From Candidatus Yanofskybacteria bacterium RIFCSPLOWO2_01_FULL_39_28 (GTDB lineage Bacteria; Patescibacteriota; Minisyncoccia; 2-02-FULL-40-12; GWA2-44-9): DNA of 64,000 nt. The notes beneath the pieces are model-generated. The model was not told the DNA's origin and ran no database searches. It saw nothing but the letters and a program-made list of their open reading frames with translations. The DNA is taken from NCBI GenBank assembly GCA_001794635.1, contig MGKE01000007.1:8774-72773 (forward strand), written 5' to 3'. The position numbers and the translations under genes are program-made. Of the stretch, positions 1-64,000 are shown piece by piece; position 1 is the stretch's first letter, and every line of letters begins with the position of its first letter.

Positions 1-1
1 A

Positions 2-829
2 GCAAGCGGAATCGTGCTTTTGAAGGCATATGCTGACTACTACCATGGTTATAAAGATGGCGATAAGGAAGTTCGAGGATATGAAAGCCTAGTAAAAGAA
101 CTGTTAGAAAAATTCCCCGCAAGTGAAAGAATTATAGGAGAACAAAATCAAAAAGATTTTATAAAATTATATGGAGCAATTTTACGTGTGCGAAATATCC
201 TTATAACTTTTGATGAATTTGCTGGTAACGAAATCCTAACCGAACGAGATGTGCAGGATTATCACAGCATGTACATTGATATCTATAATGAATTCCGTAA
301 AGGCATAGAAGAAAAAAAAGAAAACATCAACGACGATGTAGTGTTTGAAATGGAACTTATCAAACAGATAGAGATAAATATTGACTATGTGCTCGGTCTT
401 ATCAAGAGATACCACGAAGACCATATTAAGAATCGGGAACTGTTACTTGATATTAACAAAGCGATAGATTCCAGCGTCGAGTTACGCAACAAAAAGGATC
501 TTATTAACCAATTCATTACATCTCTCGATGTTAAAGCAGCAGTTGATGAAGACTGGCAGAAATTTGTTGAAGAAAAGAAAATCGAAGAATTAGAGAAGAT
601 TATTACCGCCGAAAACCTTGATCATGATGCTACTTATGCATTTATTAAAAACGCATTTAGGGATGGGGCGGTTGCAATAACCGGCACAGCAATTTCAAGG
701 GTGTTGCCACCAGTATCTCGGTTTTCTCCAACTGGTGAACGGACCCAAAAACGAGAAGGTGTCCTGAATAAACTCACAAGTTTTTTTGAGAGATTCTTTG
801 ATATTTCTGGGGGTAAGTTTTTAGAATAA
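2..829 (+). CDS. hsdR: Type I restriction enzyme R subunit (HsdR), C-terminal fragment; 5' end lies outside the window
   Basis: The frame is open to the window edge. The helical C-terminal region (AILRVRNILITFDEF, DLINQFITSL, AFIKNAFRDG) matches my recollection of the conserved HsdR C-terminal domain. No helicase motifs fall inside the window. Confidence 0.55.
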   Translation, partial: ASGIVLLKAYADYYHGYKDGDKEVRGYESLVKELLEKFPASERIIGEQNQKDFIKLYGAILRVRNILITFDEFAGNEILTERDVQDYHSMYIDIYNEFRKGIEEKKENINDDVVFEMELIKQIEINIDYVLGLIKRYHEDHIKNRELLLDINKAIDSSVELRNKKDLINQFITSLDVKAAVDEDWQKFVEEKKIEELEKIITAENLDHDATYAFIKNAFRDGAVAITGTAISRVLPPVSRFSPTGERTQKREGVLNKLTSFFERFFDISGGKFLE

Positions 830-836
830 AATAACT

Positions 837-2396
837 ATGAAATCAATAATACTCGCAAGAGTTTCGACACAAGAGCAAATGGATGGGCAATCAATACCTG
901 CCCAGCTTGAGCGGTCCAGAGAATACCGGAAGCGTAAGGGGCTAGAACCGTGGAAAGAGTTTCAGTTTGATGAATCATCTATTAAGGACCATAGGAAAAA
1001 ATTTGAAGAAATTATCGATCTTATTAAAAGCTCAAGAGAGCGTGTTGCTTTTATCGTGGAAACAATTGATCGAATGCAACGCAGTTTCAAGGAATCGGTC
1101 TTATTGCTTGATATAATTAAGGCCGACAAAGTCGAAGTTCACTTTATTCGAGAAAACTTAATTATTGATAAGGATTCAAATAGTTCAGAGCTTTTGCGAT
1201 GGGATATGGGCGTAATGTTTGCTCGGGGCTTTGTGCTACAAATTAGTGATAATGTAAAAAGAACATTTAGGCAAAAACTGGCTAATGGAGAAGCGATAGG
1301 ACAACCTAAACTAGGATATATTTCAGCTATCAAGGATGGCAAGAAGTTTCATATACCCGATCCGGAAAAAGCACACTTTATACCAGCTATTTTTGAGCTC
1401 TATCTGCAAGGATGGTCTTTCAGGGCTATTGCTGATGAAATGTATAAAAGAGGCCTAAGAAGCAGGAATAATAAAAAGGTTTCTCAAAGCAATATTCAAA
1501 AAGTTATCAAAGACCCATTTTATTGCGGTATTATAATATCAAAGGGCAAAGAGTACCCTCATCATTACGAAAAATTGATTTCATTTGAAAAATATAGCAA
1601 GGCACAGAATTTGATGACTCGTAAAAGCAACCTTTCAACAAAGACCCGCCACAAGGTATTCGCCTTAAGTCGGCTGGTCCATTGTAAAAATTGCCACGGC
1701 CTCATATCGGCAGAACCAAAAAGGGGGCACCTCGTGTATTATAGCTGTTCTAACTATAAGAATATGTGCAAACGTCTTTATATTCGCGAGGAAGTTATGC
1801 TCAAGCCGGTCCTAAAAGCCCTGAAATCAATCCAGTTGCCACAGGAAAGAATGGATATGCTAGTAAACAGCTTAAAGCGCACCCATGAGGCAAAAAGGGC
1901 CTATCAGGAAGAAGCCACAAGCGAATTACGACAACGATACGATAAAATTCAAGCAATGAATGACCGGTTAATAGACATGCTTGCAGATGGGCGTATTACT
2001 GACGATGTATATGACAAGAAATTAAAACAATATAAAGAAGATCAAAGATCAATTGAGCTTCAATTACAAGAATATACAGATGCCGATGAGCAGTATCATA
2101 TCACGGCAAAAACAATACTATCACTAGCACAAAGGGCTTTAGAAATATTCAACCGTTCTGAAGTAACCGAAAAACAGCAATTTTTAGGGTATTTTCTTCA
2201 GAACGCTCAACTGAATGGAAGTAACCTAGAGTTTACCTTGAGAAACCCATTTAATTTGCTTGCAGAATATGCAAGCCGTCCTAACTGGCTCCCAGAACAT
2301 GACATTATTATAACCATTTTATCAGACCAAGAATACATGACCAATCTTTGGAATAAGCTCTGCTATATTAAGGAGGTGGCGAGAGTTGGAGACTAA
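837..2396 (+). CDS. Large serine recombinase (resolvase catalytic domain + recombinase domain + zinc ribbon + coiled coil)
   Basis: N-terminus IILARVSTQEQ (catalytic Ser motif), Cys cluster CKNCHG..YYSCSNYKNMC, long helical C-terminus. Starts 8 nt after the hsdR stop. Confidence 0.85.
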   Translation: MKSIILARVSTQEQMDGQSIPAQLERSREYRKRKGLEPWKEFQFDESSIKDHRKKFEEIIDLIKSSRERVAFIVETIDRMQRSFKESVLLLDIIKADKVEVHFIRENLIIDKDSNSSELLRWDMGVMFARGFVLQISDNVKRTFRQKLANGEAIGQPKLGYISAIKDGKKFHIPDPEKAHFIPAIFELYLQGWSFRAIADEMYKRGLRSRNNKKVSQSNIQKVIKDPFYCGIIISKGKEYPHHYEKLISFEKYSKAQNLMTRKSNLSTKTRHKVFALSRLVHCKNCHGLISAEPKRGHLVYYSCSNYKNMCKRLYIREEVMLKPVLKALKSIQLPQERMDMLVNSLKRTHEAKRAYQEEATSELRQRYDKIQAMNDRLIDMLADGRITDDVYDKKLKQYKEDQRSIELQLQEYTDADEQYHITAKTILSLAQRALEIFNRSEVTEKQQFLGYFLQNAQLNGSNLEFTLRNPFNLLAEYASRPNWLPEHDIIITILSDQEYMTNLWNKLCYIKEVARVGD

Positions 2397-2854
2397 TCTT
2401 GGTATTCAGCATAAGCATCGTGAGCCAATTTGTCGGCCCTTTTACCTAACACCGAATCTCTGGAATGATGAATATATGTTACGCCATCTTTGAATCTTTG
2501 CTCATATTTTTTTGCTTCATCAAATAGTGGTTTTATGTGGTCCTTTTTTATTCTATACTCCCCGTTCATCCACCTAACTACTAACTGGCTATCCATTCTT
2601 ACCTCAACATTGTATCTAGCAACGGCAACTGCTTTATCAAGAGCAAAAACCAATGCCCTAAATTCTGCTTCAGGAACAGTCATTTCTCCTAGATACTTTT
2701 TAAAATGACACTCTTCTCCTTTATAGTCTATTATTAAAACCCCACAAGCAGATTTGCCTTTGGATAACCTGTTTTTTAGATGTGCGTCTTTAATCCTACA
2801 ACAAGCATCAACTATAATCTTAGTCTTATTCATAATGACAAGATTATAGAACAA
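2393..2854 (-). CDS. RNase H type 1-like protein
   Basis: Acidic catalytic residues appear in the expected order: IIVDAC, EAEFRAL, MDSQLVV, ADKLAHDA. The true start is probably Met8 (2833), since a TATAAT lies just upstream. Convergent with the recombinase, with a 4-nt overlap at its stop. Confidence 0.75.
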   Translation of the reverse strand: MFYNLVIMNKTKIIVDACCRIKDAHLKNRLSKGKSACGVLIIDYKGEECHFKKYLGEMTVPEAEFRALVFALDKAVAVARYNVEVRMDSQLVVRWMNGEYRIKKDHIKPLFDEAKKYEQRFKDGVTYIHHSRDSVLGKRADKLAHDAYAEYQD

Positions 2855-2912
2855 TGTAGCTTTTTATCAAGACTTTTTTTATTATATTAATAGCCTATAG
2901 TATATATCATCT

Positions 2913-4619
2913 ATGAATAAGTATTCGAAAGTAACAACTTCAGGCTCAAACAACTTTGATGTTATAGTAATTAATACTATTTTTACTGTTTCCTACTTCT
3001 CATCAAAAGATGGCATAAAGACTTCCTCTAAAGACAAAGCGGATTACTTATCAAGCGTAGAGGAAGAAATAAAAAAATGCTCTGCTAAATTAAAAGATGG
3101 TGGTTTTATGTTTATATATGGCTTACCTGCCTGGCTACCCGAATATTTTAATCTCATAAGAAAAGACTTTACATTTAGATACTGGATTGCGATTGATGGT
3201 GGCCATAAAGATACATCAATAAAAAACAATATCCCCAAGAGTCACGTAGGCCTACTAATGCTATCAAAAGGAAATAAATATGGCCCATTAAATACCAAGC
3301 AGGAAAAGATTAGCTATTCGGCTTGCTTGCATTGTAGAAATAATCTTAAAGATTGGGGTGGAAAGAAACACTTGATGAACAAAAATGGAACAGCAATATC
3401 AGATGTATGGAAAGATTTTTATCATAAGAATGGCCATATTGTTGATTCTATCGGGATTAATCTCGAGTTGGTAGATTTTGATAAAACATCGATAAAAATT
3501 GACGGCAAGATAATCCCTCCTCAGATATTAGATAGGATATATAACTTAACCAATAGGATTGGCTATAGATTTGGACTCCACAATATAATCGTCCCACCTC
3601 CAAAGAGTGTTTTTAAAACACCGCCAAGTGTTGACACAAAAACCAGAGCTGCAGATTTAGACAAAGTAGTTATGGCGAATTGTATAGAAGAAATGAAAAG
3701 GCTATATAAAAGATATCCAAATGGTTGTTTTGATATTTTCTTTGCAGACCCTCCCTATAATTTAGATAAGAAATACGACAAGTATAAGGATACGAACAAT
3801 GAGACTGAATATATAAACTGGTCAAATGAATGGCTAGATTTAGGGATTAAACTCTTAAAACCGGGCGGGTCATTATTTTCCCTTAATATCCCGGAGTGGT
3901 CTCTTCATCAAGCAATTTATCTAAATGATATCGCATATTTTCAAAATTGGATTGTCTGGGATTCTATGTCAGTTCCTTTGGGCAAGATAATGCCTGCCCA
4001 TTATTCTTTATTGCACTATTCTCAAACTCCGAATGTTAAATTCTGCGGCCATAAATGGATTGATAATCCTGGTTATTGCCTAAGAGCTTCATGTATTAAA
4101 GCAAGGACGGTTTTGGGTGATGATAAGAAAGTAGTACTTGCTGATATATGGTCTGACGTTCACAGAATAAAACATAAGAAAAATAGAGATTACCATCCAT
4201 GTCAATTGCCTCATAAATTAATGGAGAGGATTATTAGCCTATTTTCAAAAGAGGGAGATTTAATATTCGACCCATTCGCCGGAGCAGGAACAACTGCTAT
4301 CGTAGCAAAGAAGCTAAATCGCCATTATTATACAACCGAAATTTCTGCGGACTATATAAATATAACAAACCGTAGATTGAAAGAAGTAGGTGAATATGGA
4401 GATATAGTTCTGCGCTCAGTTAAACACGACAACAATGGACTAACAAAAAAGAGCGTAGAATTAGTCGTACAAAAATTAGCATTAGAGCTAAGTAGGAAAC
4501 CCACCCTAGAAGAGTTGTTAAATAAAGGTAAGTTCAAGAGGACCGATTTAACAAAACTGTATGGAGATGAAAATAGGGCCTTAAAAGTAGCTAGAGTTGC
4601 TCTTACAAATAGTAATTAA
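2913..4619 (+). CDS. DNA methyltransferase, beta-class N6A/N4C family, with a degenerate N-terminal copy of its own core
   Basis: FFADPPYNL (motif IV) precedes FDPFAGAGTT (motif I). Residues ~60-190 echo ~300-420 (GGFMFIYGLPAW/GGSLFSLNIPEW, FRYWIAID/FQNWIVWD, SHVGLLML/AHYSLLHY, SDVWKDF/ADIWSDV) but lack both DPPY and FxGxG. Confidence 0.85.
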   Translation: MNKYSKVTTSGSNNFDVIVINTIFTVSYFSSKDGIKTSSKDKADYLSSVEEEIKKCSAKLKDGGFMFIYGLPAWLPEYFNLIRKDFTFRYWIAIDGGHKDTSIKNNIPKSHVGLLMLSKGNKYGPLNTKQEKISYSACLHCRNNLKDWGGKKHLMNKNGTAISDVWKDFYHKNGHIVDSIGINLELVDFDKTSIKIDGKIIPPQILDRIYNLTNRIGYRFGLHNIIVPPPKSVFKTPPSVDTKTRAADLDKVVMANCIEEMKRLYKRYPNGCFDIFFADPPYNLDKKYDKYKDTNNETEYINWSNEWLDLGIKLLKPGGSLFSLNIPEWSLHQAIYLNDIAYFQNWIVWDSMSVPLGKIMPAHYSLLHYSQTPNVKFCGHKWIDNPGYCLRASCIKARTVLGDDKKVVLADIWSDVHRIKHKKNRDYHPCQLPHKLMERIISLFSKEGDLIFDPFAGAGTTAIVAKKLNRHYYTTEISADYINITNRRLKEVGEYGDIVLRSVKHDNNGLTKKSVELVVQKLALELSRKPTLEELLNKGKFKRTDLTKLYGDENRALKVARVALTNSN

Positions 4620-5589
4620 ATATCTCCTTAAGTAGCTCTAGGTTTTTGTAATTGACGGCATAATCACAAGAGTTCACAAACCTGCCAACATCATTTTTGC
4701 CCCTAGCCATCCAGCCCGCTCCATCAATAAAATTAATAAATAGCACATCTTTTTTATTGGCCGCATTGTATCTCTTTATCGCAGAGAATAACGCATCGTT
4801 GGCGTCTCCTTTTTTAGTTTGACCAGAGGCAGTGGTTTTTGTATAGCTGCTTTCAATCAATATTTTCGGGTCTTTTTTATTAGGAATTATTAAATCTATC
4901 TTCGGGTTTCTTTCAGCTCCTGTGGTTGTTCTCTGGTAGTAACTTTCTAAAAGTTCTAGAGAACCCACTTCATATTTACCGTCTGGCACAAGTTTGCCTA
5001 TAATCTCTCTTTCTACAAATGTTCCTACCTTTTGACTAAATCTGCCTGAATATTTATCTTCCAACATAAGCCTCAATTTTGAAGTGTCTTTTTTAAGCGA
5101 GGATAAATTATTTATTACAAAACGTCTAAGGATTATCGGCTCATCAGCAAGTATTTCCATTAATAGTTTATCTTTGTGACCGCTTGTAAATATCCGAGAG
5201 AAAACTTTTATTAATTCCGGGTCTTCATTTATGCTTTCGAGATCGGCAACAGAAAGACCATATTTTTCATTAATAGCCGGAAGAATATAATTTTTTATCT
5301 TTTCATTTGATATGCCCGTGACCGCAAGGATTATAGCCCATCCAATATTTTCTTCTTTTGCTCCTTCGTTCATCATCAGGTCATATTCAGGCCGTCTCTT
5401 TATCGTTAAATCTATTACCTTTTTGAAATTATTTTCTGGGTTATCATCAAACTCTAATTTAGAAAAATCCTCTATAATGCTTTTAATAAAATTATCAAAT
5501 TGAGACGCCAAATCGGGCATTGGTATTGCCGGAGAAAGGGATTGATAGAATTCACCTAGAGATAGTCTCTGTGGTTTATTGTCGGTCAT
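4603..5589 (-). CDS. Putative type II restriction endonuclease (DpnII/MboI-like C-terminal core)
   Basis: Convergent with the methyltransferase and overlapping it by 17 nt. KIDLIIP..ILIESSYTKTTASGQ..FINFIDGAGW resembles, from memory, DpnII RFDFVI..LYLIEVNFYSGSGS..MWITDGQGW. Confidence 0.45.
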   Translation of the reverse strand: MTDNKPQRLSLGEFYQSLSPAIPMPDLASQFDNFIKSIIEDFSKLEFDDNPENNFKKVIDLTIKRRPEYDLMMNEGAKEENIGWAIILAVTGISNEKIKNYILPAINEKYGLSVADLESINEDPELIKVFSRIFTSGHKDKLLMEILADEPIILRRFVINNLSSLKKDTSKLRLMLEDKYSGRFSQKVGTFVEREIIGKLVPDGKYEVGSLELLESYYQRTTTGAERNPKIDLIIPNKKDPKILIESSYTKTTASGQTKKGDANDALFSAIKRYNAANKKDVLFINFIDGAGWMARGKNDVGRFVNSCDYAVNYKNLELLKEIFNYYL

Positions 5590-5624
5590 TTTAACCGAAC
5601 TTTAGCAGAATTAGCCGTGATTTG

Positions 5625-5652
5625 CAAAACAAAAAAGCAGGTTGTGCCTGCT
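5625..5652 (-). terminator. Intrinsic terminator after the 543-aa gene
   Basis: Stem AGCAGG/CCTGCT with a 5-nt loop, followed on the minus strand by TTTTTTGTTTTG. Confidence 0.65.
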
Positions 5653-5733
5653 CTTTGTTTTCAGAGATATTTTGTTATTAACTAATCAAAATATTCTTCC
5701 TGGTTTTATTTTAGGAAAGTCATGCGTAAGTTT

Positions 5734-7365
5734 TTAATTACTCTTTATTATTTCAATTTTTTTAACCCAAGTTTCAACATATCCTCCGTCATTATAGATA
5801 AATTCGTCTCCGTCTTTTTCTTCACACATAACATTATCAACCGTAGCCGTTACTTCAAATATAGTATTTCTATCTCTATCGTTGTCGCCTATATTCCCGA
5901 ATACATCAAAAATATATTTAACCCAGCTAGAGTCCCATTCCTCACCCCATTTTCGCAAACCTTCCTCATCATTAGAAAAATCTTCTTTTGAGCGAGGGTC
6001 ATCGGCGCTAGCCAGGAATGTTCCCCAGAAATGACCGTGTTTCTCGTGCGATCCAACAGGATGTTCCTTATCAATCACCCAAAACCTGATACCGCTCGTG
6101 TGAGCGTTGGGAGAAACCACCGCATTCCATGTTATCTCTTTGTCTCTGTATAAACTCCCGATATTACACCAAGTGAAAACAACATCGTTAAAAGTAGGAT
6201 TTACCTTGATTACGCCGAGAAGATTTAAAAGATGTTGAACTTCGGACAGATTATTAAACCACTCCAAGTCCTGTTTTACTTTTTCGTCTATATTTTCGTT
6301 GAATTCTAAAATCAAAATCTCGGCAAGCGCTTGTTTCTTGCCAACGTCAGATCCAGCGGCAACTTTGGCAAGTGGCTGATAAAACTCCTTTAAAAAATCG
6401 GCGTACATACAAAAAAGCCAGGAATTGTGGTTGCACTCATTTCTTTCTTGTGTAAATAACGGAGCGTTAATGCCATTGATATTCGACAACCTGAAATCGG
6501 AATTTCCCGAGATGTACGTAAAATTACTCGCCGCAGAGTCCCATTGGTAACGCATGGATACCTTGTCTGATATAAGTTCTTCGTCCCCAAATTCGTATAA
6601 ACGTCTGAAGTCAAAATCTATATAAGAATTTCCGTCAATGTTCTTAAAAGATTTTTCAACCGAGAAACTGCTTCCTAACCACCCAGAGTCATTAAAGATT
6701 CCCCAGCCAGAGCCAAAACCGCCGATTGAAGGATATTCAAGGACTTTTTTTAATTCTAGTCTGTCTTTTTCTATCCAATACCAAGTGTCTACGTATTCAC
6801 TCATATCAGAACCACTATTGCCGAGTTTTGTTGAAACAAACCACTGATTATTCAATTTATCTGAAACAATTTCATAACTTGGACCGTGTCTTTTACCGTT
6901 GCTAACAATGAGGTCAGCCAAGAATTCATCATTATAAAAAAAGTAGTAATTTGACGTACTCATTACGCCCATTATGGCGGCAAGGTTTACGTCGTTTACT
7001 TTCTTATATTCTATTATCGCATCAAATTCAGAATTAGGATTTCTTATGTCATTCCAAACATAGACGACATTTATATAATCTCCTATCTTTTCGGCGCTTT
7101 TACAGATAACAAATGCCTCAAGCGGTTCTTTCGGCCAGTTATCTAACGCTTCATTGGGATATTTGTATTCATTACAAAACTTCTTTCCCGCTTCACGATG
7201 CTGGGCGTACTCTTTATCCCAATCAACTTTCTCCGACTCATTGTCATCCAGCGACCACTCCTCATTTAATGGAGCGCTGTTTGTTCTAAATAAAAACAGG
7301 TTAATTAAAACCAAAAGCCCCATTACTAATACCACAATCCAATTTTGTTTTAGAAAATTTAACAT
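5734..7365 (-). CDS. Hypothetical membrane-anchored protein (543 aa)
   Basis: Long ORF with an N-terminal hydrophobic helix (WIVVLVMGLLVLINLFLF) and a Trp/Asp/Asn-rich remainder. I recognise no family. Confidence 0.8.
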   Translation of the reverse strand: MLNFLKQNWIVVLVMGLLVLINLFLFRTNSAPLNEEWSLDDNESEKVDWDKEYAQHREAGKKFCNEYKYPNEALDNWPKEPLEAFVICKSAEKIGDYINVVYVWNDIRNPNSEFDAIIEYKKVNDVNLAAIMGVMSTSNYYFFYNDEFLADLIVSNGKRHGPSYEIVSDKLNNQWFVSTKLGNSGSDMSEYVDTWYWIEKDRLELKKVLEYPSIGGFGSGWGIFNDSGWLGSSFSVEKSFKNIDGNSYIDFDFRRLYEFGDEELISDKVSMRYQWDSAASNFTYISGNSDFRLSNINGINAPLFTQERNECNHNSWLFCMYADFLKEFYQPLAKVAAGSDVGKKQALAEILILEFNENIDEKVKQDLEWFNNLSEVQHLLNLLGVIKVNPTFNDVVFTWCNIGSLYRDKEITWNAVVSPNAHTSGIRFWVIDKEHPVGSHEKHGHFWGTFLASADDPRSKEDFSNDEEGLRKWGEEWDSSWVKYIFDVFGNIGDNDRDRNTIFEVTATVDNVMCEEKDGDEFIYNDGGYVETWVKKIEIIKSN

Positions 7366-7405
7366 TTAACAATCAGGTTCAATCATAATATAACGATAGA
7401 CCGTT

Positions 7406-7516
7406 TTATTGCCAAAAAAATATTTTTAGCTCATAGGCAACTCCAACTACTAGAACTAAAATGGCCCCCAACATAAAACCTATTATTAAAAGTGCTTTTC
7501 TCGTTTCATCGTCCAT
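7406..7516 (-). CDS. Possible 36-aa single-pass membrane peptide
   Basis: ATG..TAA ORF below the track threshold: MDDETRKALLIIGFMLGAILVLVVGVAYELKIFFWQ. It sits between two co-oriented genes. Confidence 0.25.
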   Translation of the reverse strand: MDDETRKALLIIGFMLGAILVLVVGVAYELKIFFWQ

Positions 7517-7522
7517 ATTTTT

Positions 7523-7984
7523 TTACTTTTTCTTTGCTGTTTCAAATATGTTGTCAATTCGCCCAACAACCGCCTCACTACAGTGTATGTCGCTATCTTT
7601 GGATTCATAGGCCGTTATACCTCTTAAACGAAGAGCATGTTGAGCTTTATCAATCCATTCTTCCAAAGGTTGACTTAATGAGCAACCACCAGAGCCACAA
7701 TAACTTGCCAGAAGATATCCTATATTTGTACATATTTGCTCGTCATTTAGTTCTTCGGGTTCGCTGGAGAGAATTTTTCTATCCTCCATCTCAAAGAGTC
7801 GTGCCCGTTTTTCGCCCATGTCATCAAAGATAATGTCACCAGATACATACTCAGCATTACTAACAGGAGCAGAAGGTGTTTTGGAATTATCAACAAAAAG
7901 AAAAATATTCACCCCTATTAAGATAAAGATAAAAACAAAAACCGTTTTATTTACGTGTTTTAACTTATTGAAAATTAGTTTCAT
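7523..7984 (-). CDS. Hypothetical membrane-anchored/secreted protein (153 aa)
   Basis: N-terminal hydrophobic segment VFVFIFILIGVNIFLF. Overlaps the TerS-like gene by 20 nt, suggesting translational coupling. Confidence 0.7.
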   Translation of the reverse strand: MKLIFNKLKHVNKTVFVFIFILIGVNIFLFVDNSKTPSAPVSNAEYVSGDIIFDDMGEKRARLFEMEDRKILSSEPEELNDEQICTNIGYLLASYCGSGGCSLSQPLEEWIDKAQHALRLRGITAYESKDSDIHCSEAVVGRIDNIFETAKKK

Positions 7985-8390
7985 TTGATTTTTCTAATTT
8001 TTTCTCGTTTTCAACTCGGTCATATAGTTCCCCCAAGTCAAAAGGTTTTCCTGTTATGCTAACATCGGACTCATTCTTGTCTTTCCAGCTATAATTATTT
8101 TTAAGATTAAATATTGCACCAGCCACATGCTTACCTGAAAACAAGAATTCTTCTGCATATCTTTCACAAAGTGCTTTGGCTCTTTTTATGGTGCCAAAAA
8201 ATTCTTCGTCTTTTGAGTAGTTTAAAAGTGTCTGTCTGTTTACGCCAAGGCCTACTGCCAAACCACTCATGGTTAATGGTTTACCACTTTTTTCGCATCC
8301 ATCAAAATATTCCGAGATTGCCCTTTCTAACGCCTCGCTAGTTTTAAACTTTAATGGTCTGCCGACTTTGTTGTTTGGCACATTGTCCAT
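7965..8390 (-). CDS. Phage terminase small subunit-like (TerS) DNA-binding protein
   Basis: GRPLKFKT..LTMSGLAVGLGVNRQTLLNY..FFGTIKRAKALCERYAEE..GAIFNLKNNYSWKDK is the typical N-terminal HTH plus FxLKNxxxWKDK pattern of small terminase proteins. No TerL gene is adjacent. Confidence 0.7.
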   Translation of the reverse strand: MDNVPNNKVGRPLKFKTSEALERAISEYFDGCEKSGKPLTMSGLAVGLGVNRQTLLNYSKDEEFFGTIKRAKALCERYAEEFLFSGKHVAGAIFNLKNNYSWKDKNESDVSITGKPFDLGELYDRVENEKKLEKSNETNFQ

Positions 8391-8545
8391 AAGTTAATTA
8401 TAAGTGCCATTCAAAAGATTAAAACCAATGGCAAGACATAACCTTTAAATGTCTAACAACAAAGTTCCATCACTGTTTTTAAAATACCTGTTTTTGCCGT
8501 CTAACCTAGGCGAGCTTAAGAGGTAGTCCCCGAAGTGGTAACAAA

Positions 8546-9118
8546 TTACCTTTTGGACGTATTCTTATAAATTTCAACCACTTCTGATAATCCACTTTCG
8601 CCCTCGGTCCAATCCATAGCCCAGAGGGACCTATCAAATTCTCTCAACGAGGAGCAGTACTTCTTCCAAACACCTTTGCAGATATCTACATAATTGAAAT
8701 AATCTTCTGGTTTAAAATTTTCAGCTTTTGAAGGTAATTTTCTTTCCGCACATTTTTGCTTCTCTAGTTCCATTAAAGAATTTAAGGCCCTATAATCTAA
8801 AACCGTAAATTCTTCTGGATAGCAGACAGTTAAAATAGCCGAAGCAATGGCAATACCTACTCCTTTTATACCCAATAATTTCTTCAGTTTTTCCATTCTG
8901 TCTGTAGCCAGCCACAATTCCTTACTAAGTTCTTCTATGGATTGACCGTTCCATTTTGAAGCAATTTTTATACCAGAGGGCTTTCTTTTCCAAAAGACAA
9001 TGGCAAAAAACTCATTCCCTGTTAGACAGTGGTTTCTTTGAAAATTATTATAAACTTCTTTAAATAAATAACTTTCTAATTCGGAGGGGTAATATTTTAG
9101 ATAGTCCCGCAGTTCCAT
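8546..9118 (-). CDS. Hypothetical protein with a helix-hairpin-helix-like segment
   Basis: LLGIKGVGIAIASAILTVCYPEEFTVLDYR resembles an HhH/glycosylase-like motif. I place the start at MELRDYL (9118); the upstream 47 codons of the track ORF run through a GC-rich structured intergenic region. Confidence 0.6.
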   Translation of the reverse strand: MELRDYLKYYPSELESYLFKEVYNNFQRNHCLTGNEFFAIVFWKRKPSGIKIASKWNGQSIEELSKELWLATDRMEKLKKLLGIKGVGIAIASAILTVCYPEEFTVLDYRALNSLMELEKQKCAERKLPSKAENFKPEDYFNYVDICKGVWKKYCSSLREFDRSLWAMDWTEGESGLSEVVEIYKNTSKR

Positions 9119-9323
9119 AAAGCAATGCAGGGAATGTGTAAAAACACAAAGCCCGCTACTAGGAAGAGGTCTTACGACCATCTCTGCCAAAGTTTCCCCT
9201 GGCAACGCGATGAACGCCCTAATAACGGGGTCTCTATGTTCATCGCGATTACTGACCATGCCCTGCAGAATCTGCCGAGTTTAGGCCTTTATTTATTATT
9301 AAATTGTGGTTTAATTCTACTAC

Positions 9324-10145
9324 ATGAAAAACAAATATTCAATACAATCAACTTCAAGCGTAGATTTGAAAAAAGAGCTGGAAGATTTAGATACAGAAAC
9401 GCTAGAAAAACTCAGTGCAATTTTAAAAACCAAGGACTCTCTTTTAAAGACAAAAGGGCATAAAAAGTTAATCAATTACTTTCGGGAAACATCCGACAAG
9501 GAAGTTATACAAACTAAAATAAAAAGTTTTAGAAAAAAGTATGGAATACCACTAAACGGTTTTATTCTAAACCCCGATGACTACAAAGAAATACCAGAGA
9601 GTTGGTGGCACAAAACAGGGAAATTTATAAAATCATATGAACTTAATAAGGATGTATGCGACATACTTAAAATATATCGCTTGAGTAAGGATTGGGTCTT
9701 ATTTTTAACAGCATATCTCTTTTATAATAAATTAGTTATTGATGGAGCCGAGAATAGGTACAACTTACTCCAAGCAGTTGATATCAGTTCAAATAAAAAT
9801 AAAATCGCTGGTATAGACCCAGCCTTTTATCCCGTAGCTGTCTGTATCAGTACTTATGCGTCAAAAAGGGACATATTGGATTTTATAGGAAGGACTTACA
9901 ATCCCTTGATTTCGTCATTGCAAACAGAATACAAAAGTAAGGAAGTAAAAATTGGCAAATTCAGAACCAAAAAACCTGAAATTCAAGCAAGAAATAAATT
10001 TATTTATAACCATCGCCACTTGCCGTTTAAAGAAATAGTGAGCATGGTGAGCAGTGAGTTTCCTGGCAAGATAACAAACACTATTGACGAAGGTAGTGTG
10101 GGTAAAATAATTTCTCTGGAGAAGAAAAGACGAAAAGAAGTGTAG
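9324..10145 (+). CDS. Hypothetical protein (273 aa), first gene of the rightward module
   Basis: Long Lys-rich ORF, followed by a hairpin ACCCTGA/TCAGGT plus a T-run near 10184-10207. No recognisable motif. Confidence 0.7.
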   Translation: MKNKYSIQSTSSVDLKKELEDLDTETLEKLSAILKTKDSLLKTKGHKKLINYFRETSDKEVIQTKIKSFRKKYGIPLNGFILNPDDYKEIPESWWHKTGKFIKSYELNKDVCDILKIYRLSKDWVLFLTAYLFYNKLVIDGAENRYNLLQAVDISSNKNKIAGIDPAFYPVAVCISTYASKRDILDFIGRTYNPLISSLQTEYKSKEVKIGKFRTKKPEIQARNKFIYNHRHLPFKEIVSMVSSEFPGKITNTIDEGSVGKIISLEKKRRKEV

Positions 10146-10208
10146 TACAGAAAATTCTTATATTTTAACTTCCATTAAGGATACCCTGATTAAAAGTCAG
10201 GTATTTTT

Positions 10209-10346
10209 ATGTCCGAAAACAAAGAACAACAAAAAGAGATAGACCAAGTCGCAGAAAAATTGGCTGAGTTGTTTTTACATCAGATTTATCAGGACCTAAA
10301 TTTTCCAAAGAATAAAGACGTTAAAAACGAGCAATATGAACGATAA
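10209..10346 (+). CDS. Possible 45-aa protein
   Basis: ATG ORF (MSENKEQQKEIDQVAEKLAELFLHQIYQ...) whose stop overlaps the next start by 11 nt, which is typical mobile-element gene packing. Confidence 0.3.
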   Translation: MSENKEQQKEIDQVAEKLAELFLHQIYQDLNFPKNKDVKNEQYER

Positions 10347-10683
10347 AGAATCAAAATTATATAGATATTCAAGGGTTTATTGGGATGTGAGTGCAAGATT
10401 TAAGTTAAAACCTATTGAAATCCTGCTTATGTCTTATATTCATAGCCTTTCAACAAGAGGCAGGTGTTGGGCTTCCCAAAAGGGAATGGCAAAAATTATG
10501 GGGACGACTGAAACCACAGTTAACCAAAAGATTAAAAAATTAGTTGAAATGGATTTAATAGAAAAAGTTTCCTGTAATGAAGACCAAAAAAAGATGGAAT
10601 ATAAAACAACTGAAATCTGGCGAGAACTGGTTTGGGAGATAGAGCAATTTCTTAGTGAAAGACATAAAGAAAAAGCCCGATAG
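10336..10683 (+). CDS. Winged-helix DNA-binding protein
   Basis: CWASQKGMAKIMGTTETTVNQKIKKLVEMDLIEK is an HTH plus wing pattern. Confidence 0.65.
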   Translation: MNDKESKLYRYSRVYWDVSARFKLKPIEILLMSYIHSLSTRGRCWASQKGMAKIMGTTETTVNQKIKKLVEMDLIEKVSCNEDQKKMEYKTTEIWRELVWEIEQFLSERHKEKAR

Positions 10684-10937
10684 GGTTAAAAGAGAAGAGC
10701 CCTCGTCATTAAAAAACTTAATACAATAATAAATAATAAATTAATAATTAAATAATATTAAAAATAAAATCAGCTTTTAAAAGCTGATGATAGAGGTTTT
10801 ATTCTTTTAAACAGGAACATATAATACGCACGAACATGATTTTCCCTCATAGGTCACAATTAAAAGGCAGCCCGCAGATTTCTTATAAACGGAAGTCATG
10901 TTCGCGGGTTGCCTTTTGGTTGTAACCAAATCATTAT

Positions 10938-12518
10938 ATGAATAAAAAAAATGCAATTGGATATTGCCGTGTCAGCACCGATGAACAAGCCAAACACGGT
11001 CTTTCTTTAGATGTTCAGGAAGAATCCTGTAAAATGGCCATCCAAAGTGATGGATATGAACTACTAAAAATAATCAGGGACGAAGGTAAGAGTGGCGGAA
11101 ACCTTAATAGAGCTGGGATGAGGGAATTAATATCGCTGGTCATAAATAAAAAAATAGATGCCATTTATACTATAAGCGGTGACCGCCTAAACAGAAATAC
11201 CCTGGAATACATGCAGTTGAGAAAGTTGCTACGAGAAAATGATATTGATTTGAAATACATTAACCAAGCAAACACTGATGACTCGGCCATGGGAAGAACT
11301 ATGGACACGGTTCTAGCTTCCTTTAACGAATTCCAGAGATTGCAAACATCAGAAAAAGTTAAAAAGGTTTCAGCCGCTAGGGTTGAAGCTGGTTATTTCC
11401 CTACGGGAGCCCCTATCGGCTACAAAAACGATATTAATCCAGACCCAAATGCCGACAGACTGGCGAAAAAGGTTATAGTTCCCGATGCAATGGCTCCACT
11501 GGTAACAGAGGCCTTTAAATTCTTTGCTACGGGCAATTTTAATGGTTACGACCTTTGTAATTTACTAAACCAGAAAGGATTAAGGACAAGGTACGGTAAG
11601 CCGATGCTACCAAGCCGATTCTATGAACTATTAAAAAATAGAATATATCTTGGAGAGGTTCATCATGGCAAAAATCATAACCCTAACGGAAAGCACAAGC
11701 CCCTTATAGATAAGGCGACATTTGACAGGGTCCAGTCCATTCTAGACGGCCACAATAAGCATGCCTGCAGACGTAGGAAGTATTGTTGGCTCTTGGGCGG
11801 CTTTGTATACTGTGCCAGGCATGGAAAGCGATATACAGCCGAGTGGCATCTAAACAAAAAGTTGGCTTATTACCACTGCACCAACAGGAATGGGTGCGGA
11901 AAATACATTGAGACCAACAAATTGGAGGCCTTAATAGCCGATAAGTTTAAAGACTTAGAATTTAACCCTGAGTTTATTGATAAGATAATAGAAAAGGCAA
12001 AAACGGCTTTTTATGCAAGCAGAGATGAGTATGATGCCAAAAGACAGGCCTTGGTAAACCAGAAAACGGCTTTTGAGGCGAAATTAAAATCAGCTGAAGA
12101 TAAGTTGTTCTCGGAAATATTGTTAAGTGATGACTATAAGAGGATAAGATATGAAGTTAAAACAGAAATTGAAAGCATAGAAGAACAATTAGCGCATCTA
12201 TCTCAAAGGCAAGAGGTCAAAGTGGACATAGCAAAAGAAATTCTGTCATTTACGAAAAATATTTACCTGACTTACAAAAAAGCTCCGCCTCATATTAAAA
12301 GGCATTACTTGAGTCTGTTTTGGGACAGATTTGAGATCCAAGATGGAGTTATAATAAAATCCGTTTCCTCTATACTGTTCAACCATCTTTTAGATCTGGA
12401 ACAGATCTACCTTAAAAATCAAAACCCCCAGATTACTGGGGATTCTGACGTTCTTATAAATATAGCAACAGAGCTCCGCGGCCAGGACTCGAACCTGGAA
12501 CCATCTCCTTACACATGA
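10938..12518 (+). CDS. Large serine recombinase (integrase); its 3' end is read from the tRNA-Asn 3' exon
   Basis: AIGYCRVSTDEQ catalytic motif, recombinase domain, Cys cluster YCARHGKRY..YHCTNRNGC, coiled coil. The last ~45 nt (ELRGQDSNLEPSPYT) are the complement of the tRNA T arm and acceptor, and the stop lies 7 nt inside the intron. Confidence 0.85.
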   Translation: MNKKNAIGYCRVSTDEQAKHGLSLDVQEESCKMAIQSDGYELLKIIRDEGKSGGNLNRAGMRELISLVINKKIDAIYTISGDRLNRNTLEYMQLRKLLRENDIDLKYINQANTDDSAMGRTMDTVLASFNEFQRLQTSEKVKKVSAARVEAGYFPTGAPIGYKNDINPDPNADRLAKKVIVPDAMAPLVTEAFKFFATGNFNGYDLCNLLNQKGLRTRYGKPMLPSRFYELLKNRIYLGEVHHGKNHNPNGKHKPLIDKATFDRVQSILDGHNKHACRRRKYCWLLGGFVYCARHGKRYTAEWHLNKKLAYYHCTNRNGCGKYIETNKLEALIADKFKDLEFNPEFIDKIIEKAKTAFYASRDEYDAKRQALVNQKTAFEAKLKSAEDKLFSEILLSDDYKRIRYEVKTEIESIEEQLAHLSQRQEVKVDIAKEILSFTKNIYLTYKKAPPHIKRHYLSLFWDRFEIQDGVIIKSVSSILFNHLLDLEQIYLKNQNPQITGDSDVLINIATELRGQDSNLEPSPYT

Positions 12519-12724
12519 TCCATAACTTTCGTAATGGGGTGGACTATCTTATGTCCCCAAAGGGACCCGGGTATATAGTCTCTACACATTTATCACTTGC
12601 GTGAATTTAGCTCGGGATTGCCAGTTTAAAGGTTTCCCCGAATTAGCCCGGTTTTTCATCGCGCATTTCTGCGCGAAGCTGCCTTACTCGACAGGGAGCC
12701 GCTCTACCATTGAGCTACCGCGGA
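12474..12724 (-). tRNA. tRNA-Asn(GUU) split by a group I intron (exons 12691-12724 and 12474-12511); CCA not encoded
   Basis: The joined exons give a 72-nt cloverleaf: acceptor UCCGCGG/CCGCGGA, D arm GCUC-AAUGGUA-GAGC, anticodon loop CUGUUAA, variable UGGUU, T arm CCAGG-UUCGAGU-CCUGG, discriminator G. Close to bacterial tRNA-Asn sequences as I recall them. Confidence 0.85.
12512..12690 (-). ncRNA. Group I intron, IC3-like, 179 nt, no internal ORF
   Basis: P1 CUGU|C:GGCAG with U.G at the splice site; P2 UCGCGCA-GAAA-UGCGCGA; AAUUCGGGGAAACC..GGCAAUCCCGAGCUAAAUUC; P6 UCAC-GCAA-GUGA; GUGUAGAGACUAU; P3 CCGGG/CCCGG; P8 GUCCC-UUUG-GGGAC; P7' AUAGUC; P9 CCAUUAC-GAAA-GUUAUGG; terminal G. Confidence 0.85.
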
Positions 12725-12916
12725 ATGTTTTCGTCTAGCCATTTTCTACCCTGACCAGACTTCAAAAAATGTTCTCTTCTGATTGCTTCTGTTCTTGTAC
12801 CGCATTCTTCGTAGTAAAGCAGTACAAATGGACTATTTGCTCGTGTCCACTTATTGCTTCCGACACTATGTTCACGAAGTCTACTTATTAGAACATCAAT
12901 CTACCAATCAGAATAT

Positions 12917-12945
12917 ATTTTACCAAAAAACAAGAAATCAATCAA
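12917..12945 (-). promoter_or_regulatory. Candidate sigma-70 promoter facing the tRNA-Asn gene
   Basis: Minus strand reads TTGATT, a 17-nt spacer, then TGgTAAAAT (extended -10). It lies ~185 nt upstream of the tRNA 5' end. Confidence 0.3.
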
Positions 12946-12990
12946 TCCAAGATTTAAGTGGTTCGGAAGCTGTGGTTAAGGTCAAAGCAT

Positions 12991-13032
12991 AATAATCTAA
13001 ACGGCTCACCATGGTGAGCCGTTTAGATTATT
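12991..13032. repeat. 42-nt perfect palindrome centred on CCATGG
   Basis: AATAATCTAAACGGCTCACC|ATGGTGAGCCGTTTAGATTATT equals its own reverse complement. No flanking T-run. Confidence 0.9.
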
Positions 13033-13145
13033 GAAGAAAAGGAATCTGACCCATTTTCTACTCGATGGACTGGTGATATTTACATCCATTTAAATAGTTG
13101 ATATATTAAGTGAAGTTTTTTGAACAAAGAAATAGGAAGAATAAA

Positions 13146-13325
13146 ATGAATTGTCCCCATTGCAATAGTAATTTCAAGACCACAGAAGAACTAAATGAAC
13201 ATAGAAGAGAAGTTGCCATTATTAACCGTATAAATATGACTCCTCAGGAAACAGAGAACAGGGAGAGAGCTTGGCAGGCCTTATTTGATTTAGAAGAACT
13301 GCGAGCCATATATCCTGGATTTTAA
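13146..13325 (+). CDS. Small C2H2 zinc-finger-like protein (59 aa)
   Basis: MNCPHCNSNFKTTEELNEHRRE (CxxC..HxxxH-like). AGGAAG lies 8 nt upstream of the ATG at 13146. A terminator follows. Confidence 0.6.
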   Translation: MNCPHCNSNFKTTEELNEHRREVAIINRINMTPQETENRERAWQALFDLEELRAIYPGF

Positions 13326-13350
13326 CCGACCCAAATAGTCGGCTTTTTTA
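13326..13350 (+). terminator. Intrinsic terminator
   Basis: CCGAC-ccaaata-GTCGG followed by CTTTTTTATTT. Confidence 0.6.
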
Positions 13351-13562
13351 TTTGGGTTTATCCAATTTCGGCACATAACATGTCCGATAATTCTCTCGAA
13401 TCCATGTTCGGAGCCAGAGAAAATGACCTGAGTTTATGCAGGTTTTTTACTTCCATGAACATGGAAGTTTTTTAACTTATCCACACATAACGATAAATAT
13501 ATATTGACAAACGATAAGTCATAGATTAAGCTGGGGTTATTAATAAATTTAAAAAAATATTT

Positions 13563-14045
13563 ATGAAAAAAGTATCAACAAATTTTTTAAGATTTGTGAT
13601 CTTTCTCCTGGGAATAGGTGTTCTTGCTCTGTGTATTTTTGCCTTGCCGGGGGCGTGGAAAGGAGGCTCGGAAGAATTTCCTACGGCCAGTTGTGTAGTC
13701 CTTCTGATTGTTATGGGTATCTACATAACGGCTGCGCCTTTCCTTATTCTTTTATGGCAGGCCCTTAAACTATTGAACTATATTGACCATAATAAAGCTT
13801 TCTCGGATTTGTCTGTAAAAGCATTAAGGAATATAAAATATTGCGCCAGTATTATTGCTGTCGTGTATGTTGTATTTGTACCCCTTTTGATTCCGGTTGC
13901 GGAGGCAGACGACGCTCCAGGCCTTGTACCAATAGGACTTGTGATATCTTTCATTCCGATTGCGGTCGCGATCTTTGCCGCTGTTCTTCAGAGATTATTT
14001 CAAAACGCAATAGACATAAAATCTGAAAATGATTTAACGGTTTAA
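13563..14045 (+). CDS. DUF2975-like multi-pass membrane protein
   Basis: Four hydrophobic segments. Paired with the adjacent YozG-like HTH gene, a known association. Paralogous to 14273..14761 (ALKLLNYIDHNKAFSDLSVKALRNIKYCA versus AFKLLGYIGQNEVFSLSSVKALRTIKYCA). Confidence 0.75.
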   Translation: MKKVSTNFLRFVIFLLGIGVLALCIFALPGAWKGGSEEFPTASCVVLLIVMGIYITAAPFLILLWQALKLLNYIDHNKAFSDLSVKALRNIKYCASIIAVVYVVFVPLLIPVAEADDAPGLVPIGLVISFIPIAVAIFAAVLQRLFQNAIDIKSENDLTV

Positions 14046-14057
14046 AATATAGAAACT

Positions 14058-14261
14058 ATGGCAATTATAATCAACATTGACATAATGCTGGCTAAAAGAA
14101 AAATGAGCGTCACTGAACTTGCGGAGAAAGTCGGGATAACAATGGCCAACATTTCTATATTGAAAAATGGAAAAGCAAAAGCAATTCGCCTTTCCACGCT
14201 TGAGGCAATTTGCAAGGCTTTGGAATGTCAGCCCGGAGATATCTTGGAATATAAAAAATAA
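14058..14261 (+). CDS. XRE/Cro-type HTH transcriptional regulator (YozG-like, 67 aa)
   Basis: MSVTELAEKVGITMANISILKNGKAKAIRLSTLEAICKALECQPGDILEY is the canonical short HTH_26-type sequence. Confidence 0.85.
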   Translation: MAIIINIDIMLAKRKMSVTELAEKVGITMANISILKNGKAKAIRLSTLEAICKALECQPGDILEYKK

Positions 14262-14272
14262 ATAAAAAAATT

Positions 14273-14761
14273 ATGGAACGAGCTTCAATAATATTTCTAA
14301 AGACAGTAATTGTACTTATCGGAATCGTAGCACTTGTAGTCATGATTCGGTTTCCCTTGACCGAAGGGAGGGCCGTAAACTTAGACCTGTTTAGTATTTA
14401 CTCTGATCCGTTCATCATCTATGGGTACCTGGCGTCTATCCCGTTTTTTATTGCACTTTACCAAGCGTTTAAATTACTCGGATACATCGGACAAAATGAA
14501 GTATTCTCATTGAGCTCTGTGAAAGCTTTAAGGACTATAAAATATTGCGCAATCATATTAAGCATCTCAATTGTGATGGCAGCAATATACATAAGGATAT
14601 CTTGTTGCACAGTAGCTGAAGTAGACGGTGGAGACGATCCGGCGGGTTTTATTGCCGTAAGTATTGTGGCTACTTTTATTTCTATCGTAATCGCCACCGC
14701 GGCGGCGATGTTTGAACGGATTTTCCAAAATGCCCAAATAAAATTGGATGGGGTGAATTAG
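14273..14761 (+). CDS. DUF2975-like multi-pass membrane protein (paralog)
   Basis: Same topology and conserved central motif as 13563..14045. Confidence 0.75.
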   Translation: MERASIIFLKTVIVLIGIVALVVMIRFPLTEGRAVNLDLFSIYSDPFIIYGYLASIPFFIALYQAFKLLGYIGQNEVFSLSSVKALRTIKYCAIILSISIVMAAIYIRISCCTVAEVDGGDDPAGFIAVSIVATFISIVIATAAAMFERIFQNAQIKLDGVN

Positions 14762-14815
14762 GAAAAGCTATTGTTTTCTGCTAGACTCATGAATAACTAA
14801 TTAATAAGTAAACAT

Positions 14816-14935
14816 ATGGCAAAAAGAAGAACTGGTCTGAGCGGAAGTAATAACAAGCGCAGAAGAACACATTCCCCAAAAACTAAGAAACGTTTGGAGG
14901 CAAAAAGGATCATGCTGGAATCAAGAAAAAAGTAG
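14816..14935 (+). CDS. Possible 39-aa highly basic peptide
   Basis: ATG ORF MAKRRTGLSGSNNKRRRTHSPKTKKRLEAKRIMLESRKK, below the track threshold. Ribosomal-protein-like composition, but I recognise no family. Confidence 0.25.
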   Translation: MAKRRTGLSGSNNKRRRTHSPKTKKRLEAKRIMLESRKK

Positions 14936-14955
14936 AGGTAAAAATTGACAAAATA

Positions 14956-15678
14956 CTACCGAAAATCGACGAATAATGTCGAATTTTTGAGCAACTGAAT
15001 CGCCTTCCAGGGATTAAACCAGATAGTTGCCAAAGAGAAATAATCAGCTCCGGCTTTTTCATATAATTCTACGTCTTTATCAGAGTATATTCCTCCGCCT
15101 CCAATAATTTTTATATTTGGGTATTTTGCCCTTATATTTTTTATTGTTTTAATTGAGAATGACTTTAAACGCGCGCCGCTTTCGCCGCCTCTCTTCGTGG
15201 GCAGAGTATTTGCAATATGTATGTAACGCGCGCCCAGATTAACTAATCTGTCTATCTGATTATATATTTCATTTGTCGGAGAAAGTTTAAATATAACAAT
15301 TGGAAACTTCTTTACGCAGGCAACGACTTGATGATCTCTAATTTCTGATTCCGGTTCAATATTAGGACAACTTAAATTCAGCTCTACCGCAACCTGTTCA
15401 GAAATAAGATTAATCAGCTCGTTCCACTCTTCCGTTTGGATGGCCGTAATTGAGTAGATCTTTTTTGGATTAAACTTTTTTATTGACCTAATCCCCGGAT
15501 TTTGTAATTCCATCCTATTTACCCAGCCGTTCTTAATTGGTCTAATGGTTGTTACGGCTCTGTATAATCTTGTTATCCAACTTCCTCTTTTATGCAGAGT
15601 ATATGTTCCACATATGGAAGTGCATTTTACATGAGTTATATAATTTCCAAAAGGAGCACTGATTAGAAAATTCTTCAT
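14956..15678 (-). CDS. Dihydroorotate dehydrogenase-family TIM-barrel protein (short, 240 aa)
   Basis: Class-1 DHOD-like motifs LQNPGI, ELNLSCPN and IIGGGGI..DVELYEKAGAD. Confidence 0.65.
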   Translation of the reverse strand: MKNFLISAPFGNYITHVKCTSICGTYTLHKRGSWITRLYRAVTTIRPIKNGWVNRMELQNPGIRSIKKFNPKKIYSITAIQTEEWNELINLISEQVAVELNLSCPNIEPESEIRDHQVVACVKKFPIVIFKLSPTNEIYNQIDRLVNLGARYIHIANTLPTKRGGESGARLKSFSIKTIKNIRAKYPNIKIIGGGGIYSDKDVELYEKAGADYFSLATIWFNPWKAIQLLKNSTLFVDFR

Positions 15679-15768
15679 ACCTTGATTATAGTAAAAAGTT
15701 GTATTGAATCTGATTCTGGGAGCACAACAAAATCACCACTAGGGGTGATTTTGTTGTTTAAGTTATTA

Positions 15769-16026
15769 TTATGAGAGGTGCTTGGAGACAAGCTTGGTCA
15801 TCTCAAACATGTTGACAGTAGCTTTACCGGCGAATACTTTTTGCAAGCTCGCATCGGCATTAATGTTTCTCTTGTTATTCGCATCCTGAAGGCCATTCTT
15901 TTTGATATAGGCCCACAACTTCTTAACCACTTCCGACCTGGGCATAGGCCCTTTACCGACTACTGCCTCTAACTCCGCACTGACATTCATGGGTTTCATA
16001 AACGCAGAATTTGATTTTGGTGCCAT
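15769..16026 (-). CDS. SWIB/MDM2 domain protein
   Basis: PMNVSAELEAVVGKGPMPRSEVVKKLWAYIKKNGLQD..NINAD..LQKVFG is the SWIB signature. Start placed at MAPKSN (16026). Confidence 0.8.
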   Translation of the reverse strand: MAPKSNSAFMKPMNVSAELEAVVGKGPMPRSEVVKKLWAYIKKNGLQDANNKRNINADASLQKVFAGKATVNMFEMTKLVSKHLS

Positions 16027-16086
16027 ACGATTATTAATTAGTTTATACATACAAGTATACACCGTCTTGAATTCAATTACAAGTTC

Positions 16087-17307
16087 CTACCGTGAATAAC
16101 TTCTTCGCCAACGAGGAGGACTTTTATGTAAGTGGCGATTGCGACCAAAACTTCGCACCACTGGTTTATGGGCAAAAAACGCCTGACCGCCATGAGAAGT
16201 TACTGGGATTTCTTTTCTAATAAGTCGTTCAATATCTCGAACATCCCGTTGCTGGTCAGGCATAGCAAATGAGATTGCTTTGCCAGTTTCACCGGCTCTG
16301 CCGGTTCTACCAATACGATGAACATAGTCTTGAGTATTGTCGGGTAACTCAAAGTTTATTACCAACTTAATCCCCTGTACATCAATACCCCTAGCAGCAA
16401 TATCGGTTGCTACGAGAATTCTGTATTTGCCAGACTTGAATCCGGCCAAAGCTTCTTTTCTTTGCCCAAGCGAACGATCTGAGTGAATCTCAGCAGCTTT
16501 GTGACCCATATCTCTGATGGCCATACAGAGTTTTCTGGCACCGTGTCTAGTTCTCATGAACATAAGAACTGTCCCCGGATTTTCATCAAGAATTTTAGTT
16601 AAAAGATTAATTCTTTCTTCTTTCTTTACCAAAAATATTTCTTGATCAACAAGTTCCGCCACAGTTCCGGCCGGAGCAACTTCAACTCTAACCGGCAAGG
16701 CCATATAGGTAGAAGCGATCTTTGTTATCTCCGGTGGCATGGTCGCAGAAAAAAGCATCATCTGACGTTCAGAAGGTATAAGATTTAATATTTTCCTGAT
16801 TTGAGGTTCAAAGCCAATATCAAGCATCCGATCAGCTTCATCAAGAACTACAATCCGAACTAAATCTAACTTTAAATTCCCCTGCTCTATATGATCAACC
16901 AGACGACCCGGAGTGGCTATAATTATATTGGGGCGACGACGTAGAGCCATTAACTGCATTCTCATTGGCTCCCCGCCTATAAGAACGGCGGTTACCAACC
17001 CAAGGGAGCGGCCGATTTTCTGAAGCATATCGTCAACTTGAATCGCTAACTCTCGTGTCGGCAAAATAACTAGACCGATACCGTTGGAGTTTCTGAGACG
17101 CTGAAGAAGCGGCAAACCAAAAGCAAGAGTTTTACCTGTTCCAGTTTGTGCGATTCCGACAATATCTTTACCTTCTATACCAGGTCTAATGGTTTGGTGT
17201 TGAATAGGGGTCGGAGTAATAAAATTGTTTTGATCAAGAATCTTTAAGAATTCCTGGTCAATGCCAAGGTCATAAAAACCCTGAATGGGTGTTTTTTGTA
17301 TTGTCAT
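16087..17307 (-). CDS. DEAD-box ATP-dependent RNA helicase
   Basis: Q motif region, AQTGTGKT, PTRELA, DEAD, SAT, HRIGRTGRAG. Arg-rich C-terminal tail. Confidence 0.95.
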   Translation of the reverse strand: MTIQKTPIQGFYDLGIDQEFLKILDQNNFITPTPIQHQTIRPGIEGKDIVGIAQTGTGKTLAFGLPLLQRLRNSNGIGLVILPTRELAIQVDDMLQKIGRSLGLVTAVLIGGEPMRMQLMALRRRPNIIIATPGRLVDHIEQGNLKLDLVRIVVLDEADRMLDIGFEPQIRKILNLIPSERQMMLFSATMPPEITKIASTYMALPVRVEVAPAGTVAELVDQEIFLVKKEERINLLTKILDENPGTVLMFMRTRHGARKLCMAIRDMGHKAAEIHSDRSLGQRKEALAGFKSGKYRILVATDIAARGIDVQGIKLVINFELPDNTQDYVHRIGRTGRAGETGKAISFAMPDQQRDVRDIERLIRKEIPVTSHGGQAFFAHKPVVRSFGRNRHLHKSPPRWRRSYSR

Positions 17308-17506
17308 CTATTTAGAATTTAACGAAGAAATTAGCCAAACACTAGTGGCTTGAGACAGGTAAAGCCTTAACTTAATAGGCTTCCTGTCTCAAGCGCATCA
17401 ATTTTAATATTAATAAATGACCCGAGATCCTGAAGGCCACTATTAATGACACATATGAGGTTCGAGTCTCAACCCTGCTTCAAACAGAGCTTATCTATTT
17501 GATTTA

Positions 17507-17535
17507 ATTATACTCCCAATTACAAACAAAGTCAA
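17507..17535 (-). promoter_or_regulatory. Near-consensus sigma-70 promoter for the helicase gene (implies a ~190-nt leader)
   Basis: Minus strand reads TTGACT, a 17-nt spacer, then TATAAT. Confidence 0.55.
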
Positions 17536-17544
17536 ATCAACTTA

Positions 17545-18774
17545 CTATTCATAACGCAGAGCCTCCATGGGGCTCTTTTTTGATGCCTGACTGGCCGGGT
17601 AAATACCAAAAATAAAACCTATGGCTGTTGATACGACCACTCCCATAAGAGCTCCCGATACGGGAGAAGAAAACGGAAAATCAAAACCAGTGAAATGATG
17701 GATGGCAATAGTGGCAATAAAACTAATTGTAGAACCAAAAATTATTCCCAATACTCCACCAACCCCGGTTAGAATAACGGCTTCTATTAAAAACTGAGAG
17801 AGAATATCCTTATTTCTGGCTCCCAATGCCTTACGTAAACCGATTTCTCTTGTCCTTTCGGTTACCGAAACAAGCATTATGTTCATAATCCCCACTCCCC
17901 CGACAACAAGAGAAATAGCGGCAATAGAAGCCAGGATAATTGTCAAAACACTGGTTACGGTGCCTATGGTTTGAGCTGCATCTTCGGCAGTTTGGACAAC
18001 AAAATCATCATCTTCAGGATCATCAATGTCGTGGCTATCACGCAAGGTCAATTCTATATCCCTGACCAGACCAGGTATTTTATCCGCACTTGAAGCCGTA
18101 ATAACAATTCTTTGAATATAATCATAACCCAATATATACTGTTGAGCTGTGGTATAAGGCACAATTGCCACCTCATCATAATTAACAAACAAGGATTGGC
18201 CTTTTGGCATTAAGACTCCAATAACCCGATAACTTTTGTTTTTAATCTTAACCTTCTCGCCGACCGCATCCGAATAACCAAAAAGTTCTTCTTTTATTTT
18301 TGAACCGAGGATTATTGCGGATGATTTTTGAACAACATCTTCATTGGTAATAAACTCGCCCTCTTCAAGCTCAAGTTTATCAATGTCCTTATTACCTGGT
18401 GAGGCACCCAAAAGAGAAGTGTAAAATTTCTCTGAATCATAAGTAACGGTAGCTGGACCAAATACAAATGGCACTATTAAATTAGCATCGGGAACATTAC
18501 TCTTTTTAGCTAAAGCCACAACGTCTTTATCTCTCAGTGAATCAGTAAGGATACTGGATTCACCAAAATCACCTTTTCCCGGGATAACAAAAGCGCTATT
18601 AGAACCAAAATTCTCAATCTCGCCGAGAATAAATCCTTCTGCGCTATCGCCAATAGAGGTAACAATGGTTACCGCAGTTATACCGATAACAATACCCAAA
18701 ATGGTGAGGATAGATCTCACTTTATTAGTTACTAGACCGATCATGGCCATTTTAAATATGTCTTTTAGGTCCAT
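17545..18774 (-). CDS. ABC transporter permease, MacB/FtsX family
   Basis: N-terminal TM, large extracytoplasmic domain, C-terminal FtsX-type 3-TM bundle (ERTREIGLRKALGA). Confidence 0.9.
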   Translation of the reverse strand: MDLKDIFKMAMIGLVTNKVRSILTILGIVIGITAVTIVTSIGDSAEGFILGEIENFGSNSAFVIPGKGDFGESSILTDSLRDKDVVALAKKSNVPDANLIVPFVFGPATVTYDSEKFYTSLLGASPGNKDIDKLELEEGEFITNEDVVQKSSAIILGSKIKEELFGYSDAVGEKVKIKNKSYRVIGVLMPKGQSLFVNYDEVAIVPYTTAQQYILGYDYIQRIVITASSADKIPGLVRDIELTLRDSHDIDDPEDDDFVVQTAEDAAQTIGTVTSVLTIILASIAAISLVVGGVGIMNIMLVSVTERTREIGLRKALGARNKDILSQFLIEAVILTGVGGVLGIIFGSTISFIATIAIHHFTGFDFPFSSPVSGALMGVVVSTAIGFIFGIYPASQASKKSPMEALRYE

Positions 18775-18779
18775 ATGTT

Positions 18780-19499
18780 TTATTTTATAAGGTCACCCTT
18801 ACCGGCGATTTTTCTATCCTGGACTATTTTATCTGAGCTGATTTTACCATCATTAATTTGAATGATTCTTTTTGCTGATTGAGCAATATAGGTTTCATGT
18901 GTAACAATAACTATCGTATGCCCCCACTTGTTAAGTTTTTGGAAAAAATCTAAAACAATTTCGCCTGATTTAGAATCTAGATTACCCGTTGGTTCATCAG
19001 CAAAAATTATTTTAGGGTTATTAACCAACGCCCGGGCAATAGCCACTCTTTGTTTTTGTCCACCGGAAAGGCGTGAAGTTAAATAATCAGTTCTATGATT
19101 AAGCTCAACCAAATCAATCATCTTTTGAGCAACCTCGGTTCTTTTTGGCTCTTTAATTCCACTATAAATTAATGGCAGTTTGACATTATCTAGAACAGAA
19201 AGGCGGGGTAAAAGATTAAAGGCCTGAAAAACAAAACCCATAATATTGTTCCTGATATGAGCTAATTCATTGTCAGAAAATTTTTCAAGATTTTTGCCAT
19301 TTATCAAGTAACTTCCCGAGGTTGGTCGATCAAGACAACCTAATACCTGTAATAATGTTGATTTGCCAGATCCAGATGGTCCAGTTATTGCCACAAATTC
19401 GCCTTTATCTATTTTGAGGTTAATATTATCTAAGCCAATAGTTTCTATATCGTTATCGCGATATATTTTGGATAAGTTTTTTACTTCTATAAGGGCCAT
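18780..19499 (-). CDS. ABC transporter ATP-binding protein (MacB/LolD-type)
   Basis: Walker A GPSGSGKST, signature LSGGQKQR, Walker B IIFADEPTGNLD. Confidence 0.95.
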   Translation of the reverse strand: MALIEVKNLSKIYRDNDIETIGLDNINLKIDKGEFVAITGPSGSGKSTLLQVLGCLDRPTSGSYLINGKNLEKFSDNELAHIRNNIMGFVFQAFNLLPRLSVLDNVKLPLIYSGIKEPKRTEVAQKMIDLVELNHRTDYLTSRLSGGQKQRVAIARALVNNPKIIFADEPTGNLDSKSGEIVLDFFQKLNKWGHTIVIVTHETYIAQSAKRIIQINDGKISSDKIVQDRKIAGKGDLIK

Positions 19500-19500
19500 A

Positions 19501-21030
19501 TTATTCTCGAATAATTTTATCTCCTTCTTGAAGTCCGGAGATAATTTCTATTCTTCCATCAGAGCCCTTGAGGCCAGTTTTAATTTCAACTTCAAATATT
19601 TTTTTACCATCTTCTTGAGATATAAGAATTAGATTGGCAAATCTATCACTTTCCAGATTCTGGTCTATAACAACTTGGACATATTTTTTGCCGTCTTTAG
19701 AAATCACGTTCCGACTTGGAATATAAAGGACATCGTCTTTCCTTTGAGTCAGGATATCCATATCGGCTGTTAAGCCGGACAAGATTCTCTTGTCATTAGA
19801 ATCAAATTCAAGAGTTATTTTATAAACAGCCAAGCCTTCAACCATTCTTCCGGCTGGGTCAATATGAATAACCTTGGCCTTAAAAATATTATCTCTTCCG
19901 TAAGCATCTAGGGTAACATTGGCGCTATTGCCGACTGATATTTTGGCAACATCGGCTTCAGATACATTAGCTTCTATTTGAAACTTAGCATTGCCAATCA
20001 AAGAGACCATCACTTCATTTGGAGAAATAATTTCTCCCGGTTTAACATCAACATTGGCAACGATTCCAGCAAATGGAGAAACTAGCCAGTATCTGACAAG
20101 CTGTGCCTGAATCAGAGCCAGTGATGCTTTTGCTTGTTCAAGTTGAGATATTGCAATTTCAATATCATAACCTTCGCCGACAACTGTTTTATTAAGGATG
20201 GACGTATCAGAAATTCTGGTAATAATAGTGTCTATGTCAGATTTTATTTTATTCAAGTCGGCTGGATCAACGTTTGGTTGTCCGGCTAATTCCGATTGCA
20301 TCACTTCCAAACCAGCTTTTGTAATCAAAAGCATGTGTTTTGTTTTTGATATTAATGGGTCAATATCCGCATCATTTGGATTTGCTTGAGCTGCATAAAC
20401 TTCTGATTTGAGGCCGGTATTAAAAGCGGTAAAATACCAAGCCCCAACTCGTCCCAAATTGTCTTTGTTGTATATCTCGTAAAGAATTTCATCTTTTTGC
20501 TGAGCAAGATAAACTGAAGTACCATAGTTATTGTTAAAATATTTGTATTGAACATCAGTAAAATCAATCATCGCATCTATGCTTGATTTAACGGCCCTAG
20601 CTAAAGAGTCAATTACGGAACTGATATCTCCGCCGCTTTTGCTAGAAGCAATAATTTGATTCAAACGAAGTTCAGAAGCTGACACATTTGCTTTTTCCCT
20701 TTGCTCTTGAGCTAAAAGTTCTGAATCATCAAGTTTTATAAGTAACCGGCCGCCGGCAACTCTGTCTCCGCTTTTGACACCAACATAAGAAATCTTTCCA
20801 CTTCGCTCAAAAGCCAAATCAACAGATTGGGCAGATTTTACTCTTCCAGTTATATTAACTTCCTGTACCACGGACCCAATATTTGCTTCCGCAAATTCTA
20901 ACTCTGAGTCACTACCAGAAAATAAGAACCATCCCAGAATTGATAAAATCAAAATAAACGAGAACATAAAGGTCTTTTTTCGTTTCTTTAAGAGAGGGGT
21001 AAATTTATATAATATACTCATAAGCAACAT
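19501..21030 (-). CDS. HlyD/MacA-family periplasmic adaptor (membrane fusion protein)
   Basis: N-terminal TM, lipoyl-like hairpin halves (GRVKSAQSVDLAFERSGKI..GDRV and SPFAGIVANVDVKPGE), long coiled coil. Forms an operon with the ABC pair. Confidence 0.85.
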   Translation of the reverse strand: MLLMSILYKFTPLLKKRKKTFMFSFILILSILGWFLFSGSDSELEFAEANIGSVVQEVNITGRVKSAQSVDLAFERSGKISYVGVKSGDRVAGGRLLIKLDDSELLAQEQREKANVSASELRLNQIIASSKSGGDISSVIDSLARAVKSSIDAMIDFTDVQYKYFNNNYGTSVYLAQQKDEILYEIYNKDNLGRVGAWYFTAFNTGLKSEVYAAQANPNDADIDPLISKTKHMLLITKAGLEVMQSELAGQPNVDPADLNKIKSDIDTIITRISDTSILNKTVVGEGYDIEIAISQLEQAKASLALIQAQLVRYWLVSPFAGIVANVDVKPGEIISPNEVMVSLIGNAKFQIEANVSEADVAKISVGNSANVTLDAYGRDNIFKAKVIHIDPAGRMVEGLAVYKITLEFDSNDKRILSGLTADMDILTQRKDDVLYIPSRNVISKDGKKYVQVVIDQNLESDRFANLILISQEDGKKIFEVEIKTGLKGSDGRIEIISGLQEGDKIIRE

Positions 21031-21076
21031 GATTATACCACGATTTATTGATTTTACAAGAGTAAGAAGCTAAAAA

Positions 21077-22273
21077 TTAGTATCCCCTGAGTTTCTCAAT
21101 CTTATGGTGCTGACGAATTTTTTCTAGAGCTTTAGCTTCAATCTGTCGGATACGCTCACGAGTAACGGCAAATACCTTGCCCACTTCTTCAAGAGTATGG
21201 GTTACACCATCAGTAAGACCGAATCTCATATCAAGAATCTTCTGCTCACGAGGAGTTAGGTCATTAATAATTTCCTGAATATGAGTTTTGAGTATTGTCC
21301 TGGCCGTAGACATTGACGGGGTAATTGTATCTTCGTCAGGAATAAAACTTTCCAGAGCACTATCTTCGTCATCTTGCCCAACGGGTGCTTCAAGAGAAAC
21401 GGTGTCCTGGGATATTTTCTGAATATATCTTATTTTGTCTACTTCCACTCCCATTTCGGCGGCCACCTCTTCCGGTAATGGTTCTCGGCCTAAATCTTGA
21501 ACTAATCGACGAACCACCTGCTGATATTTATTTATTGTTTCCACCATGTGAACCGGGATGCGGATAGTTTTGCCTTGGTCAGCCAAAGCTCTAGTAATGG
21601 CTTGGCGAATCCACCAGGTAGCATAGGTTGAAAATTTAAATCCTCTTTTAAAATCAAATTTCTCAACTGCTTTGAACAGTCCAATATTCCCTTCCTGAAT
21701 TAAATCCAGTAGAGTCAGGTTCGCTGAACGGCCAACGTATTTTTTAGCAATAGAAACAACAAGCCGCAGGTTTGAGACAGCTAGTTTCTGTCTTGCCGCC
21801 TCATCGTTCTTTTCTATTTTCTTAGCCAATTCTACTTCTTCTTCGCTTGAAAGCAGTGGATACCGACCTATCTCTCTTAGATACATCTGGACCGAGTCGG
21901 AAGAAGACGCTTCTTCGAGTTCCAATTCAACTTTTTTCTTCTCGTCATATTCACGGGCTTTTTCTTCATGGAAGACTTGACCTGATTCAATAATGTTAAT
22001 GTTCGCCGATTCAAGACGATCATAAAGCATCTCCAAGCCCTTTATGTCAGTCTCGAGGTGCGGAAAAGCGTTGATAATTTCAGCTTGAGTTACGAAACCC
22101 CTGTGGCGGCCTTTTTCTATCAAAGCCAAAACCGCCTCTTCGCTCATCGGAGCTCTTTTTGGTTTCTGACCCTTTACTCGCTTGGCCTTTTTACTTTTGG
22201 ATAGCTTAACCGGTTTTTTTCTAGCAATTTTTTTAACCGGTTTTGATTTTTTCAGTTTATTTTTCTTTGCCAT
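21077..22273 (-). CDS. rpoD: RNA polymerase sigma factor RpoD (sigma-70)
   Basis: Regions 1.2-4.2 are recognisable ([48 protein letters not shown]). Basic N-terminal tail. Confidence 0.95.
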
Positions 22274-24089
22274 AATTATTATTTTTAATCGTTTTTTGAG
22301 TAAGCTTATTAAATTGGGTTAGTAAAATTTTTAACTTTTCTTTGTTGTCGTTTGACTCGGCTTCTTTTATGTCAAACTCAAGTATAGTGAGCTGGGCAAC
22401 GGTTGATTTGTGTTCAAGGCTTATTTTTAAGCGATTAAATTCCGATTTTAAATCTTCCTCGCTAAAGTCCTTTAATAATTCTTGTGATTTTAAATGAGAA
22501 AATTCCAGCTTCATCGCTGTGGCTTCATCAAATTGTTTTATAAATTCATTGAAATTAAATTTGTCCAAATCGTAATTTTTTAGTTTCATGACCGTTTCGG
22601 CTGTTAACGTGTCCAGATGGTTTATATCTAGATTACTTAATTCGCTTCTGAAGACGACCGGATTCCTAAATACCACGGCCAGTATAGCCGAACACAATAT
22701 ATTGTCTTGGCTAGATTGAATGGATGGTATTATTATTTGATTGTTACTGTTTAGATTGTGCCCCTCAAAAATTTCTAAGTCATCTTTAATCGTCAAAATG
22801 TCGGCGTTAATTGACTCTTCTTTGGTTTTTAAAACCGAAGCAAGTCGAGATACCCAATGATCTTTTTCAACCCGACTAGACAACCTTTTCAGCAATGGAC
22901 CGAGGTTGGAAATAAGAGCCTTTTTGCCACTAACTGAATTCAGATCCAATTCTGACTTGAGCTTGTCAAAGTAAAAATCAATAACCGGCTTGGCGGTTTT
23001 GACTTTTTCCTCCCACTTTTGGCCCTGCCCGTCCGGCAGGCAGGCGAATTTTTGAATGTAATCTGCCGGATCTTTACAATCTGGTTCCTGAATATGGACT
23101 ATGTTAATATTAAAATTTTGGCTTAATGCCAGTCCTATCCCCCTTCTTGTAGCTGTTAGTCCGGCTTGATCTGTGTCAAAGCAAAAATTGAGATTATTCG
23201 TAAACCTCTGCAAAAGTTGCAGATGACTTGGAGTAAGGGCCGTACCAGAGGTACCGGCAACATTCTTAACTCCAGCTTGATAAGACATTATAACATCTAT
23301 ATTTCCTTCCACAAGTAGGCAGGAGTCTTTTTGACGAGTCTCCATTTTTGCCTTATTTAAGCCGTAAAGAATCCGGCTTTTGTCATAAAGAAGGGTTTGA
23401 GGAGTATTTATATACTTACCAACATCGGCTGGATGATTATCACCGAAGACTCTGCCAGTAAAGCCGACAATCTGGTCATTAACATCAGCTACGGGAAAAA
23501 TAATGCGGGACCTAAAGCGATCATATATATCCTTGCCGCCTTCTTTCTTTAAACTAAGTCCGGCATCAATAATATCTTGATCCTTATAACCGCAGTCGTA
23601 GAGAAATTGTGAAAGATTGCGCCAACCCTCTGGCACAAACCCCAAACGAAATTCCCTAATAGACTGTTCGCTCATTTCCCTGTCTTTCAGATAGTCTAAA
23701 GCTGTTTTACCAGTTGAAGAATGATGAAGCTGTTTTTCAAAAAACCTAGCCGCTGTTTCACAAATCTCATAAAGGACCTGCTTAGCATCCTGAACAGATG
23801 GATCAAATTTTTCCAACTTGACTCCGGCCTTTTGAGCCAAGATTCTTAAAGCATCCCCAAACTCAACACCTTCCATTTCTTTAACAAAACCGAAAATATC
23901 CCCTCCTTTTTGGCAGCCAAAACAATGCCAAATCTGTCGCTCTGGAGAAATATAAAAAGACGGTGTTTTCTCGTTATGAAAAGGACAGCGGGCCTTGAAA
24001 TTATTGCCTGCTTTTTGAACCTTAATATAACCCGAAATAACGTCCACTACACTAAGACGTTCTTTGATTTTTGCGATATTATCAGACAT
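22257..24089 (-). CDS. dnaG: DNA primase DnaG
   Basis: Zinc finger [20 protein letters not shown] polymerase core, TOPRIM EGNIDV..DTDQAG. Overlaps rpoD by 17 nt. Confidence 0.95.
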
Positions 24090-24113
24090 TTAACTTATTT
24101 TACCATATTTTTA

Positions 24114-24143
24114 CTAAAAATAAAGCTCTCTTTTACGAGAGCT
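24114..24143 (-). terminator. Intrinsic terminator after purF
   Basis: AGCTCTC-6 nt-GAGAGCT followed on the minus strand by TTATTTTTAG. Confidence 0.7.
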
Positions 24144-24155
24144 CCTGTTTTTATA

Positions 24156-25625
24156 TTACCATTTGTTCCAAATTGGATCCCTGTTTTCAAAACAACCGAA
24201 ACAATAATCCTCTGTTCTTTTGCCTAAAAATCTTACCGCATCATAAAGATCAGTCAACCGAGAATATCCAACAAAGTTACAATCAAGGTATTTGGCCATA
24301 GATTCAGTATCAACATCAAACCCTGATTTTAAAAATTGTGGAGCAACAAGCTTCCCCTCTTTACCAGGCATATCAATGCCTTTCTGACATGGTCCTAAAA
24401 GAGCCGGAGCGGCTGATAGCCATCCCACCCAAACATCATGAGTGTAGCCCATTGATTTAAGGATCTTTCCAGCTATTTTTTTAAAAGCGCTAATAATCTT
24501 GCGAGATACGTTCCCTCTAACAATTGAGTCATCAACAAACCAAAAACGTGTAAAGGGGTTCCTTGTTAGAATCTCCTCTATTCCATGCTTCATAAAGTTC
24601 AATTTGCGACGTAAGGCATCTTCTCTGATTACTTGCTTTTCCTGAATAAAGCTTCGGGTGGCGTGAGTTCTTAAAATTATTGTATCAAGCCTCCTGTTTA
24701 AAGTATTACAAAAACCTTCTCCATAGAATTTAGCTGAATCAGGTATATAGGTAACCACGTCGTGAGGACTAATCAGGTGCCCATATTGTTTGGCTAAAAG
24801 AGAGCCAAGAATTTCTCTAAAACCAGACACTTGAACTCCAAAAATTTTTGATGTTGGATCACTAAAATAAACTAATTCATAAACACATTGATAGAGAGGA
24901 CCAAAAACATTTTCCCCGTATATCAATTCGGTTTGCAAACCCTCATTAGAAATAATCAGTATCTCCCCGGGGGCTATATCTCTAATATATTCAGCTCCAA
25001 TTTTTTCAAACGCAACATCTTCGGATGCAACCGCATAGCCACTGCCAACTTTGGCCAACTTCAATGGCCTGTTACCGTATCTGTCTCTAGCGGCTATGAG
25101 TTTGATTACTCCTTGATTATCTTTGACAAGCATGGCAATAGCGTAAGTGCCACGATAAGCACACAATCCATGTTTGACTGATTTAATTAAATCGTCCGTA
25201 CCCGATATAGACATGTTTTGAAGGATTATTTCCGAATCAGAGCTAGTCCAAAGAACTTGGCCTTTTTCTGCAAGAGCTTGCCTGTCTTCGTCCATAAAAG
25301 GAGAATCGCCATTTTGAGCCAAATAGACCTGACCACACGACATTTTTGCCATCAAAGGATGAGCGTTATCAATAGATCTTCTATCTCCTGCCGTGCCATA
25401 TCTTATGTGACCAACCCCACATGAATAACCTCTAGAGTCTTTTCCATCAAGAATGTCTTCAAGATTAGTAACCGTAAGCTCTGAACGTTCCCATAAAAAA
25501 TCTTGTGGGCCTCCACCTAAAACAATTCCTGCTCCATTTTCACCCCTATGAGGCAAGCCATTTAACATATCTATTATTTTCCTACACGGATCTGCGACAT
25601 TAAACACAGCAGCCACTCCACACAT
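24156..25625 (-). CDS. purF: Amidophosphoribosyltransferase-like class II glutamine amidotransferase
   Basis: N-terminal MCGV (Cys2 nucleophile), HRGENGAGI, PRTase-type loop VDDSIVRG. Confidence 0.85.
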   Translation of the reverse strand: MCGVAAVFNVADPCRKIIDMLNGLPHRGENGAGIVLGGGPQDFLWERSELTVTNLEDILDGKDSRGYSCGVGHIRYGTAGDRRSIDNAHPLMAKMSCGQVYLAQNGDSPFMDEDRQALAEKGQVLWTSSDSEIILQNMSISGTDDLIKSVKHGLCAYRGTYAIAMLVKDNQGVIKLIAARDRYGNRPLKLAKVGSGYAVASEDVAFEKIGAEYIRDIAPGEILIISNEGLQTELIYGENVFGPLYQCVYELVYFSDPTSKIFGVQVSGFREILGSLLAKQYGHLISPHDVVTYIPDSAKFYGEGFCNTLNRRLDTIILRTHATRSFIQEKQVIREDALRRKLNFMKHGIEEILTRNPFTRFWFVDDSIVRGNVSRKIISAFKKIAGKILKSMGYTHDVWVGWLSAAPALLGPCQKGIDMPGKEGKLVAPQFLKSGFDVDTESMAKYLDCNFVGYSRLTDLYDAVRFLGKRTEDYCFGCFENRDPIWNKW

Positions 25626-25673
25626 TTGGAACTCCTAGATCTTTTAAAAAAACCATCTATTATTTTACTTAAT

Positions 25674-25701
25674 AAAAAAGTCCTTGTCAAAAGGACTTTT
25701 G
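25674..25701 (-). terminator. Bidirectional-looking intrinsic terminator
   Basis: AGTCCTT-loop-AAGGACT flanked by an A-run and a T-run. Confidence 0.7.
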
Positions 25702-25706
25702 TGTTT

Positions 25707-27026
25707 TCATTTTACGATTATCTCTTCCCGCCAACCTCCAGCGGATTTTTTGGTAACTATATGCTGAAGATAAACATTCATCACTTCACTGCCCGATTCA
25801 AGGGAGTCAATGAGATTTTTCAGAGTCGCTCCGGATTCCGACCCTGAAGCAAAATTCTGGATATCGTCGAGAAGTATATTCATTGAAAATGATGCCGGCA
25901 AACCATTAACTACCACGCCTTTTATTTTCAGCTCAACTTCCTGGCGAGGCCGCCGGATAGGCAGTCTAACGGCAAATTCTCTAGTAGCTCTTGTGTTTTT
26001 ATCCTGGAAACTAATACTAATATCCAAAACCGCTTCAGCAACCGTATCTTTTATTTCCCAATCAACATCTTCGTAATTAAGAATGAGTGAAAAAGACGGC
26101 CGGTTGTCTTTGCTAATGTTTAACTTAGCTGGAACAAAAGAGTGGAAACGGTTATAGAGAAACTGCCGCTTGCTTAGATCTTCCGGCTGGCCGATGATTA
26201 TCGGCTTATACCTAGCGGCAGTCAGAGCCGCCGGTTCGGGCGGATCAAGAGCGCCAAATCTAGTTTTGCCATTGCCGCCCTCGATAACAATATCGGAATA
26301 GTAAGAAAACTGGTTCGGGTAAATAATAGCGAACCGGAAAACCCCGGATTGATCGTTAAATGAAATCTCGCGCTCTATCTCTAAGTATTCATCAATGGAA
26401 GTTGGATAGAACTTAACCACTTCCCGCAATCTTTCCATGTACATTTCGGTGGTATTTATGCCCTCATAACGCTTGAAAAGCTTATAACCAAATTTATCGT
26501 AAAACACGAAAACAAATCTTGGATAACCCCTGACGTCAAAATAAATCCAGGCCATCAGATCAGCAACACGAGACATATTTTGGGCTTTTTCTATCTGGTG
26601 AGGAGCGCCGTAAAACAGATAAACATGGGCCATATCACCGCGAAAATCGCCGTTGGCCTCGAAATTTGTCCCGGTTTGAGCGAATAGAACTTCGTTCTGA
26701 ATTCCGGCAATCAGTTTTTCTTTTTCTATCTTAAACTCATTTTCCGGAGTATTGGGATTTGGATCCCTAATCTCCAAAAAATAATCAATGAATCTTTTCA
26801 ACTCATCAGGGTTGTCGATTAATCCAAACGGCCTTATGTCCAGTTCCAGGTAACCGTTCTTTCTTTCATTCTCGGTAACAAAATAACGGTATGAATTCAA
26901 AAATTCCGTCTTTTCATTAAAAAGAGGATCTGTCGGTCTAGGCTCAAACCTGATTCGTTGGCCGGCACAACCTGTAAGAAGCAAAAAGCAAAGAACAAAA
27001 AGCAAGAGACAAGAGATTCTGGACAT
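25707..27026 (-). CDS. Lipoprotein with a degenerate GWxTD-like domain
   Basis: Lipobox LLLTGC. DPNPNTPENEF ... GDFRGDMAHVYLFYGAPHQIE resembles the GWxTD-domain pattern, with GWxTD itself degenerate. Confidence 0.8.
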   Translation of the reverse strand: MSRISCLLLFVLCFLLLTGCAGQRIRFEPRPTDPLFNEKTEFLNSYRYFVTENERKNGYLELDIRPFGLIDNPDELKRFIDYFLEIRDPNPNTPENEFKIEKEKLIAGIQNEVLFAQTGTNFEANGDFRGDMAHVYLFYGAPHQIEKAQNMSRVADLMAWIYFDVRGYPRFVFVFYDKFGYKLFKRYEGINTTEMYMERLREVVKFYPTSIDEYLEIEREISFNDQSGVFRFAIIYPNQFSYYSDIVIEGGNGKTRFGALDPPEPAALTAARYKPIIIGQPEDLSKRQFLYNRFHSFVPAKLNISKDNRPSFSLILNYEDVDWEIKDTVAEAVLDISISFQDKNTRATREFAVRLPIRRPRQEVELKIKGVVVNGLPASFSMNILLDDIQNFASGSESGATLKNLIDSLESGSEVMNVYLQHIVTKKSAGGWREEIIVK

Positions 27027-27646
27027 TAGCTTCCTCCTTCCAGAAGTCTGATAATATCGCTTCGATTGGCCCTAAGAATATGATATATACCGCCGACCCT
27101 GAATTCCGCGCCGGAAAAAATATTACGGGTCTTTCCGTTACCAACATTCTCGGTCATAAATTCAACCAATGCTTTTTCGTTTTTGGTTACCAGCCAATTT
27201 CCATCAGGCGCCATAATCCCGAGCAAAACATCGCTTGATAATCTATCGTGTCCCGTGACAGGATCTTTATCAGTTTTCCATTCAAGATATAAAAATGGAT
27301 CAGATTGCTTAGTACGTTCATTTAGCAAATCCTGCTCTTCTTGCCGGGAATACTCCTCTGCTACCGTCTCACTTGCCAGACGTTCGTTAAAATCTCTACA
27401 CTTGGAAACAGTCACTGGAATATGCCGGCTGACTATGCGGACAAAATCTCCGGGAACGGTGGGATTACTATACTCGGTTTCCAAGCCAAGATAAATACTA
27501 GCACAGTCAGAAATTCTTAATTCAATTCGCGACGTATTAACAACTTTCCAGTTGGTTACATCCGGAACAGGATTGGTTTGAGCCATCACAGAATGGGACC
27601 AAAAAAGCAGGCTAAAGCCAAAAATAACCGCCATATATCTCTTCAT
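27026..27646 (-). CDS. Secreted hypothetical protein
   Basis: Start chosen at MKRYMAVIFGFSLLFWSHSVMAQ (signal peptide), with GGAG 7 nt upstream. The track ORF extends to an ATG inside the heptamer repeat at 27733. Confidence 0.75.
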   Translation of the reverse strand: MKRYMAVIFGFSLLFWSHSVMAQTNPVPDVTNWKVVNTSRIELRISDCASIYLGLETEYSNPTVPGDFVRIVSRHIPVTVSKCRDFNERLASETVAEEYSRQEEQDLLNERTKQSDPFLYLEWKTDKDPVTGHDRLSSDVLLGIMAPDGNWLVTKNEKALVEFMTENVGNGKTRNIFSGAEFRVGGIYHILRANRSDIIRLLEGGS

Positions 27647-27723
27647 TTTCAACTCCATGATGTAAAAGAACTTTGAAGTTACCATACAATAATTAAAAAA
27701 CCCCCGCAATAGCAGAGGTTTAT

Positions 27724-27751
27724 CATTAGTCATTAGTCATTAGTCATTAGT
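27724..27751. repeat. Heptanucleotide tandem repeat (CATTAGT)x4
   Basis: Four perfect units, located 10 nt downstream of the Omp85-fusion stop and ~78 nt upstream of the next start. On the coding strand it reads (ACTAATG)x4, so each unit carries an ATG. Confidence 0.95.
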
Positions 27752-27760
27752 CAGATTATT

Positions 27761-30829
<3,069 letters not shown>

Positions 30830-30883
30830 TTTGAGCCTCTTTCTCTGTTGACAAAGAACTTACAATTTAAGGTCAAGCTATAC

Positions 30884-31351
30884 TTATTTAGAGAGTAGGT
30901 CAAGGTCGGCGATAACCTCATTTGCATGTTCGGCCGGTTTAACATCCGGATAAACCTTGACAATTTTGCCGTCAGGATTTATCAAATATGAGATTCGTTT
31001 GGTACCCATGTATTCCTTGCCCATAAATTTTTTCTTTTGCCACGCCCCATATTTTTTGACCACTTCTTTTTTATCATCAGCCAAGAGAGTAAACGGCAAT
31101 TTATATTTCTCGGCAAATTTGCCATGACTCTTAACCGAATCAACGCTTATTCCCAAAACAATACAATTAAGCTTCTTGAAATCGGGCAGGTTGTCTCTGA
31201 TCATGCAGGCCTCTTTTGTGCATCCAGGAGTGTCGTCTTTAGGATAAAAATAAACCAAAACCCACTTGCCTTTGTAGTCAGTGAGTGAATGTATTTCCCC
31301 AGCCTGATCAGGCAGAGAGAAATTCGGAGCTTTGGTGTTTAGTTTAAGCAT
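30884..31351 (-). CDS. bcp: Thiol peroxidase / peroxiredoxin Bcp
   Basis: FYPKDDTPGCTKEAC active-site motif; 155 aa. Confidence 0.9.
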   Translation of the reverse strand: MLKLNTKAPNFSLPDQAGEIHSLTDYKGKWVLVYFYPKDDTPGCTKEACMIRDNLPDFKKLNCIVLGISVDSVKSHGKFAEKYKLPFTLLADDKKEVVKKYGAWQKKKFMGKEYMGTKRISYLINPDGKIVKVYPDVKPAEHANEVIADLDLLSK

Positions 31352-31361
31352 ATTTAATTAT

Positions 31362-31631
31362 TCAACGATGAGGGCAACCGGCCCAACAACAAGGCCTGCG
31401 CTTTCCTTCTCTAAGCTCCGTACGCGTCCTCTCAATCCGGTGGCTTCTAGTCTCTGCTTTCTTGGCGGACTCAATCCAGCAGATCCACTCATTACGTGCA
31501 AGCGGCGTAATATCCTCCCAGGCCGCTCTTGACACTGGAGAAAAATTAAGGCCTTTTTTTAAATCCGCTGGCACTTTATGCACCGCGCCAGCAGTAATCT
31601 TGTCCTGAGCTCGTTGAAGGATTTTAGTCAT
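31362..31631 (-). CDS. YdeI/OmpD-associated family protein
   Basis: W..ITPLARNEWICWIESAKK.ETR..R and a C-terminal CCWAGCPHR. Confidence 0.7.
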   Translation of the reverse strand: MTKILQRAQDKITAGAVHKVPADLKKGLNFSPVSRAAWEDITPLARNEWICWIESAKKAETRSHRIERTRTELREGKRRPCCWAGCPHR

Positions 31632-31698
31632 AAATTTATTTTATCAAACCTTCTATCAAAGCACTTAATAACTTGACGATTTTTTGAATTCCGAATTT

Positions 31699-31786
31699 TG
31701 GCGGAGGCGGAGCGATTCGAACGCTCGATACCTTGCGGTATACTCGCTTTCCAAGCGAGCGCACTAGACCACTATGCGACGCCTCC
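31699..31786 (-). tRNA. tRNA-Ser(GGA), CCA encoded
   Basis: Acceptor GGAGGCG/CGCCUCC, anticodon arm CUCGC-UUGGAAA-GCGAG, long variable arm UAUACCGCAAGGUAUC, T arm GAGCG-UUCGAAU-CGCUC, then GCCA. Confidence 0.9.
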
Positions 31787-31845
31787 AAATAAAATCATGA
31801 TACTATCTTTTAAAATTACCAACAATATTACCAACTATGATGTGT

Positions 31846-31875
31846 CTTATAATTGTGCATATGCACAATTATAAG
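31846..31875. repeat. 30-nt perfect palindrome, 17 nt downstream of PaaX-like gene A
   Basis: CTTATAATTGTGCAT|ATGCACAATTATAAG. Near-copy of the palindrome at 32471-32512. Confidence 0.95.
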
Positions 31876-31892
31876 CAACTTTAAATATGCTT

Positions 31893-32420
31893 TTATAGAT
31901 TGTAATATCTCTTTAATTCTTCTTCCCTAGAACCAATGGAATTTGCCACGATAACATCTACATAATCAAATAAACCAAGTTGTTTGCATAAATCTCCAAG
32001 TTCTTCCTCGCACTTATAAGGAATAGTGAAAACACTTTTTTGCAGTATTTGAAAATCAAGATTTTTTAATCTGCTTCTTAGCCAGTTTCTTTCTTTATTC
32101 AAAGAATTTGGAATATCAAAAATAATCACTCGCCACTTATTGTCCCATCTTTTGTTTTTATTTTTTAAAGCAAAGTACTTAATTCTGGAATATTTAAACC
32201 AACCTATTCCTTGTTGTGTGAACTTATAACTATCTCCTCTCAAATTGGATAAAAAACCTCTGCCCTCCAGGTTTGTTAAACCCTTGCGAAATCTTTTATA
32301 TTCTGGCCCACTTACATGCCAACCTTTATAATAAATTGGTTGCCACTGCCACGTATCGTAAACATCAATGCCAAATCCTCCAATTGACTTAATTAATTTT
32401 AATACAAAATCTCCTTTCAT
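31893..32420 (-). CDS. PaaX-like protein: winged helix + Cas2-like-fold domain (gene A)
   Basis: KWRVIIFDIPNSLNKERNWLRSRLKNLDFQILQKSVFTIPY is the beta-alpha-beta pattern of the PaaX central Cas2-like domain. The N-terminal part is wHTH-like (FRKGLTNLEGRGFL). Confidence 0.7.
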   Translation of the reverse strand: MKGDFVLKLIKSIGGFGIDVYDTWQWQPIYYKGWHVSGPEYKRFRKGLTNLEGRGFLSNLRGDSYKFTQQGIGWFKYSRIKYFALKNKNKRWDNKWRVIIFDIPNSLNKERNWLRSRLKNLDFQILQKSVFTIPYKCEEELGDLCKQLGLFDYVDVIVANSIGSREEELKRYYNL

Positions 32421-32470
32421 GTTTAAACTTATAGTTTAATCGTAACTTTAAACTCATATTAACACTTCAT

Positions 32471-32512
32471 CAGTGTCTTATAATTATGCATATGCATAAT
32501 TATAAGACACTG
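32471..32512. repeat. 42-nt perfect palindrome, 50 nt upstream of PaaX-like gene A
   Basis: CAGTGTCTTATAATTATGCAT|ATGCATAATTATAAGACACTG equals its own reverse complement. Confidence 0.95.
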
Positions 32513-32556
32513 TGTTCTATATTGCAATACCCACCAGTGGAAATAAAAAGAGCTTT

Positions 32557-33147
32557 TTATAAGCTCTTTATTTTTTCTGCCAATTTTGAATAGAGTTCTC
32601 GCCGATGATTAATCTGCTCATGCTCTTCGTGGGTCAGCTCCTGATAGAGTTTTTTGAATCTTGGTATCCAGAAGATTGACCTAAACGGATAGCCAGGTTC
32701 ACATTTTATTCTCTGCTCCTCGGTAATAAAACCTTCAGTACTCCCCCTTTCAATTATCAAATTCTTTCCGTCATAGTAAGCACCGACGGCAATTAAGCGC
32801 GTTGTTCTTTTCTCCCACGGAATACCCTGCAGTTTGGCCAAAGCCGTATCAATCATTTCTTGGTCAGTCATCTCATATCCCAGCCAGCGACGGGATTTAA
32901 CCCCAGGTTCCCCCCCATTCAAAAAATCAATCTCCAATCCAGCATCGTCAGCCACGCAAGGAATACCAGACCATTTAAAATACGCCTTGGCTTTCAAAAT
33001 TGCATTTTCTTCAAACGTATTGCCGGTTTCCTCAATATCAGGAGCATCGGACAAGTCTTTAAGTGAGCTAACCTCGAAGTCTGTACCTAGAAACATGCCA
33101 ATTTCCTTAGCTTTGCCGGGATTTTTTGTCGCAACCAATATTCTCAT
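32557..33147 (-). CDS. rdgB: Non-canonical purine NTP pyrophosphatase (RdgB/HAM1 family)
   Basis: ILVATKNPGK..E, ETG.TFEENA.LKA, ADD(A/S)GLE, FRS.F motifs. Confidence 0.9.
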   Translation of the reverse strand: MRILVATKNPGKAKEIGMFLGTDFEVSSLKDLSDAPDIEETGNTFEENAILKAKAYFKWSGIPCVADDAGLEIDFLNGGEPGVKSRRWLGYEMTDQEMIDTALAKLQGIPWEKRTTRLIAVGAYYDGKNLIIERGSTEGFITEEQRIKCEPGYPFRSIFWIPRFKKLYQELTHEEHEQINHRRELYSKLAEKIKSL

Positions 33148-33184
33148 GGATTCCCTTTTTTAAATTAGCTGAGGTAATTCTAGC

Positions 33185-34087
33185 CTAGACTTTCATTCCT
33201 CGCAAGATTTTTATTCTTTCTTCCAGTGGAGGATGGGTCATAAATAGTTTGGCGAACCAATTAGCACCTTCTTTGCCTTTAAATGGGTTTGAAATAAAAA
33301 GATGAGCGGTGCCATTATGGGCGAATCGAGCCGGCACTTGGTCTTGGCCGATTTTTTGAAGTGCGCTAGCCAAGCCTTCGGGGTAACGAGTCAGCAAGGC
33401 ACCGGAAGCATCAGCTAAAAATTCCCTCTTCCTTGAAACGGCAAGTTGAATTATCATTGCCGCAATCGGAGCCAGAATAGCGGCGACAAGACCGATAAGC
33501 AAAACTATTCCTCCCCCGCCACGATTATCACGATCTCCGCCAAAAGAACCATGGAATGTTGCCCTTAAAATAATATCGGAGAGAATTGATATAAGTCCGG
33601 CCATCACAACTACAATTGTAGAAACTAGGATATCTCTGTTGCCGATATGGGATATCTCATGAGCCAAAACGCCTTCTAGTTCTTCATTCTGAAGTTTCTG
33701 GATTGCTCCAGTAGTGAGAGCAATGGCCGCATGTTGAGGATTCCGACCGGTAGCAAAAGCATTGATTTGAGGAGAATCAATTAAATAAATTCTGGGCAGA
33801 GGCAAGCCAGCTGTAATACACAAATTCTCAACCATCCGACAAATATATTCGTGGCCTTCCCGCTTAATCGGCCGGGCACAAGACATGGCTAAAGCTATCT
33901 TATCTGACTTCCAGTAGGCAAAAAGGTTCATGCCGATGCTTAAAAAAACGGCAATATATAAAATCTCCGGCGCCTGCCAGACATAAGAAATCCCCCAGCC
34001 AAAAATTATGATAAACAGAAAAAATCCAGTCATCAGCAACCATGTCTTTCTGATATTAGAATCCTTTTGTTGGTATAGATTTGCCAT
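33185..34087 (-). CDS. htpX: Zinc metalloprotease HtpX (M48)
   Basis: HEISHIGNRD zinc motif, four TM segments, C-terminal THPPLEERI. Confidence 0.95.
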   Translation of the reverse strand: MANLYQQKDSNIRKTWLLMTGFFLFIIIFGWGISYVWQAPEILYIAVFLSIGMNLFAYWKSDKIALAMSCARPIKREGHEYICRMVENLCITAGLPLPRIYLIDSPQINAFATGRNPQHAAIALTTGAIQKLQNEELEGVLAHEISHIGNRDILVSTIVVVMAGLISILSDIILRATFHGSFGGDRDNRGGGGIVLLIGLVAAILAPIAAMIIQLAVSRKREFLADASGALLTRYPEGLASALQKIGQDQVPARFAHNGTAHLFISNPFKGKEGANWFAKLFMTHPPLEERIKILRGMKV

Positions 34088-34095
34088 ATTGATTT

Positions 34096-34330
34096 AGTAA
34101 AATTGTTTCTCACCATTTTCTCAACCGGTGCTCCAGGATAGACAAACAATAGCTTTAAAACCTCCGGAAGCCTTCGGGAATTCCTTCATCTCTGTAAATT
34201 AGATGATTTTAATCAAATCATGATTTACAGGATTCAGTCAGTTCCCGCTTTCCTGTCGGTTTAAGGTAAAGCTTTGTTTGTAGCTATCCCTCCCGCAATG
34301 GTTTCGAAAATGATACGAAACAATTTTACT
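34096..34330. ncRNA. Unclassified 235-nt rod-like structured element (candidate ncRNA or htpX leader)
   Basis: Perfect 14-bp closing stem AGTAAAATTGTTTC/GAAACAATTTTACT. Inward are CATTTTC/GAAAATG, AACC/GGTT, GGATAG/CTATCC, ACAAACAA/TTGTTTGT and AGCTTTA/TAAAGCT, then a central open region and an apical stem CTGTAAAT..ATGATTT/AAATCAT..ATTTACAG. Confidence 0.4.
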
Positions 34331-34411
34331 CAAACTTTTTATCTGTAAAAAACATCTGACTGCTCTAAAAAAATACGGCCTGCAAAATGGGGAGGGGTTC
34401 ACAAATAATGT

Positions 34412-35347
34412 TCAATTTATAACATTCTGAGGATTGCCATTTGCTAGGGCAATCATATTCTCTACCCAAATTTCCATAAGATTATCAAGCGATTCCTGAG
34501 TATGCCATGCCATTGCCGGTAAAGCCCAAACATTTCCTTCGTAAGCTCCAATTTCCTTAGTGTTATCCCCTTCAAAAGCATACCCGGCAATTTCTTCTTT
34601 ATTTACCTTATTTAAAATATAATCTTCGTCCCACAAGACTTTAACCCTACCGATCCCAATCAAAATTGCCGTAGACTTCACGGAATCAAGTAATTTTTTG
34701 GTTATAATTTGTTTTGTCTCAGAGTTTTCAACCAAAGCCGGCATTATAACATCGGCTGTTTCAAACAATTCATCAAGCTCTACTTTTCTAAAACGATCAT
34801 CTCTGGACTTTCTTGACCAATAAACAACCTCCATTCCTATACCCTGACAAACTTCGGCCATCTTTTTACCAATTCTTCCTAATCCAATCACACCAGCTCT
34901 TTTTCCTTTCAACAGCATCGGCTTAGAATAATCCCAATCTATCTTCCAATTATTTTTAATAATTATAGGCAATCTTCTGGAAACATCAATTGCCATTGCA
35001 ACTGCATATTCGGCAACAGCGTCTGAAGAGAATCCTGGAACATTACATGCAAGCACTCCTATTTCTTTTAGAATTTGTGGCTTAATCCAATCAAATGATG
35101 TAGAAGAACTCATAACTGCTTTTACCCCAGATAGATCTTTCACGGTTTCTGCATCAAAATCCCAATCAAATACATCTGGATCAACAGCTAATATTTTATC
35201 GTCCTTGTCTTTCTTAAGTTGCTCTATATCCTGGAGCTTCCCTTGATGTCTTATAATTTCTATTGTTCCAAAAGAACCCAATTTATCTAATAAGATCTTT
35301 GATGGCAATATTGCTTTATCTTTTGGAACAATAAAATAAAACTTCAT
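34412..35347 (-). CDS. D-isomer-specific 2-hydroxyacid dehydrogenase family protein
   Basis: NAD-binding GVIGLGRIGKKMA. Catalytic-domain layout typical of the family. Confidence 0.85.
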   Translation of the reverse strand: MKFYFIVPKDKAILPSKILLDKLGSFGTIEIIRHQGKLQDIEQLKKDKDDKILAVDPDVFDWDFDAETVKDLSGVKAVMSSSTSFDWIKPQILKEIGVLACNVPGFSSDAVAEYAVAMAIDVSRRLPIIIKNNWKIDWDYSKPMLLKGKRAGVIGLGRIGKKMAEVCQGIGMEVVYWSRKSRDDRFRKVELDELFETADVIMPALVENSETKQIITKKLLDSVKSTAILIGIGRVKVLWDEDYILNKVNKEEIAGYAFEGDNTKEIGAYEGNVWALPAMAWHTQESLDNLMEIWVENMIALANGNPQNVIN

Positions 35348-35365
35348 ATTTTATTTAAAATTTTT

Positions 35366-35606
35366 AAAATCCCACAGCCCCATCTCATCTGAATCAATAC
35401 AACGAATAGATAGTCATTAAGGAGCAGAGGTTATATTTTCCTGGGAGTCCAATGGGGGTGGTCAGGCTCGGTCGGGATTTTGGCCGATCCGCATGGCCTG
35501 ACCGGGGACAACCACCATTGGTCAGAGAAAATATAACCTCTGCGACTGTAAGGACTCCATGAGGCGTAGTCCTTTGATGAAGATGAGGTGGGTCGAGAGG
35601 GATTTT
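35366..35606. ncRNA. Unclassified 241-nt rod-like structured element (candidate ncRNA or leader)
   Basis: Closing stems AAAATCCC/GGGATTTT and CATCTCATC/GATGAGGTG. A perfect 17-bp duplex pairs 35424-35440 with 35527-35543. Further in are CCAATGG/CCATTGG and GTCAGGC/GCCTGAC around a GC-rich apex. Confidence 0.4.
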
Positions 35607-35619
35607 AAAAAACTGGAAA

Positions 35620-36174
35620 TTAAAATTTTACCTGAACGGGTTCTCGGGCGGCTGATTCATTGAGTTGGAAGAATTCTTCTTTTTTGAAGCTGAACATGTT
35701 GGCGACAACATTGGTTGGGAACTGTTCAACTTGAGTATTAAGGGTCATGACATTGGTATTGTAAAATCTACGAGCGGCTTGGATCTTGTTTTCGGTGTCA
35801 GATAACTCATCTTGGAGCTTGGCGAATGACTCAACCGCTCTTAACTGAGGATAGGCCTCAGATAGGGCAAAAAGGCTCTTTAAAGCCCCGGAAAGCATGT
35901 TTTCGGCCTGTCCATGCTCTTTGACTGTTTGAGCGCTCATAGCCGCTGCCCGAGCATTAATAACTGCGTCCAAGGTCTGTTTCTCATGAGCCGCATAACC
36001 TTTTACCGTTTCAACCAGATTTGGTATTAGGTCGTAACGCCTCTTTAATTGGACATCTATATCCGACCACGATTCTTTAACCCTGTTTCGTGACCGAACC
36101 AGCATATTATATACTCCAGGAAACCAAATGATAATAATGACTATAATAACAGCTAAAATTATTGTAATATTCAT
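35620..36174 (-). CDS. lemA: LemA family protein
   Basis: N-terminal TM, YN.LV, W..IDVQLKRR.DLIPNLV, E.....AR..YN motifs. Confidence 0.9.
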   Translation of the reverse strand: MNITIILAVIIVIIIIWFPGVYNMLVRSRNRVKESWSDIDVQLKRRYDLIPNLVETVKGYAAHEKQTLDAVINARAAAMSAQTVKEHGQAENMLSGALKSLFALSEAYPQLRAVESFAKLQDELSDTENKIQAARRFYNTNVMTLNTQVEQFPTNVVANMFSFKKEEFFQLNESAAREPVQVKF

Positions 36175-36236
36175 AATAAATATATTTTATATAAATAGAT
36201 TAACTAGGTCAAACTAAAAAGAGGTAATAAACCTCT

Positions 36237-37466
36237 CTATTTACCGAAATATTTTCCAACTATCTCTAATCTACCGGTCCCGCAACCGACAAATTTAACA
36301 TGCAGAATATCCACAGTTTCAGGCAAACATTGTGACTCAATAACCGCCGCCCCCTCAGGAAGCTCTGTTGCCACCACATGAGGCCCGATATTATCGTAGA
36401 AATCCTCAAAACAGTTATTCACGTCGCCAGCATAAGGATCCACACCCTCAGGACAACTGTCTTGAACCGACTTTGTTCTTCTATTAATTACCTCGGCATG
36501 ATGCTCCATTTCAGCCCGACTTCTGGGATACATCGGCGGAGCGGTCCTGCCCGGATATTTGGTATCATCATAAGCCGCTTGAAATGTTGGGATAAACAGA
36601 TATTTCTTGCGAGTCTCTTTCTCAAAATTCTTGATGGTTTGATACCAAAGACCAGAACTCTCATCATATTTTTGAATCATACGAAGATAGTTATCCGAAT
36701 AAGGAACATCCTTTTCGTCTTTGTCAAAAACGAGAACGCCATACTCCATAAAGCCATCGAGAGCCCGGAGAGTCCTTAAGCCCTGCTTATCAGTTGGGGG
36801 ATTCATAACGCCAACAGAACCGATAAAAAACACCGGAAACCTAAACCTGGCAAGGTCCAATAATGAAGCGAAGTCACCTCGCATTTCTGTAGGAGCCCAC
36901 ATATAAATCACTGCCCGCCCATTCACCGTCACATAACGGCTTTGGTTTGGCAGAATAATATTTTTAATAAAAAATTCTATATCCTGCATAAAAGCCTGGC
37001 GGTTTTTGGCCAAACTCATATTCTTGGACCCGTTGGGTTCAACGTAATTACAGTTGCCGTGAATATGCTCATAAAGAACAAAAAACGGTCTTTTAGTATT
37101 TAGGCTTAGGTAGTTGGCCAACCAATGGTTATAATCCAAGCAGACATTAAAATGCAGAATATCAGCCCCAGATCCAAAATTCTCAAACAGCCTTATCTGC
37201 TCAATCATTTGCCCAGGAGTTTGAGTTTCTCCGGGAGTAAATAGTTCCGCCACCGGATGAACCGTAGAAACTTTGGGGAGATAATGCCAAGGAGTAATAC
37301 TGGCAAACCAACCGTTCAAACTGGTTGCCGTTATTTCTACACCCTTTATTGGGCCCATGGTTTCAACTCTCGAACTGTCAGATAATTGCCCTTCTGCCTG
37401 GACACAAATAACCACCCCAAAAATCAAGGCTAAACAGTTAAGGCGGGCGAGTATTTTTTTGGACAA
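36237..37466 (-). CDS. Secreted hypothetical protein (409 aa)
   Basis: Signal peptide LALIFGVVICVQAEG. Possibly a glycoside-hydrolase-like barrel, but I cannot support a family. Confidence 0.75.
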   Translation of the reverse strand: MSKKILARLNCLALIFGVVICVQAEGQLSDSSRVETMGPIKGVEITATSLNGWFASITPWHYLPKVSTVHPVAELFTPGETQTPGQMIEQIRLFENFGSGADILHFNVCLDYNHWLANYLSLNTKRPFFVLYEHIHGNCNYVEPNGSKNMSLAKNRQAFMQDIEFFIKNIILPNQSRYVTVNGRAVIYMWAPTEMRGDFASLLDLARFRFPVFFIGSVGVMNPPTDKQGLRTLRALDGFMEYGVLVFDKDEKDVPYSDNYLRMIQKYDESSGLWYQTIKNFEKETRKKYLFIPTFQAAYDDTKYPGRTAPPMYPRSRAEMEHHAEVINRRTKSVQDSCPEGVDPYAGDVNNCFEDFYDNIGPHVVATELPEGAAVIESQCLPETVDILHVKFVGCGTGRLEIVGKYFGK

Positions 37467-37544
37467 GCCCTATCCTCTTACTAATTGTTAAAGATTGGTA
37501 ATATATTAACACCTTAGAATACTAATAGCAATTACGGGTCGGCG

Positions 37545-39167
37545 TTATATTGATGATGCCCGCACAAACCCCAGAAATAAAGGGTGTGGGCTAAGGGGAC
37601 GAGATTTAAACTCCGGATGGAACTGGCTAGCAACAAAGAATTTGTGTTTTGGGATTTCAATAACTTCAACCAGATTTCCTTTTTTATGAATCCCCGAGAC
37701 CAGTAAACCATTCCTCTCCAAAATTTTACGATAAGTATTATTGACTTCATATCTATGACGATGCCTTTCAGATATTACATCCTGACCATACAAATTGTAG
37801 GCCAAGGTGCCCTTGACCAACCGGCACTCGTAAGCTCCTAATCTCATTGAACCGCCCAGATTTTTTTTTAAAATATTTTGGAACTGTTCTGGCATAGTGC
37901 AAATAACCGGCATGTTGGTTTTAGAATCAACTTCGGTCGTGTGAGCAGCTTTTAAACCGCAGGCATTACGAGCAAATTCAATTATCGCCAGCTGGAGACC
38001 ATAACACAGTCCCAAAAAAGGAATATTATTATTACGAACATAATTAATCGCTAGAATTTTGCCCTCAACTCCCCTTTTACCAAATCCGCCAGGAACAATT
38101 ATGCCATCAAATTTCTTAAGTTCCTCTAATGCGGCAGGTGTTTTTTCATAAGTTTCAGCGCTAAGCCAAGTTATTTCTGGTTTTCTGCCTAAAAACCAAG
38201 CTGCATGCTTAATCGCTTCAATAACTGAAAGATAAGAATCTGATAAAATAAAGTCTCCGGTGCCAAAATATTTTCCGACAATTCCTATTTTGACTGATTT
38301 CTTAGAAGAGCGAATGTTTTCAACCAACTTGTGCCATCTTCGCAAATTTTTAACTTTTGATTTTAAATTTAATTTCTGAAGAATTATTTTACCCAAATTA
38401 TCTTTTTCAAAATTTACTGGAACTTCATAGATGGAGCTGATATCAGGCGCCGAAATCACCGCCTCCGGACGGACATTGCAGAATATTGAGACTTTCTGTT
38501 TTCTGATTTCATCCAAAGGCTGGGAAGAACGGGCAATAATAACATCTGGCTGAATACCGGCGGAGTTCATCGCCCGAACCGCATGCTGGGTCGGCTTAGT
38601 TTTCATTTCGCCGATCATTTTGGGAATGGGGAGATAACTTACGAGCATGAATAAAATCTGATCCGGCATTTTGAGCTTCATAATTCTTGCCGTTTCCAAA
38701 AAAAGAACATTTTCATACTCACCTACCGTTCCGCCTATTTCAACTAAAACAAAATCGGCTTGGCTTTTTTTGGCAACATTCATCAACCTTTTTTCTATCT
38801 CATCAGTAACATGCGGAATTATTTGAACGCATTTGCCGGAATAACCAAGGTTGCGTTCACGATTTATAACCGTTTGGTAAATCAAGCCGGAGGTCATATA
38901 GTTATCACGGAGAATATCTTGGTCAAGAAATCTTTCGTAGTTGCCCATATCCTGATCCGTTTCTATTCCGTCATCAGTCACAAAAACTTCTCCGTGTTCG
39001 GTCGGGTTCATCGTCCCGGCATCAACATTCAAATATGGATCTATCTTTACCGCCGTGACACTAAAACCATAATCCTTGAGAATCCGAGCCGTTGAAGCGA
39101 CGGTGATACCTTTTCCGATTCCAGACATAACTCCACCAGCTACAAATATGAAACGAGTTTTAACCAT
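37545..39167 (-). CDS. pyrG: CTP synthase
   Basis: FIFVAGGVMSGIGKG, glutamine amidotransferase GLCYGLQ..HRHRYEVN. Start placed at MVKTRF (39167). Confidence 0.95.
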   Translation of the reverse strand: MVKTRFIFVAGGVMSGIGKGITVASTARILKDYGFSVTAVKIDPYLNVDAGTMNPTEHGEVFVTDDGIETDQDMGNYERFLDQDILRDNYMTSGLIYQTVINRERNLGYSGKCVQIIPHVTDEIEKRLMNVAKKSQADFVLVEIGGTVGEYENVLFLETARIMKLKMPDQILFMLVSYLPIPKMIGEMKTKPTQHAVRAMNSAGIQPDVIIARSSQPLDEIRKQKVSIFCNVRPEAVISAPDISSIYEVPVNFEKDNLGKIILQKLNLKSKVKNLRRWHKLVENIRSSKKSVKIGIVGKYFGTGDFILSDSYLSVIEAIKHAAWFLGRKPEITWLSAETYEKTPAALEELKKFDGIIVPGGFGKRGVEGKILAINYVRNNNIPFLGLCYGLQLAIIEFARNACGLKAAHTTEVDSKTNMPVICTMPEQFQNILKKNLGGSMRLGAYECRLVKGTLAYNLYGQDVISERHRHRYEVNNTYRKILERNGLLVSGIHKKGNLVEVIEIPKHKFFVASQFHPEFKSRPLSPHPLFLGFVRASSI

Positions 39168-39196
39168 TTTTAAAATATAGCACAACCTCAAGAATC

Positions 39197-39221
39197 AAAA
39201 AGACCCCACTGGGGTCTTTTT
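39197..39221 (-). terminator. Intrinsic terminator after groEL
   Basis: AGACCCC-act-GGGGTCT flanked by an A-run and a T-run. Confidence 0.75.
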
Positions 39222-39223
39222 GA

Positions 39224-41153
<1,930 letters not shown>

Positions 41154-41157
41154 ATTT

Positions 41158-41185
41158 CATATAGCATATAGCATGTAACATGTAA
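41158..41185. repeat. Heptamer tandem block (CATATAG)x2(CATGTAA)x2 abutting the groES start
   Basis: Four consecutive 7-nt units of pattern CAT[A/G]TA[G/A], 4 nt upstream of the groES ATG on the coding strand. No Shine-Dalgarno is visible. Confidence 0.85.
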
Positions 41186-41241
41186 CAAGGGGATGGTATT
41201 TTGATACATGATTCATGATACATTAATTTTGATTTTTATTT

Positions 41242-41269
41242 TTAGTAGTCTGACTAGTTGAAGTACTAA
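41242..41269. promoter_or_regulatory. CIRCE-like inverted repeat (possible HrcA operator)
   Basis: TTAGTAGTC-N10-AAGTACTAA versus the consensus TTAGCACTC-N9-GAGTGCTAA (7/9 per arm, spacer one nt long). Lies ~90 nt upstream of groES. Confidence 0.4.
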
Positions 41270-41363
41270 CAGATGGTATTATATTCAAAAATAAAAATGA
41301 GTCAAGGGGGGGGGTAGAAACCTGACAAACTAAAAAGCTCTGCCAGGCAGAGCTTTCAAAAAT

Positions 41364-43217
41364 TTAGTTTTCCAAAACAACTTCAAAGAATAGACCGTCG
41401 CGCAGATCTCTATCTATAACATAACCATCGGGTATAGGCGGCAGTTCCGGATAAAAAACTACCGAACCTTCATCCGTAACAGTTTCTACTCTAGCTTTTA
41501 ACCCGCCCTCAATTACATGCCAGCCGGAACTGCCGTTACCGGGAATATCCTGGGGAATAAGCTCTTTGGTTTCGGCAATTTTTTTATCAAAGAGGCCGCT
41601 TTTAGACTTCAGTGTGACCACGAGAAATATTTTTTGATTTGTGGCACCAAGCAAGCTGGAAAAATTTCTCAGAAAATCATCCACTCCCAAAAAGTAATCG
41701 GGAATAATCTTTTGTTTTTCCGTCCCGCCTCTTTGGCTGATAATCTGAAAAAACCAGGCTGAACTATAAATACCGAGTGCACCACCGACTCTTTTCTCGG
41801 CAGTCTTATCGGTATCAAGAGTGTCTTTGTTGTAAACAGGTTTTTCAACCTTGTCCCAATCAATCTCGATAGATATTTTTTTTCCGATGGGGTCTGCGGA
41901 TCCATTCCGATCAACGAATATTACTTCAAATTCAGGATCTTGACCGTAAATAACTTTGCTCGGAAATTTATAAGCCCCAAGCACAAACGTTCGGCCTTGG
42001 CCGGCTATAAAGTTAACGGAGATGGAAACTTCGGATATTTTCAGATCATAATCATTTTGAAACAATCGGCCATAAACCCGGGCAAAGAAAGATTCATATG
42101 CCGCTCTATAGGAAGAAAAGAAAAGGGTTTGAGCCCCGAATCTCGTGGTACTGGAAGCAAATAATTCTTTCCATAGAATCGGCTCGTAGCCCTCAAGTTC
42201 AACTTTTGAATCAATTTGGGTAACGCTTGCTTCTTGAGGCAGGGGAGCGCCGTATGTTTCACCTAAAATACTAAATACTTCTTGGACCAAAGACGGGGTT
42301 AATAGCGAATGAGATATTTTAATTTGAAAATTATGAATAGTTTTGCCCTCCGATTTAAATTCCAAATTAAATTTATTCAATCCACTAAGCAGAATCAGGG
42401 AAGTTTCCCCGTAAATACCGTAAGTTGAGTCAAAAGTAATAGTTCCCAAAACTTCTGAAGTTTTACCGACCAGCTTAAACGAATCTAGTTCAGAAATAGA
42501 AGTACCCATAACTTCAGCGGTGCGAAAACTGTAAATTACATTTTTAGCTCCGAGAAAAGGATGACCAAAAGCATAAATCCGGCCATTGGTATCAATGTAA
42601 GTAATTGTTCCTAAAGCGCTAAGGGTATTGGATTTGCCTGTTTCGTCTGACCACTCGGCCAGATCAACAACGATAGGCATGCCGGGTTTTAATTCAATTT
42701 TGGAACCCTGCCAAATAGAGCTGGAGCGACCTTGGCTAACCAGAATGTTTTGCTTATATAATGGAATTGGTTCAAATTTCATTCCCAAATAATTGAAGGA
42801 AGAGGCGCCACTTATGGTTTGACCAAAACTTGACTCTTTTATCATCAGGGATATAGGCGAAATCCCACCCCAATTCCAATTAAACAATGGAAGAGTATTT
42901 ACACGGAAAGCCAAAGCTCCGACTAATTTATCGCCAACATAAACGGGACTTCCGCTCATTCCACCGGCAATTTTATGGGAAGTAACAAACATAATTGCTT
43001 CACGAGTAGACCCTCTATATACACCCCTCAAAACGACGTCATAGCGCTTTATTGGAGTCCCTCTTTCAACGGAGTGAAAATAAGCTTTTACTTCTTTATT
43101 GGGACTAGATTCAATCAAACGATCAACCTCTTCAAGAGGCATTAACTCTTGAGCATTGGCCAAACCAGATAAAACCAAAAAAACCAGAAACAATAATCCA
43201 ATCTTTACTTTTCTCAT
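41364..43217 (-). CDS. Secreted SpoIVB/S55-like serine peptidase domain protein (617 aa)
   Basis: Signal peptide. GGMSGSPVYVGDKLVGALAF resembles the S55 active-site stretch GMSGSPII..G.lIGAvt. Confidence 0.65.
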   Translation of the reverse strand: MRKVKIGLLFLVFLVLSGLANAQELMPLEEVDRLIESSPNKEVKAYFHSVERGTPIKRYDVVLRGVYRGSTREAIMFVTSHKIAGGMSGSPVYVGDKLVGALAFRVNTLPLFNWNWGGISPISLMIKESSFGQTISGASSFNYLGMKFEPIPLYKQNILVSQGRSSSIWQGSKIELKPGMPIVVDLAEWSDETGKSNTLSALGTITYIDTNGRIYAFGHPFLGAKNVIYSFRTAEVMGTSISELDSFKLVGKTSEVLGTITFDSTYGIYGETSLILLSGLNKFNLEFKSEGKTIHNFQIKISHSLLTPSLVQEVFSILGETYGAPLPQEASVTQIDSKVELEGYEPILWKELFASSTTRFGAQTLFFSSYRAAYESFFARVYGRLFQNDYDLKISEVSISVNFIAGQGRTFVLGAYKFPSKVIYGQDPEFEVIFVDRNGSADPIGKKISIEIDWDKVEKPVYNKDTLDTDKTAEKRVGGALGIYSSAWFFQIISQRGGTEKQKIIPDYFLGVDDFLRNFSSLLGATNQKIFLVVTLKSKSGLFDKKIAETKELIPQDIPGNGSSGWHVIEGGLKARVETVTDEGSVVFYPELPPIPDGYVIDRDLRDGLFFEVVLEN

Positions 43218-43272
43218 TTTGTTCCTTTTTTAAAGAACTGTTACCGTAAGTTAAATATAACTAATCAGCCAT

Positions 43273-44265
43273 CTATTGCAATAACCCCGAATCTTTTTCT
43301 TTAATATAGGTGACGACCCCAAGTTTGTTCAAATTTTGATTATATTTTTCTAAGACAAATTTTTCAAAAGAACGCGGATGAAATTCGAGTTCATAATCAT
43401 TAAAAACTATTCGGCCGCCGGATTCATAAGTAACCGGGTTGGTTTTAATTTTGTTTTGCTGAATTTTTTTAACCAAATCTTCAAAAAAATCTCCCAAATC
43501 TGAATTCAAAATAAATTCAAAAAATCCGGCAACAGACAAAAATATCCTGCCAGGATTTACACTTTTCTCAACAAGTTTTTTTTTGGGTTTAAAATTGTAT
43601 AGGTAGTTGTTAATCCAGAGATTGGCGTCATAAAATCTTTCAACAAGATCCCGTTCAATCATGGCCGGTTTTAAATTAGCGTAGGTTTGAGCATTAAACA
43701 AGCTTTCATGTTTTATTTGAAGGCTTCTGTCGGTAATAAAATGATTAAAGCAAAACTTATCAGGCGCCACCTTTTCATGTTTCTTTCGCCTTACTCCAAG
43801 AACAGAAGTAATTAGCCACAAAAAAAGACGACAGGTATAAAGCCGGCCAGATTGAGCAATAATTAAAACATCAAAATCACTTTCCTCGTCAGTATTGCCA
43901 AGAGCAAGTGAACCGGAAGCAAATACACCTCTTAAATAAGGGGCTAGTGCTAAAAACTTGACCAATTTAAGAAACTTTTTACGTTTATGATAAGCAATGT
44001 TTTGGGCTTGGATTCTTGCATCATAAATTTCTCTCCTGCCTCTTAAAAAATAAAACTCATCTTCCTGGCCAATAATTTCTGAGGCAACCAATTTGTTCAA
44101 CTCTTCTTTGACTTCATTAAGACTAATTTCTCCAATACCAGATTTAAACATTGAGATCCTTGATGGATTGATTAAATTGCCATGAATCTCTGAAAAAGTA
44201 AGCGGGTGCTCAAGGGTATCATAATATACAAGAGTAGCCAGAATTGAATTACGAAGATAAGTCAT
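43273..44265 (-). CDS. Pol-beta-superfamily nucleotidyltransferase domain protein
   Basis: GVFASGSLALGNTDEESDFDVLIIA is the GS..(D/E)xD NTase motif. Confidence 0.7.
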   Translation of the reverse strand: MTYLRNSILATLVYYDTLEHPLTFSEIHGNLINPSRISMFKSGIGEISLNEVKEELNKLVASEIIGQEDEFYFLRGRREIYDARIQAQNIAYHKRKKFLKLVKFLALAPYLRGVFASGSLALGNTDEESDFDVLIIAQSGRLYTCRLFLWLITSVLGVRRKKHEKVAPDKFCFNHFITDRSLQIKHESLFNAQTYANLKPAMIERDLVERFYDANLWINNYLYNFKPKKKLVEKSVNPGRIFLSVAGFFEFILNSDLGDFFEDLVKKIQQNKIKTNPVTYESGGRIVFNDYELEFHPRSFEKFVLEKYNQNLNKLGVVTYIKEKDSGLLQ

Positions 44266-44316
44266 AATAAATAATTATGTCAAAAATCAAAAAGCTCTAC
44301 AAACCGTAGAGCTTTA

Positions 44317-45519
44317 TTACTTGAAAAGCCATCCGAGACCAAAAACCAAGATCGCCGCAACAAGGAAAATCGGCCAAAGATCTTGATTTCCCTCCTGCTT
44401 GACTGGCTGAACACTTACGCTTCGATGAGAGTTTATCGATTCTCTCAGAAAAGCGAATGGACTATCCTCAACCCCATCTATCAGAAATAGGTCAGCTGAA
44501 GGATCTCCACCGGTCCTCGATATAAGCAATCGAAGATTGTTCGGATTGACACGAGTTATACCCTGAGCCACAAGATCCTTTTCGTCAGACTCCCAATAAT
44601 CAAAGTTCAGCTTGTACCTATTCTTCAAGATATCGACGAGCTGAACGCCCCTTCTGGTACCTATGCCAACGGCATAGATCCCAAATCCCCTTTTTTTGTA
44701 CTCAAGAAGAACTAAATCCAACCTCTTTCGATATTCTTGAATTGCCTGAGCTTCTTTTAAATTCTCTGCCTGTCTCTCGGGATCATTGGTTGGAGAAGGA
44801 AGATCAAGACCGAAATCACCGTCAGAGAATATAAACAGTACTCTATTGGTCTTATATCCGACTGTAGCTTTTTTGTTGCCGGTCAAATACTGCTCATACA
44901 GATCGAGAGATTGATAAACACTCTCAAGCCCGACGACTATATCAGAAGAGTTGAGGTAGAATTCTCTCTCAATCAATGTCTTAGGAGGAACAAGCAAGGA
45001 AGACACCCGGTTAAAGAATTTATCAGCATGCCTGTTGAAATCTACCAAAGGCATCGGCCCTTTGGAACCATTGGCAAAAATGAAAAAAGAAACCTTGTCT
45101 CCGCCCTTAATAACATTGGAAGAAAACAGATTTAGAATTTCCCTTCTTGCTATTTCGACCCGGCTCAAGTTGGACGGACCCCAATCCTGCGCAAATTCAG
45201 AGAAAGATGTGCCAACCAGAATATGTAGCTCCACCGGCCCAGTCACCGGAACAATCCCATTCCTAGAGATAGAAGGTTTAGCTAAAGCTGTCATTCCTAA
45301 TCCGAAAAACAAAATCATAAAAAGCCAGAACCTTAAAGGTCCTAAAAACGAATAAATAGAACCATGAGTCCTTACCGGCATTTTTATCAGGCGTCTTATC
45401 AGCACAGCAGTAAAAATAATCAAAAGCACAGGGATACCATAAAGACCGAAAAGATATTCAGGATTAGCAAAATAAAAATTATTACTGAGATCCTCCCACT
45501 GAACCAAGATAATCCCCAT
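44317..45519 (-). CDS. Membrane protein with a vWA-like domain (degenerate MIDAS), Bat-cluster member
   Basis: N- and C-terminal TM segments. HILVGTSFSEF replaces DxSxS. RVLFIFSDGDFG is a vWA beta-strand pattern. Confidence 0.6.
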   Translation of the reverse strand: MGIILVQWEDLSNNFYFANPEYLFGLYGIPVLLIIFTAVLIRRLIKMPVRTHGSIYSFLGPLRFWLFMILFFGLGMTALAKPSISRNGIVPVTGPVELHILVGTSFSEFAQDWGPSNLSRVEIARREILNLFSSNVIKGGDKVSFFIFANGSKGPMPLVDFNRHADKFFNRVSSLLVPPKTLIEREFYLNSSDIVVGLESVYQSLDLYEQYLTGNKKATVGYKTNRVLFIFSDGDFGLDLPSPTNDPERQAENLKEAQAIQEYRKRLDLVLLEYKKRGFGIYAVGIGTRRGVQLVDILKNRYKLNFDYWESDEKDLVAQGITRVNPNNLRLLISRTGGDPSADLFLIDGVEDSPFAFLRESINSHRSVSVQPVKQEGNQDLWPIFLVAAILVFGLGWLFK

Positions 45520-45521
45520 AT

Positions 45522-46238
45522 TTACCCCTTCTTCTTAGAATCGCTTCCGCCGCCCGGTTTGGTCGGATCTATCCTCCCGGGCTCGCCATCCTTAGGTGTT
45601 CCGGAATTGGGCTTGTAGCCAAGGGTCAGGCGAGGCGGTCCGGGACCCTCAAGAGCCTTTTTAGTATCTTCCGGATCAATGGAAAGATCAAAGTTAAAAC
45701 TGTGATTGAAGTAAACATCTGGGCCAGGACCTTTTTCAACGGCCACCTTGAAATCTTCGCTTATTTCTTCGTTGACCATTTTTATAATCTTCTCTTTTTC
45801 AGTTTCAGTCTTAGCTGACCCGTAAAGAGCCTGGGCCCTTCTGAACTTCGCTGAAGCAACCAACTGAGAAGCTAAATGATTATTCCTATTATCCTGCAGA
45901 TCCTTGTCATTTATAACAGCATCAAAATCACCAATAAGGTAATGACGCACCGCTCTATCGATATAGTTTTCCTTGTACCAAAACCTATCTGCTGCCCACC
46001 GCAGACCCAGTCTACCGGACAAGCTGTAATAATAACCAAGAGCCTCCATTTCCTGCTCAATCAGCTCAGTATCTTTAGCCTCAGCAGCTAAGTTGAAAAG
46101 CTGACGATGGTTGTAAAATCCACCCAAAGTAAAAGAAGCATAAGCAACAATCAAGACTAGAGGTAGCAACAATGTCATAACTACGAACCGCTTGCGACGC
46201 CTGGAACGGACATCTTTAATGGATCTTTGCTCGGCCAT
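45522..46238 (-). CDS. Membrane-anchored hypothetical protein with a Gly/Pro-rich tail
   Basis: N-terminal TM VVMTLLLPLVLIVAYASF, helical repeat-like middle, C-terminus PGPPR..GEPGRIDPTKPGGGSDSKKKG. Occupies the position of BatC-type proteins. Confidence 0.55.
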   Translation of the reverse strand: MAEQRSIKDVRSRRRKRFVVMTLLLPLVLIVAYASFTLGGFYNHRQLFNLAAEAKDTELIEQEMEALGYYYSLSGRLGLRWAADRFWYKENYIDRAVRHYLIGDFDAVINDKDLQDNRNNHLASQLVASAKFRRAQALYGSAKTETEKEKIIKMVNEEISEDFKVAVEKGPGPDVYFNHSFNFDLSIDPEDTKKALEGPGPPRLTLGYKPNSGTPKDGEPGRIDPTKPGGGSDSKKKG

Positions 46239-46330
46239 TTTTGTCTCCTATTTGATATTTCAATGAACTTGGATAAAACAATACAATAAATCCCGGCACT
46301 TTTCAAGACCCACAACAACCTCCAAATCAC

Positions 46331-46364
46331 CAAAACAAAAATCCCCAGCATCATGCTTGGGGAT
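46331..46364 (-). terminator. Intrinsic terminator
   Basis: ATCCCCAGCA/TGCTTGGGGAT stem followed on the minus strand by TTTTGTTTTG. Confidence 0.7.
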
Positions 46365-46381
46365 CATCAGCAAACTATAAA

Positions 46382-47512
46382 TTATGGGGAACGAAGTCCG
46401 AATAATTCAATCAATAGGCCCAAGAAAATTGCCAAAAACAGAAATACTAGAGCAGGTGACAAAAATACCTGGAACAGATCCGTTCTTATGCTAAATCTCT
46501 TAATCCCGACCTCCGCTCTTTCGAGCCGGTTAATCTCCTCATAGGCCTTCTTCAGGCCCTCCACGCTCATTATATCAAAATACTTCCCGCCATACTCACT
46601 CACTCTCTTAGCAAATTCAGGGACTTGATATGGCACAAATTGCCCATCCTCATCATAAGTTCCATTACTGGCAATATAGATAAGGTAGGGCTTAATGTTC
46701 CGGAACTGAAGTTCTTTAAGCTCTTTTTCTGGAAAAGAATAAACATCAGCATCGGTTATTATCAATATGGAACCACTCTTGATTTTTCTGGCCCGCTCAT
46801 TCTGATTTAAATATTTTACTAAGGCCTGCAGGGCTGGCGCAATATCAGTACCTCCGCCATCGCCGTATACCTTCTGGCATCGATAATCCGGAATATTGAG
46901 GATAGGACAGCTGGAATAACTTACCCATGGCGCGTTGTACACCTGAAAATAGTAAAGCTCATCGTCATCAAGGGTAAACTCCTGTATCATGTGGGGGTTA
47001 GAGGCAAAAACCCACAAGGAAACAAAGTCTTTCTGCCCCCGACGCATTTTAACGAACTCCAGATGACTTTCAGCGGCGATCTGGGCTTTGGTTTCTTTTG
47101 AATTGGTAAAAAATTCGGCCATCGAGGTGGAATTATCCCTCAGATCTATCCTTATCCTCGATTGGACCGTCACATCCTCTTCCTTGATCTGAGTTAAGAA
47201 TGGGACAGCCAAAGCAACAAGGAAAATAAGACAGGTCCCGATAACGAACAATTTCGGAATAAAGTATTTGAACCTTCTTGGAAATCCGTGCTGGAATTTT
47301 CTATAGGCATCCTCGCCGACATTGACCATAGAGAATCTCCTTCTCGAGAATATTTCTATGATTAACTTTAAAACAACGACCACAAACAATAAGAGGCCCA
47401 GCTTAACGGCCATATCAAGATCGACATACTGAACCTGATCAATATCCAACTCCAGAAGACGATATATATTTGACATTATCAGCTGCCAGAATTCACTGGT
47501 CTTACTAACCAT
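46382..47512 (-). CDS. vWA domain membrane protein (BatA-like)
   Basis: Two N-terminal TMs, MIDAS DLRDNSTSM (DxSxS), ILIITDAD, C-terminal TM. Confidence 0.8.
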   Translation of the reverse strand: MVSKTSEFWQLIMSNIYRLLELDIDQVQYVDLDMAVKLGLLLFVVVVLKLIIEIFSRRRFSMVNVGEDAYRKFQHGFPRRFKYFIPKLFVIGTCLIFLVALAVPFLTQIKEEDVTVQSRIRIDLRDNSTSMAEFFTNSKETKAQIAAESHLEFVKMRRGQKDFVSLWVFASNPHMIQEFTLDDDELYYFQVYNAPWVSYSSCPILNIPDYRCQKVYGDGGGTDIAPALQALVKYLNQNERARKIKSGSILIITDADVYSFPEKELKELQFRNIKPYLIYIASNGTYDEDGQFVPYQVPEFAKRVSEYGGKYFDIMSVEGLKKAYEEINRLERAEVGIKRFSIRTDLFQVFLSPALVFLFLAIFLGLLIELFGLRSP

Positions 47513-47583
47513 AACCGGTCCTTCGGCGAGACATAATTTGCCTTTCTTTTTTATTAAAATTTCAACGTCCTTAAGCTAGAATC

Positions 47584-47620
47584 TAAAATAAAATCCCGTT
47601 CTTTACAAGTACGGGATTTT
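47584..47620 (-). terminator. Intrinsic terminator
   Basis: AAATCCCGT/ACGGGATTT stem followed on the minus strand by TTTTATTTTAG. Confidence 0.65.
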
Positions 47621-47628
47621 CTAAAGAC

Positions 47629-48804
47629 TTAAGGATAGGTACCGACCAATTCGGACACCAACCCCAGAACCAATGCGAAGAACATGACCAGAAGACCACT
47701 TATAAGAAAAGGTTGAAAAATATCCATTCTGGCAGTTCTCTTTATCTCTTTTTCCTCTATTTTCTCAAGGTGGTCTATGGTTCGATAGGCTTTCTCCATT
47801 GCAAGTTTGTCGTTGATGTCAAAGTAGACACCGCCGTAACTTGCCAAGGTCTTCTTTAATTTTTCGGTATTCTCTTGCCGTATCGCAGAATTAATCTCTT
47901 TAGAATTACTATAGTTAGTATTAGCAATATAAATGACATACGGTCTGATGCCCCTATTCTGCATTTCTCTGAGTTCTAATTCGGGATATGTTGAAGCTGC
48001 TAGATCCGTTATCATCAGAATAGCCCTTGGACGATTACTTGTCCGGCCATTCTCGTCAAAATACCTTATACCAGCCATTAGCGCGCCGGCAATATCGGTA
48101 TCGCCTTCTCCTGGCCAAAGACCTATTCGTTCTTTAGACACTACTATGTCTATGCAAGCGTCATTAGGATCGTTGGCTGAATGAGGGAGGCACTGATGCC
48201 TTGGATCGGCCAAGACATAAGGCGCATCCCTGACTTTAGGAAAGTACAACTCGCTGTCATCGCTGAAGCCTTCTATATTATAAGCCTCGGTGCTGAATAC
48301 CCAGATTGATATCCGATCATTCTGACTCTTCCGCATCTCAAGAAATTTTAAGTAATAATTCCTGGCAAATTCTGCCAGCGACATGTCGGCCTCGCCATAA
48401 GGCCAACCCATCGATATTGAAAGATCGATGAAATCTATCCTTTCCCTAGACTGAGTTATCCTTATTTCCTCGCCGGCACTTAACAAATGGGGGGCGGCCA
48501 GAGCAATACTGAAGAAAGCAACCCCAATGAAAGATAAACCGTAAAGAAGTCTAAAATATGCTTTCTTGATGAAATTAGTCCTGGGATAAATTAAATGGCC
48601 GGAGTACATAATTGAATGCTTACGCCGGCCAAATACCAACATTGCCACCTTAATAAGAAGGAGGGCTCCGATAATATACCAGACTAGAACGGCTAGCCTC
48701 ACATTCCCGTACCTAATAGCAGAAAGATCAAGATCAAGAAAGATTCCTAGTTTTAAAACAACAGCTTCATAAAAACTTAACATTTCAAGGATTATCTTTT
48801 CCAT
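47629..48804 (-). CDS. vWA domain membrane protein (BatA/BatB-like, paralog)
   Basis: MIDAS IDLSISM, ILMITDLA. Same topology and C-terminal block (GG.YFDI...AY..I..LE) as 46382..47512. Confidence 0.8.
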   Translation of the reverse strand: MEKIILEMLSFYEAVVLKLGIFLDLDLSAIRYGNVRLAVLVWYIIGALLLIKVAMLVFGRRKHSIMYSGHLIYPRTNFIKKAYFRLLYGLSFIGVAFFSIALAAPHLLSAGEEIRITQSRERIDFIDLSISMGWPYGEADMSLAEFARNYYLKFLEMRKSQNDRISIWVFSTEAYNIEGFSDDSELYFPKVRDAPYVLADPRHQCLPHSANDPNDACIDIVVSKERIGLWPGEGDTDIAGALMAGIRYFDENGRTSNRPRAILMITDLAASTYPELELREMQNRGIRPYVIYIANTNYSNSKEINSAIRQENTEKLKKTLASYGGVYFDINDKLAMEKAYRTIDHLEKIEEKEIKRTARMDIFQPFLISGLLVMFFALVLGLVSELVGTYP

Positions 48805-49910
48805 GAAAGTTTATCAAGCAAGCCAGTCAAGAACATTTTATGCCACCGGAGAGAATTGATATCGTGCTTAATAGATAGAACGTTGTTTCCTAACCGGAGC
48901 CTGGCTGTGTCATTATCCGGACTGGCTAAGCCGCCTTCCAAATAAATTGCTTGCCGTCTAAGATGATAGGCCAGCGAGAGATATGTATTTTTCGGTGATC
49001 CAATCGCCTTGCTGTTCTTAACCTTCTCTTCTATCTGCCCAGGGGTATCACCAGGATTCAAGTCCGTAACAGCAGACAAAAGAAGGGCATTGATACCGAT
49101 ACAAATATCCCGCCTGAAATCGTTCAATTTATCGCTGGACCTAGAGGACTCGAGCTCGCCTATAATCCTGTTTAGTGTTGAGGCTAATCTTTTCCTTGCC
49201 TGTCCGAAGGTAAGCGCTTCACTGGCAACGACGTATTGGCTTAGTTCACCATCTGGCGCAACCGGATCGGTAAGCATACCGGCCCTTGACCTCTGAGACG
49301 ATCTTAGCCAACTGACCATGAGAAAAACCCAGAGACCAAGAAAGAGAACGGCTGTACTCGGAATAACAAACCGGTAAAGCCAAGCCCTCTCCGAAACATT
49401 ACCCAATTTAAGACCGTCCCTGATGTCAAGATAAGGGTCGGTGGGAATAGTCGTTGTCACATAATTGATGTGAACTTCAAGCGACTCGACCGGTTCTTCG
49501 GTCTTAAGTTCGCTTGCCTCATCACCGGCCATTTTCTTGGCCCAATCGAATTTTATCTTCGGTATTTTTTTGAGTCCTTTTTCCTTGCCGATTATTCTGA
49601 AACTTACCAAAACATCCTGCCAATACTCGCCATTCTTTGGAACAAGATCATTTAACTTGACATTCATCACCTCAAACGGTTCGCCAACCTTGGACTGAAA
49701 GTTGTTAACGTCTATCTGGTCGGTAAAAATAACTATCTCTTCTTTCCATCTTGTCAAGTCAAGATATCTGATGCGGTAATTGACTGTAAACACCTCGCCT
49801 GTCTTAACTACTGTGGGAGTAGGCGGAAATGTATCAACCGCAATGGGTTGAGCATAAAGCGGGGTAGCCAAGAGTAGAAGGATAGCGGTTCCAGCCAATT
49901 TGTACCTCAT
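48792..49910 (-). CDS. BatD-like / DUF4381-like membrane protein
   Basis: Signal peptide LLLLATPLYAQ, N-terminal Ig-like region, central TM (VLFLGLWVFLMVSWL), cytoplasmic tail. Located between the DUF58 and vWA genes. Confidence 0.5.
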   Translation of the reverse strand: MRYKLAGTAILLLLATPLYAQPIAVDTFPPTPTVVKTGEVFTVNYRIRYLDLTRWKEEIVIFTDQIDVNNFQSKVGEPFEVMNVKLNDLVPKNGEYWQDVLVSFRIIGKEKGLKKIPKIKFDWAKKMAGDEASELKTEEPVESLEVHINYVTTTIPTDPYLDIRDGLKLGNVSERAWLYRFVIPSTAVLFLGLWVFLMVSWLRSSQRSRAGMLTDPVAPDGELSQYVVASEALTFGQARKRLASTLNRIIGELESSRSSDKLNDFRRDICIGINALLLSAVTDLNPGDTPGQIEEKVKNSKAIGSPKNTYLSLAYHLRRQAIYLEGGLASPDNDTARLRLGNNVLSIKHDINSLRWHKMFLTGLLDKLSWKR

Positions 49911-49986
49911 GTTCTTGCCTTTCTTGTAAAAGAGCCAGCGAATTTAATAAAAATTAAATAAAAAAACGCCGTTTGTCAACAGCGTT

Positions 49987-50937
49987 TTAAAATCTTAGAA
50001 GCTTGTGCCGTATCATGAAAAACTTACGCAATCTGTTAATCTGTTTTCCCGGCTCAAGGACCACCGAGTAAATACCGATCTTCCTCAGCTCTTTTCTAAG
50101 AGCCCGTCTTTGTCTTCTTATCTCTCGCCCTATTTCGTGGGCTTGTTTTCTTGAAATGGTTATCTGATCTCCGGTTTCAATATTCTCAAGACGCAAAGAA
50201 CCTGGACCGGCCATACTGGCAACTTCCAGAGGATTATCCAAAAATATGAATATGACCTCGTGCTTGGAAGCGATGAACTTTAATAATCGTAGGGATTGAT
50301 TTGAGGCAAGCATCCTTTCAAAACCGACAAAGTCGGAAATTACCGGAATAAAGCACTGCCTATCGCACGTCCTTCTTATAAAATCCAGCATCACCGCAAA
50401 ATCAGTCTTTCTGACATTGATCTTCTTGCCATCAGCCGGATGTCTTTCCATGAAATCATACAAAGTCTTTAACATGTGTACGAAACTGAACACTCCGCCC
50501 TTTGGTGGAAGGTTCAGAACTATCCTGTCAGTAAAGCCAGTCAACCCTATTTGGTCCTGATACCTGGCGCCGGTCGTACCGATGAAACCGACCGCCTCAA
50601 GAAGCATCCTCCGTTTGCTATGATCAATACCGGCATCTATCGCGCTACTCGATAAGTCAACAAAAAACCTGATTGGAACCTCATGTTCCTCAATCGTTTT
50701 CATCGCCCAAATTATGCCTTCATCCGGATCATACAAAGACCAAACTATGAGATTAGACGGGTCTCTGTCTTCGTCGTATTCCCGAATATCAAATAGGATA
50801 TTGCTTGGACCAAAAAAAACGCTTTTATGGGAACCAAGTCGTAGTCGTCTTGATAACTTAATTAACGGAATGCCGCCTTTTATATGATCCAGGGACGATA
50901 AAATATCACTGAATTTGAAGCTTATTTGGGAATCCAT
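49987..50937 (-). CDS. DUF58 family protein (vWA-like, MoxR partner)
   Basis: Immediately downstream of the MoxR ATPase and overlapping it. FKEFREY-like segment (FDIREYDEDRDPSNLIVWS) followed by a vWA-like fold pattern. Confidence 0.7.
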   Translation of the reverse strand: MDSQISFKFSDILSSLDHIKGGIPLIKLSRRLRLGSHKSVFFGPSNILFDIREYDEDRDPSNLIVWSLYDPDEGIIWAMKTIEEHEVPIRFFVDLSSSAIDAGIDHSKRRMLLEAVGFIGTTGARYQDQIGLTGFTDRIVLNLPPKGGVFSFVHMLKTLYDFMERHPADGKKINVRKTDFAVMLDFIRRTCDRQCFIPVISDFVGFERMLASNQSLRLLKFIASKHEVIFIFLDNPLEVASMAGPGSLRLENIETGDQITISRKQAHEIGREIRRQRRALRKELRKIGIYSVVLEPGKQINRLRKFFMIRHKLLRF

Positions 50938-52064
50938 GTTTCGGCCAGTATTCTTTCGACTATTTTTCTTGGCGAAACGTCATCGCTCAGAGTGCTTGGC
51001 TGAAGCATAAAAACATGCTGCATTACTGAAGGAGCTATCGCTTTAACATGCTCAGCTAGAACAACTTCATTTTCGCCCGTCATCCAGGCATATGCTTTGG
51101 CTGCCGCTTTCAAATGATAATTCCTTCTGGGTGAACACCCGCAGGCAACGTATTTATTGATAAATTCCACTAAACTTGAGTCCGCATATCTCTTTCTTTT
51201 CTCGCCAAAGTCCTCTATGTCCTGCGAATATGGTCTGGAATTATCATTATATCTCTGAACCAACTCACGAGCTTGGTCTGACAGCCGAAGACTATCAACC
51301 ATCTCCGCAATATCCAGCAAGTCGCTTAAATCTCCAATAACTTCCACTTTTTCATTGACAACATTTTCTGATTCAATCCTCATTTCATCTTCTCGGGGAG
51401 GTAAACCGATTTTAAACCGATAAGTGAACCGATCCTGCTGAGCCGGCGATAAAGGAAAAGTTCCTTCAAGTTCAATCGGATTGGATGTGGCTAAAACTAT
51501 AAAAAAATCTCTGCCCTTAGGATCACCAGGAACCGGATAAAGCGGATACGGCTCTGATTTGATGATTCCGGTATTTGGATCAGTAGTGTTCATCATGACA
51601 TGAGCACCCTCCATACCCGTCAGGAGAGCGGTCAAGCTCTTGGCTGGTGTTCTGGTCAGCTCGTCATAAGCCAGAACATGACAGTGCAAGGGGCCCTTCA
51701 TCAATGTTCGAGTCCCGGTGATCACATCCCTCTCTTCTTTACCGATTAAATCCTTGGGCATCATATCAATCGTACCGACAAATTTGCTGATATCCGCTCT
51801 CAGGGCCGATGATAAATGGGTGAGAATAGCAGTTTTACCGCGGCCATGCCAATCCTCAAGATAAACATGAGCTTGGGCCTGTTTCTTGCCAAGCTTGTCA
51901 TCTCTCCACATGGGCGTAATAAAAGCCATAACCGTACCGAAGATGGCTCGATTGGCTCCGAAAACAAATTTCATCGGTTGCCGTATCACTTCCTTGACAA
52001 ATTCTCTACCTTCTTTACTGTTCCTAATCATTATTATCTCCAGATTTTCAATGTTCTTTGGCAA
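50922..52064 (-). CDS. MoxR-like AAA+ ATPase
   Basis: Walker A HGRGKTA, Walker B plus MoxR motif VLAYDELTRTPAKSLTALLTGMEG, LATSNP..EGT..L..AQ.DRF. Confidence 0.85.
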   Translation of the reverse strand: MPKNIENLEIIMIRNSKEGREFVKEVIRQPMKFVFGANRAIFGTVMAFITPMWRDDKLGKKQAQAHVYLEDWHGRGKTAILTHLSSALRADISKFVGTIDMMPKDLIGKEERDVITGTRTLMKGPLHCHVLAYDELTRTPAKSLTALLTGMEGAHVMMNTTDPNTGIIKSEPYPLYPVPGDPKGRDFFIVLATSNPIELEGTFPLSPAQQDRFTYRFKIGLPPREDEMRIESENVVNEKVEVIGDLSDLLDIAEMVDSLRLSDQARELVQRYNDNSRPYSQDIEDFGEKRKRYADSSLVEFINKYVACGCSPRRNYHLKAAAKAYAWMTGENEVVLAEHVKAIAPSVMQHVFMLQPSTLSDDVSPRKIVERILAETWIPK

Positions 52065-52093
52065 TAAAATTACATAAAATTTATACTATGTCA

Positions 52094-52118
52094 ATATAAA
52101 ACGCCCCTGAATGGGGCG
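52094..52118 (-). terminator. Intrinsic terminator
   Basis: CGCCCC-tgaat-GGGGCG followed on the minus strand by TTTTATATT. Confidence 0.65.
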
Positions 52119-52133
52119 CTGTTCTACGAGTCA

Positions 52134-53069
52134 TTACTCAACAAATTTAAGTAGCTCTTTTATATCCTCATTTGGCGTAACATAGATAGTATCGAAAACC
52201 CGCTTCACCGTTCCACCTTCCTGACTATGGTTCTGGACAAAAAAGAAGCTACTTTCATCCCGTTCGAACCTGAACGGATTTTGAGTGGTGATAACACCAA
52301 ACACCTCGCCCCTATCATTAGCCGCCACTCCCCCGCTTAATCCGCCAAAGGAAAATCTGTGGTCCCTGGCCATTTTAACTTTTATATAGGATTCATTCTC
52401 ATGCTGAAGAAGGATGCTTTTTATCTCATCGCTTAATTTATCGTCTTTGATTATTGCCGCCGGATCCGGCTTTACTACTATACCTTCAAGCTCATCGATG
52501 ACAACCTGGCTTTCTTTGGTTAAATCCCTCTGGACTTTCCCATAATAGGTCCTGAATATATCAATAACTCTGTCCGGAAATCCATCCGCTTCATTTAAGG
52601 CTCTGATACCGTGGGGATGCGGATGAATGCCTTTGATAAAAACCCTATCCCCGACTTTGGGTCTTTCCTTGGCAACCAGCAACAACTCGGGAAAATCCCT
52701 TGAAGAGAAAAAGGAATCTATCCTTATCAGAGCGGCATCCCGAATAGGAGGAACCTTAACCACGCGAGCCGTATAGACCTTACCGTTAAAAAAAACTTTG
52801 CAGTAATCTGGCCCGAACGTGCCGAATTCATCGGTAAAGTGCTTAGCCGTATAGAATATTCCCCGCTCGCGGTCAGCTAAAGAACCGGAAGCGACGATAT
52901 AAGGCTGTCTTTCGGCCCACTCCAGTGCCAAGAAAGCAAGGTTTGTTTTAAATTCTTGAGGATAATAACCTCCCTCCTTATACTCATTTATTAGACGAGG
53001 CGGACCACAAGCCACCATAAGCCAAGCGGCAATAAATACCAACCAGCGAAAAATCTTTTTTTTATTCAC
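52134..53069 (-). CDS. Trypsin-like (S1) serine peptidase lipoprotein
   Basis: Lipobox LMVACG. H-D-S triad in order (YTAKHF, RDAALIRI, FGGLSGGV). GTG start. Confidence 0.7.
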   Translation of the reverse strand: MNKKKIFRWLVFIAAWLMVACGPPRLINEYKEGGYYPQEFKTNLAFLALEWAERQPYIVASGSLADRERGIFYTAKHFTDEFGTFGPDYCKVFFNGKVYTARVVKVPPIRDAALIRIDSFFSSRDFPELLLVAKERPKVGDRVFIKGIHPHPHGIRALNEADGFPDRVIDIFRTYYGKVQRDLTKESQVVIDELEGIVVKPDPAAIIKDDKLSDEIKSILLQHENESYIKVKMARDHRFSFGGLSGGVAANDRGEVFGVITTQNPFRFERDESSFFFVQNHSQEGGTVKRVFDTIYVTPNEDIKELLKFVE

Positions 53070-53241
53070 TTATCGCCTCGCTTAGCAATTCCTTATAAAC
53101 TTCGTGATTATTAATATCGACCCCATTTTCATCTATCTGGTGAATCCGTGTCATTTATCTTTTTTTAATGTTCCAGTGCAATGAGTATATTGAATAAACT
53201 GATTATAGTCAAATTAAAAAAATATGGTATAATATGGCATC

Positions 53242-54576
53242 GTGACACCGATTGAATTGAGTAAAGAAATAAGGAATCTTCCGAACAATCCCGGAATATA
53301 CCTGTTCAAGAATTCCAAAAATAAGCCTCTCTATATAGGCAAGGCTTTAAATTTAAAAAACAGAGTCAAATATTACCTAAAAACCAATGACGCTAGATTT
53401 AAAAAAATGATATCCGAAGCCCATAAAATAGACTTTAGGGAAACGAATAGTGAAATAGAAGCATTGATATTAGAATCTCAATATATTAAAAAATATAAGC
53501 CGGAATTTAACATCGTCCTCCGTGATGATAAACAATACAGTTCTGTTATTTTCACTGATGATCCGTTTCAGAAAATATTTGTCACCCACCAACCGCAAAA
53601 CAAGCTACTAAGAGACAAGGAACAAGAGACAAGGAAGATTAAAAATCTGACTTGGTTACATGGTAGCCCGTCTTTTGTCTCCGAACACATCGGCCCTTTT
53701 ACTGATGCGGGGGCGTTAAAAACAACATTGAGATTGCTTCGCCGAATCTTCCCCTACTGCACCTGCAAACAACAACATAACAATTATTGTCTCAACTATC
53801 ACATTGGCAAATGCCTCGGTTTCTGCTGCCTTAAAAAACAAACAGCTAACAACTTGCAACTAATAATTTATAGAAAAAATATTAAAGCAATTAAAGACAT
53901 CTTGTCTGGCAAAAGAGAATCTCTTATAAAAGATTTTGAGAAAAAAATGAAAAATCTTTCCAATAAACAAGACTACGAAAAAGCAATAGAACTTCAAGGT
54001 AAAATAGAAAAAATAAGAAGGGTTTTTAAAAACGCCCGAATTATTAATAAAAATCCGGTTATGATATATCATAACTCCTCGCGGATCTTAAATTCTTTAC
54101 AAAACATTTTGAATTTACTATCACTGCCCCACCGGATTGAGTGTTACGATATTGCTAATATTCAAGGCAAACACGCTGTTGGAGCAATGGCGGTCTTTAT
54201 TAATGGAAGATCGGATAAAAATGAATACAGAAAATTTAAAATTTACACTAAAAATACGCCAAATGATGCGGCAATGATTAAAGAGATTTTAATTCGTCGA
54301 TTTAATCATTCAGAGTGGCCAAAACCAAACCTAATTCTTGTTGACGGTGGCAAAGCCCAATTAAACATCGCCAAAAAGATTTCAAAAAAAATACCGATCA
54401 TCGCCTTAACAAAAAACGAGAAACATGTTGGAGAAAAAATACTCACAAGCGCTGGAAAAATGATTACTCTTTCCAAATTACCAACCGACATAAGAAACTT
54501 ACTGATTAACCTAGACTCCGAAGCCCACAACTTCGCTATTTCTTACTACCGAAAATTACACAGAAAATCGGTTTGA
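53242..54576 (+). CDS. uvrC: Excinuclease ABC subunit C-like protein, short form lacking the C-terminal (HhH)2
   Basis: GIY-YIG (PGIYLFKN..PLYIGKA.NLKNRV), Cys cluster YCTC..C..H.GKCLGFC, UVR motif DYEKAIELQGKIEKI, RNase H-like endonuclease domain (IECYDIANIQG). GTG start 8 nt after TATAAT. Confidence 0.85.
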   Translation: MTPIELSKEIRNLPNNPGIYLFKNSKNKPLYIGKALNLKNRVKYYLKTNDARFKKMISEAHKIDFRETNSEIEALILESQYIKKYKPEFNIVLRDDKQYSSVIFTDDPFQKIFVTHQPQNKLLRDKEQETRKIKNLTWLHGSPSFVSEHIGPFTDAGALKTTLRLLRRIFPYCTCKQQHNNYCLNYHIGKCLGFCCLKKQTANNLQLIIYRKNIKAIKDILSGKRESLIKDFEKKMKNLSNKQDYEKAIELQGKIEKIRRVFKNARIINKNPVMIYHNSSRILNSLQNILNLLSLPHRIECYDIANIQGKHAVGAMAVFINGRSDKNEYRKFKIYTKNTPNDAAMIKEILIRRFNHSEWPKPNLILVDGGKAQLNIAKKISKKIPIIALTKNEKHVGEKILTSAGKMITLSKLPTDIRNLLINLDSEAHNFAISYYRKLHRKSV

Positions 54577-54591
54577 TTTCTAGCCATTAAA

Positions 54592-54963
54592 ATGCTAAGA
54601 TTGCAAGATCAAATGATGGTTTTTATATTAAGAATTTTAGGCAACTCGGTAGCTTTGTATGCCGCCGCTTGGTTTGTAGCCGGATTAAGCTTTGGCGGTG
54701 GAATTAAGGAGTATTTGATAGCCGGATTTATTTTGGGTTTGCTTAACACAATAGTCCGACCAATACTAAAGCTCATTTCCACGCCCATCATTATCCTGAC
54801 ATTCGGACTTTTTACTATTGTCATCAATGCCTTGCTTTTATGGCTGGTTGATTATATATTTGACTTCATACTAATCAGTGATATTGTTGCTCTTGTCTGG
54901 GTAACCATAGTTGTTGGAATAGTCAATATCATAATATCAGCGATAATCAAAATATTTGATTAA
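54592..54963 (+). CDS. Phage holin family IV / DUF360-type 4-TM membrane protein
   Basis: LNTIVRPILKLISTPIIILTFGLFTIVINALLLWL is the family's core pattern. Confidence 0.7.
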   Translation: MLRLQDQMMVFILRILGNSVALYAAAWFVAGLSFGGGIKEYLIAGFILGLLNTIVRPILKLISTPIIILTFGLFTIVINALLLWLVDYIFDFILISDIVALVWVTIVVGIVNIIISAIIKIFD

Positions 54964-54966
54964 ATT

Positions 54967-55173
54967 ATGTTAACTTACGCCCACATTTTAATATCAGTCT
55001 TACTGATAGCCGGAATCCTCCTCCAGCAAAGAGGTGGCGGTTTGTCGTCAACTTTTGGCGGAGGAATGATGGAGTATAGCACCAAAAGAGGAGCAGAAAA
55101 AGGTATTTTTTACGCAACCATAGTTCTAGCGGTTTTATTTCTAAGTATTTCAGTGGCCAGACTCTTGCTCTAA
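54967..55173 (+). CDS. secG: Preprotein translocase subunit SecG
   Basis: LLIAGILLQQRGGGLSSTFGGG, two TMs, 68 aa. Confidence 0.85.
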   Translation: MLTYAHILISVLLIAGILLQQRGGGLSSTFGGGMMEYSTKRGAEKGIFYATIVLAVLFLSISVARLLL

Positions 55174-55227
55174 ATATATAGCCCTCCTTCGCTAAAGCTT
55201 CGGAAGGGCACTTCTTCGCATGAAGAA

Positions 55228-57078
55228 ATGCCTGCACTTCGAAGCTCCGCAAGGAGCGAAGAAGTGGATAAACAGCGTCAACTAGATGATTTTTTTGGAA
55301 TTCCATCTCCAGAAGAAAATAAGAACGGAACTTCAAATAAAAAAACTTCCGGCTTAAAGGAGGTTCTTAATGGTAAAAATAAAATTTTAACCAAACTTAA
55401 CCTTCTTCCAAAAGTCTTGTCAAACAAAGAACGATATTTGATTTTAGCTTTTTTATTTTTAATCACCGGCTCCATAATTGCTATCCCCATAACCTCTTAT
55501 CTTCATTTAACAATGCCGGTTGCCGCTAAAGGCGGCCAAATAAGCGAAGGGGTTGTTGGTGAACCGCGTCATGTTAACCCACTTCTTTACCAAACCGACG
55601 CTGACAGAGACCTAGTCAAACTTATTTATTCTGGTCTTTTTAAATACAATGAGGATGGAAAACTCGTACCTGATTTGGCCAAATCTTACGAGATATCTCC
55701 CGATGAACTTAACTACACAGTGTATTTGAGAGAAAATATATTTTGGCATGACGGTAAACCATTAACAGTTGACGATATAATCTTTACCGTCAGAACAGCC
55801 CAGAACACAGATTATGGCAGCATGCAAAGAATCAATTGGCAAGGAGTTGAACTAGAAAAAGCAAACGACCACACTCTAATATTCAAACTCAAAAACAAAT
55901 ACGCCCAATTTCTAAATAATTTGACTCTGCCTATCATGCCTCAACATCTTTGGGAAAACATTAGGCCTATCAATTTTGCCCTTTCCGAACTTAACTTAAA
56001 GCCAATCGGCTCCGGGCCATATATGTTTAAGAAGATCCAGAAAGACTCTTCGGGCAGAATACGCCTCTACGAATTGACGGCGAATCAAGATTTTTATAGC
56101 CAAGAACCTTTCATAGAAAAAATCCAACTTAAATTTTACGAATCGGAAGACGCTTTAGTAGAGGCCTTTAATAGAAGTGAGTTTGATAACTTGAGTTTTA
56201 TTTCTTCTAAAAACTTAAACAAAATTAAATTTAAACAACGCCTGGACACAGAAGAAACTAGAATGCCAAGATACTTCGGTCTATTTTTCAATCAAAATCA
56301 AAGTAAAGCTTTGTCGGATAAAAATATCCGACTGGCTCTTGCTCACGCAACAAACAAAGAAGCATTGGTTAATAATGTTTTAGATGGAAACGGTGTAGCT
56401 ATTGATTCACCGATGATTGATGCGGTTTTTTTCTCGGAACAGGAAACAAAAAAATATGATTATAATAAGGATCTGGCCAAAGAAACTCTTGATAAAAACG
56501 GCTGGAATCAAAATGACCCGCCCGCCGGCGAGGCAGGTGAAAACGGCATCCGAATCAAAGGTGAAGAAAAATTATCAATAAAACTGACCACCTCCACCTG
56601 GCCAGAATTAGCTGAAGTAGCCAAACAGATTAAAGACCAGTGGTTAGAGATTGGGGTTGATGTTCAAATTGAAATGCTGCCTACTCCAGAATTACAGCAG
56701 ACTATTAAGGAACGAGATTATCAGATACTTCTTTTTGGAGAAATTCTCAACCTTGACCCGGATCCTTTTAGTCTGTGGCATTCCTCACAAAAAAAGGATC
56801 CCGGTCTAAATTTAGCCTTATACGACAATAAATCCGCTGACACCTTGCTTGAAGACGCTAGAAAAACAATTGCCCCCACTGAAAGAATGAAAAAGTACCA
56901 AGAATTCCAGAATCTGATAATTGAAGACATTCCGGCAATTTTCTTATATAGCCCCTATTACCTATATGCTCATTCTAAAAAGTTAAAAGGTGTTGAAAAC
57001 AAAATTATCGCAATGCCATCAGATAGATTGTTGAATATTGAGAAATGGTATGTGGAGACTAAGAGAGTTTGGAAATGA
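55228..57078 (+). CDS. ABC transporter family-5 (peptide/nickel type) substrate-binding protein, TM-anchored; start uncertain
   Basis: LIYSGLFKYNEDGKLVPDLAKSYEISPD..NYTVYLRENIFWHDGKPLT.DD is the SBP_bac_5 signature. An N-terminal TM lies ~70 aa in. The 5' end overlaps a GC-rich palindromic element, and a GTG at 55264 is an alternative start. No permease or ATPase is nearby. Confidence 0.85.
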   Translation: MPALRSSARSEEVDKQRQLDDFFGIPSPEENKNGTSNKKTSGLKEVLNGKNKILTKLNLLPKVLSNKERYLILAFLFLITGSIIAIPITSYLHLTMPVAAKGGQISEGVVGEPRHVNPLLYQTDADRDLVKLIYSGLFKYNEDGKLVPDLAKSYEISPDELNYTVYLRENIFWHDGKPLTVDDIIFTVRTAQNTDYGSMQRINWQGVELEKANDHTLIFKLKNKYAQFLNNLTLPIMPQHLWENIRPINFALSELNLKPIGSGPYMFKKIQKDSSGRIRLYELTANQDFYSQEPFIEKIQLKFYESEDALVEAFNRSEFDNLSFISSKNLNKIKFKQRLDTEETRMPRYFGLFFNQNQSKALSDKNIRLALAHATNKEALVNNVLDGNGVAIDSPMIDAVFFSEQETKKYDYNKDLAKETLDKNGWNQNDPPAGEAGENGIRIKGEEKLSIKLTTSTWPELAEVAKQIKDQWLEIGVDVQIEMLPTPELQQTIKERDYQILLFGEILNLDPDPFSLWHSSQKKDPGLNLALYDNKSADTLLEDARKTIAPTERMKKYQEFQNLIIEDIPAIFLYSPYYLYAHSKKLKGVENKIIAMPSDRLLNIEKWYVETKRVWK

Positions 57079-57195
57079 TTAAGTCTGTCTTCGCCCATTC
57101 AGGGCACGGCGTAAATTTCTACTAAAATTTCGCCTTTTACTCGGTTCAGTCAACCTCCGTAAATCCCTTCATGGGCTGAAAGATAGACTTAATCA
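57076..57195 (+). other. 120-nt structured element starting at the SBP stop codon
   Basis: TGATTAAGTCTGTCTT..GCCCAT pairs with ATGGGC..AAGATAGACTTAATCA (~25 bp with one G.U and a bulge). It encloses the hairpin GGCG(U)AAAUUU-cuacua-AAAUUUCGCC. Confidence 0.4.
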
Positions 57196-57211
57196 TTGTT
57201 CTGGATTGTTG

Positions 57212-57240
57212 TTGCAATTTTAAAATGGTTATGCTATACT
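57212..57240 (+). promoter_or_regulatory. Sigma-70 promoter for tRNA-Leu
   Basis: TTGCAA, a 17-nt spacer, then TATACT, 54 nt upstream of the tRNA. Confidence 0.6.
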
Positions 57241-57293
57241 GTATTTAACATCGTAAGTATCTCATTACTTTCTACCCTTTCTCTCAAATAAAA

Positions 57294-57380
57294 GCCCCCG
57301 TGGTGGAACTGGCAGACATGCATGCTTCAGGAGCATGTGGCCGCAAGGCCGTACAGGTTCAAATCCTGTCGGGGGCACCA
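57294..57380 (+). tRNA. tRNA-Leu(CAG), CCA encoded
   Basis: Acceptor GCCCCCG/CGGGGGC, anticodon arm CAUGC-UUCAGGA-GCAUG, long variable arm UGGCCGCAAGGCCGU, T arm ACAGG-UUCAAAU-CCUGU, then ACCA. Confidence 0.92.
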
Positions 57381-57468
57381 ACTAAATAAGCTAATTATCT
57401 ATCTCTTACAAATAAATCTCTTATTTGTAGATTCGTACTTTCGTACCGATTAGTAATTAGTAGTCATT

Positions 57469-59394
57469 ATGATAGAACAAAAAAATAAACCCTCGTCTCA
57501 TCAAACAAGACGAATCTCGCCCGGTCAGAGCGCGAGACGCCATCATACCTCTCAAATCCACCAGTCGATGGATCGAGGTCCAATAGATCCTAACAAAAAG
57601 GACATGAGAAAACTTCAGCGTTCCCAAAGGGATCGCTGGATGAAGCCGGTTGTCCGGCATGTTAAAGTTCTACGGGAAACTTTCCGGAAAGAACAACAAA
57701 GAGAAGCCGGCACCGAAACCGGCGGTCTTAAGATAGTCCATTTCGGCGGTCTTGGTGAAGTCGGCCGAAACATGTCCGCCATCCAATATGACAATGAGAT
57801 AATCCTTATTGATGCCGGCGTTCGTTTCGGTGACGAAAAAATGCCAGGCATAGATTTTATTATTCCCAATCCTGGCTATTTGGAGGAAAAGGAACATATG
57901 GTAAAAGCTATGTTTTTCACCCACGGCCACATGGACCATGTTGGGGCTTTGCCTTTTGTTTTGGATAAAATTGGAGATCCAGATTTTTATGCAGCTCCTC
58001 TAACCAAGGCTCTGCTCATGAAACGTCTTGAAGAATTCAAAGACCGCAAACCAATAGATATTATGACTATCCAGCCAGGCGAAGAAATAAAGATATCCGA
58101 TAAACTCACGGTTAAAGTTCTCCGTATTAACCACTCCATTCCTGACGATCTTGAAATAATAATTAAAACTCCGATTGGCAATATCGTTCACACTTCTGAC
58201 TTTAAATTTGATGATACCCCGGTTAATGACAAACCGGCTGATGTAGAAGAAATGGAAAGAATGAGCCGCGAAGAAGGTGTTTTGGTCCTTATGTCTGACT
58301 CAACCGGCGCTGAAAACGAAGGCCACTCTTTATCTGAACAAGATATTACCAAAAATTTGGATGACATAATCAGCAATGCTACCGGTATGCTTATAATGGG
58401 AACATTCGCTTCTCTGATTAACCGCGTCCAGCAGATAATCACTATTTCGGAAAAATATGGCAAGAAAATTGTTTTTGACGGTTACTCCATGAAAACCAAT
58501 GTTGAAATATGTAAAAAGTTAGGTTATTTAAAAATGGCTCGCGATACTCAGATATCAATGGAACAAATAGATGACTACCCGCGCGATAAAATTGTGGCCG
58601 TTGTAACTGGCGCCCAAGGTGAGGGTAATGCGGTTTTAATGCGTATTGCCAATGGTGACCATAAATATGTCCGTATCCTTAAAAACGACACGATTGTGTT
58701 CTCGTCTTCGGTCATTCCCGGTAATGAAAAAGATGTTCAATTTCTAAAGGATCAGCTCTACCGCAATGGAGCCAAGGTTTTAAATTATAAAATGCTTGAC
58801 GTTCATGCTGGCGGACACGGAAATAAAGAAGACTTGCGCCGAATGATCCAGTTAATGAAACCTAAATTCTTCTTCCCTATTCATGGACAATATTCAATGA
58901 TGATCAACCATGGTCTGATGGCTCAAGGAGAAGGTGTCTTACCAGAAAATACCATAATCGCCGACAACGGCTCCATTACTCACATTGAAAAAGATAAGTG
59001 GTGGTTTGAACGCGAGAAAGCCCCGTCTGATTACGTCTTCGTTGACGGGCTCGGCGTCGGTGATATCGGCAATGTTGTTTTACGGGACAGACAGATCCTG
59101 GCCGAAGATGGCATGTTTGTTATCGTCGCCCTTGTTCAACATTCACAGTCAGCACAAGGCCACAAACTAATGTCTAGCCCAGACATTATTTCCCGCGGCT
59201 TCATTTACCTTAAAGAAAACCGAGAACTTCTGATGGAAGTCCGCAAGAGAATCAGGAAAATTGTTGAAAGCCAGCGCGCCTATGAACCAAATTTCGCTTA
59301 CATGAAAGACCAACTCCGCAACCAAATCGGCCTATTCCTCTTCCAAAAAACCCAGAGACGACCCATGATTCTGCCTGTGGTTATTGAAGTTTAA
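57469..59394 (+). CDS. rnj: Ribonuclease J (metallo-beta-lactamase/beta-CASP) with a basic ~85-aa N-terminal extension; start uncertain
   Basis: LKIVHFGGLGEVGRNM, THGHMDHVGALP, beta-CASP and C-terminal domain. The upstream basic region may or may not be translated. Confidence 0.92.
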   Translation: MIEQKNKPSSHQTRRISPGQSARRHHTSQIHQSMDRGPIDPNKKDMRKLQRSQRDRWMKPVVRHVKVLRETFRKEQQREAGTETGGLKIVHFGGLGEVGRNMSAIQYDNEIILIDAGVRFGDEKMPGIDFIIPNPGYLEEKEHMVKAMFFTHGHMDHVGALPFVLDKIGDPDFYAAPLTKALLMKRLEEFKDRKPIDIMTIQPGEEIKISDKLTVKVLRINHSIPDDLEIIIKTPIGNIVHTSDFKFDDTPVNDKPADVEEMERMSREEGVLVLMSDSTGAENEGHSLSEQDITKNLDDIISNATGMLIMGTFASLINRVQQIITISEKYGKKIVFDGYSMKTNVEICKKLGYLKMARDTQISMEQIDDYPRDKIVAVVTGAQGEGNAVLMRIANGDHKYVRILKNDTIVFSSSVIPGNEKDVQFLKDQLYRNGAKVLNYKMLDVHAGGHGNKEDLRRMIQLMKPKFFFPIHGQYSMMINHGLMAQGEGVLPENTIIADNGSITHIEKDKWWFEREKAPSDYVFVDGLGVGDIGNVVLRDRQILAEDGMFVIVALVQHSQSAQGHKLMSSPDIISRGFIYLKENRELLMEVRKRIRKIVESQRAYEPNFAYMKDQLRNQIGLFLFQKTQRRPMILPVVIEV

Positions 59395-59496
59395 CAAAAT
59401 ATCCATACAGTACTATTGACTTTAGGACTTAAGGGAGTATAATGATAGGTAATGGTAGTATAGCTATGTAAATTACATCGCTAAAGCTGCGTGTCA

Positions 59497-59535
59497 ACAA
59501 ATGGAGCCTTTGTAAAAGGGCTCCATTTGTTTTAT
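59497..59535 (+). terminator. Intrinsic terminator after rnj
   Basis: 12-bp stem ACAAATGGAGCC/GGCTCCATTTGT followed by TTTTA. Confidence 0.75.
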
Positions 59536-59544
59536 AATCCCACT

Positions 59545-59628
59545 CGTGGATCCGGGCCTGTAGTTTATGTAGTAAAATACTGCCATCGATACGCAGCGAA
59601 ACGAGTGCAAATCTCGTCGGGTCCACGC
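59545..59628 (+). ncRNA. Candidate small RNA between two terminators
   Basis: Putative promoter TTGTAA-17 nt-TATAAT (59510-59538) embedded in the rnj terminator. The body closes with CGUGGAUCCGG/UCGGGUCCACG and contains the hairpin CGAG-UGCAAAU-CUCG. It is followed by the terminator at 59629-59655, which works on the plus strand too. Confidence 0.3.
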
Positions 59629-59655
59629 TAAAAAATCTCCGAAAGGAGATTTTTT
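59629..59655 (-). terminator. Bidirectional intrinsic terminator
   Basis: AAAAAATCTCC-GAAA-GGAGATTTTTT. Confidence 0.75.
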
Positions 59656-60610
59656 AGTTATCTATGATTTTCTGAATTTTAATATCACTAACCAGTTCAA
59701 AGTAATGGTTGCCACTAGCTACTCCGCGACTTTCAATTTCTCCTGAAATGATCATCTGATCGCCAACTATTATGTTTGGTAAGAAAGTAAAATCAAGAAT
59801 ATTACTTCTGGAAATAAGGTAGTGCTCACAAATAGAAGCCTCATTATCGCACTTTTTGAACCAGAGATAATTTTGATATGTGGGTGAAACAAGCGAAGCA
59901 TCTCCTCTATATTCAACGGTTTTATTCTCAATCTTATCAATAAACCTGAACATGGAGAGGATTTGGTTGAATTCATTAGATTTTAAAAACTCTTGTCCTG
60001 AATCAAACTTAATTACCGAATCATCCTTTAAAAAGAGCTGGTAATAAGAATAGCCCGGCAGTCCTGCAAATTCCACATAAGTACCCGAATATAAAGATTC
60101 TTGCCTAAGGATATCTTCCTGATATTTAAAATAATTTTTAATAAAGATGTTCAGATCCTGCTTGTTTGCTTTATGAATAGTAAAATCAAACACTAGCCAC
60201 ATGTCGGCTTCTCTTTTATTTATATTACCTATCCGCCACAAATCATTTCCTGCATCTGTTTTGTTTTCTTGAACTTCTAAATAATCCGGATACCTGAACT
60301 CAAACCCATACTCCTCATTGCGGTAGGTTTGCCAGTTGGCAAACGGGTCTTGAGTTTTTTGCTCGGCTCTTTTTTGCTGAAGCTCTTGGATTTGTTTCTG
60401 ACCGTCTTCGGCTATTTTCTTGGCTTCATTAAAATTACTCCAAGCCAGATATGTAGCGTAACCATAAACAACCGCACCGGTTATAACCAAAGCCCCAATC
60501 AAAGCCAAAAAGTTAGGAGTAAAGTTTGCTTTGATTAATCCTTTAAGCGATATTACCGATTGAGAAGTTTCTGATTGAATTTGAGTAAGATCGTTTGGTT
60601 CATTATCCAT
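59654..60610 (-). CDS. Membrane-anchored hypothetical protein (318 aa)
   Basis: TM FLALIGALVITGAVVYGYATYLAW followed by an extracytoplasmic domain. No recognisable motif. Confidence 0.75.
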   Translation of the reverse strand: MDNEPNDLTQIQSETSQSVISLKGLIKANFTPNFLALIGALVITGAVVYGYATYLAWSNFNEAKKIAEDGQKQIQELQQKRAEQKTQDPFANWQTYRNEEYGFEFRYPDYLEVQENKTDAGNDLWRIGNINKREADMWLVFDFTIHKANKQDLNIFIKNYFKYQEDILRQESLYSGTYVEFAGLPGYSYYQLFLKDDSVIKFDSGQEFLKSNEFNQILSMFRFIDKIENKTVEYRGDASLVSPTYQNYLWFKKCDNEASICEHYLISRSNILDFTFLPNIIVGDQMIISGEIESRGVASGNHYFELVSDIKIQKIIDN

Positions 60611-60679
60611 GTTTAATCCTAATTATAACATAAGTTAAGTCACCATACCACACACCCTTAATCTTCTTTCAACACCCAT

Positions 60680-60715
60680 ATTAGGTAAATTCATCATATG
60701 ATGAATTTACCTAAT
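60680..60715. repeat. 36-nt perfect palindrome, 30 nt downstream of PaaX-like gene B
   Basis: ATTAGGTAAATTCATCAT|ATGATGAATTTACCTAAT. Confidence 0.95.
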
Positions 60716-60745
60716 TTAAACAACTCAATAAAAAACAAGAGTGGG

Positions 60746-61312
60746 TTAGACTAATATAATGCCGTTTCTTTTCTCAAAATCATAACGTAATTGTTCCTCC
60801 CCTGAAATCTCATGGCAAGTTATTTGGTGAATATATCTTTCAACTTCAAAAGCTTTGCCTACAACAGCGATTTCATTTTTACATTCAAAGGGGTAAGCCC
60901 AGACACTTCGCTGAAACATAACAAAACCAAGTTCTTTTAATTTTCCAAGTAAAGCGGCTCTTGCTTTATATTTCTTAGCTGGAATATCAAAAATAACCAA
61001 TCGCCAATTTTTATCCCACTGCTTCGGAGTTTCAACGGAAAGATTATCTAGGTTATATTTACGGGTATACTTTCGACCAGCCTTTGTCGTTGTAATAATA
61101 TACATACCATCCGAACTAGGTTCTATATTAATAAACCCTTTGCGTCTAAGGTGATATAAGCTGCTTCTAAATTGCTTCCATTTTCTTCTCTTTAGTTCTT
61201 TTTGGATCGCACCAACAGCCCTAAGGCCAAAATAAGGATTAGTGGCCGCAACTAAAACTACGCCTCCGACCACAAGTGTTGTTAATAAAATTCTTGAAAA
61301 AGGTTTATCCAT
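60746..61312 (-). CDS. PaaX-like protein: N-terminal TM + winged helix + Cas2-like-fold domain (gene B)
   Basis: NWRLVIFDIPAKKYKARAALLGKLKELGFVMFQRSVWAYPF parallels gene A. wHTH-like LYHLRRKGFI. N-terminal hydrophobic LLTTLVVGGVVLVAA. Confidence 0.7.
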   Translation of the reverse strand: MDKPFSRILLTTLVVGGVVLVAATNPYFGLRAVGAIQKELKRRKWKQFRSSLYHLRRKGFINIEPSSDGMYIITTTKAGRKYTRKYNLDNLSVETPKQWDKNWRLVIFDIPAKKYKARAALLGKLKELGFVMFQRSVWAYPFECKNEIAVVGKAFEVERYIHQITCHEISGEEQLRYDFEKRNGIILV

Positions 61313-61324
61313 AATTATTTCTTA

Positions 61325-61370
61325 TTACTATTAGGTAAATCTATCATATGATAGATTTACCTAATAGTAA
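61325..61370. repeat. 46-nt perfect palindrome, 12 nt upstream of PaaX-like gene B
   Basis: TTACTATTAGGTAAATCTATCAT|ATGATAGATTTACCTAATAGTAA. Confidence 0.95.
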
Positions 61371-61443
61371 ATTGTGTATACACATATCGCTTACTATAAT
61401 TCTACGTAAGCATTGAGCCAATAAAAAGAGGGCTATTTGCCCA

Positions 61444-61890
61444 CTAGGTTAAATGCTTAAGCATAACCGCACACTTCATGTATCTTTTAGTCGTAAACAT
61501 CCAGTAGTTTTTTATGTTTTCGGGAAGATTTTTTCTAGGACAAGTTAGGAAACCCCTTCTTTTATAAAAATTAAACCAGTAATACATTGTAACAAAAGCC
61601 ACTGTTTTGACGCCTCTTTCTTTGGCGACCTTTGTCCTGTGCTCTATTAACGCAGAACCAATACCCTGGTGACGAAATTCTTTTTTAACTACAATGGGGG
61701 TCAAAATTGCTACGTCGCGGCCATGAAAATCCAATCCGGCGCAGGCAATAACTCTTCCTCCGCTCTTTACGACCCAGAAATTTCTGATTGGTTCCCGCCT
61801 GTCGAGAGTCCCCATATTGGCTTCCCGTATCAAGCCAGTCATATCTTTCCTGTGTTTTTCATTTGCCTTTATTATTCTTGCCGTTGTCAT
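61444..61890 (-). CDS. GNAT family N-acetyltransferase
   Basis: VVKKEFRHQGIGSALI (motif A, Q/RxxGxG/A). Confidence 0.8.
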   Translation of the reverse strand: MTTARIIKANEKHRKDMTGLIREANMGTLDRREPIRNFWVVKSGGRVIACAGLDFHGRDVAILTPIVVKKEFRHQGIGSALIEHRTKVAKERGVKTVAFVTMYYWFNFYKRRGFLTCPRKNLPENIKNYWMFTTKRYMKCAVMLKHLT

Positions 61891-61940
61891 AGTTAATACC
61901 TCTTGGTATTATTAAAGAACATACTAAATACTAACTTAAA

Positions 61941-63011
61941 ATGAGCAAAGATCAAGAAATTAGAATTTTCTCGGGTATTCGGCCGAGTGGCAAATTACAC
62001 TTAGGTAATTATCTGGGAGCGATAAAAAATTGGCTTGCCCTGAGCGAAGCCGAAGGGATAGACCAGGCAATTTTTGCTGTGGTTGATTATCACGGCATAA
62101 CTACACCCTATGATCCCAAGACTTATCAGAAACAAATAATGGATGTGATTTTAGATTATCTCGCTGCCGGAGTTGATCCTGAAAAAGCGCTTCTTATACG
62201 CCAATCTAAAGTCCAGCAACACACAGAACTGGCTTGGATTTTTAGTACGATTACTCCGGTTGGTTGGCTTGAGCGTTTACCAAACTATAGAGAAAAAGTG
62301 AAAGAAGTTAAAAATATTGCCACGCCAGGATTAGGTGTTTACCACACTTCTGCTGAAAATTCTAGAAAAATAGAAGTATCGCATAGTTATGAGCACAATC
62401 TATCTCTTCTTGCCTACCCAGTTTTAATGGCTGCTGATATTTTGCTATATAAATCAAACCTTGTTCCTGTTGGAGAAGACCAGTTGGCTCATCTAAACAT
62501 AACTAATGAGATTGGAAATAAATTTAATCATCTTTTCGGTGAAGTTTTCCCAAACGTAAAAGCTCACATAGCTCAAGGAGCGCGGATTATGTCCCTTCAA
62601 GATCCGACAAAAAAAATGTCCAAGACGGGAGACGAAGGTATTGCCTTATCTGATGGCCCAGATACAATCATGGAAAAAATTAAAAAAGCCACGACTGATT
62701 CGGAAAAAGAAATTATTTTTAATGAAGAGAGTAAACCTGGCATTTCTAATCTGCTCACAATTTATTCTCTCCTTTCTGGAAAAGAAATAAAATCAATTGA
62801 AAAAGACTATAACAGTAAAACTTATGTTCATTTCAAAAACGACCTAGCCGAAGTGGTGATTAGTTTCCTCAAACCATTCCAGGAAAAAAGAAAAGGTTTT
62901 GAAAAAGATGTGGAACAAGTTGAAGCCATACTTGAAAACTCCGAAGAAAAAGCCATTAATATCGCCGCCAAAACAATGAAAGAGGTTAAAGAAAAGATGG
63001 GCTTGCTTTGA
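61941..63011 (+). CDS. trpS: Tryptophan--tRNA ligase
   Basis: SGIRPSGKLHLGNYLGA (HIGH-type), GEDQ, KMSKT. Confidence 0.93.
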   Translation: MSKDQEIRIFSGIRPSGKLHLGNYLGAIKNWLALSEAEGIDQAIFAVVDYHGITTPYDPKTYQKQIMDVILDYLAAGVDPEKALLIRQSKVQQHTELAWIFSTITPVGWLERLPNYREKVKEVKNIATPGLGVYHTSAENSRKIEVSHSYEHNLSLLAYPVLMAADILLYKSNLVPVGEDQLAHLNITNEIGNKFNHLFGEVFPNVKAHIAQGARIMSLQDPTKKMSKTGDEGIALSDGPDTIMEKIKKATTDSEKEIIFNEESKPGISNLLTIYSLLSGKEIKSIEKDYNSKTYVHFKNDLAEVVISFLKPFQEKRKGFEKDVEQVEAILENSEEKAINIAAKTMKEVKEKMGLL

Positions 63012-63025
63012 GCTAGCCGAAGAAT

Positions 63026-63817
63026 TTATTCTAGCAGATATTTAATTAACTTCTTGGTATCATCTGGCTCCTTAACCTCAAAACACAAAACTCCGGTTTT
63101 GAGAGTCGGCTCGTCATTGCCTTCATGAGTAAAATCATCCCCAACAAAAAGCATATTTTGAATAGGTGTGTTTAAATATTTCTCTATCTGTTTGATACCG
63201 TAACCCTTATCAATTCCTTTGCGTGTCACATCTATTGAAGTAAGGCCGGCTAACTTAACCTCCATATCCAACAGATGTTTCTGAAGAACTTCTTCTATTT
63301 TTAACCTTGTGTCAGAATGATTTTTATTCCATTTTTCTTTTAGCTCAAGTGGGGCTTCCTGGCCAAAAACTGAAAAAGTTACCTGGCTTCCCCTGTCTTC
63401 AATTAACTCGCCGTATATTTTTTCCGGGTGTTTATAATTAAGCTCTTGAAAAGTTTTCTCAAAAGCGGCCAGTATTTTTTCTTTTTCTTCTTTTGAAAAA
63501 TACTGACTATAAACTTCGGACCAATTACTGCCCTCGTATTTATAAAACGAAGTTGCTGTCATGGGAAACAGATAAAGATTAGCCAGAAGTTCTTTGGTTA
63601 CTAACAATTTAGACAAAAGTTGACGCTGAAATAATTCATATTTTCCTCCACCAATCACAGCTATCTTTTTTGTTTGAAGCAACTGGCCCAAAAGTAAACC
63701 CGTTTCTTGATCTACTGGCGATTTGCTTTCAGTCAGAGTTCCATCCAAATCAAAAACAACCAGCTTCTTATCTTTTGGAACATCATCTAAACTGTTTAAG
63801 GGTTTGTTGGTTTTCAT
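63026..63817 (-). CDS. HAD-IIB family hydrolase (phosphomannomutase/Cof-like)
   Basis: VVFDLDGTLT (motif I), capped IIB layout, GDDFTHEGNDE (motif IV-like). Confidence 0.75.
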   Translation of the reverse strand: MKTNKPLNSLDDVPKDKKLVVFDLDGTLTESKSPVDQETGLLLGQLLQTKKIAVIGGGKYELFQRQLLSKLLVTKELLANLYLFPMTATSFYKYEGSNWSEVYSQYFSKEEKEKILAAFEKTFQELNYKHPEKIYGELIEDRGSQVTFSVFGQEAPLELKEKWNKNHSDTRLKIEEVLQKHLLDMEVKLAGLTSIDVTRKGIDKGYGIKQIEKYLNTPIQNMLFVGDDFTHEGNDEPTLKTGVLCFEVKEPDDTKKLIKYLLE

Positions 63818-63878
63818 TGAAAATTGTTTTATTATATATTATACTATTTTCCAGTACATAATTAAAGCTGGATAAACT

Positions 63879-64000
63879 GTGGCCAACTCAGAAAAGAAAT
63901 TAAGTTTGGGAATATTTGGCACAGCAAAAAATGGCCAGAATAAATACTTAATGGTTAAACATGCTTACGGACTTAAAAAATGGTCATTGCCAGGGGGAGG
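63879..64000 (+). CDS. Possible NUDIX hydrolase, N-terminal fragment (runs off the window)
   Basis: Open frame to the window end. ...KYLMVKHAYGLKKWSLPGG resembles the stretch preceding a Nudix box. Start codon uncertain (GTG at 63879). Confidence 0.35.
   Translation, partial: MANSEKKLSLGIFGTAKNGQNKYLMVKHAYGLKKWSLPGG

Follow-up and report, generated by a model that had tools for sequence, protein, structure and literature searches.

Gene B, a mini-PaaX gene on the minus strand (60746–61312) of the 64-kb stretch of DNA analyzed here (the window), which comes from an ultra-small CPR bacterium (Yanofskybacteria), probably encodes a dimeric autorepressor with its own operators, one at its promoter and an auxiliary one just past its stop codon. 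That the protein dimerizes, binds these sites, and represses, with looping or a roadblock, we infer from sequence comparisons and structure predictions. The gene belongs to a family in which a pair of flanking palindromic sites is the rule and whose proteins and sites diverge together.

The product of gene B (188 aa) is a truncated PaaX: after a hydrophobic N-terminal helix, it consists of a predicted winged helix-turn-helix (wHTH) and a Cas2-like PaaX_M domain, and the ligand-binding C-domain (PaaX_C) is absent. The Pfam model PaaX_M (PF20803) matched at 65.8 bits (cutoff 24), and both the Pfam alignment and the AlphaFold2 model place the end of the chain ~10 residues past this domain; at E ≤ 1, Pfam gave no match to PF07848. 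In the AlphaFold2 model (pLDDT 78), the wHTH (helices 32–39 and 42–57 and a beta-hairpin wing) is followed by a ferredoxin-like domain. When this model was searched with Foldseek, the best PDB match was E. coli PaaX (8a39; E 6.5e-5, 138 columns aligned), followed by Rv0674 and then by Cas2 and VapD structures. Together with PaaX_M scores above the cutoff in both B and its paralog, gene A, this bears out the original prediction of a PaaX-like protein with a Cas2-like core. Other searches came back weaker: TIGR02277 aligned with residues 48–174 of B at 26.1 bits (cutoff 264.55); the Cas2 model TIGR01573 scored 23.4 for B and 22.6 for A (cutoff 24.5); the Pfam Cas2 model PF09827 scored 19.4 for B, which is below the cutoff of 23.8, and 25.2 for A, which is just above it; PADLOC gave only weak Cas2 matches; and a sequence search of the PDB gave no match below E 0.04. 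An N-terminal transmembrane (TM) helix had also been predicted for B. The segment is indeed hydrophobic (mean Kyte–Doolittle 2.08 over 19 aa), but the helix could not be confirmed, as the AlphaFold confidence there is <50 and just 35 of the 72 members of the family show TM-like hydrophobicity at the homologous segment.

Gene B lies among a GNAT-type ORF (named from its sequence) and genes for TrpRS, a membrane protein, and RNase J. A perfect 46-nt palindrome (TTACTATTAGGTAAATCTATCAT followed by ATGATAGATTTACCTAATAGTAA; 61325–61370) is found 12 nt from its ATG, with a 36-nt core at 61330–61365, and a perfect 36-nt palindrome (ATTAGGTAAATTCATCAT followed by ATGATGAATTTACCTAAT; 60680–60715) is found 30 nt past its stop codon. 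The ORF and both palindromes were reproduced at the positions first described for them. The core common to the two sites, ATTAGGTAAATNNATCATATGATNNATTTACCTAAT, occurs at only these two places in the window, even with up to three mismatches allowed, and in none of 100 dinucleotide-preserving shuffles. Both sites are centered on ATCAT/ATGAT. What sets them apart is a pair of neighboring positions in each arm, which read CT in one copy and TC in the other and are mirrored by AG and GA in the opposite arm; this is the compensated swap that had been pointed out earlier. We regard the upstream palindrome as a putative operator on the core promoter and the downstream palindrome as a putative auxiliary operator, that is, a looping partner or roadblock. 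A promoter-like TTTACT-17-TATGAT runs on the minus strand from 61371 to 61343 at the upstream site; this call is weak, with 9 of 12 consensus matches, and such matches are no more frequent in the region than in shuffles. Each of the two B sites, and also the upstream site of A, is overlapped by a promoter-like match.

Gene A (31893–32420, minus strand) encodes a 175-aa paralog from the same family, which is 35% identical to B over 138 aa, contains PaaX_M at 71.4 bits (cutoff 24), and is 100% identical to a protein from Candidatus Yanofskybacteria bacterium RIFCSPHIGHO2_02_FULL. Its upstream site (32471–32512) is a perfect 42-nt palindrome centered on GCATATGC and overlapped by a promoter-like TTGCAA-17-TATAAT. 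Its downstream site (31842–31879) is 38 nt long with two mismatches, and has a perfect 30-nt core (31846–31875) with the same center. On one side of it, at 14 nt (17 nt if only the perfect core is counted), is the stop codon; on the other, at 56 nt, is a tRNA-Ser(GGA) gene (31699–31786, minus strand), which directly follows the module. ITPase and HtpX genes are also nearby. Comparison of the palindromes confirmed that the arms of the A sites are unrelated to those of the B sites. The two genes had been taken for two independent instances of one architecture. The two loci stand, but not their independence, as the genes are paralogs that diverged within a single family, not separate inventions. 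No further copy of either site was found in the window, nor was a third family gene, a pseudogene, or another Cas2-like ORF detected there by a six-frame profile search. At a syntenic HtpX–ITPase–tRNA-Ser locus (L085), gene A is absent and so are its palindromes, which therefore are not terminators of the neighboring genes; conservation of the palindromes without the gene, which would have spoken against a module, was not seen at this locus. A serine-recombinase element near an A-like gene (in L094 and L095) was also considered as palindrome-linked and rejected, because these loci diverge from L093 only at position 4952, past the downstream palindrome and the tRNA-Ser gene (4652–4741).

Could the paired palindromes be a general property of this protein family? 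We sampled 79 family loci, all of them from CPR/Patescibacteria, and scored a locus as bracketed when a locus-specific 40-mer matched at least 28 of 40 positions both upstream and downstream of the gene. The bracket, two copies of a locus-specific site of ~38 bp, was present in 74 of the 79 loci (median 33/40) and in none of 272 control window pairs, whose maximum was 27. Long zero-loop palindromes crowd around the gene: up to 120 nt from its ends, their density is 26 times that elsewhere in the loci. The repeated unit ends ~17–24 nt from the center, and no longer terminal inverted repeats extend past the site, except in L025 and L074. Centers of paired sites lie 604–866 bp apart, mostly 620–680 bp, with no helical phasing (Rayleigh p 0.6–0.96), which at these distances is neutral as to looping. 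Within ±3 kb, no third copy of the locus's own site was found in 70 of 72 loci (the exceptions being L017 and L074), and the same scan showed no tandem paralogs. Adjacency to a tRNA gene was rejected as a general rule, being seen (within ~250 nt) in 8 of 60 loci. Among the matches listed, PF20803 was present in 120 of 120 homologues. The family comprises >1,100 clusters at 50% identity (E ≤ 1e-30), and in at least 13 of the genomes sampled there are between two and four paralogs.

The module is conserved in place. Orthologues of B (71–87% identity) all lie in the same RNase J–membrane protein–B–TrpRS context, and those of A retain ITPase and/or tRNA-Ser neighbors. The 36-nt cores are identical at 36 of 36 positions in five of eight site comparisons among orthologues, whereas the flanks diverge: the upstream B core is unchanged in L081, L083, and L089 (flanks 44–84% identical) and the downstream core in L083 and L086. 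In L083, L086, and L089, the proteins are 77–78% identical, the cores are fully conserved, and the flanks are ~44–66% identical. These comparisons show strong purifying selection on the sites and vertical inheritance of the module.

Furthermore, each protein lineage has its own site. The four half-sites within one locus have a similarity of 0.78, compared with 0.32–0.48 between loci, and in a Mantel test of protein against site divergence, none of 300 permutations reached the observed correlation. Paralogs in the same genome, ~35% identical as proteins, have different sites (half-site similarity 0.36). In L084, whose protein is 71–73% identical, the outer half-site has changed in both upstream arms and in the retained downstream half-site. 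These results show that protein and site co-diverge. The idea of a family of modules, each a protein plus its presumed cognate site, is thus upheld by the bracket, the co-divergence, and the paralog-specific sites.

Across the family, the site (~36–40 bp) is tripartite, with a central 8 bp (GCNA/TNGC), a loose 4–5-bp spacer on each side, and an 8–9-bp outer inverted repeat. Complementarity between the arms is 0.85–0.95 at positions 1–4 from the center, 0.54–0.61 at positions 5–8, and 0.81–0.94 at positions 10–17, and it falls to the background of 0.28 past about position 22. Such a profile is that of a protein site with three contact zones rather than a continuous stem. The 20 nt after the centers contain 63 -10-like hexamers for the upstream sites, with a peak at +16/+17, compared with 21 for the downstream sites; the upstream sites overlap -10-like promoter elements and the downstream sites do not. 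In the A and B lineages, the spacers are perfectly symmetric in four variants (CTAT, TCAT, CTCT, and CCAT), a symmetry that simple dimer recognition would not need and that hints at a hairpin or cruciform, or at gene conversion between the arms.

On the mechanism we favor, the protein would form a homodimer through its Cas2-like domain and bind the tripartite operator, with the two winged helices reading the lineage-specific outer inverted repeats and the Cas2-like dimer lying over the conserved central 8 bp (ATCAT/ATGAT in B). Since the upstream site sits on the gene's own core promoter, we propose that occupancy would occlude RNA polymerase and shut off the gene's own transcription. The downstream site would be an auxiliary operator of the same module, which most likely aids repression by looping out the ~650-bp gene between two dimers; alternatively, it may act as a protein roadblock or as an insulator between the gene and its neighbor. 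Solo copies in related genomes would then form a small regulon. Three such orphan B-type sites were found in related metagenomes, with exact CTAT or TCAT spacers, one of them in an intergenic spacer whose counterpart in the window has no palindrome, and no degraded family gene or pseudogene remnant was found beside them. As third copies are nearly absent within ±3 kb and from the 64-kb window, the regulon is visible only through these three orphan sites.

PaaX of E. coli W, the repressor of the paa catabolon that responds to phenylacetyl-CoA, offers the closest precedent. E. coli PaaX has the operator TGATTC-N27-GAATCA and autorepresses its own Px promoter by steric hindrance (PMC9493321). As in PaaX, a predicted N-terminal wHTH is followed by a Cas2-like middle domain; the PaaX operator, ~39 bp with widely spaced inverted repeats, is comparable to the ~36–40-bp family palindromes, and the -10-like elements under the upstream family sites parallel the PaaX autorepression. 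On the other hand, B has 188 aa and no PaaX_C, compared with ~305 aa in PaaX; no paa genes lie near A or B; the family occurs only in CPR/Patescibacteria, where one genome has several paralogs with different sites; and the family site has a conserved central 8-bp element. An obligatory second site just past the stop codon is a further difference, and we found no report of one for PaaX. The module had been described as matching no known system, which does not hold for the protein and its long site of widely spaced inverted repeats, given their resemblance to PaaX and its operator, but does hold for the short two-domain form and the obligatory post-stop site. These two features are what is new here, and the family is apparently undescribed; a full-text literature search found nothing linking PaaX-like or Cas2-like CPR proteins with flanking palindromes.

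A primary operator at the promoter with an auxiliary operator hundreds of base pairs away is familiar from lambda CI with OL and OR, from LacI with O1 and O2, and from DeoR, and the lambda cI gene even has an operator region on either side. Compared with these systems, the family has near-identical single sites that hug a single ~570-bp gene, in a layout that is family-wide, and its looping is putative.

Alternatively, the upstream site could autoregulate the gene while the downstream site belongs to the next gene, as its operator or upstream activating site, with no self-contained bracket. We consider this unlikely, even though several observations fit it. In 50 of 69 loci, the next gene points the same way. 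The tRNA-Ser(GGA) gene, which may be a target of A's downstream site, stays linked to A in orthologues at 71% and even 53% identity. B is followed by a co-directional gene (59654–60610, minus strand) for a 318-aa membrane-anchored protein, a possible second target of its downstream site, with a -10-like element (TGTTATAAT) ~65–75 nt downstream of that site, and a similar membrane-protein gene follows B in L081, L083, and L086. The orphan sites, moreover, lie ~60–100 nt upstream of co-directional genes. However, in the other 19 of the 69 loci, the next gene is convergent, and the downstream sites there are equally conserved (mean palindrome score 16.0 versus 15.3). The downstream site also hugs the stop codon (median stop-to-center distance 29.5 nt), whereas its distance to the next gene start varies from 11 to 467 nt, and there is no enrichment of -10-like elements just after it. 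Finally, the neighbors in 62 loci are diverse, unrelated housekeeping genes, with no conserved downstream partner among them.

A second alternative, to which we give slightly less credence, puts the Cas2 fold first and would make the family more than autorepressors. The protein and its cognate palindromic repeats would form a self-contained, independently diversifying module whose dimer reads or processes the repeat center, and the two repeats would delimit an insulator or roadblock cassette, or a site-specific unit of nuclease or recombination activity from which solo repeats arise. The family does share with Cas2, the CRISPR adaptation protein, and with VapD toxins the ferredoxin-like fold, an Asp at the end of beta-1, an Arg in helix 1, and a QxSV[FW] motif in beta-2. 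D109, which closes beta-1, R118, and Q134-x-S136 are these hallmarks, and all are invariant; the family protein may have a catalytic role. An association with partly palindromic repeats of 36–46 bp is also reminiscent of Cas2. Unlike Cas2, however, the family protein has an extra predicted wHTH and only two repeats, which flank the gene itself; the window contains no CRISPR array, and cas1 is not among the listed neighbor families. If true, this reading would provide the first case outside CRISPR of a Cas2-fold protein tied to palindromic repeats in a sequence-specific way, and possibly a view of how the link between Cas2 and repeats arose.

A selfish or mobile module, in which the Cas2-like domain is an active nuclease or strand-transfer enzyme and the palindromes are element ends or homing sites, with solo palindromes scattered in the manner of REP elements that accompany a RAYT gene, strikes us as improbable. 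The invariance of the Cas2 signature residues would suit such an enzyme. The same is true of repeat centers that resemble type II restriction sites (CATATG, CCATGG, and CGATCG), of paired sites whose relative orientation varies (of 56 asymmetric loci, 22 have direct, 12 inverted, and 22 ambiguous pairs), of the presence of module A in the window and its absence from the syntenic L085, and of solo B-type palindromes in three other contexts. Yet the A and B orthologues are syntenic, and there are no identical multi-copy genes, only diverged paralogs with different sites. A search of 2.9 million viral contigs turned up no relatives, and PHROG gave no match. Among the 25 neighbor families listed for 62 loci, cas1, transposase, and integrase genes are absent, and the protein itself shows no transposase or recombinase domain (HUH/Y1, DDE, serine, or tyrosine), as Pfam, NCBIfam, and PADLOC give only PaaX_M and weak Cas2 matches. 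The repeat is confined to the ~40-bp site, and about one solo site is seen per ~50 kb.

REP-associated tyrosine transposases (RAYTs), which are HUH/Y1 transposases flanked by their cognate REP palindromes, with hundreds of repeats, do have in common with the family a gene between its own palindromes, paralogs with different repeats, and solo copies in related genomes. The family protein, on the other hand, is not of the HUH/Y1 type, has two repeats per gene and few solo copies, and is encoded at syntenic, vertically inherited loci.

The least probable reading takes the palindromes as hairpins, either RNA stem-loops or terminators at the 5' and 3' ends or single-stranded DNA hairpins, independent of sequence-specific binding to double-stranded DNA: although the A and B palindromes are perfect with variable positions compensated in both arms, although a terminator scan flagged both upstream palindromes as plus-strand hairpins (antisense to A and B), and although separate canonical terminators are rare at family genes (12 of 72, five being the sites themselves) compared with upstream neighbors (12 of 47), the loosely paired spacers, arm mismatches with no clear strand-specific bias (131 G.T versus 102 A.C), -10-like elements at the 3' edge of the upstream sites, which imply that much of the site would be untranscribed, and an Rfam search that returned no family at the palindromes, its miRNA-like hairpin hits being sub-threshold noise, all count against it, and it leaves unexplained the paralog-specific sequences that co-diverge with the protein. 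An intrinsic terminator, in particular, was rejected, as no T-run follows the downstream palindromes of B and A on the gene strand, T-runs across the family are about as common after downstream as after upstream sites (25% versus 21%), and the spacers are only 54–61% paired.

The family matters for several reasons. It carries public labels of "hypothetical" or, in many cases, "CRISPR-associated endonuclease Cas2", the latter of which is misleading. A Cas2-fold domain associated with palindromic repeats outside CRISPR also offers a lead on the evolutionary history of Cas2. The dozens of presumed protein–operator pairs with distinct specificities could be used to study the evolution of wHTH specificity and as synthetic-biology parts. 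A near-universal second operator past the stop codon is unusual, and it makes looping, roadblock termination, and insulation testable in minimal genomes. CPR/Patescibacteria have tiny genomes with very few characterized regulators; with >1,100 clusters and multiple paralogs per genome, this family could therefore be a main transcription-factor family of the CPR.

Gene B, a 188-aa ORF on the minus strand (60746–61312), lies between two perfect palindromes, one of 46 nt (61325–61370) placed 12 nt before its ATG and one of 36 nt (60680–60715) placed 30 nt past its stop codon, as the original prediction had claimed. The compensated swap claimed for the two copies was also borne out: two adjacent positions per arm differ between them, and the other arm mirrors the change. 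The 36-nt core, ATTAGGTAAATNNATCATATGATNNATTTACCTAAT, occurred in the 64-kb window just at the two B sites, with up to 3 mismatches tolerated, and in none of 100 shuffles. Gene A (31893–32420, minus strand; 175 aa) indeed has a similar layout, with a perfect 42-nt palindrome upstream (32471–32512) and a perfect 30-nt core downstream (31846–31875), both centered on GCATATGC, and the arms of the A and B sites are unrelated. The gene A protein is 100% identical to one from Candidatus Yanofskybacteria bacterium RIFCSPHIGHO2_02_FULL, which marks the source genome as one of the CPR/Patescibacteria. Furthermore, we observed a 12-nt perfect palindrome, TGTGTATACACA, directly upstream of B's upstream site (61373–61384); with its surroundings, it is kept in L081 and L082, orthologous loci of 87% identity, but not in L083, and it could serve as an additional binding site or as an element of the promoter.

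Both proteins passed the Pfam model of the Cas2-like PaaX domain, PaaX_M (65.8 bits for B and 71.4 for A, cutoff 24), and share 35% identity. The effector-binding PaaX_C domain was found in neither, the PaaX equivalog TIGR02277 scored 26 bits against a cutoff of 264.55, and Cas2 models scored at or slightly under threshold. The AlphaFold2 model of B (mean pLDDT 78; first 32 residues <50) contains a three-helix winged helix-turn-helix (wHTH), with the recognition helix at residues 42–57 and a beta-hairpin wing at 61–75, followed by a ferredoxin-like domain (pLDDT >90). Its best fold match in the PDB was E. coli PaaX (8a39, E 6.5e-5), followed by Rv0674 and then by many Cas2 structures and VapD. 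In a 28-sequence alignment, W99, D100, W103, R104, F108, D109, R118, Q134, S136, and P141 were invariant, among them the Cas2 hallmarks (the Asp closing beta-1, the Arg in helix 1, and QxSV[FW]). The hydrophobic N-terminal segment, a possible TM anchor, is TM-like in hydrophobicity in 35 of 72 members, including B but not A. The protein differs from PaaX proper in having no C-domain and no paa context and in scoring far under the equivalog cutoff, and from Cas2 in having neither cas1 among the listed neighbor families nor an array in the window. We therefore regard it as a PaaX-type variant that would act as a PaaX autorepressor does, but in a short, two-domain form.

Homologues are ~145–240 aa long, all from Patescibacteria (Yanofsky-, Taylor-, Azam-, Nealson-, Doudnabacteria, and others), and frequently named "CRISPR-associated endonuclease Cas2" or "hypothetical" in public records. 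Searching 1.84 billion cluster representatives with a profile, we obtained 1,108 clusters at E ≤ 1e-30, and 3,579 when the cutoff was relaxed to E ≤ 1e-10; a set of 2.9 million viral contigs yielded no relative. Among the best 80 genomic loci, at least 13 genomes carry two to four paralogs.

The bracket, that is, a copy of a locus-specific palindromic site both upstream and downstream of the gene, is a rule of the family. We fetched 80 genomic loci and, in each, searched for repeats shared between the 170-nt stretches on either side of the gene. The best shared 40-mer matched at 28 or more of 40 positions in 74 of the 79 analyzable loci (77 external loci plus A and B; median 33), whereas all 272 control window pairs drawn from these loci stayed below 28 (maximum 27). 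Long zero-loop palindromes were concentrated at the gene ends: within 120 nt of them, their density was 26 times that in the rest of the loci. The repeat unit ends ~17–24 nt from the center and is seldom longer, and the median centers lie 42 nt before the ATG and 29.5 nt past the stop codon. Center-to-center spacing is mainly 620–680 bp, with no helical phasing of these distances. In the 56 asymmetric loci, the relative orientation was direct in 22, inverted in 12, and ambiguous in 22; at L025 and L041, an asymmetric upstream site recurs downstream as its exact reverse complement (40/40). L012, L016, L026, and L047 were noted alongside these two, and the L025 inverted repeat reaches 31 nt outward from the center.

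When all sites were aligned at their centers, arm-to-arm complementarity was 0.85–0.95 at positions 1–4, 0.54–0.61 at positions 5–8, 0.81–0.94 at positions 10–17, and 0.28 (background) beyond position ~22. The site is therefore tripartite: a central 8 bp conserved family-wide (consensus TGCNA·TNGCA), a loose A/T-rich spacer of 4–5 bp on either side, and, outermost, an 8–9 bp inverted repeat specific to each lineage. Its total of ~36–40 bp is comparable in scale to the E. coli PaaX operator, TGATTC-N27-GAATCA (PMC9493321). The variable wHTHs would contact the variable outer repeats, with the conserved Cas2-like dimer lying over the conserved center. The partial symmetry of the spacer and the nearly equal numbers of G·T and A·C arm mismatches (131 vs. 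102) argue against the need for an unbroken hairpin. The palindromes of the Yanofskybacteria A and B lineages are perfect, and spacer positions that vary between copies are always symmetric (four variants). Such symmetry goes beyond the needs of dimer recognition and may reflect arm-to-arm homogenization via hairpin or cruciform intermediates, or an extra structural role.

Orthologues of B (71–87% protein identity; L081, L083, L084, L086/L089, and L091) have a constant context, RNase J–membrane protein–B–(GNAT)–TrpRS, and orthologues of A at 71% and 53% retain ITPase upstream and/or tRNA-Ser(GGA) downstream; thus, the modules are inherited vertically. Between RNase J and the membrane-protein gene in the window, an Rfam tRNA match (59554–59625, plus strand) scored 38.9 bits, above the gathering score of 29, but was not called by ARAGORN. 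The B 36-nt cores are 36/36 identical in L083, L086, and L089, with the flanking 50 nt at ~44–66%, and purifying selection acts on every core position, including the site-specific spacers CTAT (upstream) and TCAT (downstream). At L084 (protein 71–73% identical), TTAGGTAAAT has been replaced by GCTGATAAAT as the outer repeat, in both upstream arms and also in the downstream half-site present on the contig, and the L081 downstream site carries a third symmetric spacer, CTCT, inside a perfect 52-nt palindrome. Half-site similarity was 0.78 among the four of one locus and 0.32–0.48 between loci, where it climbed with wHTH identity (Spearman 0.32; Mantel 0/300 permutations), and paralogs of one genome had dissimilar sites (0.36). 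This is how the sites of cognate, non-cross-reacting protein–operator pairs should look. Separately, two of three otherwise identical contigs (L094/L095) carry a large serine-recombinase element after an A-like module; this integration polymorphism is unrelated to the palindrome, as divergence begins at position 4952, ~210 nt past tRNA-Ser(GGA) (4652–4741).

Could the palindromes simply be terminators of neighboring genes, conserved where the PaaX-like gene is absent? Metagenomic locus L085 is syntenic with the gene A region (HtpX–ITPase–tRNA-Ser; HtpX 79% and ITPase 72% identical), and module A, both gene and palindromes, is absent there between ITPase and tRNA-Ser(GGA) (L085 4200–4317 vs. 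window 31699–32556). The palindromes therefore travel with the gene, which answers the question for gene A only, and the comparison shows that a module can be acquired or lost as a unit.

Related metagenomes also contain solo B-type palindromes with no family gene in the vicinity. A scan of JGI metagenomes with the B core gave seven exact matches, four beside B orthologues and three orphan, with no family gene or pseudogene found near the latter. In L085, the orphan site lies in the HtpX–ITPase spacer, 12 nt ahead of the ITPase ATG; in L087, it precedes the gene for ribosomal protein L25 by ~99 nt; and in L090, it overlaps the tgt stop codon and adjoins a promoter-like TTGACA-17-TATTAT that belongs to a 100-aa ORF. 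Co-directional genes lie downstream of all three, a placement consistent with a small regulon. The L085 HtpX–ITPase spacer (3546–3594) is nearly filled by a 44-nt perfect B-type palindrome and the 37-nt window spacer (33148–33184) has none, a presence/absence polymorphism of a solo site within an apparent operon. The window also holds a third perfect palindrome, of 42 nt (AATAATCTAAACGGCTCACCA·TGGTGAGCCGTTTAGATTATT; 12991–13032), which follows a large serine recombinase ORF (10938–12518, plus strand) at 470 nt and precedes a 71-aa zinc-ribbon-like ORF by 78 nt. The center of this palindrome, ACCA·TGGT, is of the family type, as in L021, L054, L060, and L071; no PaaX-like gene lies near it, and it could belong, as an orphan site, to a paralog whose gene lies beyond the window, or be unrelated. 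L017 has a candidate extra target site on the downstream side of its family gene, 2.2 kb away and past tRNA-Pro and tRNA-Ala: CTTCGCGCAATATTCCGCATATGCGGAATATTGCGCGAAG, a perfect palindrome of 40 nt (center 5718) that has its inner 13 nt in common with that gene's own upstream site.

Within 20 nt past the site centers of 72 loci, -10-like hexamers (at least 5/6 matches to TATAAT) were three times more frequent at upstream (63) than at downstream (21) centers, peaking at +16/+17, the edge of the outer repeat. Thus, the upstream site would cover the -35 and spacer of the gene's own promoter, the classic occlusion position. At A, a TTGCAA-17-TATAAT match overlaps a palindrome arm; at B, TTTACT-17-TATGAT uses the palindrome center as its -10, a weak match of a kind no commoner than in shuffles.

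The downstream site stays near the stop codon, with 11–467 nt to the next gene, and is as palindromic before a convergent gene (19 loci) as before a co-directional one (50 loci). The neighbors are housekeeping genes with no relation to one another (TsaE, MurB, FtsW, RNase HII, and others), with no conserved partner, Cas1, or transposase among the families listed. Hence, the second site goes with the regulator gene and not with its neighbor. T-runs were no commoner past downstream than past upstream sites.

The best-supported reading of these sequence patterns is a minimal PaaX-type dimeric repressor that would occlude its own promoter at the upstream site and use the site past the stop codon as an auxiliary operator. 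The most economical mechanism would be looping of the ~650-bp gene, as with lambda OL/OR and lac O1/O2. Alternatively or additionally, the bound protein could act as a roadblock or insulator between the gene and its neighbor. An own intrinsic terminator was found in 12 of 72 family genes (five being the sites themselves) and in 12 of 47 upstream neighbors, and this scarcity weakly favors the roadblock. Genes A and B have no canonical hairpin and T-run terminator. The gene upstream of A has one (AAAGAGCTTATAAAAAGCTCTTT; 32547–32569), G+C-rich, as does the gene upstream of B (GGGCAAATAGCCC-TCTTTTTATT; 61400–61440), the latter read directly from the sequence and not flagged by the scan. A nuclease or selfish module retains a low probability on account of the invariant Cas2 catalytic-type residues, centers resembling restriction sites, the presence/absence polymorphism of module A, and orphan sites that are exact copies. 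For the autorepressor, we infer protein–site binding, oligomeric state, repression, and looping alike.

No description of the mini-PaaX family or of the bracket was found in the full-text literature, of which coverage was incomplete. What is apparently new is a two-domain, CPR-confined form of the PaaX-type regulator, with many apparently specific protein–site pairs and a conserved putative second operator after the stop codon.
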